Positions 1 through 64,000 are shown, counted from the first letter of the stretch. The stretch: 64,000 nt of DNA from Malacoraja senta (GCA_038087875.1 CM075982.1:23312001-23376000); one strand, 5' to 3'. Numbers and translations: made by a program. The notes: a model not told the origin generated them from the letters alone.

Positions 1-1842
1 TGCACATGCTTATCAGGTGGTGGTATACTTGACAATTTTTGCCCAGCTATTAAGTAAGGAAAATGGATATGAACTATCACTATGGCCTTATTATGTGATC
101 AACAAATCATATTTTACAACCACACAAGGTAACGATTTGGCAGGTAATGTGTCATTTTTCTTGTTAAAGCACTAAGCCAGTTATGAATCATGCTGGAAGT
201 GTAACAGAGGAATCGAAGTGTCCATAGAAGGAACAAGTGGGCCATAAAATATCAGTGCCATTTCCTGGGGTAGAATTGCACAAACTCTTAGTGTTCTTTG
301 TGTAACTTGCAGATGGGATAACCAATGGACTATCGCTAGTCTCTTCCATAGCAGGCGGACAGCATCAGTAAGTTAACACCTTTTTTTTTTAATGGAGTAT
401 TAAAGCAGTACAATTTAAAGATGCCATATGAAAAGCCCTTGAGATAAGGAAGAAAATAAATAAAATTGCATTTTACGAGTGCCACATAATAAATTTCAGC
501 ATGTGCCTGTATTAGAATTTTTGGTCTGCTTGTTTACAGGAAACCTGGTTGCAAATGAGTTCAGTCCTCTTTCAATGACTATCATAACCAGTAAGAATCT
601 TTATTATTGATAAGTTCCAACAGGTTGTATAAAAACTGAATAGAGCAGATATAAAATTGCCCGGGCTAGGATAACAATGCCAGAACACAGCACACACTAT
701 ATTTATTCATTCATGAAGCAAGAAGAAAGCCTGCATTTATTGCAGAACTCTAATTTCCTTTGAACTGAGTTAACATTTTAGAGGGTGGTTATGATGTGTG
801 GATCAGGAATCACTTGCCGTCCAGAATAAGTAATATAACAGTTTTCCTTCAGGAAAGGAAATTTGTTAACCAGATGGATATGCAGAAGAATTTGATAGTT
901 TCATGGCCAACATTATTGATATTAATTTGTAATTTTTGTTTTAATTTCGCTACATGCCATGATGGCAAATGAACTCATGTCTACAGGTCAGTTAACCAGG
1001 CCTTTGGATTTTGGTGTAGTATGCTAAGCATTATTGTTGCACATCCAGCCTATGAAAGCTATATTTGAGGACGTTGGGAATTTTGGAGTTGTTGGAGGAA
1101 AAGACAGCAAGCATTCATCGTCTTCAATTCTACTCAGTAACATCTGGGGAAAGAGCACTTGTGGATACCTGACAAAACTAGCATCTTAGCTTTAGCTACT
1201 GGTATCTCAAGTGTTCAAATATCCTGATCCCACTCATGGGGCAAGCTTGTAGTGAATATTCATTGGAGTGAATAGCATGGTGCTTCATCACAACTGACTA
1301 CTATATCTGAAAAATGGAATAGCCAGGAGCAGGATATAATCCATTTGGAACTGCACTACTGATCAATTAGATCATGACAAATCTGATGCAATCAATCATA
1401 GAATCATCAGAGCACAGAAGAAGGCCCTTCAGCCCAATTTCCTTCTGAATCAAAATGTATCAATCTCAGGTCATAAAAGTTCCAATTTACCAAATCATGC
1501 AGATTAAGTGCTATGAGTTCCAACATTTCATCTGAAAATGAACTTCCTCATTTCCCTTCCAAATGACTACACTCTAACTTCACATCACTACTGTTTTTTA
1601 TTTTCCATGACTATTTCTGTATATTTAAAAAAATCTAATATATTTTTTTAAATAACAGGGAGAACTACTGATGGAATAAAAAGTTGCAAGTCACAGGCTA
1701 AGAGTCTGGATGTGGGAGCACCACAATGTGTCTGCCACGAGGTCCATATACCATTGAAAGAACACGGCTTTGCTGAACAGGAGTCCCCACAATACTTCCT
1801 TCAACATATTGCACCATGAAAATGATGAGCAAGGGAATACTA

Positions 1843-1995
<153 letters not shown>

Positions 1996-2469
1996 TCACA
2001 CACAGAGAACAGGCAGACATTGCTAATACTTCAGTGAGGTTGTCAACTCTAGGACTGATGTGAATTATCAATATTACAAAGACCATTCAAATAACCTCTT
2101 GAAATCTTATGAATATTTAAGATGTTTTATTCCAGGCTTGATGAATCTTTCCAAAAATGCTAACATATCTTTCTCTTCCACTCCTTCAGATTGCCACAAT
2201 GCTGTTCCCAGGCAACCATCAAAAACCACGCAGTCTTCAGTTGCTTAGGATCAAGGAATCATATGAAGCATTTGACTTATTGGAGTATTGAACATTTTTT
2301 TAGCATTTTCTGCTGTGTCTATGTTTTCTAATATTTTGGTGATGCACAACGCTGGGTATGTAAATTTTTAATTCAACCGTTTCTTCTGTTTAGAAAGTAT
2401 CCAGTTAGCATGGAGTTGACCTTGCCAAAATTTGCATTGTGTTGAGACAGCAATTTTATAACATTAGGG

Positions 2470-3416
2470 GCCAGTCCCTGCTGACCAAGTCCACGCTGAC
2501 CATCAACCACCCATTTGCACTAATCTAATCTCTCCAAATCATTATCAATTCCCCCCCCCCCTCAAATTCCACCAGTCACCTGCATCCGAGGGGCAATTTA
2601 GAGAAGTCAATAACTTACCGACACACTCGCCTTTGGGATGTGGGGGGAAACCAGAACACCCGGGGGAAATCCAGGCATTCACAGGGAGATGTGCAAACTC
2701 CACACAGACAGCACCTGAGGTCAGGATTGAACCCAAGTTAAATGTGTTTCAAAAGAAACTAATGGACTATGGGTTAATAACTGGAAAAAAGCTAATTCTA
2801 AAATTTTGGAAGAAGGCTCCAATACCAACTATAAATATGTGGACTTCAAATATGTTCGAAACATTACACCAAGAAGAGATAAGACTCCTCCTAGCAGGTA
2901 AACCAGATCACTTCCACCTGACGTGGTCTGCATTTATAGAATTATTACAAATATAGGGTGCAAAAGTACTTAAAAAAAAAAAATTGAGGTCAGGTAAGGG
3001 GGGATGCTAGTTGAAGAGTTGGTATGTCCCATTTACGTAATGCTCATAAAAATATTTGTTTCTCTCTTTTTCCTCTTTCTCTTTCTCTTTCTTTTCTAGG
3101 GTCTATTTCTTAACTCTTTTTCTTTTGTTTTTTAATTTTGCTCTTATAGGGTCTTCGTCCTTTTTTGTTGTCACATTTTCTACACTTTCACTTTTTCCTT
3201 CACTTTCTTCTTTCTTTCAATCTTTTCTTTTTCTAGTGTAAAAAATAAATGGAGTACATTAATTGTAAGAAGACATAAGTGACGAGTACTAATGTATGTG
3301 GTTGTAATGTAATGTACTTCTAATAAATAAAAATAAAAAAAATAAAATTAAAAAAAAAGGATTGAACCCAAGTCTCTGGCACTGAGGCAGCGGCTCCACA
3401 ATCTGCACCACTGTGC
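2470..3416 (-). mobile_element. tRNA-derived V-SINE/HE1-type SINE, split by an L1 insertion
   Basis: The minus strand has a head gcacagtggtgcag...gggttcaatcc (A/B boxes), a V-domain-like tgtgtggagtttgcac...ggtttccccccacatcccaaag and a CR1-like tail. The two halves join across the duplicated site at 2723-2738/3358-3373. Confidence 0.85.
2739..3357 (+). mobile_element. 5'-truncated L1-clade LINE (ORF2 C-terminus, 3' UTR, poly-A) with 16-bp TSD
   Basis: An open frame ends ...KKLILKFWKKAPIPTINMWTSNMFETLHQEEIRLLLAGKPDHFHLTWSAFIELLQI* at 2956, typical of fish-type L1 ORF2 ends. It is followed by a T-rich UTR, AATAAA and an A-tail. The TSD is AGGATTGAACCCAAGT on both sides. Confidence 0.88.
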
Positions 3417-3489
3417 ATTCAAGATAGCGCATTCACAGCATGTCATTTTACTATAAGTTTATCTGCAATTTGTAAAAATGACATATTCC

Positions 3490-3816
3490 TCATGTAACAT
3501 AGAACAGTATTACACAGGCCCACAATGTTTGTGCCGATCATGATGCCTAGCTGAACTGATCTTATCTGCCTGCACATGATCGATATCTCTCTATCCCCTG
3601 CATCTCTGTACCTATTTAAAAGCCTCAAACGCCACTATCATATTAGCCTCCGCCTAGCAATGCGTTCCAGGCCGACACCACCATCTGTGTAAAGACTTGC
3701 CCCATACATCTCCATTAAACTATCCCCCTCTCACCTTATAGCTATGACCTCTAGTTTCCACCCTGGGAAAAGGTTCTGACTGTCTATCCTATCTATGCCT
3801 CTCATAATTTTATATA
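3490..3816 (-). mobile_element. CR1 LINE 3' fragment
   Basis: Aligns by eye with the 3' ends of other CR1 copies in the window (ccccctctcacctta, ccaccctgggaaaagg, ctatctatgcctctcataattttata). Confidence 0.75.
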
Positions 3817-3899
3817 CAAACATTTGCATTTACTGATCCAAGTTGGATGGAGAAGCTGAATGTGATCAATTCCCTGCTCTTTCTTGGTTCTAAAGTAAA

Positions 3900-4240
3900 A
3901 ATTATTTGTTCAGAGGATGTGGAAATTGCTGGCAAGCTAAGAATGTATTACCCAATTCTAAGAGCTTCCTGAACAGAATGGCTAGCTGGACAATTTCATG
4001 GAATAGCATGCAGTCACATGCAGACCTGACCAGCAAAAAAGGCAACGGCAAGCTAGGTCTTTGTAACAATCCAGCAGCTTCATGGTCATCATTGCTGACG
4101 GTAGCGTTTTTTTTACTTAGAGATTTTATTTAATTATTTGAGCTTAAATTCTCCAGCTGCTGTGCTCACATTTGAACCTATCCTGCCAAATCAATATTCC
4201 AGGTCTCTGGATACTATTCGATTAAATTAACTAACATGCT
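3900..4240 (-). mobile_element. Old tRNA-derived SINE with LINE-type tail (similar decayed copies near 780-1040, 14150-14310, 28700-28960, 56590-56760 on minus and 57765-57935 on plus)
   Basis: Recurrent motifs ggatgtgg...gctggcaag...catt, tttcatggtca.catt.ctga and aaattc.ccagctgc...tttgaac. The copies are mutually alignable but divergent. Confidence 0.55.
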
Positions 4241-7200
4241 GCTTTGCCACTGAAAAATTGCAGCCTTAATCTGATTCATAAACCAAATTTGAAGCATTAC
4301 CGTTAGTTCCCGATATATCAGGTTTTTATTTTGCACGGAATTATGTAAAATATTCGGCATATTAATAGGTTATTTGACCCAACTACTCCGAGCTGGTATT
4401 TATGCGCCACACAATTCTGTCAGTTTTCTATTATACACAGAGAAGGATTGTTCTGAGGTGATAAAAAGCTCTTAGTAGGTGCAAGTTTCTCCCTTTTGAA
4501 ACAGCACATTCTAAAATTCATCTTTGATGACTGCTGCCACTATTAGAGACAATGAGTTCCACTTCCGAGGCACTTTCAGGTTAAAGATGCCCTTTCTGAA
4601 TAATTTTATGGATTTATACAAGCTGAATTCATGTGACATTGCAGTAACAGAGTAAATGCAATCAGAATCTTGAACCAAGTCCTGAGCTGACACCTACGTG
4701 AATTACTGTGGGAGTCCCCAGTGGAGACTGTCTCACTACATTCCATTTTGGCATCATTTCAGACCTCAACATCCGCCTTAGACTACCCAAGTTGATGCAA
4801 GGCAAAGCCATCAATTTGTGGTGTAGGCACATTCCCACCCAAGAAAGTGTAGCTAACAAAGGGAGAATTCTGCATCTAACTTTACTTGCAAAACACTAAT
4901 GGGAATGTCACATCAGATACACATTTTGGACCATGGATCACATTGACAAATTCTGTATCCTATTGAAACTAATATGCCAAGTAACCGTTGTAAAACTGCA
5001 TACCTCTGGATCACTGTCTATTTGTGATAATACAAATCAATCCTGCATATTTAATCTCCAAACAGAAGCTGGGGACTCACACATTCACACTCCACAAGTA
5101 CAATATATTTTGCCGAGTTTTATTCATGGGATGAAACTCATCGGCAGAATCTGAAATTCCTAAGCCAAGCAACTGAGGTGCTGGGACTTTCTCTATTTTC
5201 CATTTCTGACAAAAGTCATCAAAGTGAGACATTAACTCTGTTTCTCTTTCCACCATTTCTGCCTGACCTGCTGACTGTTTCCAGCATTTTTCTTTTTATT
5301 TCAGATTTTCAGCATCTGCAGGTTTTTTTTACAGAGTTTGTTTAAACATGTATTGGAACAGCTGCAATGATACAAGGCTCCTTTCTGCCCTATTGAGCAG
5401 CCTTAGCCAGTGGTTTATGTGCCTGCCCTCATTATTCATAGCTTTGCCTGGGAGGTGGGTGGGGGTGGTCACAAATTTTTGTGGTTAATGTCAACAATTT
5501 GGCTAAGGCAGAAAAATGTCTGAACATTTTGGGCAATAGAGCAAAATTATACTTTGGCGAGATGATATATTAATGACTATACTTTTAAAGCCAGGTATGA
5601 GGAAGATCTAGCACTTTGAAAAGATAATGTCCAATCTTACTTTTCTATTGCACAAGAGCTAACACCACTGGGTGCTTTGGGACATCGTGAGACCGCAAAC
5701 ATCACTGTTGAAATGCAAATCTTTCTTTCTTCTGTTAAGACTGTCCTCTCCACTTAATTACTAACTAGCAATTTCACAGAACGGAAGTGAAAAAATAACT
5801 GTGATTAAAGCAATTTCATAAAAAGATTTCATTTGGGGGGAAAAAATTGAAATATTATTTGACAATATTTATCTTTGTCCCTTAAAAGCAACCTTTATAA
5901 CATCTCCATGTGTGGTATTTGAATTATTTGAATTATCCAGTCCCCAGCTCTGGGACTTGGTCAATTTTGGCTGCTTTTTTAAATGTTCTCATTAAAAAAA
6001 AAGTTTTCATTTGCTGACCTTCCCCCAAATACATAACTTGGAACAACTGGTCTGTGACAAATGAACTTACGAACTTCAAGACCCATTACATCTTTTAATT
6101 GTAACAAAATCATGTGAAAATAACTTTTAAAAAAACAGAAGTCATGGTGGTGTATGGAATGAATAAATCAGAGGAGCAGCAAATTCCCCTTGGAGAAAAC
6201 AGTAACCAGCTTAGGTAAAACACTGCTGGTTATGATTACGACATGCAATATTGACAGGAGCTTATTGTGAAGAAGGAAGGGTGCCTGACTGGCTTTTTTT
6301 AGTTGGAAATTTCCTGAGATTCCTACCTTTAAAGGGTACATGAAAACGTAGTTTATCTCCATAAAGAAATCTAATCAAAATTATGAGAGTCCTCTCTCAT
6401 GGCTCTTCACTGACTGACATTAGGCCACCGTGAAAGGACAAAGTCTCTGGAGGGATCTCCAACCATCGCTTCCATTCGATGCCTCACCTTCTTCAGCATT
6501 TGCTTGGTTCGAAGGTGGCTCGCTAACACTCTTGTTCTCTAGGTTCTAATGGTGGCTGTCAAGTTTAATGTGCGTGCTGTATGTAGTCCAAATTTCTGAA
6601 GTGTTCAGGGGAATAGGAAAGACTGCTGCCCCGTAAACAATGAGCTTTGTGCTAGTTTGAGGCCTTGATCTTTTAACATTCTTTTCCTCATATGGTCAAA
6701 GGTTTGCTGGTGCACTGGTGTATTGGTGAATTTCAACATTGATGTCTGCCTTCTCCTGAGATGTGGGAAGTAGTCTACATATTTTTCATTCTGGATCTTT
6801 ATTTCCGAGGAGGGTGCGGTCTGTCGTGACGGCGGGGAAGGTTAGTATAGGCTCCTTGGAGACTTTCAATAATAGGTCAATTTTCTTCGATACTTCAGTG
6901 ATTGAATCGACAATGAGTTGGTGCTCAGCCTCTGAACATATGCATACTGCAGCTCATGACTAAGGGAGGATTGATCCAGGGTTCTGGAATAGATTTGATA
7001 ACAACTGAACAGCTTCCACCTGTCCTGTCGATTCATTCCTTTCCAGCAAATGGATGAAATATTGAAGGAATGAGGCAACCTTACTTGACACCTCTTTGCA
7101 AACAGATAGGGTTTGTGGTGGAGGCGATGACAAAATCATACATGCCCTCATGTAGCAGACTGAGATTAATTTGACAATGAGGTCAAAAAGAGATAATATA

Positions 7201-7477
7201 TATTATATGTTATATATCGTGGCTGATGTTGCTTCTTGCATTCCTTTGAGTCGTTACATGTTGAAGGTTTAGTTTAGTTTATTATTGTCACGTGTACTGA
7301 CGTACAGTGAAAAGCTTTTGTTGCATGATATCCAGTCAAAATAAAGACACAATCAAGCTGCCCATAGTATACAGATGAAGGGTACAATATTTAGTGACAG
7401 AGTCTGATGACAACTGATCAAAGATAGTTCAAAGGTCTCCACTGAGGTAGATGGGAGGTTAGGACCATCCTCTAGCT

Positions 7478-7720
7478 CAGGGGTCGGCAACCGTTTCTGC
7501 CAAGGGGCTATGAGCGGATGGCAGGCCACATCTATCACGTGTACACATGGATCCTGCCCTTTCGAGGACGCCACCCGGAGCACTGAGCTCAAATATCACA
7601 CTCGTTCATCCCCAGCATACTGACAACCCCGATCCCGACAGTGAAGCCCAGACACAGAAGGTGCGCGGCCGTGCCGGTGGCTTTGCGCAGGATACGGTAC
7701 AGCCAAATCATCTTCCAGGG
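7478..7720 (+). mobile_element. One-ended hAT-like DNA transposon fragment
   Basis: Starts CAGGGGTCGGCAACC (hAT/Charlie-type terminus) directly after the 8-mer CTCTAGCT. I found no matching right TIR. Confidence 0.45.
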
Positions 7721-7727
7721 ACCGGAG

Positions 7728-7810
7728 GTAGAAAAAAATGCTGGAGAAACTCACTCCAGCATTTTTTTCTACCTCCGATTTTTCCAGCATCTGCAGTTCT
7801 TTCTTAAACA
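7728..7810. mobile_element. Collapsed palindromic Penelope-terminal-repeat insert with imperfect 15-bp TSD
   Basis: Inverted arms gtagaaaaaaatgctggag / ctccagcatttttttctac. Flanking duplication TTCCAGG(G/T)AC(C/T)GGAG at 7713-7727 and 7811-7825. Confidence 0.7.
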
Positions 7811-9544
7811 TTCCAGGTACTGGAGATGTCTCTTTTGCAAAGAGGTGTCAAGTACCATGTTGTGTTGCATCACGATAAAAAGCTTACTGTGATGTATATT
7901 TAGAAGTTGGTGAGGGTTGTTGGGGACATGCCAAATTTCCTAAGTCTTCTACGAAAGTTGAGGCGTTAGTGTGCTTTTTTTGGCTACAGCTTCGATGTGG
8001 CTGCTTCAGGACACATTGCTGGTGATATTTATTCTTAAGAACTTGAGCTTCCAACCATCATGTGTCAATCATGTATCTACATGGAATCAATCTCTCCAGC
8101 AATTCAGGGAACAATTCTTCAGCCAGGGAGAAGACTTTTGCAATTAATTTGCCTGTGGCAGACAGCAGGGTGACCCCTCTAAATGTCTGGCAATTGGATT
8201 TGTCTTCTTTCTTGAAGATGATCACAAATATCATGTCTCTAAGATCACCTGATATGTCCCCCACATAAAAGATAAGACTTAATTTCGCCGTTGACAAGTT
8301 TTAGCAGGAATACCATCTACTCCTGAGACCTCCTTCTTTTTCAGTTGACACAAATTGAATTTCACTGTACCTTAATTGGTACTTGTGACAATAAACTGAC
8401 CTTGAAACCTTGAAGGCCATGTCAACCTCTTGTCAGGTTATTATGTTTCTTGTTAGAGACATACTAAACTACAGATGCAGGAATCTTGTGCAAAACACAA
8501 GGTGTCAGACGAACTCAATGGGTCAGGCAGCACCTGTGGAGGGAATGGACAGATAATGTTTCGGGTTGGGATCCTTCTTCAGATTGTTTTGAATTGGGGA
8601 GAAAGTGGAAAATAGGACCAATTGTAGTAGTGGGGAGAAAACTTGTCTGGGTCAGTGCTGATAGTAAAGGGAGTGAACATCAGGATGTTGAATAAGCTAC
8701 TTCTCTCCTGGATGGTGCTGAGTTTCTTAAGTGCGGATTCAGCTATACACCAAGCAAATGAACTGTATTCCATTACGCTGTGGAAATAGATGAGAGGAAT
8801 GAGAGAGATGGCTCGCACCCATAGTGTGGCATGTCACCAGAGCTTCTGCATCTGTTCAGTATGGTACATGCTGACATGGACAACTTCGTATTTTGAAGAG
8901 GTGCGTGGAACAGACCATCCTACAATCACCAGTCACCATCTTCATGTCTAAAGTTATGATGGTGTGAAGGCGATCAAAGACAGAGATGAAAATAGCTGTA
9001 CTCATTAACCTGTTTTGAGAAATGTATGCAGCAATGTCCTGTTGCCGATATGAAGGACATACAAAGATCACAAACTGCTTTCACAAAGTAAAAAGGCATC
9101 TTTCAAAAATGTCAAGATCCCTTGAAACCTCTTACATAATAGTAGCTCATGTGGTCTATGACATTGAGGATCAGTATGAAATCCTTTGAAGATTAATTCT
9201 CCCTTGAGGGTTTGTTGCATTCCTTATCATTGCTTTATCATGTTTAATTGCTCTGGAGGAGATTGGACATTAAACATTTTCCCACAGTGGGATAAAGGGG
9301 GACAACAGAGTTCAAGCTCCCTGGCGGAACTGAATAGGCACTTTTGAAGCACAATTTTACGATAACAAGTTTTAAAATGATAGCCTCTGGTGAAATCCCG
9401 AAAGTTCAGCGAGGTCCCAGACGCATCTTGTAGTCTGCATCCAGTCTGGAGATATCAGATGGAATTAGACCAGGAAACCTAGCTAGTTTTTGTTCTTCTG
9501 TTAGCATGATAAAAAAAATCTGACACTAAACGTTTCAAGTAACG

Positions 9545-10236
9545 TATTGGGACAGGCAGCATTTCTAGAGAACATGGGTAGGCAACATTTCGGGTTGGGA
9601 CTCTTCTTTAGACTGATTGTAGTAGGGGGAAAGCTGGAAAAGAGGTGGGGTCGAGACAAAGCCTGGCGAGTGATAGGTGGTAGACAAGAGTGCTGGAGAA
9701 ACTCAGCGGGTGCAGCAGCATCTATGGAGCGAAGGAAATAGGCAACGTTTTGGGCCGAACCCTTCTTCAGGGATAGGTGGTTACAGATGTTCCAGAGTGA
9801 TAGGTGGTTACAGGTGAGAGATTTGATTGGCAGATGGCTAGACTGAGGACAGAAAATGAAAAGACAGAACACAGAGATAAGGAGAGGAGGCATTAAATGT
9901 GACGCCAGAGGAAGGAATATAAGTGGAAGGGGAATGGGGGGTGGGGGGGTGGTGGGAGAAATGTGTGCGCATCCAAGTGGGACACAGTGAATTGGGGGGG
10001 GGGGGGGGAGTTCTGTTTGTTGGTTGGTTAGTTTCCAAAATTTGAGAATTCAATGTCCATACTGTTGGGTTATAAGCTACCAAAGCTATAAGTTCCTCCA
10101 GTTTGCATGTGGCCTCACTCTAGCTGTGGAGGAGGCACAGGACAGAGAGGTCAGTATAAGGATGGGAAGGGGAATTTAAATGATTAGAAACCGGGACATC
10201 CAGCAGGCCTTGGCGGACCAAGTTCAAGTGTTCGAA
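9545..10236 (-). mobile_element. Penelope-like element 3' part (GIY-YIG endonuclease C-terminus plus terminal repeat), with a second terminal-repeat copy nested at about 9682-9771
   Basis: The minus strand of 10030-10236 translates FEHLNLVRQGLLDVPVSNHLNSPSHPYTDLSVLCLLHS*SEATCKLEE.../GSL*PNSMDIEFSNF, a Penelope endonuclease tail. A pyrimidine-rich spacer and the common terminal repeat follow. The nested copy is flanked by GATAGGTGGT repeats. Confidence 0.85.
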
Positions 10237-10334
10237 ATATCATTCTGGGTTCACATTCCCGACCTCCATACCGTAACTTCTGATGGGTTCCCATAAGTGA
10301 ATGGCAACAGAGGAAAGAAATGAAGACAAAAATA

Positions 10335-10545
10335 TACACTTACACAATAATTTTCATATCCTCAGACATCTCAAACTATTTCTTAACTGATGAACTACAA
10401 CTGAAGTGTAGAGAATTAATAATGTCTCAAACTACTGCATTCATTTCAGCACAACGCAGTCAAATGAAGAACAAAGCAAGAATGACCAGATAATTTGTTT
10501 TAGTTACACCGGGCAAGAGACAAACACTGGCCCAGGACACTGGCA
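10335..10545 (-). mobile_element. Ancient Deu-domain (SacSINE1-like) SINE remnant; similar remnants near 13530-13700, 14345-14620, 22500-22560/23590-23650 and 49550-49680
   Basis: Decayed motifs cctcagacatctcaaac...tgaagtgtag...aatgaccagataatttgtttt...ccaggacactgg resemble the shark Deu-SINE consensus as I recall it. Confidence 0.45.
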
Positions 10546-10793
10546 ATCAGCTGTTCTAACTCAACCCAAGGTTGGTAGGTCGACTGCTGCTCCTTCTCTG
10601 TCATCGATTGATTATTTGGAAAATAATAGAAGTTGCCTAATGTTTCATAGATCTGCCCCAGCATGAGTGAACAACCATGGGAGAAAAGACTATAAAGATG
10701 GAATGGGAATCTGGGAATATCTGTGGGTTATTTCCAGCTTTTCACTTATTATCTGGATCCAGTTTATGGGAAAACAAACGTGAAAATAGATAG

Positions 10794-10960
10794 ACACAAA
10801 ATGCTGGAGAAACTCAACGGGACAAGCAGCATCTCTGGAGAGAAGGAACCCGAATCCTACCCATTCCTTCTCTCCAGAGAAGCTGCCTGTCCCGCTGAGT
10901 TACTCCAGCATTTTGTGTCTATCTTTGATTTAACCAGCATCTGCAGTTCTTTCCAACTCA
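10794..10960. mobile_element. Palindromic Penelope-terminal-repeat insert with 11-bp TSD
   Basis: Inverted arms acacaaaatgctggagaaactcaacgggacaagcagcatctctggagagaagg / ccttctctccagagaagctgcctgtcccgctgagttactccagcattttgtgt. TSD AAAATAGATAG at 10783-10793 and 10961-10971. Confidence 0.8.
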
Positions 10961-12446
10961 AAAATAGATAGCCAGAACCATTCCTAATCAGATCTCCTTC
11001 TCATAGAAGTTTATCAAAGAAGAATGTGGTTAGTCAGAGCTAAAGTTGATTCCTCCTTTTATTGTCTTGCTATTGAAATACATGAGATCCCAGGTGATTG
11101 TTGTTTAGAAATTACAAAGCTGGATATAAAGATGAATATAATGATTGTCAATGGGATTCAAAGGATCTATCTCACTAAAACAGTCTTTCAAATATTCATT
11201 ATCAGAAACTGGAAGCTTTGTTCATCACAGTTTCATTCATTCAGCATGGCTCTGATGCTCAAATAGTGGGTTAAAAACTTATTTACTCATCACAATTCCT
11301 GTTGTCTTTAACTCTGGTTCCAAAACATTTGAAGCTTTATTCTTATCTATGTATCCTCAGCTCTCACAGCATCCATTCCCACTCTCACACCTGGAACACA
11401 CTCACCCTGTTAACATTAAACCAATACCAATATGCACAAAAAGTTCCTGATGTCCCAAAGCAGAATTACAATCGAGGTGACAAGATTATAAGCTTATATA
11501 GGTATTCTGCATTCCCAATAACTCTGTAAACGTAAGAATGGCACGGTCCTGAACATTTCAGTCCTGGGTTTAATTTCCAGTCCCTGTTGGTCAATGAATG
11601 AAGTAATTATATTCAAACGTGAATTGTTTGCCATATTTTAATTAACACAGACAGAAACTGCAAACTTTCTCCTGTTTTGGTAGTTAATATTTTTCAATGA
11701 TTCTGGGATATTTTCACCCCATGAGTTTACCAAGGATCTACCTGTCACTTTGTATGTAGTTAAACTTCCTGACTCCAATATGAATCTATTTCAGTTTACA
11801 CATGCATCATCTTGTGCAGTTTATTCCTTGTGGTCCATCTGTGGATCCCTCTCTTACTGACTAGGTTTACTTACCAATCCAGTAAACCTATCACAATGCT
11901 ACCAGAAGTATTTTAACATAATGTCCCTGCTGTCCAGAAGTCTTTCCTATGGAAATGAACCCAATGGTTTGTCAGTCATTCCTAAGGGGTGATGTGAAAG
12001 CTGAGGATAGAATTATTGCAAAAATATAAGTATAAATCTGATAATCTGTGATGCTGTGAAGCTGTACCTCTTCTTTGACCTTGCAAGGACACCAATTTTC
12101 TAAAGCATTGGCAGCCTTTTATTCCTACACCATTTGCCCTTGTCTGTAAATAAGCCCTACTACTTCATATTCGTATTTATGCTACCCAATAACTCAGTGA
12201 ACACAAGAATGGTGCAGTCTTGAACAATTCTGTCCTAGACTTAATTAGAATTCTCTGTTGAGTAATGACAAAGTAAATTGCATACATTCCAATTCAGAAT
12301 GTTTGTTAACCTTTTACTTTATCGCAGTTTTTCTGCAATATTTATACACACTTGATGCCACTTACTAATTCTAATATTGTACTTAATATCCAGCGTCCAA
12401 AATCACTCATGGAAATGGGGAACCATCATCTTTCACCAGTACTTTC

Positions 12447-12690
12447 ACAGATTTAATAGGAACTTGAGGGGTAACTTTATCACACAAAGGGTGGTAGGTG
12501 TATGGAACGAGCTGCCAGAGGAGGTAATTGAGGCAGGTAATATCACAATGTTTAAGAAACATTCAGACAGGTACATGGATAGGACATGTTTAGAGGGATA
12601 TGGGCCAAATGCAGGCAGGTGGGACTAATGTAGATGGGACATGTTGGCCAGTATGGGGAAGTTGGGCCGCTGTAAGTTTCTATGACTCTC
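12447..12690 (+). mobile_element. CR1 LINE 3' fragment
   Basis: Encodes RFNRNLRGNFITQRVVGVWNELPEEVIEAGNITMFKKHSDRYMD, the canonical CR1 ORF2 C-terminus. Confidence 0.85.
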
Positions 12691-13190
12691 CTTGATGATC
12701 ACTTGGAACTCCAATTCCATGTTTTATAAGCAGCAGGTCCCCATGCTGATTAGCTCCATGTTTCAAAGGAGCACACTTCAGAAAGAGCTTTTATAGTTTA
12801 TTAATAAAGTGGTGTCCTGATGTCCGAAAGAAATAGAAACAGGACCATTCTGCTTCAGAAGTCTGCCATTTCATATTTCCTTATTCAAGTCACAGAGCAA
12901 TCCCATTTCCCCACAATTTTACCTCTAACCTATTCTCCCACAGTCTCCCCTCCCCAATTGAACTACCAACATTCACATCTTTGGGATGAGGGAGGAGACT
13001 CTTGTGGTCACAGGGAGGACTAACAAACTCCACACAAACAGCACCGGGGGTTCAATAGTGAACCTGGTTCGCTGCAACTGTGATGCCGCGGGTCTACTAG
13101 CTGTACCACTCCTGGAACTTGACTATGTCACTCATATGCAGACAAAACACTGCATAGGTGTCACATGCAGGAAATATACTGAATATTTTA

Positions 13191-13379
<189 letters not shown>

Positions 13380-14840
13380 TTAACAATGGTAAACTTCAAT
13401 AAATATCCCGTGCCAAATAATCAGTCTGAAGTCCAGCCTAGATTGATTCAACTACTGACGGCGTACAACAAATGGTTCTAATACTCATCTTGAGTAATCT
13501 TTTATACTATATTACATTTACCCCAGCTTCCATTCACTCTTCTTCTCACCATGATGTAACACTTCACAGAAATATCGAAACTATGTCTTTGAGAGCATTT
13601 GCTTCTTCTGTTCTGGAGCAATCTAATCCCACTTCCCTGGCCTCTAAGAAAGGCACCGTTATTGAATACCCTCCAGTAGTGCTGGAGAGCTCCATTTTTG
13701 AAAGAATGGGTGAAAAATATCATACAAGGGCATTACATTTCTGGTTAGCTGATTTAGATGATGGTTAAAAGAGAAAGAGGGGCCTTGGTCCAGTTGCTTC
13801 TTCTACATGATTAGAGGGAAATTTGGACTGAGACAAAGTGAATTTTAACTTTAAAAACAAGCTCCTGGAAGAACTCGGTGGGTCAAGCAGCATCTGTGGG
13901 GCAAAGGAATTGTCAACACTGTGGTCGGGACCCTATATTAACAAGGTCCCTCCTGTTTTGCCACAGCTGCCACTGGACCCGAGGAGTATTTGCAGCATTT
14001 TCAGTTTAAATGTTATTTTTATAACTTTAGTCCACACCCTATCACTTCTGTTCACGCCACCACACCACTTTGCAGTACAAAGCGTTTTTTAGTTCTGAAG
14101 AAAGATCCTTGAAGGAGAATCTGTATTTTCATCTGTTGTCGTTTTTGTTTTTATGATAAGATGGTGATTTAATGGTTACTCTTCACCCGGTCCAGATTTA
14201 TTTACTTAACTAAATGTCATTTCTCCAGCTAAAGTCCAAGATGGGATTGGAGTTTGTATCAACAAACCTATAGCCCAGGCCTGTGGTTGAGCTATGCAGT
14301 AATATAATTACTGATCAACAAATCATCTAAATAATTCATGACTATGGGGCATTCCAAGAGCTTTATGGCTAATTATATTTTAAAAATGTAAATCACTATT
14401 AATTTGGTAGCGAAGCCTGGGGGCTAATTTGCATTTACTGAAGTCCACAAACAGGAATGAGGCAAATAACTTGTCTATCTGTACTGCTGATGTTCATACA
14501 GACTTAGAAATTGAAGTAAAGAACCAACTCCACAAAGAACTGCCATGGCATCATTTTATGCACACTTTGTCTTAGTTTAATAATCTGGTACCTTAAATAA
14601 TGCTGCGGTCTCTTAGAACAACTGTTAATGGAGTTTGATGTGATCAGCAATCAGCTAATGTTCATTTCCTATCTCATTAGTGGCTCAAACTCATTTTCAC
14701 TAGAAGACCTAATGTTCAGTTCTCAGTTTGCACCATAACTTGTCCTAACCCCAGGCTTGGGACAGGGGGCAGGTTGCAGGGATGGTAGAGGAGAGGGAAG
14801 AATGCAGAAGCAAGTTCTGACCCCCAGTCAATGCTTTTAG

Positions 14841-14978
14841 AGGGGTGGGAGATTGCAACGTTCACGTGGTCAACCCTGTTTCGACTAATGCAATCAACCC
14901 AACGTGCACAAACAAATAGATCAAATAGAACAAGTTGACCTACAACCTTGGGCTGTGTACGCTATACGCAAGAAGAAG
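14841..14978 (+). mobile_element. 138-bp 3' fragment of a non-LTR element ending (AAG)n, with 9-bp TSD; possibly Ingi/Vingi-type
   Basis: Ends gctatacgcaagaagaag. TSD TGCTTTTAG at 14832-14840 and 14979-14987. The family assignment is tentative. Confidence 0.65.
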
Positions 14979-15967
14979 TGCTTTTAGTACAGAGGAGGAT
15001 AAAAAATGTTTAAGTAGTGCTTAAGAAATAGGAGCAGAAATAAGAAATATTTCCCCTTAAGATGGTTGATCAACAGGATGACAGCTGATCTACCTGAATA
15101 CGATTTTTCTGCCCTATTTCAATATTACTAGCATCCAGAAATCTAGTGATCGCAGCGTTCTATGCAATCAATGTCTGAGCTTCTACAGCCCTCTACGACA
15201 CAGAAATTCAAAGAATTCATCACCATCTGAGAGAAGAAATTGCTCTAATTTCAGTCCTAAATATCCAAAATCCCCATATTTTGGGAGTGACCCTGAGTTC
15301 TAGACTCTTTGGCAGAGGAGAGCTCCTTCCCATTTCTTGCCTGCCAAGTTTGTTAACACTTTTGTATGTCTCAATAATACCACCTTTCATTCTTCTAATC
15401 TCTATAGCATAGTGACCAAACCTATTCTATCTTTCCAAGTATGCAGCAAAAAGATTGGCCTTTTGACATACCAAGTCCATGCCAACCACACCAAGCACTC
15501 ATTTATACTAATCCTAAACTGATCCCAAATTCTTCTTCTATATGGTGGCCAATTAACCGATCAACCTGCACGCTGTTGTGATGTGGGAGAAAACTTGAGC
15601 AGTTGGAAAAACACCAGGAGTTACAAGTACAGAATTTAACCCACAACATGAGGCAGCAGGTCAGTAGATGAATCTTCACTGCCTTCCTTCTGTGGCATGT
15701 ATATTCTTACTTGGACAAGGAGACCAAAACTGGTCACAATACTCAAGATGTCCTCTCACCAAAGGCCTGTATGTCTGCAGTAAGAATGAAGTCCTCTTGC
15801 AATGAAGACCAATAGTCTGTTTTCCTTCCCAATTACCTCCCCCTGCATGTTAGCTTTCCATCACTTTTAAGTTGCACTTCTTTTCAAAAATGGTTTATTT
15901 AATCGAATTCTATGTCAAATTTTCCCAGTGAGGTAGTGAGGACATTTTTTAGTTGGAGAACTTTTTA

Positions 15968-16186
<219 letters not shown>

Positions 16187-17147
16187 TCAGTTACTTGCTC
16201 TACTGCGCATCCACAGTTTGATTAGAGAAACCACTAAAAGATCTAATGCTAAGATGTTGTAGCTAGGCACAAAAAAACTGTCTGAAATGGCATCACATCA
16301 ATGCTAAAAATCAGTGGTTAGGTAGTAAGTAATTTTATGAACACCTGACAAGGCATAACTTCAACAAAGCTCAATGACTGGACGGTGATTAAATCTTTAA
16401 TTAGCAACTTAGCTAAATGTCACTGCCGTATAACTGGAAGTATTCCTGTACCTGGATTAAAGATTCTCAGGGTTAGAAATTATTTAATCAAAACACAAAA
16501 AACATGCAGTTGATAGAAATTTTAAATAAGAATAGAAAATCGCAAAGACCTTGAAGTAAGTAAACATAAATATGGACATTGACAGTTTGCTCAGTCAAAA
16601 ACTCCGAGGATGTATGAGAGAAGTTGATTCCAGAATTATACAGGACAAAAGAGAAGGACATTTGCCCCATAATTTCCGTTTCGGCTCTTCGAAAGAAAGG
16701 ATATCTAATTAATTAATCCCTTTTCTTATTGTTCTTGTTCCATTGAAAATATTTCCTTTTCAAATTCGCCAACTTCCTTGGGAAGGTAACACTAAATTTG
16801 CTCCCACTAGACTATATAGTAATGTACGATCAATCAATAGCATGCAAAATATAACTAGAACATTAAAGGAATGTGTACTTCATCACCAAGGAAATAAATA
16901 TCAACCAACTTCTCAAATTGTTCATAGCAAAGTTCTGACCAAGTGTTTTTAAGACAGTACTATCTACTTAAAATATAAGTTTTCAGGTTTGACAATGTAC
17001 AAATTGTTCAAATGATCTAAGATCACAAAGCAATGATTCTCAGTACTACATGATCAGCCTAATCCCTCACATTACACCACTTCCCCCTTCCCATACTGAA
17101 GTTGTGAGTTTTCAGTCATTGTTTCACAGAATTCATTTCCTAAACAT

Positions 17148-17522
17148 TTATATAAAATTATAAAAGGACTGGACAAGCTAGATGCAGGAAAAATGTTCCC
17201 AATGTTGGACGAGTCCAGAACCAGGGGCCACAGTCTTAGAATAAAGGGGAGGCCATTTAAAACTGAGGTGAGAAAAAATGTTTTCACCCAGAGTGTTGTG
17301 GAATTCCCTGCCACAGAGGGCAGTGGAGGCCAAATCACTGGATGGATTTAAGAGAGAGTTAGATAGAGCTCTAGGGGCTAGTGGAATCAAGGGATATGGG
17401 GAGAAGGCAGGCATGGGTTATAGATTGGGGACGATCAGCCATGATCACAATGAATGGTGGTGCTGGCTCGAAGGGCCGAATGGCCTCCTCCTGCACCTAT
17501 TTTCTATGTTTCTATGTTTCTA
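17148..17522 (+). mobile_element. Young CR1 LINE 3' fragment with (TATGTTTC)n tail
   Basis: Encodes KGLDKLDAGKMFPMLDESRTRGHSLRIKGRPFKTEVRKNVF and LWNSLPQRAVEAKSLDGFKRELDRAL. Octamer tail at about 17505-17520. Confidence 0.9.
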
Positions 17523-19819
17523 ACTCACCTTAAGTGCATCCATGTTATTTGCCTAAACATACTGTGATGAGTTCCACATTTTATCCAACTGAGAAGCAAG
17601 GAGCCTCCCAAATCCTTTATTAAATTTATGTGTGATTATTGTATCTTTACATCCAGTAACCTGGTTTTCCCTATGTCAGAACTGTTTTGAGGCTCCAAAC
17701 CTATCCATCTATTCCTAATTATCTCGACATCAGTCAGATTTTCCCTGAGCATTCTCTCTCGACTTGTTCAGTTTTCTCTCCCAATTTTATCAACCTTTCT
17801 TGATATTTTAACTTCTCAGTTCTGGGATAATCTTTGCTCTATGTCCATTTTGAATATAGAAAACAAACTCTGATTATCAACACACACTCTGCTTGTGGGC
17901 TCATCTATCTTTCAACAGGTTTATTCCAATATGATCAATGGTCCTGTGTGACGGAAATAAAATTATCGTTAATTTTCCCCTCAATTTATAAACCACTATT
18001 TTTTTTTTTTTTAACTAACCCAAGAGTCTGTCAGTAGTTTCTGTGTAAAACTTGCACCCAACAAACAGATCTCCACACCTCAAAAATCACAATACATTTC
18101 CAATGACCTGCACATGACAGGTTTAACCATTGACAATCAAAACAATCATCTTGAGCCAGAGGATTGTCGGTGGGTTGAGTCCAACTCCAGAATTAGATTG
18201 TGGAGTGTTTGATTTAAACTTAAGTAATAAATAGGAATAAGTATACCAACATAAATAAGTCAGATTCTTGAATAAATGTTGAGCAAAGTTTGAGAATTTA
18301 CTACTGGGTTGTCTGGAATAATGCAAGTAGCATTTTGATTAAAGTTAGTGCCACCTCTGATCTTTAATTTAGGTTGGCTAACAACAGGGATCTGACACTG
18401 CCCGGCTTCCACATTAAAGGAAGAATAGATATCTAATTTAACCTACAGATCCAATCATAACATGTTAGGCCACCTGCTCCTAATCTGCTCAAAAGCTTAG
18501 ACAGTTGAGGACAAAATTTGCAGTTGCACTATCACAATCTCAGCTCGCTGACTCTCTATTTCTCCAAGCCCTTTGCCTCAGTTAAGCGTTTGGCCAACAG
18601 CAAGATAGCAATAATTAAGTATTCAATCTGAGGAAGAGCAGAACAAGCCTCAAATCAACTTTACTCATCAGCATCAGGAGGCCAGATCATTCTTTGGTTA
18701 CTGCTTGTCCGAGGCTTGTAGACTTGTAAAGCCTGTGGGAGGTAGATAGTAGCGTGCGGTGCATTCGGAGACCATTAAACTGCCAGTAAGACCACCGAAT
18801 TATAATCCAGGCTCAGTGTGTGGAATTTTCGAGTGCTGTTGATTGGAGTTCCTAAAAAGTTACATTTGGAGTTTTCAACAAAACCATTGCATATACTTTT
18901 CACATAGTTACTTTCTTATTGTATATGTGCATACATGAAAAAATCTTTTGTCAAATGGGAAGCTGCAGGAAAACAAGCTTTTCATCTCTGGGCTTTGGAA
19001 TCAAATCCAGTCCTGATTAATGAGATGAAAGCTCCTCTACCGCTGACTCAAAGTGCTAGGAGTTTGAGCTGTCACACTCAGTTCCCAGTGGGTGATGTTG
19101 CTCAGTACAAAATTGCCCTTAATTTGGTGCCAATTAACACTAACATTGACACAGGAGACGACGGGAGCACTAACTAGAAAAATTGTATATTGACCCAGCT
19201 GTGAGTGTTCCTCAGCAGTGGGGCATCTTGTATCACAGTAGATGGAATTTCATCTGCATCTGGACATGGTGAATCTGTTCTGAGAGCACTGGGGGGCTGA
19301 GATAGAACCATTATATTCCCCAGCCCTATCATTCATCATCTTAATGAGCATTATATTGCTAAGAAATGGAAGCACACTTGCCCCTAACTTTTTGCTGTTA
19401 TTTTGGCAAATCTGTAAACATCATAATTCACTTTGAAACAGTTTTGCCAACTCTGTTATAGGAACAGAGATTGATCATTCAGCCCTCAGGTTTGATTCAA
19501 ATGAAGAAAAAAGCTCATATGTAGAATAAATCTGTCCACCTAGTTCTGTAGCCCCAACATTTGTCTGTCAATACTGTGAAACGAGCAGTATTGGATTGGT
19601 TCTTTGTAGTGACCACAGATGTTGCAACACTGCCTGAAATAGATTGTGACCTCAAAATACACTTGGCTTACAAAATTATCAGTCTAAGACTTAAACTGTC
19701 ATCTACTGCATTTTGTGAATGAGACCTGAGTGAAACACAGTTCCTCTGTCCTGTTAACTTTCCACTTAAACTGCCCTAATCCTTCATTTACATGGAGCGT
19801 AAAACAGTATCTAACATTA

Positions 19820-20640
19820 CTATCTTATCTATTTCCACCATCTCCCTTGACAGCACATTCCAGGCATCACCTCTCTGTGTAAAAAACAGCCTCAAATATC
19901 TCCTTTAGACTTTCCCCCTCTCACCTTAAATCTATGCACTCCAGTATAGGATATTTTCACTCTGGGAAAAAGATTCTATGTACCTTATCAATGCTTCTCA
20001 TAATTTTATATTCTACTATCAAATCTCCCCTCAGCCTCCGAAACTCCAGAAAAAAACAATCCAAGTCTGACTAAACTCTCATAGCCAATACTTTCCCAAC
20101 AACATCTTGGTGAATCTCTTCTGCAGCCTCCCCAAAGCTTCCACATGTTTCCTGTAATGCAATGATCAGAGCTGCACACTATACTCCAAATGTGGACTAA
20201 CCAAAGTTTTATACAGCTGTAACATGACTTGGGAACTTTTATATTCTAGGCCCAGACCTATGAAGGCATACATGCCACACACGTTCTTTGCCACCTGTCT
20301 ACTTATGCTGCCACTTTCAGGGAGCTGTGGACATGCAGCTAAGCATTATTCTGTACATCAATGTTCCTAAGGGTAATGCCATTTACCTCACACTTGTCAG
20401 GATTGAAACCTATCTGCAATTTCACTGCCCATATTTTCAACTGATCTATTTCTTGTTCTATTCTTTGACAATCTTCCTCACTATCCTCAACTCCACCACT
20501 TTTTGTGACATCTGCAAACTTCCTGATCACAATTAGCTCAATTTTCCAACCAATCATTTATGCATATCGTAAACAAGGTCCCAGCACTAATCCCTGTGGA
20601 GCACCACTAGTCACAGACCCCCAGTCAACCAATTTTGAAT
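19820..20640 (-). mobile_element. Decayed CR1 LINE (RT C-terminal half)
   Basis: ORF 20339..20557 has RKFADVTKSGGVEDSEEDCQRIEQEIDQLKIWAVKLQIGFNPDKCEV. The minus strand near 20580-20610 reads SGAPQGLVLGP. Confidence 0.85.
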
Positions 20641-22769
20641 CCTACCTAGCAAGTCTCGCAGGTTTTTTTTACAGATCTCCAATATTTTGATAATTAATAA
20701 ATCGGAGTTTTCAAAGAAAATGAAAACAATGGTAATTCTTCATTAATTTTTCTTCCTGGCTTTCCTGTAATCATATTCAAGAGACTAATCTTCAGCTCCT
20801 GGAGACCTCCACATGGAAAGTTAAAATGCACTGAAATTTGAAGTATAATTAGCAATCTTGCTGACTGCCTTACTAAAGTGGGATTCAGAAAAACAAAATT
20901 GTAATTTCATCCAAAGATTTTAAACGTTTTAACGGCTCAACTGTAATTATCAGTATGTGTGTTTAAATGAAGAAATGCCCAGAAGAATGATTTGAGAGGT
21001 TTATTATTCATTATCAACACTCAAGCTGTCCAGCTACACAAGAGGAAATAGTGTTATTAGCACAAAAAGGTTAAGAGGCAGTTTCCTGCAAAGGTCAGAG
21101 TAAAAATGATGGCTGCTAATGACTAGAAACATGAATTACAACCAAAAAGTGCTGACAGATGTTTCAGAGTCTCACCCCTTGGGCTGGAAAGAGAAAGGAG
21201 TCAATGGCAGATGTGAGAGAAAGAGTGATAGTGAATCACCATTAGTTTTTAACCATCAAAAGTAAATTGCAAATGAAAAAAAAAGTAAAGCAACACTCCA
21301 ACCCTCCCTGTTGCCAACATATCTCCCCCAAGTCCAAATATTAATTGCCCAGGAAGTTCAACATTACTTGTGGTCAAACAGTAACATGCTCCTCTCCTGA
21401 ACTTATCCAGGTACAATATAAGCACAGTCGTATCATATTTACCACACATAAAGTAGTCTATTCATGAGGTTCACCAATGGATAGCAGATTAAATATGTTC
21501 TAACATTTTATCTGTTTCATTTTCTATCTTTTTGCCATTCTCTGTTAATGTAATTCCACTATATCCATTCCTTTATAATTTTATTCATCTCCAACACTCT
21601 CTCACTTCCCATATACTCCAAAGCTGTCCTTACAACAAGGCAATTGTTTGGATAGGCGACATTGCGGGTTGGGACCTTCTTCAGACTGATTAGAGGGTCC
21701 GGAGCCTAAACATCATGTATCAAGTACTTCTACCGATGCTGCCTGACCCACTGAGCTACTCTAGCACTTTGTGTTTTGCTCTAGGCCCCAGCGTCAGCTG
21801 TTCCTTGTATCTATAGTTCGATTGTTGTTACCCTTCTCTCAACACTCTCTGTAATGTCAATATCACTTACCAAATGGAAGGAGAAGTAGCAAAATAATAT
21901 AACTAGAGTGGATAATGTAGTTAATTATCCAAGATATATTACAAAATTTGAGGAATCAAATTATGAGGAAGTAGGAGTTTTACAAGGTAATAAAACCTGT
22001 TTTGATAACTCAGGGCAAAAATATACCAGCATTAGGAGGATACTCTTTAGCATTCCCATGTCATCAGACTTGGGAATCTGGAGACCAGTATACTCTCCAG
22101 TCTTTCCACTGATGTCCTTAGCTGAGAGTTTGTGACCAGATTACCTTTAGCTAGAATCATCCTCTTGGAATGTACGCCTTCCTTCCATCAACATCCCTCC
22201 CAGTAAATCTCTGGCAAGTCCAAAGTGTACCAGGTTTGTTTTCCTGTTTCACCTCCAAATCCAAACACATTCCTGGGTGAGTGCTAATGATAATATAAAT
22301 ACAGTTTGTCCACAAGCCGTTCAAGGTCATGTATTTCTGTGCAATTCGTAAAATGAATCCAAGACCAAAATATTCCAGTTTCTCCAGATTAAAATGTAAA
22401 TTTATTAAGTGGCTAACTTGTAAAGGTGAAATATGCAAGAGGGAATCTAGCACAGAGCAGAGTGGAACCAACGAAAACAGGACTAAAAAGAACCTCAGAT
22501 TATTTATATATAAAGGTCTTGCATTTATGTGGTGCCTTTCATGAGCTTCCATAGTTCGGTCTCTTCCTCCAGATGGTATGCAATATTGAAGTTCCAGAGA
22601 GTGTTATAAAAAGGGAAGCAACTATATTAACTGCCCAGACTACTTGTCATAAAGACAGCTTTATTAAATGTGGGGAAATATGCACCATGGGATGTCTCAA
22701 AACATTTTACAACCAAGTAAATGCCAAATACTTCTCTACTCACTTTACACACATGAATATGTGGCTAAG

Positions 22770-23590
22770 CCCAGCTCCAATGCCATCTATAACACCATGG
22801 TTGCCAGCTGTATCACATATGGTGAAGAGTCAGTGTACAAGAGAGAGATAGAACAGCTGATTGAGTGGTGCCACAATAACAACTCTCGCTCAATGTCAAC
22901 AAGACCAAGAAACTAATTGAAAGGGGAATTTGGGAGACCACTTGCCAGTTTTCATTGGTGGGTCAATGGCGGAAAACATTTCAGATGACCTCTGCTTGGC
23001 CCAGTACATTAATGTAATCACAAAGGTGTGAAATTTCGCATGTCACCAAATACTATAACAAACTTCTACAGATAAACTGTAGAAAGAATCCTGACTGGTT
23101 GTATCATGGTCTGATTCATTCCAGCACAAGGGGCTGCAGAGAGTGGTGGGCTAAGTCTGGCTCATCATAGGCACAACCCTCCTTACCATCAAAAGCAGGT
23201 AAGACAGCATCTATTATTAAGGATCCTCATCATCTGGGCATGCCCTCTTCTCGTCACTACCATCGGGCAAGAGGTACGAAAACCTGAAATTCCACACCAC
23301 CAAGTTCAGGAACAGCTACTTTCCTAAAACCATCAGATTCTTAAACCAACCTACACAAGCCTATTCCTATCTCAGCAATGCAACACTATGGACAATCTCT
23401 TGCACTACCATAGACTTGTTTTTATTTGTATTTTGCAGTTACGTCTTGTTTATGCAGAGTCTTTATTTTTATTGTCTTACATTATTTACCGTGTGTTATT
23501 TAGGTCTTTGTGCCTGCCATGCTGCTGCTCATTGTACCTGTACCTCACCGTATTTGTACATATGACAATAAACTCAATATGACTTGACTT
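22770..23590 (+). mobile_element. Rex1/Babar LINE 3' part
   Basis: ITYGEESVYKREIEQLIEWCHNNN...NVNKTK, TNFYR*TVERILTGCIMV* and HPHHLGHALFSSLPSGKRY-like motifs. Tail tgacaataaa...gacttgactt. Confidence 0.8.
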
Positions 23591-24149
23591 AATCTAAAAG
23601 ATAGCAGCTTGGGTGGTGCCACACTTCCTCGGAACTGCGTTGGAGAGCCACTCAACGTCATAAAAAAAACTTTACAAGAAAAGGTGCAAGAAGGGTCACC
23701 GTCATTTGGCAGACATGCCAGATGTGACTCTGTACACAGATGCTACATTCTGCACTTCATTCTATAGAGCTCGAGTTTGCAACTGAACAACAACCTATGA
23801 GGTATTCCCCAAAATCCAAGCGGTCAAAGAATTCTTGAAACTGACCTATCAATCATGAGGAAAAAATAGCTAATCTTGTCAAAGAGGATTTCAAAATAAT
23901 GAAAGAAAGAATCTTGGAAAATGTAAATTATTCACCACAAAATGGTTCTCATTTTAAATGTTGCTGCACCACATGTGAACATGAAATAAAAGCAATTCTC
24001 TGTCAGAGTTAAATTTACGATAGCTATTTTGAATGTCTTTTCAACTTCTGGAAATGATACAGTATTTTCAAAAAATAAAAACCTATTCATCTGGGATGTT
24101 TGTGGCAGAGCCTGCACAAGAACATCAAGTGCACTTAATGTCTACCTCA

Positions 24150-24520
24150 GACATGATCTAATAGCAGACGTTAGTGATGAGCAGCTTGACTTTTTAACAA
24201 TACGACAACATGTCAGGACAACTAAATAGCTAACAGATGCAGGAAGGGACACTCTGTCTGACACTCTGCTACAGTAATTGATTGGACACTCAGAGTGTGA
24301 GCAACATGTTATATCAGCCAATTGAAACTATGGCCGCATGGAAGTGGTTAATAACTTGCCGTAATAGGATTTACGTGATTGATGGAAGTACTCGTCCTAC
24401 AAGGATGTCAGTCCCAGTCCTGGCAATACGTAAAACACCCGACAATGTCTGCCATCACTATTAAAAGCACAATGGGATCTACGATAAAATAGTCAGACTT
24501 AAATTTATTTTAATATCCAT
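24150..24520. promoter_or_regulatory. Candidate conserved non-coding enhancer
   Basis: Repeat-free with retained CpGs. PBX-HOX consensus TGATTGATGG at 24376-24385 and TAATTGATTGGACA at 24275-24288. Conservation not tested. Confidence 0.35.
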
Positions 24521-24939
24521 TTCAAAGAACATAGGAACATGACAAATAAGAGCAGGAGTAAATCACAGAGCCCTTCGAGCCTGCTCAGTCACTCATTAAG
24601 ATCATGGCCTCAGCTCCATTTTCCTGCCTCTTCCCCATGGCCTCAACTCCCATATAAGTGAAAAAATCTTAAATATATTCAATAATTCTACATCCACAGC
24701 CTTTTGGAATAGAGAACTGCTAAAATTCATGTACCCGATGAAAGATTCTTCCTCATCTCCATCTTAAATGAGCAACTCCACATTCTGAAACTATGTCCCT
24801 TAATTGTAGTTTCCACCTCAAATGGAAATATCTTCAATGATTACTTATGAAACCTCACAGAATCTTAAGTTCACCTTTCATTCTTCCAAATTCCAAAGAC
24901 TCAACATGCTCAACCATTCAGTTAGTTCATCTATTGTGA

Positions 24940-25130
24940 AGATAGACACAAAAGGCTCAGCGGGACAGGCAGCAGCTATGGAGAAAAGGAATGGGTGATG
25001 TTTCGGGTCGACCCCTTCTTGAAACGTCACCCATTCCTTCTCTCCAGAGATACTGCCTGTCCCGCTGAGTTACTCCAGCTTTTTATGTCTATCTTTTGTT
25101 TGAACCCGCATCTGTAGTTCCTTCTTACAG
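24940..25130. mobile_element. Palindromic Penelope-terminal-repeat insert
   Basis: Inverted arms ctcagcgggacaggcagcagctatggagaaaaggaatgggtgatgtttc / gaaacgtcacccattccttctctccagagatactgcctgtcccgctgag. Confidence 0.75.
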
Positions 25131-25150
25131 TTAATTTATTGTCATGTGTA

Positions 25151-25234
25151 TACAGTTAATCCTCATTATAATGGACCATGGGGGTGGGAGGGGGGGGAGG
25201 AGTGGTATCCGTTATTGTCGATTATCCGCTATAA
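25151..25234 (+). mobile_element. Possible Tigger/pogo-like MITE end, truncated by the adjacent CR1
   Basis: TA followed by CAGTTAATCCTCATTATAATGGACC and internal tccgttat/tccgctataa repeats. No clear right TIR. Confidence 0.3.
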
Positions 25235-26118
25235 GTTCCGCAGAGGTCGATGCTGGGGCTGCTACTCTTCACGTATATTAATGATTTGGACCAGGAGATT
25301 GAAGGCTTTGTGGCCAAGTTTGCGGATGATACGAAAATAAGAGGAAGGGCAGGTATTGTAGAGAAAGCAGGGACTCTGCAGAGGACTTGGACAGGTTGGG
25401 AGACTATTTTTTAAATGGGGAGAATCCAGAAATCGGACTTGGGAGTGCTGGTGCAGGATTCATAAAAGGTTAATCTGCAAGTCGAATCGGTAGTAAAGAA
25501 AGCAAACTCAATGCTAGCATTTATTTCAAGAGGGCTTGTATACAAAAACAGGGATGTTATGCTGAGGCTCTATAAGGCACTGGTAAGGCCATATTCGGAA
25601 TATTGTAAACAATTTAAGGAAGGATGTGCTGGCTCTGGAGAGGGTCACCAGAGTGAATTATCCCAGGAATGAGTAAGTTAACCTATGACGAGCGTTTGTC
25701 GGCACTGGGCCTCTACTCGCAGGAGTTTAGAAGAATGAGGGGGGACCTCATTGAAATATACAGAATAGTAAAAGGCTTGGATAGATTGGATGTGGAAAGG
25801 ATGTTTCCACTAGTGGGAGAGTCTAGGACTAGAGGTCATAGCCTCAGAATTAAAGGACATTCTTTTAGGAAGGAGATGAGGAGAAATTGCTTTTGTCAGA
25901 GGGTGGTGAATCTGGAAAACAGAAGGCTGTGGGTGCCAAGTCAGTCGATATTTTTAAGGCAGAGATAGATTCTTGATTAGTGCAGGTATCAGAGGTTATG
26001 GAAAGAAGGCAGGAGAATGGGGTTAGGAGGGAGAGATAGATCAGCCATGACTGAATGGGGAAGTAGCCTTGATGGGCCAAATGGCCTAATTCTACTCCTA
26101 TCACTTAGGACCTTATGA
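25235..26118 (+). mobile_element. CR1 LINE, RT core to 3' end, internally deleted
   Basis: VPQRSMLGLLLFT-YINDLDQEIEGFVAKFADDTKI motifs and ORF 25669..25968 LTYDERLSALGLYSQEFRRMRGDLIEIYRIV. CR1 3' UTR present. Confidence 0.9.
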
Positions 26119-26754
26119 TAACCGAGCAAGGTGTTATCATTACATGTAGTTGAAACAAGGAACTGCAGATGATGGTTAGTGCATAGAAGGACACAAAGTG
26201 CTGGAGTAACTCAGTGGTTCTGGTAAGGTCTCTGGAGAACATGGATCGGTGACTTTGGGACCCTTCTTCAGACTGATTCAGTCTGCTGAGTTACTCCAGC
26301 ACCCCATGTGGTTTCACCGTGAAACGAGTGGGCTCATCCCCATCAACTATACTGCCGTCTGGCGTGCCTCTCCGCTCAGTCCGCTGCCAATGACTGGACG
26401 CATCCGGCCATTGTAGGGCTACCTCCAGTGTCACAGAACCCATATCCTCCTTGCCCCATGTGCCTCACTCACTGCTCGCTCAAAACCCTCTCACCATCAA
26501 TTCTTCACACCTCGCTTTTTCATACACCTCCATCCCTCCTCATGCTTCTCCTTCTGACTTGCGCACATCCCTCTCCTAGCTATGTAACCCCAAGAAAAAA
26601 CGTCAGGAAATCCTTTCCTCTAATCACTGTCTCGTGACATGCTCAAACATTTCAGTGTTTATTTGATCAGTTCTTATTGCATCCTGACACCCATGCTGAA
26701 TGCCACGTGTTGGCACAATCATGCTGGTGACCTCTCCCCCCAAAATCTCAAAGA

Positions 26755-27012
26755 TATTGAGCTGATGCCTCACAGCCCCACAGATCCCAGTTCAATCCTG
26801 ACTGGGTACTGTCTGAATGGATTTTGCACACTCTCCCTGTGACTGCGTGGGTTTCCTCCAAGTGTTCTGGTTTCTTTCACATTCTAAAGATAATTGCCCC
26901 ATGTAGGGAGTGGATAAGAAAGTGGGATAACATGGAACTAATACAATCAGGTGATTGAGGGTTAGCATGGACTCAGTGGGCCAAAGGACCTAATTACATA
27001 CTGTATCTCTAG
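26755..27012 (+). mobile_element. V-SINE/HE1-type SINE (other copies about 12890-13110, 15420-15660 and 37260-37552 on minus)
   Basis: cccagttcaatcctgac B box, then gtgactgcgtgggtttcctccaagtgttctggtttc V-like core, then ggactcagtgggccaaagg tail. Confidence 0.8.
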
Positions 27013-27214
27013 TGAACTATCCTGGACTGCATTTTTGTCTTTATCCTTTGCTGCATTCGTTATTTCAACAAAAAAAATCATATTTTTCCTCAGAATCCAT
27101 AAGGTGATTGATGGTTAGCATGGACTCAGTGGACCAAAGGGCCTAATTACATGCTGTATCTCTAAAGTGAACTATCCTGGAAAAAAAAAAAACTTTTCCT
27201 CTCAGACACCATAA
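26950..27214 (+). repeat. Local tandem duplication of SINE tail plus unique flank (26950-27102 and 27103-27214)
   Basis: Both units start ggtgattga.ggttagcatggactcagtgg and end ...tcaga..ccataa. The second unit is about 40 bp shorter. Confidence 0.8.
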
Positions 27215-30112
27215 ATTGCAAACTTTAACATCTCTTGTTATATTGTTAAAAAAATTATATCTCTGTATCCCTCTCTCCATTCACTTTCCTCTGCTCCCAC
27301 TCATCCAAGTTCCACCCATTTTCATGTATTCATTACCTTTCCTGATCTTCTCCACCCTAATTAGAATGATTAGTCCTCAGAGGCAGACAAAAATGCTGAA
27401 GAAACTCAGCGGGTGCAGCAGCATCTATGGAGCGAAGGAAATAGGCAACGTTTCGGACCGAAACCCTTCTTCAGACTCGAGGCCACAGTTTAATCCCTCA
27501 ATATTTCCATTTTAATGAATTTTGACCCCAACCTGTTGACGTCTTCTTACCCCAACAACGTCCTCTTCAGTTGCTTCCATCCCCAATTTGTTAGCTGGAG
27601 TTCTCACCCCAGACTTTGCATTAGTTTGATCATTTCTTTCTTTCCTCTTTATTAGTTTAGTTTTATATTTTGCTGGTTTCTAAAGCTTGCCTTGCATTCC
27701 AGCCTATCACTATTCACAGTACTGTCTTTTCCTTCAGTTTCTTTTGTTGGGCAGAGCGGGATGATCAATCTTCTCAAACCTTTATTTCTCAAAGGAATGT
27801 ATCGTTGTTGAAAATTACAAAATATCAAATGTCTGCAGCTGCTTATCATTCCTTTTACCTCTTAATCTGATTTACCAGTCCACTTTAGCAAACCCTGTAT
27901 TCATACCAAAGTTTTGATCACGGGTTTTTAAACTTCTTATTCTCAAAATGATTACAAAATTCTTTAAAGTTAAGATCACGCTCTTTTCCCCCAAGATCAT
28001 AAATTAATTATCTGTCATTGCGTATGATCAGATATAAAGTAACCAGTGTAGGAAGGAACTGCAGATGCTGGTTTACACCGAAGATGGTCGCAAATGGATG
28101 GAGTAACTCAGCGAGTCAGGCAGCATCTCTGGAGAAAAGGAATAGATGACGTTTTGGGTTGAGACCCTTCCTCAGACCCTAAAATAGTCTGTTCACTGTT
28201 AATTCCACGATATTTTGTTCTAAGAAACCGTCGTGAATATACACTGAACTGGTCCACAAGGCTGTCAATTTGTTTTGTTCAATATACTCGACGGTTTTAA
28301 AATCACATATTTATTTCTTGCCCCTATGATGCTTAATTTACACTCTGTTCTCGAATACGCTTTAGTTAGGGTGTCTATAGACTAGTCCTAAAGTGACTAC
28401 TTTCCTTTTCCTGCTTCTTAATTCCACCCAAAGTGATCTCATTGCTGGATCTCCTGGACCAAGATTGTTTCTCATTATCTAATCTAATCTAATATTTTAT
28501 TCATTGAGCTACCTGCATCCTTTAGTTTCCTGCCTATCCTTCCATTATTTTCTTTGTGAGGATTTACAGTTTGGTGCAATTTTAGAACTTGTCAAGTGAT
28601 TTCCTTTCACATAATTCAGGGAAAGTGGATTTTCTTCCAGGAATTTAGCTTGGCTCTGTTGTGACACTCACCACTTCCGCCTATGGGTCATGATTATGTA
28701 CATGAGAGCAGTGGAACGAATTACATTTGTGTGTCTGGAGTCACATTTTGATCAAACCGAGCATGCCCAATTTCCATCCCATCCAATTAAGCAGATGAGT
28801 TCCACAAAAATGGGATTGTTTCAAGGTTACCATTACCAATGCAGGGCTTGAATTCAAGACTGACTTAATTACTTAAAAACAAGTTTCTTAGCCATCTTGG
28901 TGCAAACTTGTTACTTTCAACGAACAGTCCTGAACTTTGGACGGTAGCCCTGCACTTAATGACTAAATAAAAACTCCTCTTGAATGTAATAACTATGAAC
29001 TTCTATGGTTCGTCTTTGGTTGCACTGAGGAATTCGGATTTTGCACAGGTATTATGGTTATTAATTTATAAAATTTTTAAAAATGATTATATGTGTACAT
29101 TGCATTTACGGGCCTTTTTGTATGAAATGGCAAGATCATGAATACCACCCTAAATATAAGGTTCCTTGCCAAATTCTTAGTTATTAAGATGAATGTTTTA
29201 CAGAGCATCAGCCAAACCTTCTCCTCTTTCCGCCAATAAATTTGACTTCAGCTCCTCATGGCTTAACTTCCCCTGTGGACGTATGCAAATTATTCACAAT
29301 ACAGGCGTATCAACATGGTAGAAATAAGCAACTGCAGATGCTGGTTTACAAAAAAAGGACATAAAATGCTGGAGTGATGATCAGGCAAAATCCCTGGAGA
29401 ATGATGTGATGTTTTGGGTCAGGACAGACTGATTGTGGGAGGGGGTTGCCCCTTCTCTCTTCCTGCTTTCTTTCGCCCTTCTTACAAATAATCCGATGAA
29501 GGGTCCCAACCCAAAACGTCATCAATCCATGTTCGCCTGACCCGCTGAGTTATTCTTGACTTTATGTCTTTTCTACATAGTGTTTGCCTTTTTTTAAGGT
29601 CACACAGAAAGTCACACATTACAATTGAGTTTTAATGTACTGGAGATTAAATTCCCTTGAATGGGCCACAGGTTGCTGATTTTGGAAATTTTCAATCATT
29701 GACAAAAATAATTGACATCTACATCCAATCAATTCACAGAAAACAGATAAAAATGAAAGTTAAAAATGTAAATGGTAGAAACTCAAAACAAAAGTAGAAA
29801 GGGCTGGAAACCCACAGCAGACAGCACCCATAAAGAAAATGATAAACTGAGAGATAAGCAACCATTTAAACTTGATTTGCTTATGTTGTCAATTTACATA
29901 GCTGAGAAAGTTGAAACTAAAAACATTTCAAATTTATTCTTTATAGTAGGTGATCTGAATTGTAGATGTCTTGTATTTTTTAATTTACTCCGATTGTTTC
30001 AGTGAGACCAGACTTTATTTAAAGGCCCCAACTATAATCCGGTCATTAGCTGTTTTCAAACCCTGTTCTTGCTCCATATCCTATATCCTATAGATATTAT
30101 ATTATGCCAAAT

Positions 30113-30233
30113 GGAGCGAAGAAATAGGTGACGTCACCTATTCCCTCTCTCCAAAGATACTGCTTCACCCGATGAGTTTCTCCAGCAATTTTGTCCACCT
30201 TTGATTCTTACAGCATCTGCAGTTCTTTCTTAA
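30113..30233. mobile_element. Collapsed palindromic Penelope-terminal-repeat insert with 14-bp TSD
   Basis: Palindrome centred on aataggtgacgtcacctatt. TSD ATATTAT(G/A)CCAAAT at 30099-30112 and 30234-30247. Confidence 0.75.
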
Positions 30234-30694
30234 ATATTATACCAAATAATCTTTTTCACTCTCCTATGCTCTTATGCTCTCACTTTCCGTTTAGTGAGTA
30301 GTTTTCCTTATACGTCATTTGATTTTTGTTTCATCTAAAACAGATATTCTGCAAAAATCTTAACAACATCATAAAATGTGTGAATATCTGGACACATTCT
30401 ATCATTTCCAGCTGTGGTATAAAAATGATAGCAGTTTTTAAAAATATGTTCATCAAGGTCAAGATCATGAAACAGAAATTTATATCCACATTCCTTCATA
30501 GCATGTGAGAAAGCAGTGACTTAAAAATAATCCAACATATCGGCAAAGAATTAAATAGTGGAATAATGGCAATCACTTAAAGGATTAAGCTGCTCATGAG
30601 TGACGGCACCAAATACCAGAAACCAAAGTGTTTTTTTGTTAACCTGCAACTATTTATTTACTATCTGTTCATGAATATCTCAATCTATAAGTGA

Positions 30695-30950
30695 AACTAG
30701 CACAAGGACATACATTTAAGGTAAGAGGGGAAAGACTTAATAGGAACCTGAGGGGCAACCTCTTCACACAGGTTGCTGGGTAAATGGAACAAGCTGCCAG
30801 AGGAGGTAGTTGAAGCAAGTACTATAACAAGATTTAAAAGACATTTGGACAGATACGTGGATAGGAAAAGTTTAAAGTGATATGAGTCCCAAACAGGGAC
30901 AGGTGGAACTGGTGTGGATGGGGCGTATTGGTCGGCATGGGCAAGTTTTC
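30695..30950 (+). mobile_element. CR1 LINE 3' fragment
   Basis: Encodes FKVRGERLNRNLRGNLFTQ...WNKLPEEVVEASTITRFKRHLDRYVD. Confidence 0.8.
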
Positions 30951-33499
30951 AGGTTACAGCTTGAGTTTGCAAGCTAGCACAAACATTGATAATGATCTAA
31001 AATCATTTAACAAAGTCTCCTGGTTTCTTTTGATGCATTTGTGGATGAACTAAAACAGAATGCTGCAAGTGCCCCAATCATCTGTTCTGTAGCTTCAGTG
31101 TGTCACCAGTTCATCGTCCTTGCCTAAGACATGTATTGGCAACAAAATTATAGGTTTGCACCCAAACCTGCTGAGCACTAAATTAGAGGCGTTCCACAGG
31201 TGGTCAATGTGACCTGTTAGCCAAACAGTATGGGAGTAAAACGATAAATGCAAGGTTTAGCTAATTCTAATCCAACTATTGCAATGTCAAATTAGCGATT
31301 TTTATACATGAACAGAATGTTGGTGTTGCTAAGGGCAACATTCATTGGCAGACCCCAATTGCCTTTGAGCCAACTTCTTGAAATTCTGCAGTCATGATGG
31401 TAGCTTGCTGTGTAAAGGCGATCACTCATGTCAAGGACAGAATGATATTTAAGGAATCACTTTTAAGTGCCCCTTCTATTTAGCACTGCCTGCACCTCTT
31501 ATATTTCATAGGTTCTCCTCCATTCCTGGCTCTCAGCATGTGGGCCTTAGGTGCCTGGGCAGTTGGTGGTGTAGACAGTACTGAAGAATTCACATGTGCC
31601 ATGGTTATCAAGTTGCTGGACATCCTCTGTTCTTTACATATGCAGCCTTTCTATTTGGCTACGAGTCTCTGTTTGATTTTTGCCTCCAGATGCCTGTAGA
31701 TCAATTCCTTTTCCTTTGAGGCTTGGTGGAATTTCTCTAGTCGAAGTTCTTACATTTGCAGTTAATCAGGTCTCTGTTTGCGTGCTTATGGCCAATGGAT
31801 ATTGATGATGAGAGACATGGGGATGGTAATGTTATTGAATGTCAAGGGTAGGCGTCCTCATTTTGGAAATCATCATTGCCTGGCTTTCCTATGGGGTGCG
31901 AGTCATTCTTTTACTGAAGATTTGCAAATTAAATCAAAAATTGCTCACTGATGGTTGTGTATCCCCACTGATGATAGAAGGAATGTCATTGATGAAGCAG
32001 CTGAAGATGGCTGGGCCTTGATCACTAAACTGAGAAACTCCTGTAGTGATATCTTGTGGCTCCGACTACCACAATCATTTTCTAATTGCAGAGGAATGGC
32101 TCCAGCAACTGGAGTGTTCTCTCTTTGGTGCTCATTGACTTTGGATTTACCATGGCTCCTTATGCCACACTCAATCAAGCACTGCCTTGATTTTAAGAGC
32201 AATCACTCTCACATCAGTTTTGCAATTCAGCTCTTCAATCCATGTTTGTATCAAGAATGTGTTAAAATCTGAAGCCAAATTGTCTTGGAAATCTAAACTG
32301 AGAATTGGTGAGCAGGTTATTGGTGAGTAAATGTCACTTGATAGCATTGTCAATATCAACTGTGCTGATGATTGAAAATAGACCTTTTTAAGCAGTAATT
32401 AGCCAGACTGGATTTGCCCTGCTTTATGTATCATAGATGGGCAATTTTCCACCTTGTTGATTGCACTCAAAACAGCAAAGGCTATGGAAGCAGAAAACAT
32501 GACATTATGCTAAATATACTGGAATAGCTTGGCTCGAAGCACAGCTGGTTCTGGAATGCAGGCCTACAGCACTACACCTAGGATGTTGTCTGGTTCCATA
32601 GCCTTTGCTGTATTCAGTGGACTCATTTGTTCTCTGTATTTTGTGGAGTGATTCAAATGGGCTGGAGATTGGCTTCTGTGGTAGAGGGGTTCTGAGATGG
32701 GAGCTAATAAGAATCTTATGTTCAGCACTTCTGGATAAAGTTACAAATGCTTCAGCTTTTTCTCCTACCCACCTGCTGGGCTTTGCCATTGTTGAGGACA
32801 GAGATGTTCTCGGAGAAGTTCTTGTTCTCCCATCAGTTGTTTAATTGACCACCTGATCTGTGTGTTGTAAAATCACTTAGCTCTGTCAAGAAATGGATGC
32901 AGGTAGTCTCTGTAGCTTCACTAGGCTGGCACTTTATTATTTCCAGGTCTGCCTGATAGCATTCATGTCCTTCTGCATTCCTCACTGAGCCAGGGGTGAT
33001 ATCTCATGTTTGAGACCAATGGTAGGGTGAGGAAAATTCCAGGCCTTTATATTACAGACTGTGGATTGTTCATTCATGCTGCTGCCGATAATCCCACAGA
33101 GCTCTCTGTTTTGAGCTGCCAAATCTGTTCTGAGTATTTCCCATTTAGCACATATATAGAGCCACAAAGCACAATGAAGGCTATCCTCTAATGCATCTCC
33201 CCAAGCACTGTGAGCTGATCACTTCCAGGAATTATATCATGGGAAAATGCATCTTCCACAGGTGGATTGGTGAACATGAACATGAATTTGAGTAGAATTA
33301 TTTCTCACATTGGTTCCGACACAACTTGCCAAAGACAATCTGGAAGGAAAGTCTTTCAAGAGTTATCCAGCTTGATCTGTGGTGTTGCTATCAAGCCACT
33401 CATGGCGATGGATGCTGAGGATCCCCACTCAGAATACTTTATGGTTTTTCAGTACAGTTTTTCTTTGTACAACATGAGGACCACTCCATCATCAGCTTT

Positions 33500-34495
33500 C
33501 CGGAAGTGGCGGCGCTGTTAATCGGCTGCGGCTCGCCTGCAGTCCGTCTGTTTTTACTTTTTCTGTTGGGTTTTTTTGTCCTGTTTTGTTAAGTTTTAGT
33601 TTGTTGGGTTATGTTAGGGGGGGAGAAACATGTCCTCTGTCTCCTCCTTTGGGGGAATGCGACTTTTTCGTGTCGTATCCCCCTTCCCTGCCTCCGTCTG
33701 CGGTGAGGCCTAATGGCGGAGCTGGCCGCCTCCATCCTGCGACCGACCCCGAGGCTACGGAGGCAGAGCCAGCCAGGACTTACCAACGAGATGCTGGCCG
33801 TCTTCGGGGCTGAGGCAGCAGTGGCCCGACTTGCTGGTGCGGCGTCCTGGCTTTCGGCGGCGGCCTGGAGCTGATGCAGCGGGGTCCGGAGCGGAGACTG
33901 CGGGACCTGGAGCTGATACAGCGGGGTCCGGAGCGGAGACTGCGGGACCTGGAGCTGATACAGCGGGGTCCGGAGCGGAGACTGCGGGACCTGGAGCTGA
34001 TACAGCGGGGTCCGGAGCGGAGACTGCGGGACCTGGAGCTGGTGCGGCGGGGTCCGGAGCGGAGACTGCGGGACCTGGAGCTGATGCAGCGGGGTCCGGA
34101 GCGGAGACTGCGGGGCCTGGAGCTGGGGCGGTGGCCCGGAGCGGAGACTGCGGGACCCGGGGCTGATGCTGTGGTGGGCGCTCTCGGAGCGGAGACGGCG
34201 TTCCGGCTTTCGGCGGCGGCGACATCACCACGGAGGTCCGCTGGACTGGAGGGCGGCATCTTCGGCCTGGATCGATCGCCTCAGCGCAGAGAGAGAACAA
34301 GGAGGGAAGAGACGGAGACTAAGACTTTGCCTCCATCACAGTGAGGGTGTGCTTGGTGAACTCACTGTGGTGGATGTTTAATTTGTATTTATTGTATGTT
34401 TTGTTATTATTGGTTCTGTGTATGACTGCAGGCATCACAATTTCATTCAGACCGAAAGGTCTGAATGACAATAAAGGAAACTTGACTTGACTTGA
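33500..34495 (+). mobile_element. Unclassified GC-rich non-autonomous retroposon (copy A) with internal VNTR and Rex1/Babar-like tail
   Basis: Starts CCGGAAGTGGCGGCG, then a T-rich block, a G-run and a CpG-rich body. Hairpin at 34332-34374, 3' stem-loop at 34443-34468, AATAAA at 34470-34475, (CTTGA)3 tail. Confidence 0.75.
33864..34170 (+). repeat. 42-bp GC-rich minisatellite, about 7 units
   Basis: Unit CCTGGAGCTGAT(A/G)CAGCGGGGTCCGGAGCGGAGACTGCGGGA starts at 33864, 33906, 33948, 33990, 34032, 34074 and 34116 (last unit degenerate). Confidence 0.95.
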
Positions 34496-35732
34496 GGGGG
34501 AGGGAGGGGAGAGGAAGGAGGTGGTATTGTGATGGAGCAATCTGCTTTGTTGAGTCTCAGTTCATCCCATACCGATTGACATTGACGGATTTGTCATCTG
34601 GAGGAATAACTCAAGGTGGGTGAATAACTCTGACTTCTGTCATTACCAGAAGCCGATGCAAAGCAAGCCAAATAGGAGATATAATGCACGTTGTCCTACT
34701 GTACAGTCTCCGCCAGGGATGTATTGGTACTGTAGAAGTATAAGTTGACTACGTTTGGGATAAAGGCCTGTTATATCTTGTGAAGATTGTCTAAAATGCC
34801 ATTTAAGGTCATATAACCTGCTTATACTTCCCGAGTAGACTTTCAGATAAAATGACGTAAGTGAAGGCTGCAGACACTTATGGAACCATATGTATAGAAG
34901 AGTCACAAAGGGAGAAATTAGTCCTCAGTCTCATGGCGGATGCATGGCAGAGTGGCATTGAAGTCTACTTCTGATGTCAGAATGCAAGTACAACATGCAG
35001 ATGTGACAGTGACATATATTTAACAGGCGACCCAAGATTAAGTTCAACCACATCACCATCAGGACGGAGTGTTTGTTGGGACAATTTAGAGGCAACTTTA
35101 TTCTGTCTCGTGTTTTACCTACACTCGGGTGTTTACTGGGTCACATTATGTAAGCTGATCATGCTCTTGGAATATTGAAGAGGCCATATAAATAGGGACC
35201 TCACCCTGCATCAAACCTAAACTTTACCTGGAAAACAAAGACATTCCCATTAATAACCGTATAAAATAGAAAGAATGGCTGTACGTGGTGAATGGATTAA
35301 CTTGCAGAGGAAGTCTGGAGCCAATATCCTGAGCCTCCAAGGTATTACACAGAATGATGTGGACTTCTGAAAGTAAGTGGGGGAGATAATAGAAGAATTT
35401 GGAAAAATACATGTTAAATATTGAGATTAAGATACCAGAAAATGTTATACTCTATATTGGAAGTAATCTTCTAACTTTGGCAACTTAATATTGGTCCACA
35501 CAGATGCATAACACAGGATTAAATGTGCTTCAATAAATTGTATTTAACATCAAAAGCACAATAAAATGGCCACTTCCAGAATAAGCAAATGAAAAGGGAC
35601 TGCTTGAACCTTTTGTTGTATTTTCATCTGTATCCTCTTGTAATTTGCACATTCTGTTCCAATTTTGAATTACTATTCAATCACAGTTACAGCTGTTTCT
35701 GGTTCTTTGGTGCCTGCATTTACAGAGTAGCC

Positions 35733-35838
35733 CATGCAAATACTTTATACAAGGAAAAAACTAATGGGGGGGTGGGGGGAATACATTGACTTCATTAACT
35801 CAAGCAATGCTGTACAAAGGATGCAGTGCAGGCATGCT
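35733..35838 (-). promoter_or_regulatory. Candidate RBFOX-type intronic splicing enhancer downstream of the 45-nt exon
   Basis: On the transcribed (minus) strand there is GCATG at 35833-35837 and TGCATG at 35733-35738, both within 130 nt of the donor, in repeat-free intron. Confidence 0.5.
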
Positions 35839-35860
35839 GGGATTGTTTTTGGAAACTCAC

Positions 35861-35905
35861 CATGGAGCTTTTAGGGAAAAACATCCTGCCCCAAACAGGT
35901 AAGGT
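35861..35905 (-). CDS. BCAS3: BCAS3 45-nt frame-preserving cassette exon (phase 2/2)
   Basis: The minus strand reads ccccctcactgaag|A CCT TAC CTG TTT GGG GCA GGA TGT TTT TCC CTA AAA GCT CCA TG|gtgagt, giving PYLFGAGCFSLKAP(C). This matches the 15-aa segment PYLFGAGCFSIKAPC that I recall distinguishing long and short human BCAS3 isoforms. Confidence 0.93.
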
Positions 35906-38029
35906 CTTCAGTGAGGGGGGAAAGAGATACAAATATAGAATTAATCCATCAATAAAAAGAAAACACGGTCCAATTTGAAATAAAATGTTGTACACACGTT
36001 ATCATTTCACTGAGATTCAACAATTAGGGAAAGAAAATGCAAATACTTATTTAACAATAAGTCAAAAATTGGAAAAGGCCAGAAATGCACCTTTGCTTTG
36101 GATAACAAACTGGCACAGTTGGAAATCTATCATCAAATTTAGTAGATTCCTGACCGAGTCATTGAGAAATCTGCTCAGATAGTTTCTCTGCATCTGATAT
36201 GCGGTGGATTCTGTTTACACATCCCACTCCCACAGAATTACACAAGACCAACTTGAATCTTTTTAACAGTTAGATTCAACCCACTTTGTTATAACTAACA
36301 ACAAATGCCAACTGAAACAATCAACGGTCTTGGTTTCATATGCTTATAGATCTGTTAAGTATTTCCAGCATTTTCTCTCATGTCATTAAAATCTGATTTT
36401 TATCCATTTTTAAAACTGACAGTACAAACTGGATAGCGATTCATTTTGGACATGTGTTGTGGTGCACTGTAATCTAGGTATGTTACGAGGCAGCATGTAT
36501 CTGAGGCTGGGCCGATGCCGGAGGAGTTCATGTTTACAGAGTGACGCTCATGTTTATTTGCCCTGGGTCTCAGATGAGTGGAACAACTGCATAAATGGAG
36601 TTGATCTCCTGTATACAAATGTGATGTTTATGGAACACAATTTTATGTTATGTGTGCTGTAAACCTGGATTTGTTCCATTTGAAATGCTGTTCAACCATT
36701 TTTGTCTTCAACATCTAGCAATTTTACACATCTTCATTCCCAAGAAGGACAAGGTGTTAGGACATTTCTTGAAATGGCACCATTGATCTTTATTCAATTA
36801 ACAAAGGGGCCAAAGGATTGGATTAATCAGTTTTATCAGTTCATTTCCCTCACTTCCACCCCAACTAGGAAGCCACCATAAATTACCCACTGTTTACTTG
36901 GGGGAGGGGGGGGGGGGGAGAGTGGAGGGGCAGGTAGTGGTTGTACAAACAAACTTCTACTACAGAATTTAACTGTAGCGCAGATACATCAAGTAACTTG
37001 AAGGCATTTTTGTATTTTAATTGTTCTCACCACAGTGTTCTAGATTTAAGAAAGCTTGCATCAAGGTAGGTTGGAGGGCAAATGTTAACATGTGCAATAC
37101 TACAGTATTCTGCAACTCCTGAGAGCTGGGATCTTTAGCATGCTATCACTGAAGACTACGGTGAAGACATTATTCCTGCTACTGGAGAGTATCTTGGAAG
37201 CATTTCATCTACACTACAGCCTCAAAAGGTTATGCTACATCTAATTTAGTTTTTAGTTCAGAAATACAACATGGAAACAGGCCCTTCGGCCCACTGAGTC
37301 CACGCTGACCATTGATCACCTATTCACACTAGTTATATGTTATCCCACTTTCTCATTCACTCCCTACACACCAAGGGCAATTTACAGAGGCCAGTTAACC
37401 TACAAACCCATACGTTGAAGCTCGAGGAGGAATCCCACATGGTCAAGAGGAGAACATGCAAACTCCACACATACAACACCCCAGGTCAGGATCGAACACG
37501 GGTCTCTGGCATCGTGAGGCAGCAGCTTCACCAGCTGTGCCAATGTGCTGCCAAAAAGCTGTTCTTTCAAGGCACACTGTTTTCTTAAGCTAGGTTATCT
37601 GAAATCAATTTCAAAAATCAACATCAGCCATCAGAGTTTGGGCAAATGAGTCAATATATTAAAAACATCCTTTGAATGTATTCATTTTTCTCTCTTTGAA
37701 AGACTTTCATTTGAAAACACCATAAAGAATCCAGAAGGCAATAGATATTAGCTGCAACATACGATGATGAATTATGCAAGCATCAGTAACAATGGGAGAT
37801 GGGAGACTAGGCTATCCTTTGAAACTACCTCCTGTAATGAAATGCTTGGATGGAATGAGATGCTAGAATCCACTGCGTTATTTCTCAGGATCTTGCCCAT
37901 TTCATTGGCAAAAGATCTTTCAAGCCATTGGAAAATTGTTAGTAAATGCTTTGTTGAAGAAGATTGTGTTACACAAAATCACCAGATTTTATAAGTAAAT
38001 TTCATTTCTGAATTTAGTCTGTCTCAATG

Positions 38030-38632
38030 CCATTAAGTCAGTGTGCAAGAATAATCAAAGGTAAACTTAATTCTGATGCAGTAGTACACCAATAGAATTA
38101 AATAATGGCTGTTGGTTCAAAAATAAGACACATAATCAAGTAACATTATGCCTTTGTGTGTACATCATAACGTAAAAATCACCCTAAAATAATTCCTAAA
38201 CAGGTTTTGAATCTTAGCCTCATTTTAGCATTATAAACTGTTCAAGATTTCTTATTGCATCTTATAACTTAAATGAGAGACTTTCATTCAATAACCAATG
38301 TTTCCCCATTATCTATTTAATTAAAATGTGATAATTTAAGCCCATTGGTGAAGAGATTGAATCATTGATCTTAACAAAGCTTTGCATTTATATAATTATT
38401 GGGCAAAGTATGCAGTCAAACCCAAATTCATGACATCAAAGTGTTACCATTTCAGGATATTTTCTTTTTTGTCTCCTCTGACAGCTAATTAGTCCTCTCC
38501 CATCAGAAGCATTTGCCTCTGTTTGCCTCCGGCATGGTTTAATGGATTAATAATTACATCAAGCCTCTTTATATTTCCACTGGGTTGATAATAATGGCAT
38601 TGCCATTACCGATAAATATTTTGCCATCATAA
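38030..38632. promoter_or_regulatory. Candidate conserved non-coding enhancer
   Basis: Repeat-free AT-rich block with TCF/LEF-type ATCAAAG (38054-38060; ACATCAAAG 38433-38441), TGACAG (38479-38484), palindromic CTAATTAG (38485-38492) and many TAAT/ATTA. Conservation not tested. Confidence 0.4.
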
Positions 38633-39195
38633 AGGGCCTGTCCCACTTGGGCGGCCTAATCTGCGAGTTCTAGCGAGTTTGCCCTCGACTCATACTCGCA
38701 GCATGGTTGACACGAGGTCGTAGGAGGTCTTTGTAACTCTCCTTCATGCTCGAGAGTGGTCTCCGCGTACTGGAGGCCTCAGCTAGGTCGCGGCGTTTAT
38801 TTCAATATGATAAAAAATGCCCGCGAGTAAAAAAAGGTCACCATGGAAAAAAATCGATACTTTTTTTACTCGAAGGTATAGTCGTAGTTGGTCATAGTCA
38901 GTTGGCATGTTAGTCGTAGGTAATCGAGGTTAGTCGAAGGTAGTTGTAGATAGTCTTCATCATAGTCGAAGGGAGGTCAAAGGGAGGTTGAAGAAGATCG
39001 AAGGAGATCGTCTTCACTCTCCACTATTCGGTGTCCAATTTTCCTGAAGTTAGACGTAGCTAGTCGAAGCTGGTCTTCAATATAATCGAAGGAGGTCGAA
39101 GGAGGTCTTCTACATAGTCGAAGGAGGTTTTCAACATGTCATTTTTTCAAACTCTTCTAAACTCGCCAATTAGGTCGCCCAAGTGGGACAGCCCC
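38633..39195. mobile_element. PIF/Harbinger-like MITE (last TIR base and right TSD displaced to 42093-42096 by a CR1 insertion)
   Basis: TAA + AGGGCCTGTCCCACTTGGGCGGCCTAAT at the left end and ATTAGGTCGCCCAAGTGGGACAGCCCC at the right. Internal tagtcg/gtcgaagga repeats. Confidence 0.8.
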
Positions 39196-42092
39196 GACAA
39201 TAGACAATAAGTGCAGGAGTAGGCCATTCGGCCCTTCGAGCCAGCACCGCCATTCAATGTGATCATGGCTGATCATCTCCAATCAGTACCCCGTTCCTGC
39301 CTTCTCCCCATATCCCCTATCTTTAAGAGCCCTATCTAGCTCTCTCTTGAAAGTATCCAGAGAACCGGCCTCCACCGCCCTCTGAGGCAGAGAATTCCAC
39401 CGACTCACAACTCTCTGTGAGAAAAAGTGTTTCCTCGTCTCCGTTCTAAATGGCTTACCCCTTATTCTTAAACTGTGGCCCCTGGTTCTGGACTCCCCCA
39501 ACATCGGGAACATGTTTCCTGCCTCTAGTGTGTCCAAACCCTTAACAATCTAATATGTTTCAATAAGATTCCCTCTCATCCTTCTAAACTCCACAGTGTA
39601 CAAGCCCAGCCGCTCCATTCTCTCAGCATATGAGAGTCCCGCCATCCCGGGAATTAACCTTGTAAACCTACGCTGCACTCCCTCAATAGCAAGAATGTCC
39701 TTCCTCAAATTAGGGGACCAAAACTGCACACAATGGTGTGGTCTCACTAGGGCCCTGTACAACTGCAGAAGGACCTATTTGCTCCTATACTCAACTCCTC
39801 TTGTTATAAAGGCCAACATGCCATTCGCTTTCTTCACGGCCTGCTGTACCTGCATGCTTACTTTCATAGACTGATGAACAAGGACCCCCAGATCCATTGT
39901 ACTTCCCCTTTTCCCAACTTGACGCCATTTAGATAGTAATCTGCCTTCCAGTTTTTGATATCAAAGTGGATAACCTCACATTTATCCATATTAAACTTCA
40001 TCTGCCATGCATCTGCCCACTCCCCCAACCTGTCCAAGTCACCCTGCATTCTCATAGCATCCTCCTCACAGTTCACACTGCCACCCAGCTTTGTGTCATC
40101 TGCAAATTTGCTAATGTTACTTTGAATCCCTTCATCCAAATCATTGATGTACATTGTAAATAGCTGCAGTCCCAGCACCGAGCCTTGCGATACCCCACTA
40201 GTCACTGCCTGCCATTCTGAAAGGGACCCGTTAATCCCTACTCTTTGTTTCCTGTCTGCCAACCAATTTTCTATCCATGTCGGCACTCTACCCCCAATAC
40301 CATGTGCCCTAATTTTGCACACTAATCACCTCTGTGGGACCTTATCAAATGCTTTCTGAAAATCTAGGTACACTACTTCCTCTTTTATAATTGACTCCAG
40401 CATCTTCCCCACCACCGATGTCAGGCTAACTGGTGTATAATTCCGTTTTCTCTCTCCCGCCTTTCTTAAAAAGTGGGATAACATTAGCTATCCTCCAATC
40501 CACAGGAACAGATCCTGAGTCTATAGAACATTGGAAAATTATCACCAATGCATCCACGATTTCTAGAGCCACTTCCTTAAGTACCTGGGATGCAGACCAT
40601 CAGGCCCTGGGGATTTATCAGCCTTCAGTCCCATCAGTCTACCCAACACCATTTCCTGCCTAATGTGGATTTCCTTCAGTTCCTCCGTCACCCCAGGTCC
40701 CCTGGCCACTACTATATCAGGAAGATTGTTTGTGTCCTCCTTAGTGAAGACGGATCCAGAGTAACTGTTCAACTCATCTGCCATCTCCTTGTTCCCCACA
40801 ATAAATTCACCTTTTTCGGTCTTCAAGGGTCCAACTTTGGTCTTAACTATTTTTTCCTCTTCACATACCTAAAGAAACTTTTACTATCCACCTTTATATT
40901 CTTGGCTAGCTTACCTTCATACCTCATCTTTTCTCCCCATATTGTCTTGTTTATTTTGTTATTTTTTAGTTTGTTAAAAGTTTTGTTTTAATGTTCTTCG
41001 GTTTGTTTTATGTGGGGGGAGGGGGGAGGGGGGAGGGGATTGGGGGAAACTTTTTTTCAGGTTCTTACCTTCGTGGAGATGTGATCAATTTTCGGATCAC
41101 ATTCGGCTTTGCGGCCCACCATCGATGGAGCTGGAAGCCTCCTTGGACTGACTTTGAGCCTTATCGCGGGGCGCGGACTTAACATCGGAGCTGATCCCTT
41201 GCCTGGGATCGCGACCACCGCGGAATCAACGTCAAAGGCTCGCAGTCTCGGGTGAGGCTAGTCGGGAGCTCCAACGTCATGGAACATTCACCAGCCCTGA
41301 CGCGAGGTTTGATCGTCCAGCGCGGGGGAGCTGACATCCCCCCGATGCAGGAGCAGATCGTCTCGACGCGGAGGGCCCGAACGCCGCCGGCTATGGGAAT
41401 TAAGATCATCCCGTCAATGGGGGCTCGAGGCCCACGACCGAGGAAGAACTAAGGGGAAGGACTTGAACTTTATTTCGCCTTCCATCACAGTGAGGAATGT
41501 GTAAGAGTCACTGTGGTGGATGTTCATGTTAAAATGTGTTTTTGAAGTGATCTGTTACTTTTTATTGTATGACTGACCTGGCTAATGAAATTCCCCGTAT
41601 GTTGCAAAACATACTTGGCGAATAAAGTGTGATTCTGATTCTGATCTGATTCTGTTGCTCTTTAAAAATTACCCATCCTCTTGCTTCCCGCTCATCTTTG
41701 CTGCGTTGTACTTCTCTTTCCACGATCGCCCCTTACTCCCCTTGGAATCTTTCTTCCTCCTAGGAATGAACTGATCCTGCACCTTCTGTATTATTCCTAG
41801 AAATACCTGCCATTGTTGTTCCACTGTCATCCCTGCTAGGGTATCTTTCCAGTCAACTTTGGCCAGCTCCTCCCTCATGGCCCCATAGTCCCCTTTATTC
41901 AACTGTATCACTGACACCTCCGATCTACCCTTCTGCCTCTCCAATTGTAGATTAAACCTGACCATATTATGGTCACTACCTCCTAATGGCTCATTAATCT
42001 CAAGTTCCTGTATCAAATCCGGTTCATTACATTACACTAAATCCAGAATTGCCTTCTCCCTGGTAGGCTCCAATACAAGCTGCTCTAAGAAT
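39196..42092 (-). mobile_element. Young 5'-truncated CR1 LINE (end of APE domain, RT, 3' UTR), interrupted at about 40950-41654
   Basis: ORFs 41669..42016 (EPLGGSDHNMVRF), 40563..40826 (KSPGPDGLHPR), 39864..40322 (VSQGSVLG, YINDLD, KFADDTKLGG), 39550..39762 and 39283..39537. (GACAATA)n tail at 39196. Confidence 0.95.
40950..41654 (+). mobile_element. Unclassified GC-rich non-autonomous retroposon (copy B), related to copy A
   Basis: T-rich block, G-run, gaaac, ggagctgg..gcctcc and a CpG-rich body. Same hairpin as copy A at 41481-41520, stem-loop at 41597-41614, AATAAA at 41621-41626, (GATTCT)n tail. Confidence 0.75.
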
Positions 42093-43799
42093 TTAATTGC
42101 AGCAAATACCAAAGCAGGGTCGGTCCACCCATGACACATTTTCAGCACTTTCTTCGTCATCGTGACTGTATTAACATTTTCCTGACATGGGTCATTGAAC
42201 CATATTTATATATTTTCTGGACTCAATTTACATTTTTACCATTTGTTGATTGATTTGGCCAGAGGCAAGTTTCTATACATGAATCATAATATTCCTTTTA
42301 ACCTTTTCGCATGTTGTAAAGAATCCATAGATTTTTTTTCTGACTGATTTGAAAACAAGCTGGCAACTAAGTCTTAAAAGCTATTTCAGGTCATGATTTA
42401 AACTATCATCATGTAAGTTTATGTTGAATGTATATTTTTTACATTACAGTGTTTAACTCAGCAAGACCAAGATCAAATGGCTTTCATTATTTGAGTTTTC
42501 TTCATTTATAGTTTGAATTCCCAAAAAATTCTTGCTCATGTATTTGCTTATTGATTGAATTATAAGACTGCGCTTGCTGGTTCACCATTTTGTCACAATC
42601 TCCTCTCATGGTTCTAAATCATCCCTGAAACATCTCTCCTACAACTCCAAAGATTCCATAATTTCTCCAGTTGTCCTCAAGCAGTTGATCTCCTTTGCCC
42701 TCGTGCTCTGAATCTAAATACAGTTCCCTCCACACTGCTGCAGCATTCAAAAAGCTTGCATTTTTCTGAGCTAATCTCAGCGTCCAATTGAACTAAAATT
42801 GTTTAATGAATAGTCGATTCTGCGAGTGAATGCCGACAATATTCCAGATGTGATCCCACTGGTGCCAAACAGTTTTGTGCCTACATATCCTTCCCTTAAA
42901 CCATTTACAAAAATTCAGCATCAATGCTAATTATGAACATATTGGGATCATTTAAAGTAATATGGAGTGCAGAAATATCTTTAAACACTACTTTTCAAGT
43001 GCAGTTACATCAATGATTGAGACTTCAGGCTGCTCAGACACCTCTTATTAGTCAGAGTAATCTGCAATTAGTGAGTTAAGCAGCTGGACCCACAGTGTCT
43101 TGATCCCCTCGAGCAGTCCCTCAAAGCCATTGGCCACACAGGTGTAATTACATCTGTTTGATTCACCTGGGACCGACTGTCTTTGCATCTGCTGAAGACA
43201 CACTCCATGTTTGTTGCCTCCAGGCCTCCAGCCATTAGTACCAAAGCATTTGTTCTATACCCAGTGCATCATATATAACATTGAGCCAGATGGTCATTGT
43301 CCATGACTGCAATTATTTCGTGCTGTGATATATTGATGGAGGGGAGTGACAGGCTAAACTATATGTATTCAGAATGTATGCAACAAGGCTGATTTTTTTA
43401 CACATGAAACAGGTGAAGGAAATAGAATAGGTTCAATTTCTTGCATCAGTCTTTGTCATTCATACTATAAACATCATCTAAATTTTAATTTACCATCTCA
43501 TCATCACAGTTCAGGGCTGATGTAAAAAAATTCACACTGACTAGGTTCAATCATGCGGCTCCTTTCTCATATAATCAATGGCTGAATGTCCTTTTTGATA
43601 TAAAATTGTCTCACTGGTGCCAAACACACTTTTGTGTATGCATTTCTTTTCCTGAAACCAATAAAAGTCACATCTACTTTACATTCGTCAGAGACTGGCT
43701 GACAACTAAAATTCTTACCCATGTACTGCTACATATTGCCGTTTATTATCTAGCCCCATGCTAATTCATTTAAACAGAGACACAAGGAGCCGCTGAGGT

Positions 43800-44930
43800 T
43801 TATTATTATTATTATTATTAAATTGTTGAAAACATTAGCGATGCAGTGGTGCTGGTTTCTGACGGGCACGGTGACGGACGCGCCACACATCTCTGTCCTC
43901 CATGCAGCTGGCAAGCTCCTCTTTTGTCTCTACACATGCGTCTTCCATCAACGTCTTCAGCATCGCCTTGATTGGCCGTCCCGGGACACGTCTTCCATGG
44001 GTGGGTTCCCACAGCACGACCTTGTTTGCTGGCATTTCTGGCTGGCGGTGGCAGTGACCAGCGAGCCTCATCCATCTCGACCTGATCTTCTCGGTCAGCG
44101 GTTGAATCTCCCCATAGAGCTGGGCGTTGGTAATGTGGTCCCTCCAACTGGACATTTTGAACTTTTCTGAGCATTCGGGTGTAGGTACCATCGAGAGACT
44201 TGGACAGTGCTCGAGTGAGAGTCCATGCCTCACACCCGTACAATAATATGGTCTCTGCAGTTGCATGGAAGAATCTCAGTTTGAGACCCTAAAGGCTCTG
44301 TCCCACGGGTTTGTGGTCGTTGGCGGGGAAGCGTGGCGTCGCCGGAAGAGGGGACCGCACGGCAACCACGAGAGCGCCGCACGGATGCTGCGCGGGGGGC
44401 CAAGTACGGCCGGTTCCACGAGCTTGCGGTTTCGGCTGATGACGTCTTTCGGATCGCGGGGCTGTGGTGGCGGCCGTGCCGCACACGTACCTCACTGGTG
44501 GCGGCTGTGGCAGCGGCCGTGCCTCACTGGTGGCGGCTGTGGCGGCGGCCGTGCACCACTGGCGGCGGCTGTGGCGGCGGCCGTGCCGCACACGTGCCTC
44601 ACTGGCGGAGGCTGTGGCGGTGCAGGTTCGCCTCACGGCGCTCGTGCCTCACTGGCGGCGGCTGTGGCGGTGACCGTGCCGCACTTGTGCCTCACTGGCG
44701 GCGGCTGTGCGGTAGGAACATATTTTTGGACAGTGTTGGGTTTTTTTTAGCACCGTGCGGTGTTGGGAACAACGGCGCACGGCCCCGGCACTGTGCGTTT
44801 GACCGAGTCCGCGGTCTCTGGCGGCCCAGGAGCGGTAGATAGTTCCTGTTTCGCCGCCAATGACCGCAGACTCGTGAGACAGGCCTTTTAGACATCCGAG
44901 ACATCCAGATTTTCCCCATGTAATTGAGGG
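43800..44930 (-). mobile_element. RTE-type LINE 3' fragment with (TAA)n tail, interrupted by a MITE
   Basis: The reconstructed frame reads ALNYMGKIWMSRMS|KGLKLRFFHATAETILLYGCEAWTLTRALSKSLDGTYTRMLRKVQNV/SWRDHITNAQLYG...RLAGHCHRQPEMPANKVVLWEPTHGRRVPGRP...DRDVWR. (TTA)n at 43800-43820. Confidence 0.9.
44293..44887. mobile_element. GC-rich PIF/Harbinger-like MITE with about 40-bp imperfect TIRs and internal tandem repeats
   Basis: Left end TAA|AGGCTCTGTCCCACGGGTTTGTGGTCGTTGGCGG; right end CCGCCAATGACCGCAGACTCGTGAGACAGGCCTT|TTA. Internal gtgcctcactggcggcggctgtggcgg repeats at about 44455-44710. Confidence 0.8.
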
Positions 44931-45329
44931 CCGAGGTGGGTTCGCAAAAACCCCAAAAAGGAGTAACTCTGGAGGACATGGATAGGCGACGTTTCGTTAT
45001 GCACCCTTCTTCAGTTTGAAGAAGGATTCTGGCTTGAAGTGATGCCTATGCATGCCCTCCAGACATGCTGCCTAACCATGCGAGTTACTCCAGCACTTTG
45101 TGAGTTCCATTTAAATAATCATCTTCATGCCTATGGACCATTTCTTCTTGAAATGTTAATAGATCAATGGAGGAAAAATTCAACTTTGGCAGGGCACAAA
45201 GTGGGTGAAAGTAATTCAGCCACTCTCTCAGGATGTATTATGTCTCCAGTATCTCATATTTACTTATAAGGTTTTTATTTTTTCCAAACTCATTCAAAAA
45301 ATTAATAAACATATGGCCTCTTGATTTAC

Positions 45330-45596
45330 AAGAGGGGCAAAGTTTTAAGGAGATGTGTGGGACACGTTTTTTTTACAGAGTGCTGGGTGCCTGTAATATG
45401 TTAAGAGGTGATGCTAGAAACAATCGTAGCATTTAAGAGGCTTTTAGATAGGCACGTGGATATACTGGGAACGGAGGGATATTGGTCAGCTGCAGGCAGA
45501 GGAGATTAGTTTAGCTTAGCATCATGTTGAGCAAGGATATTGTGAGCTGAACAGCCTATTCCTGCAAGGTACTGTTCTATGTGCTATTCTATGTTC
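45330..45596 (+). mobile_element. CR1 LINE 3' fragment (similar copies 57950-58235 plus, 61900-62065 minus; very decayed CR1 at 15020-15400, 24530-24900 and 48830-49560)
   Basis: aagttt(t)aaggagatgtg...ttttttacagag..gtgcctg...tttagataggcac..ggata motifs and a tgttctatg tail. Confidence 0.75.
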
Positions 45597-46614
45597 CAAA
45601 AAGCTTGATTGAGCAAAATAACACTTTTATTTCCTGAAACGGGATATCAGACTTGTCTTTTAAGGTGTCATTTTGAATAAGCAAGACATATGCACAAGAA
45701 TGTTTAAAGCTACTGAGAAAAATAGGTACACAAGTCCTTGAGAGTGTTTAAAATAGTCATTTAATTATGGCCTGATATTTATCTTGCCTCCATATACCCG
45801 TCATCACCCTGAATATCCTTGCAAAACAAAAATTAACAATCTCAGTTCTGACATTTTCAGCTGAGATCGAGCTTAAACTGTTACTCGGAGAAGCGTGTTC
45901 TGGATTTCAAGTACCTTTTTGCGAATCATTTCTTAGTAACACCGTCCGAATGGACAGCCTGGCAGTAATTTCAAGAATATGTGCTCTTGATTTGGATTCT
46001 CTCACCAGCAGAAACAGCTCCTGTACATGCAGTCTGAAGAAAGATGCAGATGTGAAGAGTCGCATGTCAACTTCCCTTCACAGATGCTGCCTGACCCTCT
46101 AAGATCTTCCAGCAGATTGTTTTTTTACACATCCTTTAAAAAATCCCTTCCTTTTTTTTGAGAAATGGCCAAAATGCTAAGGATTGATGCATATCTTCTC
46201 AGATGTTTTCAGTTCCACTCTGCTCTCAATGTCCTACCGTTCTCATTTCTTATTTTTAAATTACTTTTAGGTTTAGCTTCTATCGCTGTGATCTTGACCA
46301 CCCCAGGCATCCTCTCAAATCTCTGTCCTCTTCCTATCCTGGAAACTCACACATTTCTGATTTACATCATTCTGCATCACTGGTTTACACACTTTCAGCT
46401 GTTTGATCCGATATTCTGGCTTTCCTTTAAGATGCTCCTTTAATCAATCTACTGAGCTAGTTATTATGTCACAGAATAGGTTAATTCCACTTACAGAGTC
46501 AAACAGCTTGGAAGCAGGCCCTTCGGTCCACTTAGTCCATGCTGGCCATCGACTACCCATTTACAATAAATCCATTTAAATCTCATCAACTCATACCTAC
46601 CCGTTGATCATGAG

Positions 46615-46977
46615 TTCACGGATGAATACCAGGCCACCATCTTCCATATCATCTCCAATCTCATCACCTTCAGCGATCTCCCCTTCTCAGCCTTGAACCT
46701 AATAGTTCCCCAACCATGTAGTGCCTTTTTCTATCTCTTTCCAAAAATCCACAAGTAGGACTATCTTGGCAGATCCATTGTTTCTCTCCACACTTGCCCC
46801 ACCAAATTTCTCAATTCTATCATGTCTTCCTTTGTCCAGTTCTTTCTGACCTATATCAAGACACCTCACAAGGTTTTCAACAAGAAATCATTGAAAAAGG
46901 CTCCTAACCTGAAATGTTGTATATCCAGTTCCCTCACAAATGCCTGACCCACTAAGATTGCAATATCTGCAGTTCCT
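46615..46977 (+). mobile_element. Penelope-like element RT N-terminal fragment fused to a terminal repeat
   Basis: Translates DEYQATIFHIISNLITFSDLPFSALNLIVPQPCSAFFYLFPKIHK*DYLGRSIVS..CPT; the FYxLPKIHK...RPIVS signature is characteristic of Penelope RT. Confidence 0.8.
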
Positions 46978-47240
46978 GATCGGCAACTGAATCATCCTAT
47001 GGCAACTGCACCATTCTACTACAACCAGAGAGCAGTGCTGAACTACTATCTATTTCTTTGATGATCCTCGGGCTATCCTTGATTGGACTTTGCTGGCTTT
47101 ATCTTGCACTAAACGTTATTCCCTTATCATGTATCTATACACCGTAAATGCATTGATTGTCTTTCTGCGGACTGGTTAGCACACAACAAAAGATTTTCAC
47201 CATACCTCGGTACACGTGACAATAAACTAAACTGATAAAC
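46978..47240 (+). mobile_element. Rex1/Babar-type 3' UTR fragment (similar tails at about 8352-8413 and 51185-51355)
   Basis: Ends ttttcaccatacctcggtacacgtgacaataaactaaactga, the same tail as the minus-strand copy at 7265. Confidence 0.7.
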
Positions 47241-48218
47241 TCCTTGCGTCTCCTCTTTTCATATTGCATTAGGCACAATGAGGTAAGAACCCGCTGCTTA
47301 GTTATGAACGGGGACAGTTCAACATCAGTGAAGCTGGTGTTTGGGAGGCAGGGAACTGGCTAATTTTTTGGATCAGCTGATTTGCAGGAAGCGATCTGTC
47401 TTCTAGAAAGGAAACTGTGGAATCAATAGCCAGGATAAACGCTCGGTACAGTTTGGAATTAGCCACAGTTGTATGCACAACTCGTGATGAGCTGATAATA
47501 AATAATATTATGCAAGATACTTTATCGAGACTGTAAATGTTCATTGGTAGAGTATCATCAAAGTTGAGATCAGCAGAATTTTGGAAAGATAGTGGTATGA
47601 AGGGAAACTGGGATCAGTCTGACAATTAGAGGTAAACAAAAATCAGCTACAACCTTGTCAAATGGTAGTGGTCAAAGATCATGGGGCCGTGCTCTTTTCT
47701 CTTACGTTCTTACTGTTTGTTTAAAAAAGCAGTTAAATACATCCTGTTATTTCTTGGACGAAGAGTGTAATGTTGAACTCCCTTGATTCTCCATCTTTTG
47801 TGGCTGTGCATGTATATATTTTTTAAATAAAAGAAACTGCACACTTGCCTAGTTATATTTAAGTAAAGTGCTTGCAATTAGCATCCCACAGGCAGCTCTG
47901 AGATGGTGCTGAGAACAAGAATTCAACCCTTTGTTGCAATTATTTGTTGAACGTAATCTGGATAATGTAATATTATGATAGATTTCTGTACTTCACAGGA
48001 AGAAAACAAGTTATTTATGGAGACTTCTTAATGTTCTGGTCTTGGCGTCCGTATGTGATGTGTGAGAGAGAGAGTAAGAGAGTGGGAGTGAGTAAGTGTG
48101 TCTTAATCTAGATTTCCATTTGTGGCTTTTTATCCTCCCTTTAACATAACTAAAATCTTAAATTGCAATAATTGCCACATTTCAAAAGCAGCTCTGGCTA
48201 CAATACACTTTTGGACAA

Positions 48219-48444
48219 AAATGCTGGAGAAACTCAGCGGGTGCAGCAGCATCTATGGAGCGAAGGAAACAGGCAACGTTTCGGGCCGAAACCCTTCTTC
48301 AGACTCCGTCTTCTTCGTCTGAAGAAGGGTTTCGGCCCGAAACGTTGCCTGTTTCCTTCGCTCCATAGATGCTGCTGCACCCGCTGAGTATCTCCAGCAT
48401 TTTTGTGTACCTTCGATTTTCCAGCATCTGCAGTTCCTTCTTTA
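48219..48444. mobile_element. Young palindromic Penelope-terminal-repeat insert: 90-bp arms, 12-nt spacer, 14-bp TSD
   Basis: Arms 48215-48304 and 48317-48406 are reverse complements with one mismatch (48390). TSD ACACTTTTGGACAA at 48205-48218 and 48445-48458 (partly overlapping the left arm). Confidence 0.92.
48317..48349 (+). ncRNA. Minimal type I hammerhead ribozyme motif (mirror copy on minus at 48272-48304)
   Basis: CTGAAGA (48319-48325), A, stem II GGGT-TTCG-GCCC, GAAA (48339-48342), CG, TT. ACGT stands as a palindrome in place of stem III, as described for Penelope-associated minimal hammerheads. Stem I is weak. Confidence 0.6.
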
Positions 48445-50801
48445 ACACTTTTGGACAATCTGAGGTTTTGAAAACTGATATATAAATGCCAGTGTGTTTC
48501 ACTTTTATTTGCAGTAAGACAAAAATAGGAGAAGTGGTCTGCTTATGAGTATCAAGAAAATTAAAGACTGTATGAAATGAAAGGTAAAGACTTCAAATGT
48601 AACCACAGTATTCAGTATCTAAAAAAAAGCTATTTTACAAAAAAAAGTCGTAAAGAAAATTGTTTCTATATAACCTTGTCACCACTGGATCATTAGAACA
48701 CTATCTGCCAGTTAAACAGAAGGTGGCCACTGAAATTGACAAGCAATCGCCTCTGTTGATGCATGTGCAATGATTCTATTAAACAATCTAATGCAGCCTT
48801 TAGTATTTTTAGCTAAACTTAACGCTATTAAAAAGGCCCATCCTTTTGTAAATCATGCGGAAAACGAATAGATCTGATGAGTTACATTGCAGCTGTTTAA
48901 AGGAGGAGGGTTAGGGGTTGTGGTTGACATTTATTAAAATTCCATAGATTATAGAAGATTCCATGAATTGGATTGGAAAGTAGCAAATGTACGAATTTAA
49001 GAAAACAGAAAGAGAGAAAATTGTGATAAAACTTATCTTGAATAATTGCTACTTAAGAAAGGATGTACCAACAATAGAAAAGGTACAATGAAGGTTCACC
49101 TGATTAATTCCCGAATTCAGAATTGTCATTACGAGGAGAGATTAAGCAGACTGGCTCATATTCCCTTCAGAAGAAATGAGGGTTGTTCTCAGTGATACAC
49201 TCAAAATTCTTGTGTGGCTTGACAGGGAAGCTGAAGTGATGACTTTTCCCTGGCTGCAGTGTCCAGGAGCAGAAGTTTATCTAAAATAAAAGGTAATCTC
49301 TACTCAGGACAGAAATGGAAGAAAATGTTGTCACCAGGAGGCATGTGAATGTTTGGAATTATATGCCAAAGAAGGCTATGCGGTTTTGGTCATTAAGTAT
49401 TTTCAAGAAAGATAATTTTTCAGATGTTATGGGACTCAAGGAATAAGGGATGAATTCAAGAAAGCGACGCTGAAGATAAAGGTCAACCACGACCTTATTG
49501 ATCGGCAAAGCAGACACGTGCCAAATGTCCTTCTCCTGATTTATTTTTTTATGCTCTAATGATTTTTGCTGTGGACATATTGCTGCTCGATTTCCTACAT
49601 TACAACATAAACTATATATCGAAGTATATTATTCACCTTGGTGACATAAGATTGTGAAAAGTGTGAGAAAATTAAAGACATTTTATTTGGTTTAAAAAAA
49701 ATAAAATCTCAGATATTTGCAGCATTAGACAAAAGATCAGCTAAAGCTTGAAAACCATATATCTTTCATCAGATGATAATTTATATTAACTGCTGAAGAT
49801 TTGAATAATGAACCACACCTCTCAACTGAACCCTCTTGCACATTGACACACATGTATAAACAAACTACAGAAGCAAATATAAATATGTGTGGCAATCCAT
49901 ACAAAGAGTTCAAGTTTCAAGGGATGTAGGCCCACAATCTAAAAATATATGTTACCCACGCTAGTGTACAAGATTACCATCACTAATACTCATTTCTCAG
50001 ATAGAAGTCATGGAATCATGTTTATCAGCTTAACACTTTATCAGGATGTACTTCTGATCAAGGGTCCATGCCCTAACACATGTTTTATTAAAATCAGATG
50101 CTGGACATCTACCATACAATCCTATTTTCATTATATTATCTAGCAAGCGTTAACAGAGGTAACAAAGAGAATTCACATGGACGCAGGCCTCTTTTAAAAT
50201 AAGAAAAATATAGTTGTTTTCAACTTCTAAACTCCATAATTTACTAAAACATGTTCCACCTCCCTGGCAGTTTATTTCATGCATCTTTAGTTTATTTCAC
50301 ATTCATTTAAACAGCCATGTTATGCAGTTAAATCTACTCTGTCCCAAAATCAAATTACTGCAGTTACTTTTAAGTATACTTAAATGATTATTTGTTCTGA
50401 GTTTATGGTTATTTAATTTAGGGCCTCCTTAGGATACCACCAGCTCGTATTCCATCTTTTTAAGTCAACAGGATAGTAACACCAAAGGGACAGGTACAGT
50501 TTGTAGGCAGGTCCAGTGGAGCTTATTGTGGTGGAAACTATATTTAAGGAGACATGGGACACAAAAGAATGCAACCACTGAACTCTAGGGCAAAAAGCAG
50601 ACTGCAGGAGGAACTCAGTGGGTCAGGCAGCATTTGTGGAGGGAAATGGACAGGCACTACTTCGAGTTGGGACTTTGACCTGCCATTTGCATGTGGATAT
50701 GCTGAGCTAGCATGAGTGATGTCCACACATATGTTTTGTGTTAATCTGTTTAGTTCCATGCATATTAACATCATACTGGAAACTCAAGTCAAAATCCATT
50801 A

Positions 50802-51005
<204 letters not shown>

Positions 51006-54000
51006 CTAGACTATTTCATAATAACTTTTTGAATAGGATACTCTACCCCATAGCACTGAAGACAAATGTCATTGCATATCATTCAGTAGACAAATATGGC
51101 ATTTCTTCATATGAAGCTGAGTAAAATATGGTTAAAGGTTATATTCACGTTACCATCTATTAGGTTGGAAACTAGCACTAGCACCATGGATTTGCCTTGT
51201 AATTGTGTCTTGCACAATGTTTTTCCTTTTCAATGTTTTGTCTAATATTAATAATTTATGTTGTTAGAGTCCATGCATCTTTAGTGCTGCTGCAAGCAAG
51301 ATTATCGGTGTGTACATCACCATACTTGTGCATATAACAATAAACTTGATTTGACTTTTAACACCCACCATGATGGCAGCAAACCTTCTCTAGATAGCGG
51401 ACTGGATCTACTCATATTTATTGGCATCTGGAGTCAATCTACTGGTAATAATCCAAGTACAAATCCAAAGCCTTCAATACTTGCACTGGCTAAGTTCAAC
51501 ATTCAATAAGGTTGACATGTAATTATCCAGAGTCATGTTTGCATGTATCCTCCAAAGACACACGCTTTTAGCAGGAGGCATCATCAACAATAATCTTCTG
51601 ACTTTGCATTACACATCAAATATTTTCAGCATAGTTGTAATAAATCATATTACATAAGGACATAAAAAGATTCACATCATAAATGGACATGTTAAACATT
51701 TTTGGTACATATTAGTTAAATGTTCACAAGCAAAGGCCATGTAATCTTTGTGACCTTTTCCCTTTCCTTTTTCTTTAAATTTTTCTTGGGATGTGGTATA
51801 ATCAGCAACGCCAGCATTTATCACCAGTTGTCAGCAGCACTTGAGAAAGTGATGCTGAACCAGTGCAGTCCAAGTAGTGAAGCTGTAAGATTGGGAGCCC
51901 CAGGACTTTAACACAGGAATGATCAATAAACAGAAAATTGAGATGGTGTATAACTTGAGGTGGTACCCGCTGATGGTGTTTCTATGTCTGCTGACATTGG
52001 CTTTCTTGATAGTGAAAGTTACAGATTCAAGTGGTGATGAACTCTTGGTGGGTTTTAGAAATGCATCCTTTATCTGATACCCATTGCATTCAAGGTGCAA
52101 GGAGTGGACATTTAGTTTTTTTCTTTTGATGACACAAACAATTGAATGTGTTTCAGGACCAAAAGAAAGGTTTTCACACCACCTCTTCTTAGGATCAACA
52201 ATGTCAGATCCCGGATGGCAGTGGAAGACCTGTGTTCATCCCCTTTGCACTGATACTAGTAATGCACAATGTGATTCAGAGCGAGAAGGGTTTCATACCT
52301 AGACTCAAAAGAACATTTTTAAAGTAAACCAGCTGGATCCACAAGGGTTAATTTCATTCTGAGATTTTTCCTCTTAGTTTCAATGCTTTGGTTGTGAAGG
52401 TAACTAATAGAAAGTATAGCACATATGTTTATTATCCCATCAACCCGCCAAGAGTTATCTTTAGCTACTTAAGAGACTGTAAGGAGCATACAATGCAAAC
52501 CACAGTAACATAATATCTATTGTATTTTGACAAAAATCCATGGGTCTTCAAAGACAAAAAGCGGCAGATAAATCTACAGTCAACGTTTCATGGAGTTCTA
52601 CTAAAGGGAAACAATTTTCTACTGTTACAAGTAACATGGTCAGAATAAATATAAAAAGCTCCAAAGAAAGATAATGGCTGTAGTTCTCAGTACACTACAG
52701 AAACAATTTGGAATTTAACAAAAGCAGTATGAGAAGGGGCAGGAAACTTAACATGTCTGAATGTTAAGTGTAGTGCTTACAAGCCAAAACGTCTTTACTC
52801 CCAGCTGACACTGCACATAATAACCACAATGCAGAATTTGTATTTCGACTCATTTAAATATTTACACAATGTAGATTTATAAATCACCCCTCGTATGGGA
52901 GGATTAGCCAGTTCTTGGGTACATAAAAGAGAACAGGTTACAGGGAAATATGTGAGTGAATGGCATCAATGGGAATGCAGTGGGAACTGGCACAGACATA
53001 ATGGGCAGAATCGTCTCCTTCTACATCATGAGGGATATGAACAAAATATTAAAATTGATAAAAAAATATATATTTCATTGGAATGTGTTAAAAACAGCAG
53101 CTTGCAAACAAATCAAGTCTATTTAAATAATAGTCTGACTTTACTAGTAATAGAACTAATTGGGGCAATTAAATTTCAAAGTAAACTAAGGTTTGAATTA
53201 ATTATTGCTTGACCATAAATTCTAGACAATGATGTGGGTTTGGACCTCTTTGACTTCCACATGAAGAGAAAAAAAATGAAGAAAAATTCCCAACCTACTG
53301 GAATTCGGAACTAATTAATGAACTAGATATTGATTAATTAAGTAGATTCTCTCCAGATCAAACTAGATTATCAGTATATTGTATAGCTATGAAGTTTCAT
53401 ACAGTTAATATTCTCCCAAAAAGAACACACAAACCTCTCTACTTTTGTTGGGGTGCTTGAATCGATGTACTTATTTCATGATAAAAAATATAACTGTCAT
53501 TTGAAAGATCAAATGTGTCTGTCCTAAAATAGCTTACACAAGTTTTAAGCTCGACGTGTACACAGAGTGAGCTGAATTCTATTATTTCATCAAAGGTATC
53601 CATTTTTCATTGAATCTCTGAATGCTGGATATTACTACTACCATAGAGGTGTGTCCCTTGTATATCTGCCACATTACCACCCTTCTCCCAGCATGACTTC
53701 ACGTGGTAGCTTAATCTTGTCATCATCATACCTGCTGGAATTGCTCTCACCCTGACCTCGACTTACTGCAATGTCAAATGATTCAAGAGAAACTTATGAA
53801 CATGAAACATTCATCCAATGTGTTTGAACTTACCACACAGGGAGCATGATTTTCAACTATGGTGATATAGTCATGAAAACTGCCTCTCTTTGCATGGATA
53901 CAAAAGTGAATTTTCAATAAACATAGGATGAAAATTCAAACCTCACAAGGGTGCATGAAATTAAATAAATCTGTTACTTTATGGGGAATAAACAGACCAA

Positions 54001-55959
54001 CTGGTTCATTGATAATCTTCAGGAAAAGGAAGCCATTAACTCTCAAGATGGGTTACATCTCCACATTCGCTGTAGAAGAGCAATTAGGATCAAGCAAAAT
54101 AAACACCTCTCTTCCAGGATGTGTTGGTGAAGGTGTCAATTGTCAGCACCACCTACACATCCAGCAAGAGAGGCCTACATATGTACACATTAATTTATGT
54201 AACTAATTAAATGAACATAGTAAAATGCAAGAAATAAGCAACAAAAATAGAAAGTGCTGGAAATATAGGAGGGTCTTTAAAGCTTTTGAATGCTCACATC
54301 CAAATGCATTACAAAAAATAGTTTAGAAAGTGCCGAGGGCATCCCAAAGTTGTCTGAACATTTTTTTGAAGTTTGGTTTGACACTTCTCCAGAATTATAT
54401 TCAGGGCGGTGCCAAACCAAACTGAGAGGCAGCCTTCCAGTAAACCCAACACACATTCACTGCATTCTTAATCTTCAGACTATGGGGATGTTCATTCTAT
54501 GAATCAAAACACCCCCCTCCATCCCGCCCAACACCCTCAGGTAATACTGGAACCCTGAAGATTGCTTTTTGAATCCCAAGTTTAATTCCATTTATCCTGT
54601 TAACAAACACAATTGCACCAGCAGGAACATTTAATTTAAATGAAATATGAAGATCGTTTTTTTTTATAGAAGGGAGTTATTCAGAAGAAAAAGTCAAAAA
54701 GTAGTCATGAACTGAAAGTAGGAAACTGGAGGTGGTTTTTGTAACAACCGGACAGAGTAGACTGACCTGGTCTCCTGGCTACTCAGGATTCAGTCCAGGA
54801 ATGCTCATTTGTAAATCCTACCCCAGAATACACATTCTTACTTTTTTAAGTGCATACAAAGTCACTTGCAGTTGCCTGTTAATTTTGAGATAGGTTAACT
54901 AATTATTTTAAACAGTAAACAGAAATATAATGTTTTAAATAAACCAAACAAGGAGCAAATGTCAATGAAAAGGGAAAAAAAAGGGAATGAAAATAAATGA
55001 AGAGAATTAATCTGGTGAAATTGGAATCAAAGTGTTCAAAATCGACAGGCACAGTGAATTAAATGGTTTAGAAATTTGTTTTTCTTTGTTTTGACAATAC
55101 CCTGAAATGCTGTCTTTGTTCTTTACAAAGGGGATGGTATATTAAGGATTAGTCTCCTAAATAACGAAAGCCTTCTGTGTAGACACTACACAAATCCCTG
55201 ATCAAATCCGCCCAATTCTGGGTTGAAGAGGGTTCTTAAAATTTCAAAACAGCTATACCACCAATCGCCAATAACCTCACCCCCACCCCCACTCCAAGGC
55301 AGCCAGCCCTTTTGTAAGGAAGAAATAACAACAAGAAAAGGTTCTCAAAAGAAACAGGAGATACTGCAGACTGCAAAGAGATAATGATGCTTCAAATAGA
55401 GTAAAGGTAGGAAGGAGGAAGGAAAAAGCTCTTAATGAATTAGTCTGTCTCTAAAAAGCAACTTCAGCTTTTGCCACCACCTCTCATCTGTGCTTAGAGA
55501 AATGCAATTCCATTCAGTTGAAGGCAAGGTAACATTTAACAAATAGTCCTTTATCAGAATTTCTTTACAGATGTAGCTGGTTGCTTTCTGTGAACAAGCC
55601 ACTTATTTTGTCACTTGTGTCAGTGTCAGAACAGGAAACAACTCACATGTGCAGAATTGCTTAATATGAATCCAATCATTGTATATTATTTAAGTTACAT
55701 GAATTAAGTGGCAAGCAAGAAACTCTCTGTGCCATTGTTGGAGCCTGCAAAATGAGCTACATGAACATAGTGGAACAAAACATGAACACAATGTATTTAT
55801 TGATTGATGTAATTTGAGATTTTCAATATTAAACACTAAATAAGAGTGTTATTGTACCAAATCCACGTTAATTACAAAGTGCTAAAACCCATCTACAGTG
55901 ATATTAAGGTTGTTTTTTAATCTACTCGTATAAAGGACGTTGACTTCTTCTGAAGCATG

Positions 55960-56420
55960 CCCTCTGATGCCTTACTTCTGCTCGGGTTTTGATGTCTCTG
56001 AGCTGGCCAATCAAGCAATGAGGGAACAGCAGGGATCTCCACAAATAGGAGAGATTTGGTCAATGGAGCGGGTAGTTTGTGAGGTGGCCTCCTCTTACCA
56101 TTTATACAGAGCTTCTATGTTTCCAATGCGCGGTCTTAAGGTTCCCGATATCACTCCTCCTTTTGAGCAACCATGTGCCAAAAGTTCCCAAGTTTCAGTG
56201 GCGATGTTCTATTTCTTCAAAGAGGATTCAAACACACCCTTGAATCTTTTCTCCTGCCTGCCTGATGATCTCTTCCCGTGACAGAGGAAAAGATTGGGAA
56301 AGAGTGTTTTGGGAGTCTGATGTCAGCCACGTAAATAATGTGATCAGTCCAATATTGCTCAGAATATTGCCAAAAATTCTAAGATTTATTACTTATTTCT
56401 AGTTGCCGTTGAACTGTGGA
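55960..56420 (-). mobile_element. Decayed RTE LINE 3' fragment (another at about 60740-61900)
   Basis: The minus strand gives HGKRSSGRQEKRFKGVFESSLKK...WELLAHG, an RTE C-terminal GRPxKRxxD-like motif. Confidence 0.6.
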
Positions 56421-59159
56421 GTTCATTTACAGTCTATTATATTGATGTTTTTTTTTTAAACTGCAGGAGGGACCCAGTGGGTCAGGCAGCATCTGTGGAG
56501 AGAAGGGGACAGATAATGTTTCAGGGCGGGATCATTCTCACAGTTAGCTTTTTATTAAAGATTCCAGCATCTGCAGTCTCTTGTGTCTCAACTATATTGA
56601 TGTGTTTGCAGTCACATATAGACCAGATCTAGCAAGGTCAGTAGATTCCTTTCCCTGAAGAATATTAATAAACCACAAGTTTTACGACAATCCAATAGTT
56701 TAATTATTGCCATTTCTGATGCAAGTTTTTTAAAACATTTAATTTGATTTTAATTCCTGAACCACCCTGGAAGGATTCGAGTCCCGACACAGGATCTCAA
56801 CTCGAAACATCAACCATTCCTTTCCGTCCACAGGTGCTGCCTGACCCACTGAGTTTCTCCAGCAATTTGTATTTAGCTTCAAACATGTGTCCTTCCCTTA
56901 AAAGTCAAAACTTCTGGTCCATTAACTTTAACCAATGTTTTACCATAAATAGGTGCCAACAATTATTAAAATGTTGCAGTGTTGTCAGCAGTTCTTATTT
57001 AAAAAAATCGTTACGTGTGTTAAATGAACTTCACAGTTGATTAAAAAAAAAATTTTAAACTAACGTTTAGTTGTTTTCCCAAACATAGTCTCATTTTGAA
57101 TCCTTTTATTTCATTTTGTTTTTTAATTTAAACTCCTTAGCCTGGTATCAAGAATGAATCCTGGTTTCAAATTTAACAACATAATGCACAGAACAAACTC
57201 AAAGACTTTGCCCTGGAGTTACAATTGAAATAAAATAAAGTCAGAAAGACTGTCAGAGTTTATAGAACAAGCACAGGAATGGATCATACCCTGACCAAGC
57301 CCAAATCCCAAGCAACATTATTGAATATTGTGAGCAGCAGTTTGTTTGGAATTAGCTTAAAGTTGACCTATGTTTTTTTCTCTCTGACCACAGAAAGACT
57401 GAATCTACATGATTTAAATATTCCTTGAATGACAGCCAAGGGGCATTCCAGACTAGTCTGGGTTGAGAGATCCACCAATTTTACATCCCTCTGAAGAAAT
57501 GCCCCCCAAGCTCGCTAGCTGGGAACACAGTTAATTTAAAATCACTCATGACTCCCGGGTGCATTGCATAACCAATACTCTCACTGATACTAGAATGCTA
57601 ATATACACGTCAATGGAGCAGAATCCACTAAGTTGGTGGCAATACATCTAAATATTGACACTCTGGCAAGAATATTCTGCACCCATGGAATATCCAATAT
57701 TGGGAGTGCAGGTAAATGAATTAAGGCTGAAGGGCATTCATATAAAGTGCTAGAAGTGTGGTGTGTTGGTAGTGCAGTGATAAAATTACTAGAACAGTAA
57801 TCAAGAGACCTGTATTAAAGAGTGTTCAAATCTTGCAATGGTCGCTGTGAAATTTAGATTCAGCAAATTACAAAAGGTGGAATTTAAAAAAAAAGGCTCA
57901 ATAATGCTGACCACAAAACTACTGATTGTTGTAAAATCAAATTTTTCCCCAGGGTGGAAATGTCATAGAGGGCATAGCGTTAAGGTGAGAGAGACAAAGT
58001 TTAAAGGAGATGTGCAGGACAAGTTTTTAAAACAGCGAGTGGTGCATGCCTGGAATGCACTGCCGGGGTGGAGGTGGAGGCAGACATGATTGTGGTGCTT
58101 CAGATGCTTTTTGATAGTTACATGGATAAGCAGGAAATGGAGGGTTATGGATCATGTGAGATTCATTTATCTTGACATGTTCAGCACAGTAATTGTGAGC
58201 CGAAGGGCCTGTTCCTGTGCTGTAATGTTCTATGCACGTTCCTTTTGTACCCTGTAATGCTTTCCTCTTCATTTTGTCTTTTAAAATGTACTTAGTGCAC
58301 TTAGATTTTACAGATTCAACTCAAGACCTAACGACATCAGACAAACATTCTATTCAAAAAAAGTTATTTCAATGATTTTTGAGGCATCAAGCCTACTTAA
58401 ATATCCAGGGCAAAATCTGAAAAGTAACCCAAGCCCATGGAACAGCAAATGATTTAACAGACCCAGAACCGACCTTGGACTCCTCATTAACAACGTTTTG
58501 AATGTTTTGGTTTTATTTGTTGAAATATAAAAAGGAAAAGAGGGAAAAGAAAAGCCAGCTCCTTTCCCACACTGTTTCTGAGATTCATTCAGGCCTGTGA
58601 TAACAATTAGGCCCAGGACAAAGACAACCGAGGCTCTTTAGTGTTCTGTTTGACAACATTCACTTCAAAGGTAATTTGTAATGTTTGGGGATTAATGGTT
58701 AGGCACATGGAAACCTGCAACTACATTCCAATTTGAAGCAACAAAGTTAAATAAGAGGTGATGCTCCTTCAGTAAAAGTTTCCATTCAAAATGTTCTGTG
58801 CAGACCAACTCAAAATCAACACCCCAAAATGAACTAAGATTTTGTGAACAATGGTGCTGAGTCCAGCTGGCTTGGAGTATCAGACCATTTTATTCAGGGT
58901 TGCTTTTCTACTTTGTTATCTATCTTTCTAAAATATACTAGTTGTCAGGCCTTTTGCGATCAACCGTCATGCATAAATAGTCTAATACTGTGCTACAGAA
59001 TGAATGCTCTTCCATATACCATCTCAGCAGTAAGATGGAGACACAAGAAACCGCAGTTGTTGGAATCTTGAATAAAACACAGTGTTGGAGGAATTGACAG
59101 GTCACTTTTTCATCAGTCTGAAGAAGGATCCCGACACAAAATGTCCATTCCCTCCACAG

Positions 59160-60375
59160 ATAGAAACATAGAAAAATAGGTGCAGGAGTAGGCCATTTGG
59201 CCCTTCGAGCCAGCCATTCAATATAATCATGGCTGATCATCTAAAATCAGTACCCCATTCCTGCTTTTCCCCCATATCCCTTGATTCCTTTAGCCCTAAG
59301 AGCTACATCTAACTCTCTTTTGAAAACATCCAGTGAATTGGCCTCCACTGCCTTCTGTGGCAGAGAATTCCACAGAATCACAACTCTCTGGGTGAAGAAG
59401 TTTATCCTCATCTCAGTCCTAAATGGCCTATCCCTTATTCTTAAACTGTGACCCCTGGTTCTGGATTTCCTAACATTGGGAACATTTTTCCTGCATCTAG
59501 CCTGTCCAATCCTTTAAGAATTGTATATGTTTCTATAAGATTCCCTCTCATCCTTCTAAATGCCAGTGAGTACAAGCCCAGTTAACCCATTCTTTCATCA
59601 TATGTCAGTCCCGCCATCCCGGGAATTAACCTGGTGAACCTATGCTGCACTCCTTCAATAGCAATAATGTCCTTCCTCAAATTAGGAGACCAGAATTGCA
59701 CATAATACTCCAAGTGCAGTCTCACCAGGGCCCTATACAACTGCAGTAGGACCTCCTTGCTCCTAAACTCAAATCCTCTCGCAATGAAGGCCAACATGCC
59801 ATTAGCTTTCTTCACTGCCTGCTGTACCTGCATGCTTACTTTCAGTGACTGATGTACAAGCACACCTAGGTCTCATGCACCTCCCCCTTTCCTAATCTGA
59901 CACCATTCAGATAATAATCTGCCTTCCTGTTCTTGCCACCAAAGTGGATGACCTCACATTCATCCACATATACTGCATCTGCCATGCATCTGCCCACTCA
60001 CCCAACCTATCCAAGTAACCCTGCAGCTTCATAGCATCCTCATCGCAGCTCACTATCCAGCTTTGTGTCATCTGCAAACTTGGAGATGTCACGTTTAATT
60101 CTCTCGTCTAAATCGTTAATATATAGTAAATAACTGGGGTCCCAGCACCGAGCCTTGCGGCACCCCACTAGTCACTGCCTGCCATTCTGAAAAGGACCCG
60201 TTAATTCCTACTCTCTGCTTCCTGTCTGCCAACCAGTTCTCTATCCATGTCAATACCCTACCCCCAATATCATGTGCTCTAATTTTGCACACTAATCTCT
60301 TGTGTGGGACCTTGTCAAATGCTTTTTGAAAGTCCAGATACACCACATCCACTGGCTCTCCTTAATCCATTCTAC
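59160..60375 (-). mobile_element. Young 5'-truncated CR1 LINE inserted into a Penelope terminal repeat
   Basis: ORF 60116..60352 has DVVYLDFQKAFDKVPHKRL...SGVPQGSVLGPQLFTIY; ORF 59582..59863 continues the element. Tail tagaaacatagaaa. The host repeat resumes at about 60385 (gatgctgcctgacc). Confidence 0.95.
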
Positions 60376-60594
60376 CTGACTGCTGGATGCTGCCTGACCT
60401 GCTGAATTCCTCCAGTACTTTGTTTAGTTCCAGATTCCAAGTGGTCTGCTTATGACAACAGATGACAACTGACAACAGACAACAGAAATTATCATGCATA
60501 CTTAGCATTTTAGCTCAGGCTACTTTCAAACTGTCATGCTTCCGAACACACAGTTATGAGCTTCTGTTCTAAGTTAAAAGCCTGAATTTGACTG

Positions 60595-60690
60595 AGTCTG
60601 AAGAAAGGTTCCAACCCGAAACGTCATCTGTTCATTTCCTCCACAGATGTTACCTGACCGGCTGAGTTCCTACAGTACTTTGTGTTTATA
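60595..60690 (+). mobile_element. Penelope terminal repeat with hammerhead core (further arms at about 5210-5330, 8455-8590, 13858-14005, 21650-21810, 26150-26305, 27385-27477, 28048-28180, 29325-29575, 44940-45100, 50550-50680, 56455-56590, 56770-56880 and 59035-59160)
   Basis: CTGAAGA 60598-60604, GAAA 60618-60621 and GTC 60623-60625, followed by the shared cagatg.t.cctgacc.gctgagtt.ct.cag.actttgtg arm. Confidence 0.75.
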
Positions 60691-62069
60691 TCTCAGAGTT
60701 TTAGGTGGTCTCCTGACCAAAGCAATGTATAAGGGTTGGTGCATCTTCTTCTTCTGCAGTTCCTGAGCATTGAGGATGACTTGCTTCCACTCCAGTCCTG
60801 CAGATTCTGAGGTGGTTGATGAGCCTACAATGGGTGAGGCTGAAAACACTTGAGGGCGAAAGGTACATTTTTGCTGGACTTTCACATGCTGCTGACGGAG
60901 AAATACAAGGTGCTCGCTCACAGGTCTGGGATTCTCATGATCAATGAGCATGTCACATATGTTTAAGAAATCTTTAAAGTATTTCCTCTGTCCTCCCAAC
61001 AATCTCCAGCTGAATACTTACTTTGAAAGTCTGATGTTGGACGTGCAAACCATATGGACCACCATGGGAGCTGGACAAGTCAAATTAAAGCCTTGGTGCT
61101 GGGGATGTTAAAGAACAGTCAGGTTGATTCACTAGTAAATTTGGAATAATTTGTGAAGACACTGATGATGGCATCTCTCCAGTGCTGTGGGTTGGGCTGC
61201 AGGTTGTGTCACTGAAGAATCCATGAGAGCAGTTATCACTGCTGCCCAGCAGAGCATAATATTTGTGCTCAGTTTGGGGTCTTAATCTTTAAATATTCTT
61301 TTCCTAAGGCAGCTGAAGGATGTGCTGGAGGCCATGATGAATTTCATCATCAGTGTTGCTTGTGGGGAGGAATGGCTCCCAGGGTAAAGAAAGTGCACAC
61401 GTTTTCCAGTATTACATCTTAGACCTTTACTGTTAGTGTGGGTGGTGGAGGAAAGGATTTGTGTAATTGCAACAGGTTGCACAAAGGCTCCTGCTTTACA
61501 ACTGTTAACTGTAAGTTCTGTTATTTTGTACGCCTCAGTGAATGATTCAATGATGACTTGGAACTTGGACTCCGAATGTGTGCATGTACAAACATTTGCG
61601 TATTGCAGCTTGATGACTGATGTTAAGAGTGACCTTGGTTTTGAAGCAGAAGTGACAGAGGTTGAACCACCTCCTATTCATCATGTAGACAAGCTCCACT
61701 CAAGCAGGAAGTTTCTTGGCGACAAAGTCCAATATTGTGAAGAGAAAGATTAAGAAAAGGTTGCAGCAATTACATGGCCTTGGTACGCCCCAGTCTGCAC
61801 TGAGATTCTATCTATGGTGGAATTTCTGGTCAGAATGCAAAAGCCCACATAAAGAGGTTGGTGTTGCTCCCGGTCATTTCTTCGAGTTACTGCACGGTGA
61901 ACATAGAACAGCACAGGAATAAGCCGTTTAGCCCACAATGTCTGTGCCAAGCATGATGCCAAATTAAACTATTCCCTTTTGCCTGCACATGTTTCATATC
62001 CCTATTTCCATTCTTAAAAAAAGGAACAACATTAGTAATCTCCAGTCCTCCTGGACCTCGCCTGTGGCG

Positions 62070-62835
62070 AAAGAGGATAAAGACTTACACCGAAAATTGA
62101 GTATGACTGTCACAGAGCCAGCAGGGATGACAAGAGACAATTCCAGACCAAACTAGTTCCAGAGTAACCACACATTATAACGGGCCACAAAGGGAAGTCA
62201 GGCAGAATTGCTCTCAGCAACGTATCTCTCCCCAATGAGCACAATGCATTCTATGATGTCACCCGCTCCAACAGCCTCGAGTGTACCTGAAGCCAAGGTC
62301 GCCAATGCAGAAGTCACATCGGCTTCAGAGAGTGAACCAGCGGAAAGCGACTAATCCTTATGGAGTCTCCGGCCATGTCCTCAGAACCTCCATGGACCAC
62401 TGGTAGGAGTATTTGCAAACATCTTTAACCTCACCCTATTCCAATCATAGGTTTCCACCCACTTTTACAAGCCCACCATCAACCAAGTGCCAAAGAATAG
62501 CAAGGTAGCATGCCTTACTGTCTACCGTGCAGGGGCTTCATGAAGTACCATCATGAAGTGCTTCGAGAGGCTGCACATGGCTCACATTAACTCCAGCCTC
62601 CCAGAGAGCCATGATCCACTGCAATTTGCGCACTACCACAACGATCGCACAGCAGACAGCCCTACACTCATCCCTGGAACACCTGGATAACAAAGACACC
62701 AACGTCAGACTCGTATTTATTGACTATAGCTCTGCCTTCAACACTATAATTCAAACTGAACTCCTCTCCAAACCCATGGACCTATGACCCAGTACTCTCC
62801 TCTGCAACTAGATCCTTGACCTCTTGACACACAAC
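62070..62835 (+). mobile_element. Rex1/Babar LINE RT fragment
   Basis: Translates (with frameshifts) GVFANIFNLTLFQS...VPKNSKVACL...[27 protein letters not shown]...[24 protein letters not shown]. Confidence 0.88.
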
Positions 62836-64000
62836 ATCTTGTGTGCAATATTAGCCTTTGGACTTGCGCCTAGGTTCCTCCCTGCCAATTTTTTAAAACT
62901 TCAGCAGGGATACTGTTTGCTCCAAAAGCCTGTGGCCTTTCAGCAGACATATGGCCTTTTCAACCTCTAGTCGATCTAAGGTGGCAGGAAAATAGTCTGT
63001 TGTGGAATGGGTCAAGGACACATAAAAAGGACAGGGCCTTACGGTGCTCCTTCCAACTTGTATTGACTGCTTCTATTTCTTTGCTATGCTCCTTTCCATT
63101 CTCAGCTGGCAGCGTGTGGCTCCTTAGATGTTTGGTATGTCAATGGTCTCAACAGGAGTAAAGGATCTACAAACGTCACAATTACCAGAATACCGGACCG
63201 CTTTCCACCTATTATTTATTCTTTGGAATATTTTTGTTGGAACTCAACTTTCAGATACACTATATTATTCCCTTGAATGTGGTAGAGTCTTCAATCCAAG
63301 GGTGCCATGTACTTTTGAATCATAACCTCCTGGATCTCCTGATTTTTTTCATCAAACCAGTTCTGAAGCCTCAGATTGTTCACAGTGCTTCACAGTGTCA
63401 GGAAGTCCACCATTATTAGCACCGGTTTAAAAAACACCGGGACAGGTGCAACTTCTTAAATTATATGATATATAATTTAACCCATTGCTTTTGTAGGTTT
63501 TAAGCAATGAACAACCTTGAGCAACATGCTCAACTTTGTGATTTTGTCTCCAACATTATACAATATCTACTACCATGTTGTAATTCACAATGAGTGGAAT
63601 TCCTTTCTGCCTCGGTGAGTTTTGATTGGAATTACTGCTTTCTCGTTGGTTAATGATAAGATGTTAATTAAAGAAACAAGTTCTGAAAATTGAAGGGGGA
63701 GGATTTAAATATTTAATCTGAGATCTCGAAAGTTAAGATAGTTCTTTGTATAACCTCAAAATCTTATATTCTAGGCAGATGTCTCAAGAAGAAACAAAAT
63801 GCCAAAAGTTCTGAAAATCTGAAATGAAAATAGAAGAACAACATATTTAATGCTTTCATCTCCCGTCTCTTTCTAGTTCCTGGAATGTCAACCGGAAAAA
63901 AAAGTTACCAAAAAGGAGGCACATTTTGCCTGATTAATCCCTTCGATTTGGGCTGGAATATTCCCTGTGAGGAGGCAGCAAATGGGAGCCATTATGAATT

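What the first reader, a model, noticed from the sequence alone, without database searches (positions are those of the whole stretch)
33500..41654. Two members of an unclassified, SVA-like structured retroposon family
Seen: the inserts at 33500-34495 (A) and 40950-41654 (B) share one layout. Both run T-rich block, ttatgt + G-run + gaaac, ggagctgg..gcctcc, a CpG-rich centre that does not align between them (a 42-bp VNTR in A), an identical hairpin, a 3' stem-loop, AATAAA and a short-repeat tail. Neither has tRNA A/B boxes or coding capacity. A begins with CCGGAAGTGGCGGCG, an ETS/GABP-type site. Its tail frame (AATTTCA-stem-loop-TGACAATAAA-(CTTGA)n) matches the Rex1/Babar tails in this window (about 8357-8413 and 23530-23590). 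Inference: a non-autonomous, possibly Pol II-driven family with a hypervariable GC core, mobilised by Rex1/Babar-type LINEs and architecturally convergent with primate SVA. I do not recognise it as a named family, but it may already be in a repeat library.
Basis: partly seen in the sequence, partly recalled or inferred. Interest (0 to 1): 0.78.

Follow-up and report, generated by a model that had tools for sequence, protein, structure and literature searches.

The report
ORF-less skate retroposons with Rex1-type tails
Two 0.7-1.0 kb non-coding inserts in a skate-like genome are diverged copies of one mobile-element family that carries no gene of its own, ends like a Rex1-type jumping gene and probably borrows that element's enzyme to copy itself; interesting to transposon specialists, but its copy number, promoter and catalogue status could not be checked here.

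Summary
A (33500-34495) and B (about 40954-41654) share, in the same order, a T-rich block, TTATGT + G-run + GAAAC, a GGAGCTGG..GCCTCC box, a CpG-rich centre, a hairpin with identical arms, a terminal stem-loop, AATAAA and a short-repeat tail.

New here:
- A second hairpin in the 5' part covaries between A and B.
- The two cores are built on the same GGAGCTG seed.
- B is a clean insertion. An uninterrupted paralogue of its host CR1 LINE gives the empty site, with no target duplication and TTCTG microhomology with the tail.
- No LINE protein remnant, Pfam domain, tRNA, Rfam family or A/B box is present.
- T-runs rule out Pol III read-through.

A's tail motif recurs on a Rex1-like LINE 3' end in the window.

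Best reading (0.7): a non-autonomous, stringent-type retroposon family that uses Rex1-type LINE enzymes.

Pol II transcription and the ETS start are untested. The likeness to SVA is analogy only. Whether the 5' part comes from a Rex1 5' UTR could not be tested, because no skate genome was searchable. Comparison with Dfam/Repbase was not possible.

The scan has noted this same kind of family on other DNA of this genome at least 12 times. None of those notes was followed up.

The parts
33500..33550 (+). A: CpG-rich leader starting with CCGGAAGTGG (ETS-like word). Whether it belongs to the element is probable but not proven.
   Evidence: CpG o/e is 1.17 here against 0.22 in the 200 nt upstream. 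The ETS word is single in the window, with 0.67 expected. B has no counterpart.
33551..33629 (+). A: T-rich block, then TTATGT (33609-33614), G7 run (33617-33623), AGAAAC (33624-33629).
   Evidence: T runs of 4 to 7. Aligns to B from 33584 onward.
33651..33683 (+). A: hairpin 1 (5' hairpin), loop UUUUUCGU.
   Evidence: -21.2 kcal/mol, z -6.0. 11 consensus pairs with B, 4 of them changed on both sides.
33718..33733 (+). A: GGAGCTGG..GCCTCC box, preceded by an ATG (33713).
33734..34295 (+). A: CpG-rich variable core with the 42-bp VNTR (33864-34169), each unit carrying GGAGCTG.
   Evidence: For 33640-34300, GC is 0.69 and CpG o/e 0.88, against 0.36 for the window. GGAGCTG counts.
34296..34378 (+). 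A: purine-rich lead-in and hairpin 2 (stem 34332-34345 / 34361-34374).
34379..34495 (+). A: T-rich spacer with TGTATGACTG (34419-34428), AATTTCA (34439-34445), terminal stem-loop (34443-34468), AATAAA (34470-34475), (CTTGA)3 (34481-34495).
40954..41050 (+). B: T-rich block, TTATGT (41008-41013), G-runs including (GGGGGGA)3.6 (41014-41046), GAAAC (41046-41050). The 5' junction lies at 40954-40957.
   Evidence: Empty-site paralogue L001.
41073..41107 (+). B: hairpin 1, loop AAUUUUCG.
   Evidence: -14.1 kcal/mol, z -2.8. Covariation with A.
41127..41142 (+). B: GGAGCTGG..GCCTCC box, with an ATG at 41125.
41143..41444 (+). B: CpG-rich core, a decayed 60-77-bp repeat whose units start with GGAGCTG/GGAGCTC (41127, 41187, 41264, 41327) and end CGCGG.
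   Evidence: For 41050-41450, CpG o/e is 1.07. GGAGC occurs 5 times, reached by none of 5000 shuffles. Unit alignment. TRF finds no array.
41445..41524 (+). B: purine-rich lead-in and hairpin 2.
41525..41654 (+). B: spacer with TGTATGACTG (41566-41575), AAATTCC (41588-41594), terminal stem-loop (41590-41623), AATAAA (41621-41626), (TGATTC)n (41630-41654). The last TTCTG is shared with the target.
22638..23590 (+). Degenerate Rex1-like LINE 3' end whose tail (TGACAATAAA..CTTGACTT) matches A's tail. It shows the type of the candidate partner LINE.
   Evidence: tblastn hits by 73 proteins of the Rex1-like set. C-terminal LPSGKRY..FPKTIRFLN. Tail alignment to A, z 5.3.
8357..8413 (+). Short insert fragment with the same tail frame (AATTTCA, stem-loop, TGACAATAAA, CTTGA-like repeats).
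39200..42300 (-). CR1-type LINE copy that hosts B (context, not part of the family).
   Evidence: RVT_1 in ORF 39864-40322. Best relatives are CR1-like RTs of Callorhinchus, turtles and birds. Uninterrupted paralogue in L001.

Best explanation
A and B are two diverged members (about 62-64% identity in the alignable modules, cores unalignable) of a non-autonomous, ORF-less retroposon family of a skate-like genome.

Each is a reverse-transcribed copy of a 0.7-1.0 kb non-coding RNA. The last 60 nt or so of that RNA imitate the 3' end of Rex1-type LINEs: AATTYC, a stem-loop, AATAAA(G), then a few short tandem repeats.

In LINEs of the 'stringent' type, this 3' stem-loop plus repeat is what the LINE reverse transcriptase recognises. 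The repeat then anneals to the nicked target to prime cDNA synthesis. So the family most likely uses Rex1-type enzymes supplied in trans.

The body carries two conserved RNA hairpins. One covaries and the other has invariant arms. It also carries a CpG-rich minisatellite built on a GGAGCTG seed that expands, contracts and decays independently in each lineage.

The many T-runs exclude Pol III read-through. The RNA must therefore come from Pol II, either from a promoter of its own in the CpG-rich 5' part or core, or from flanking promoters.

Shown here: discrete insertion (B), tail sharing with a Rex1-like LINE end (A), absence of coding capacity and of Pol III features, and the structures.

Inferred: use of Rex1 enzymes, Pol II transcription, and any function of the two hairpins.
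For: - Collinear modules are confirmed. Their similarity exceeds shuffles: z 5.4 for the 5' module and z 10.8 for the 3' module.
- The hairpin-2 arms are exact in both copies and unique in the window.
- Hairpin 1 keeps its fold through 4 double changes while its UUUUCG loop is kept.
- B interrupts a CR1 copy exactly where the paralogue in L001 is continuous, and its microsatellite abuts the target with TTCTG microhomology.
- The motif TGACAATAAA..CTTGA is shared by A, by a Rex1-like LINE 3' end (22638-23590) and by a short fragment at 8357-8413. Three matches were found against 0 expected.
- B's tail frame equals that of a Rex1-like LINE end in L002.
- Rex1 is described as having a conserved 3' UTR followed by oligonucleotide repeats (PMC6274825), and as most abundant in rays (PMC13343379).
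- Stringent 3'-end recognition through a stem-loop and repeats is established for such LINE/SINE pairs (PMC3747384).
- None of 281 CR1-like and Rex1-like proteins hits A or B by tblastn at E 1e-3.
- No Pfam, Rfam or tRNA match.
- T runs of 4-7 lie near the 5' end of both copies.
- Core CpG o/e is 0.88 and 1.07, against 0.34-0.37 in B's host CR1 and 0.36 in the window. Each copy is therefore far younger than the A/B split, or is protected from methylation.
- At least 12 first-reader notes from other windows of this genome describe the same kind of element. These are unchecked leads.
Against: - Only two copies could be examined. Covariance models of both conserved modules find nothing else in the window or in 49 kb of related contigs.
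- All searches outside the window were blank. Copy number therefore rests on unchecked notes.
- No target duplication flanks either copy.
- A's 5' end has no empty site.
- The partner LINE's clade was not formally tested.
- B's tail has no LINE counterpart in the window.
- Pairwise similarity of the post-hairpin region to LINE 3' UTRs is weak: z 3.6 at best apart from the A tail.
- Nothing shows transcription.
Confidence: 0.7

Rival explanations
1. Internally deleted Rex1-type LINEs. The 5' part (T-rich block, G-run, hairpin 1, box with ATG, repeat array) would be a Rex1 5' UTR and start of ORF, joined to the complete Rex1 3' UTR (hairpin 2 to tail). These would then be ordinary deletion derivatives rather than a family with a body of its own.
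For: - Rex1 lacks ORF1, and some ORF1-less CR1-group elements carry species-specific repeat arrays near the 5' UTR (PMC13343379).
- LINE 5' UTRs are often CpG-rich.
- The conserved box holds an ATG in both copies.
- The layout hairpin, T-rich spacer, stem-loop, AATAAA, repeats resembles the 3' UTRs of the Rex1-like ends at 23340-23590, in L001 and in L002.
- B's spacer aligns to the window's Rex1 3' UTR with z 3.6.
Against: - No residue of endonuclease or RT coding sequence is present.
- The ORFs after the ATG are not conserved: 53 codons in A against 8 in B.
- Hairpin 2 is absent from all three Rex1-like 3' UTRs available.
- The family is reported with several different tails (unchecked), which fits a body that swaps tails better than it fits many independent deletions.
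Confidence: 0.2
2. LINE-mediated retrocopies of a host non-coding Pol II gene family (processed pseudogenes of a lncRNA), not a self-propagating family.
For: No Pol III features, an AATAAA signal, CpG-island-like composition and an ETS-like word at A's start.
Against: - Stringent-type LINEs need their own 3' end on the template (PMC3747384). Both copies carry a LINE-type stem-loop and microsatellite rather than poly(A).
- A and B have different tails on a shared body.
- Many similar elements are noted elsewhere in the genome.
Confidence: 0.05
3. Solo LTRs, or 3' ends of an LTR retroelement. The T-rich block plus G-run would be a U-box and polypurine tract, and the rest U3-R.
For: A purine or G run preceded by T-rich sequence, a repeat-rich GC core and AATAAA near the end.
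Against: - B has no 4-6 bp target duplication, and its end is a microsatellite in microhomology with the target.
- There are no TG..CA termini.
- A's tail equals a LINE tail.
- There is no U5 after the AATAAA.
Confidence: 0.02

Closest known systems
SVA (and LAVA/PVA/FVA) composite retrotransposons of hominoids
   Same: Non-autonomous, non-coding and about 1 kb or more. A simple repeat near the 5' end, a GC-rich VNTR in the middle and an AATAAA near the 3' end. Mobilised in trans by a LINE and not transcribed by Pol III.
   Different: There is no CCCTCT hexamer array, no Alu-like part, no HERV-K SINE-R and no poly(A) tail. No target duplication is seen. The presumed partner is a stringent-type Rex1-like LINE, not L1. 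The 3' end copies the LINE's own tail. A clear VNTR exists only in A. There is no shared ancestry, so the likeness is one of layout only.
Stringent-type SINE/LINE pairs (e.g. eel UnaSINE1/UnaL2; elasmobranch HE1 SINE/HER1 LINE, from my own knowledge and PMC3747384)
   Same: The 3' end is copied from a partner LINE: a stem-loop followed by short tandem repeats. The repeat is used at the target junction.
   Different: Those SINEs have a tRNA-type Pol III head and measure 100-400 bp. These elements have no Pol III head and many T-runs, measure 0.7-1.0 kb and carry a CpG-rich minisatellite.
CORE-SINE / V-SINE / other 'highly conserved domain' SINE superfamilies (PMC5499810 for cartilaginous fish)
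   Same: A conserved internal domain combined with different LINE-derived tails in different subfamilies.
   Different: The conserved parts here are two RNA hairpins that match no Rfam family. The head is not tRNA-derived. No sequence comparison with Deu, V or CORE domains was possible here.
Rex1/Babar LINEs
   Same: The tail architecture: a conserved 3' UTR followed by oligonucleotide repeats (PMC6274825). A's tail motif is shared with a Rex1-like copy in the window.
   Different: No endonuclease or RT coding sequence is present in A or B.

Membership tests
SVA-type composite retrotransposon | 5' (CCCTCT)n hexamer array | tested here: not met
   The 5' part is a T-rich block plus G-runs. B has (GGGGGGA)3.6. 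This is an analogue only.
SVA-type composite retrotransposon | Alu-like region and HERV-K-derived SINE-R | tested here: not met
   No 7SL/Alu or any other Rfam match. No retroviral protein remnant in Pfam.
SVA-type composite retrotransposon | GC-rich central VNTR | tested here: met
   A has 42 bp x 7.3 copies. B has only a decayed GGAGCTG-led repeat.
SVA-type composite retrotransposon | poly(A) tail and L1-type target duplication | tested here: not met
   The tails are (CTTGA)3 and (TGATTC)n. There is no TSD.
SINE (Pol III retroposon) | tRNA, 5S or 7SL-derived head with internal A and B boxes | tested here: not met
   ARAGORN finds none. Rfam finds none. No A box on either strand and no strict or sense-strand B box; only three loose B-box-like matches on the minus strand.
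SINE (Pol III retroposon) | body free of Pol III terminators (T4 or longer) | tested here: not met
   7 runs in A and 9 runs in B of T4-T7 on the element strand.
Stringent-type LINE-dependent non-autonomous retroposon | 3' end shared with a LINE of the same genome | tested here: met
   A: TGACAATAAA..CTTGA also ends the Rex1-like copy at 22638-23590. B has the same frame as the Rex1-like end in L002, but no partner in the window.
Stringent-type LINE-dependent non-autonomous retroposon | discrete insertion with the tail at the target junction | tested here: met
   B is set against the uninterrupted paralogue L001. A was not testable, because its flanks are unique.
Stringent-type LINE-dependent non-autonomous retroposon | no coding capacity | tested here: met
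Stringent-type LINE-dependent non-autonomous retroposon | many dispersed copies | tested here: inconclusive
   Two copies in the window and none in 49 kb of related contigs. No skate genome was searchable. At least 12 unchecked notes from other windows.
Rex1/Babar LINE (autonomous or 5'-truncated copy) | endonuclease/RT ORF2 sequence upstream of the 3' UTR | tested here: not met
   No tblastn hit of 281 LINE proteins in A or B.
Rex1/Babar clade for the partner LINE | RT phylogeny placing it with reference Rex1 | not testable with these tools
   No named Rex1 reference was at hand. The relatives found are unnamed teleost proteins. The label rests on the tail type and the C-terminal motif.
LTR / solo LTR | TG..CA termini and a 4-6 bp target duplication | tested here: not met

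The most novel reading that the evidence does not exclude
Skates carry a long-lived superfamily of Pol II-transcribed, CpG-island-bearing composite retroposons. It would be defined by two conserved RNA hairpins, a new kind of 'core domain', and would repeatedly exchange Rex1- or L2-type tails to change its LINE partner. It would thus be a non-primate counterpart of SVA that scatters unmethylated CpG islands and minisatellites, and possibly promoters, through the genome.
Probability: 0.3. Interest if true: 0.65.

Novelty: new variant of a known kind. Interest (0 to 1): 0.5.

Why it matters
LINE-dependent parasites without a Pol III head are well studied only in primates (SVA and its relatives). 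A structured, tail-swapping family of this sort in a cartilaginous fish would show that the design arises repeatedly. It would offer a natural experiment on what a stringent LINE enzyme needs from its template: the terminal stem-loop and repeat, and perhaps the internal hairpins. It would also be a dispersed source of CpG islands and minisatellites in genes such as BCAS3. For annotation, it would explain a class of 'unknown' GC-rich repeats in skate assemblies.

Tried and rejected
- Exact hairpin pattern in viral, metagenome and prokaryote genome contigs: nothing.
- A-type tail pattern in metagenome and genome contigs: nothing.
- Protein word searches with two A ORFs: no relatives.
- Exact look-ups of four A/B ORFs: not on record.
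- The public collections hold little skate DNA, so these blanks say nothing about copy number.
- I fetched contigs through CR1 RT relatives. This gave 49 kb (L001-L006), of which 33.6 kb (L001, L003-L006) come from the skate-like sample. There was no family copy, but there was the empty site for B.
- The big protein search with a Rex1-like fragment from L002 returned mostly unnamed proteins, teleost where a name was given, and no skate full-length Rex1. A 3.1-kb Rex1-like contig of unknown origin (L007) was uninformative.
- TSD search: only chance repeats away from the junctions.
- Reading the elements on the minus strand, where the T-rich end becomes an A-rich tail: rejected. The plus-strand tail matches LINE tails in ORF-to-tail orientation, and no TSD exists.
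- Solo-LTR reading: rejected on the junctions.
- HDV-like or other ribozyme at the 5' end, as in other retroposons of this genome: no Rfam support.
- None of the fetched contigs looked human.


Full report
**What is there**

The window is from a skate-like cartilaginous fish. Earlier notes say so, and the LINE content fits. Two plus-strand inserts are involved: A (33500-34495) and B (about 40954-41654).

- a T-rich block;
- TTATGT + G-run + GAAAC;
- a GGAGCTGG..GCCTCC box;
- a CpG-rich centre;
- a hairpin whose two arms are letter-for-letter identical in A and B;
- a T-rich spacer holding TGTATGACTG;
- AATTYC, a terminal stem-loop, AATAAA and a short tandem repeat.

Further checks:
- The 42-bp VNTR of A is real (33864-34169, 7.3 copies, 93% matches).
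- The hairpin arms occur nowhere else in the window.
- The hairpins and terminal stem-loops fold much better than shuffles.

**Is it more than chance?**

- BLAST alone sees only the hairpin (E 4e-4) and a 22-nt T-rich word. Local alignments of single blocks are weak.
- End-free global alignment against 500 dinucleotide shuffles is clearer. The stretch from the end of the G-run to the box scores z 5.4 (0 of 500 shuffles reach it). The stretch from hairpin to tail scores z 3.8. The whole 3' module scores z 10.8.
- The T-rich block alone and the cores are not significant.
- Identity over aligned columns is 62-64%.
- A and B are therefore truly related, but distantly. They belong to different subfamilies.

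**New observations**

1. A second hairpin lies in the 5' part (A 33651-33683, -21.2 kcal/mol, z -6.0; B 41073-41107, -14.1, z -2.8). Its UUUUCG loop is kept. Of its 11 consensus pairs, 4 are changed on both sides and still pair. With two sequences this is anecdotal, but it fits selection on an RNA fold.
2. The cores do not align, yet both are built on one seed. Of the 13 plus-strand GGAGCTG words in the window, 8 lie in A (the box and every VNTR unit) and 3 in B. GGAGC occurs 5 times in B's core, and none of 5000 shuffles reaches that count. B's core reads as a decayed 60-77-bp repeat whose units start GGAGCTG and end CGCGG. The centre is thus a minisatellite in both copies, evolving independently.
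3. The box is preceded by an ATG in both copies, but the reading frames behind it are not conserved.
4. The cores have CpG o/e of 0.88 and 1.07. The window as a whole has 0.36, and the CR1 copy that hosts B has 0.34-0.37. Each copy is therefore either much younger than the split between A and B, or it is kept unmethylated.

**Boundaries**

B sits inside a minus-strand CR1-type LINE (RVT_1 in ORF 39864-40322; CR1-like relatives). An ENA contig from a sample that holds skate-like host DNA (L001) carries an uninterrupted paralogue, 91-94% identical across the site.
- The host sequence is continuous from window 40956 to 41650.
- B is therefore an insertion of 693-701 bp.
- There is no target duplication, and at most a 3-nt target loss.
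- The last TTCTG of its (TGATTC)n tail is shared with the target. This is what target-primed reverse transcription with a microsatellite tail produces.

B's first base aligns to A's 33584. So B is either 5'-truncated by about 84 nt, or A's first 84 nt are extra. However, A's flanks are unique, so there is no empty site for it.

The ETS-like word occurs once in the window, against 0.67 expected. It is a lead, not evidence.

**What it is not**

- There are no tRNA genes, no Rfam family even at E 10, no A box and no sense-strand B box (only three loose minus-strand matches), and no Pfam domain above its cut-off.
- None of 281 CR1-like and Rex1-like proteins hits A or B by tblastn at E 1e-3. The same set marks eleven separate LINE fragments elsewhere in the window.
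- Runs of T4-T7 on the element strand (7 in A, 9 in B) would stop Pol III.
- The junctions exclude an LTR.

**The tails**

- The motif TGACAATAAA..CTTGA occurs three times in the window against 0 expected: in A, at 8386 and at 23563.
- The copy at 23563 ends a degenerate LINE (22638-23590). Its C-terminal motif, and tblastn hits by 73 proteins of the Rex1-like set, mark it as the Rex1-like type. Its tail aligns to A's with z 5.3.
- B's tail type is unique in the window. Its frame (AATTCC, stem-loop, GAATAAAG, repeats) equals that of a Rex1-like LINE end in contig L002 (AATTTCC, CCCC/GGGG stem, GAATAAAG, (TATC)n).
- Rex1 is described as having a conserved 3' UTR followed by oligonucleotide repeats (PMC6274825), as lacking ORF1, and as most abundant in rays (PMC13343379).
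- LINEs of this sort recognise their own 3' stem-loop and repeats, and SINE-like parasites copy that tail (PMC3747384).
- I could not place the partner LINE in the Rex1 clade by phylogeny, because no named references were at hand.

**Most likely mechanism (confidence 0.7)**

This is a non-autonomous family whose RNA is made by Pol II. It is recognised through its Rex1-type terminal stem-loop and repeat by a Rex1-type ORF2 protein acting in trans, and it is inserted by target-primed reverse transcription.
- Shown: B's insertion, the tail sharing, the absence of coding capacity and of Pol III features, and the folds.
- Inferred: the enzyme source, the polymerase, any promoter, and the role of the two internal hairpins.

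By my reading of the 45-nt BCAS3 exon (35861-35905, minus strand, AG..GTGAGT), both copies lie antisense to BCAS3.

**Main rival (0.2)**

A and B could be internally deleted Rex1 elements, with a 5' UTR plus repeat array joined to the 3' UTR.
- For it: 5' repeat arrays are reported in ORF1-less CR1-group elements (PMC13343379), there is an ATG in the box, and the 3' module has a LINE-like layout.
- Against it: no coding remnant is present, hairpin 2 is absent from the three Rex1-like 3' UTRs I could read, and several tail types are reported on one body.
- It could not be tested properly, because no full-length skate Rex1 could be fetched.

**Copy number**

I could not search a skate genome.
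- All external routes were blank or too thin.
- Covariance models of both modules find only A and B in the window, and nothing in 49 kb of fetched contigs (33.6 kb of them from the skate-like sample).
- The scan's own index holds at least 12 first-reader notes from other windows of this genome that describe GC-rich, ORF-less retroposons with a covarying hairpin and interchangeable Rex1- or L2-type tails. One of them mentions a repeated AACATCG motif, which B's core also carries.
- None of those notes was followed up. They are leads, not evidence, but they make a low-copy oddity unlikely.

**Comparison and verdict**

The family works like a stringent-type SINE, in that it copies a LINE tail. 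It looks like SVA, in that it has a simple repeat, a structured non-coding part, a GC-rich VNTR and an AATAAA. It fails the defining tests of both.

I rate it a new variant of a known kind, with one caveat: an uncurated consensus may already sit in Dfam or Repbase. Interest is moderate (0.5). It is a tidy and probably undescribed design. Its promoter, partner and abundance remain to be shown.

Noticed in passing
window 44266-44900: A further CpG-rich block (GC 0.665, CpG o/e 1.06) with a 32/43/93-bp VNTR at 44465-44713. It abuts a minus-strand LINE RT fragment (43818-44266). It has no BLAST similarity to A or B and may be another GC-rich VNTR element.
   Followed up: partly
window 35861-35905: The 45-nt BCAS3 cassette exon noted by another reader reads on the minus strand (AG before it, GTGAGT after it, GCATG motifs downstream on that strand). 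A and B are therefore antisense to BCAS3.
   Followed up: partly
window 39063-39137: The CR1-type LINE that hosts B ends, on the minus strand, in 22/32-bp tandem units. This is a different tail type from those of A and B.
   Followed up: no
L002:9825-11045 and L002:14135-15230: An ENA contig (ERZ21784934) whose Rex1-like LINE is closest to teleost proteins (81% to Scortum barcoo). It also holds a CR1 piece 78.5% identical in DNA to the window's CR1. The contig's host is unknown, so this could be a conserved family or a horizontal transfer of the kind reported between rays and teleosts.
   Followed up: no
protein P0001: A CR1 RT fragment 76% identical to the window's copy is filed as a hypothetical protein of Aeromonas cavernicola on a 709-bp contig. 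This is most likely fish-host contamination of a bacterial assembly.
   Followed up: no
L001:632-1666 (minus strand): The skate-like contig L001 also carries a 344-aa RT ORF of a non-LINE type (YLDD motif), flanked by ORFs without Pfam hits. It may be a DIRS-like or LTR-type element.
   Followed up: no
window 34337-34343 and 34363-34369 (also 41486-41492, 41509-41515): The arms of hairpin 2 contain CACAGTG and its complement CACTGTG, the heptamer of V(D)J recombination signals. No nonamer was looked for, and this is most likely coincidence.
   Followed up: no
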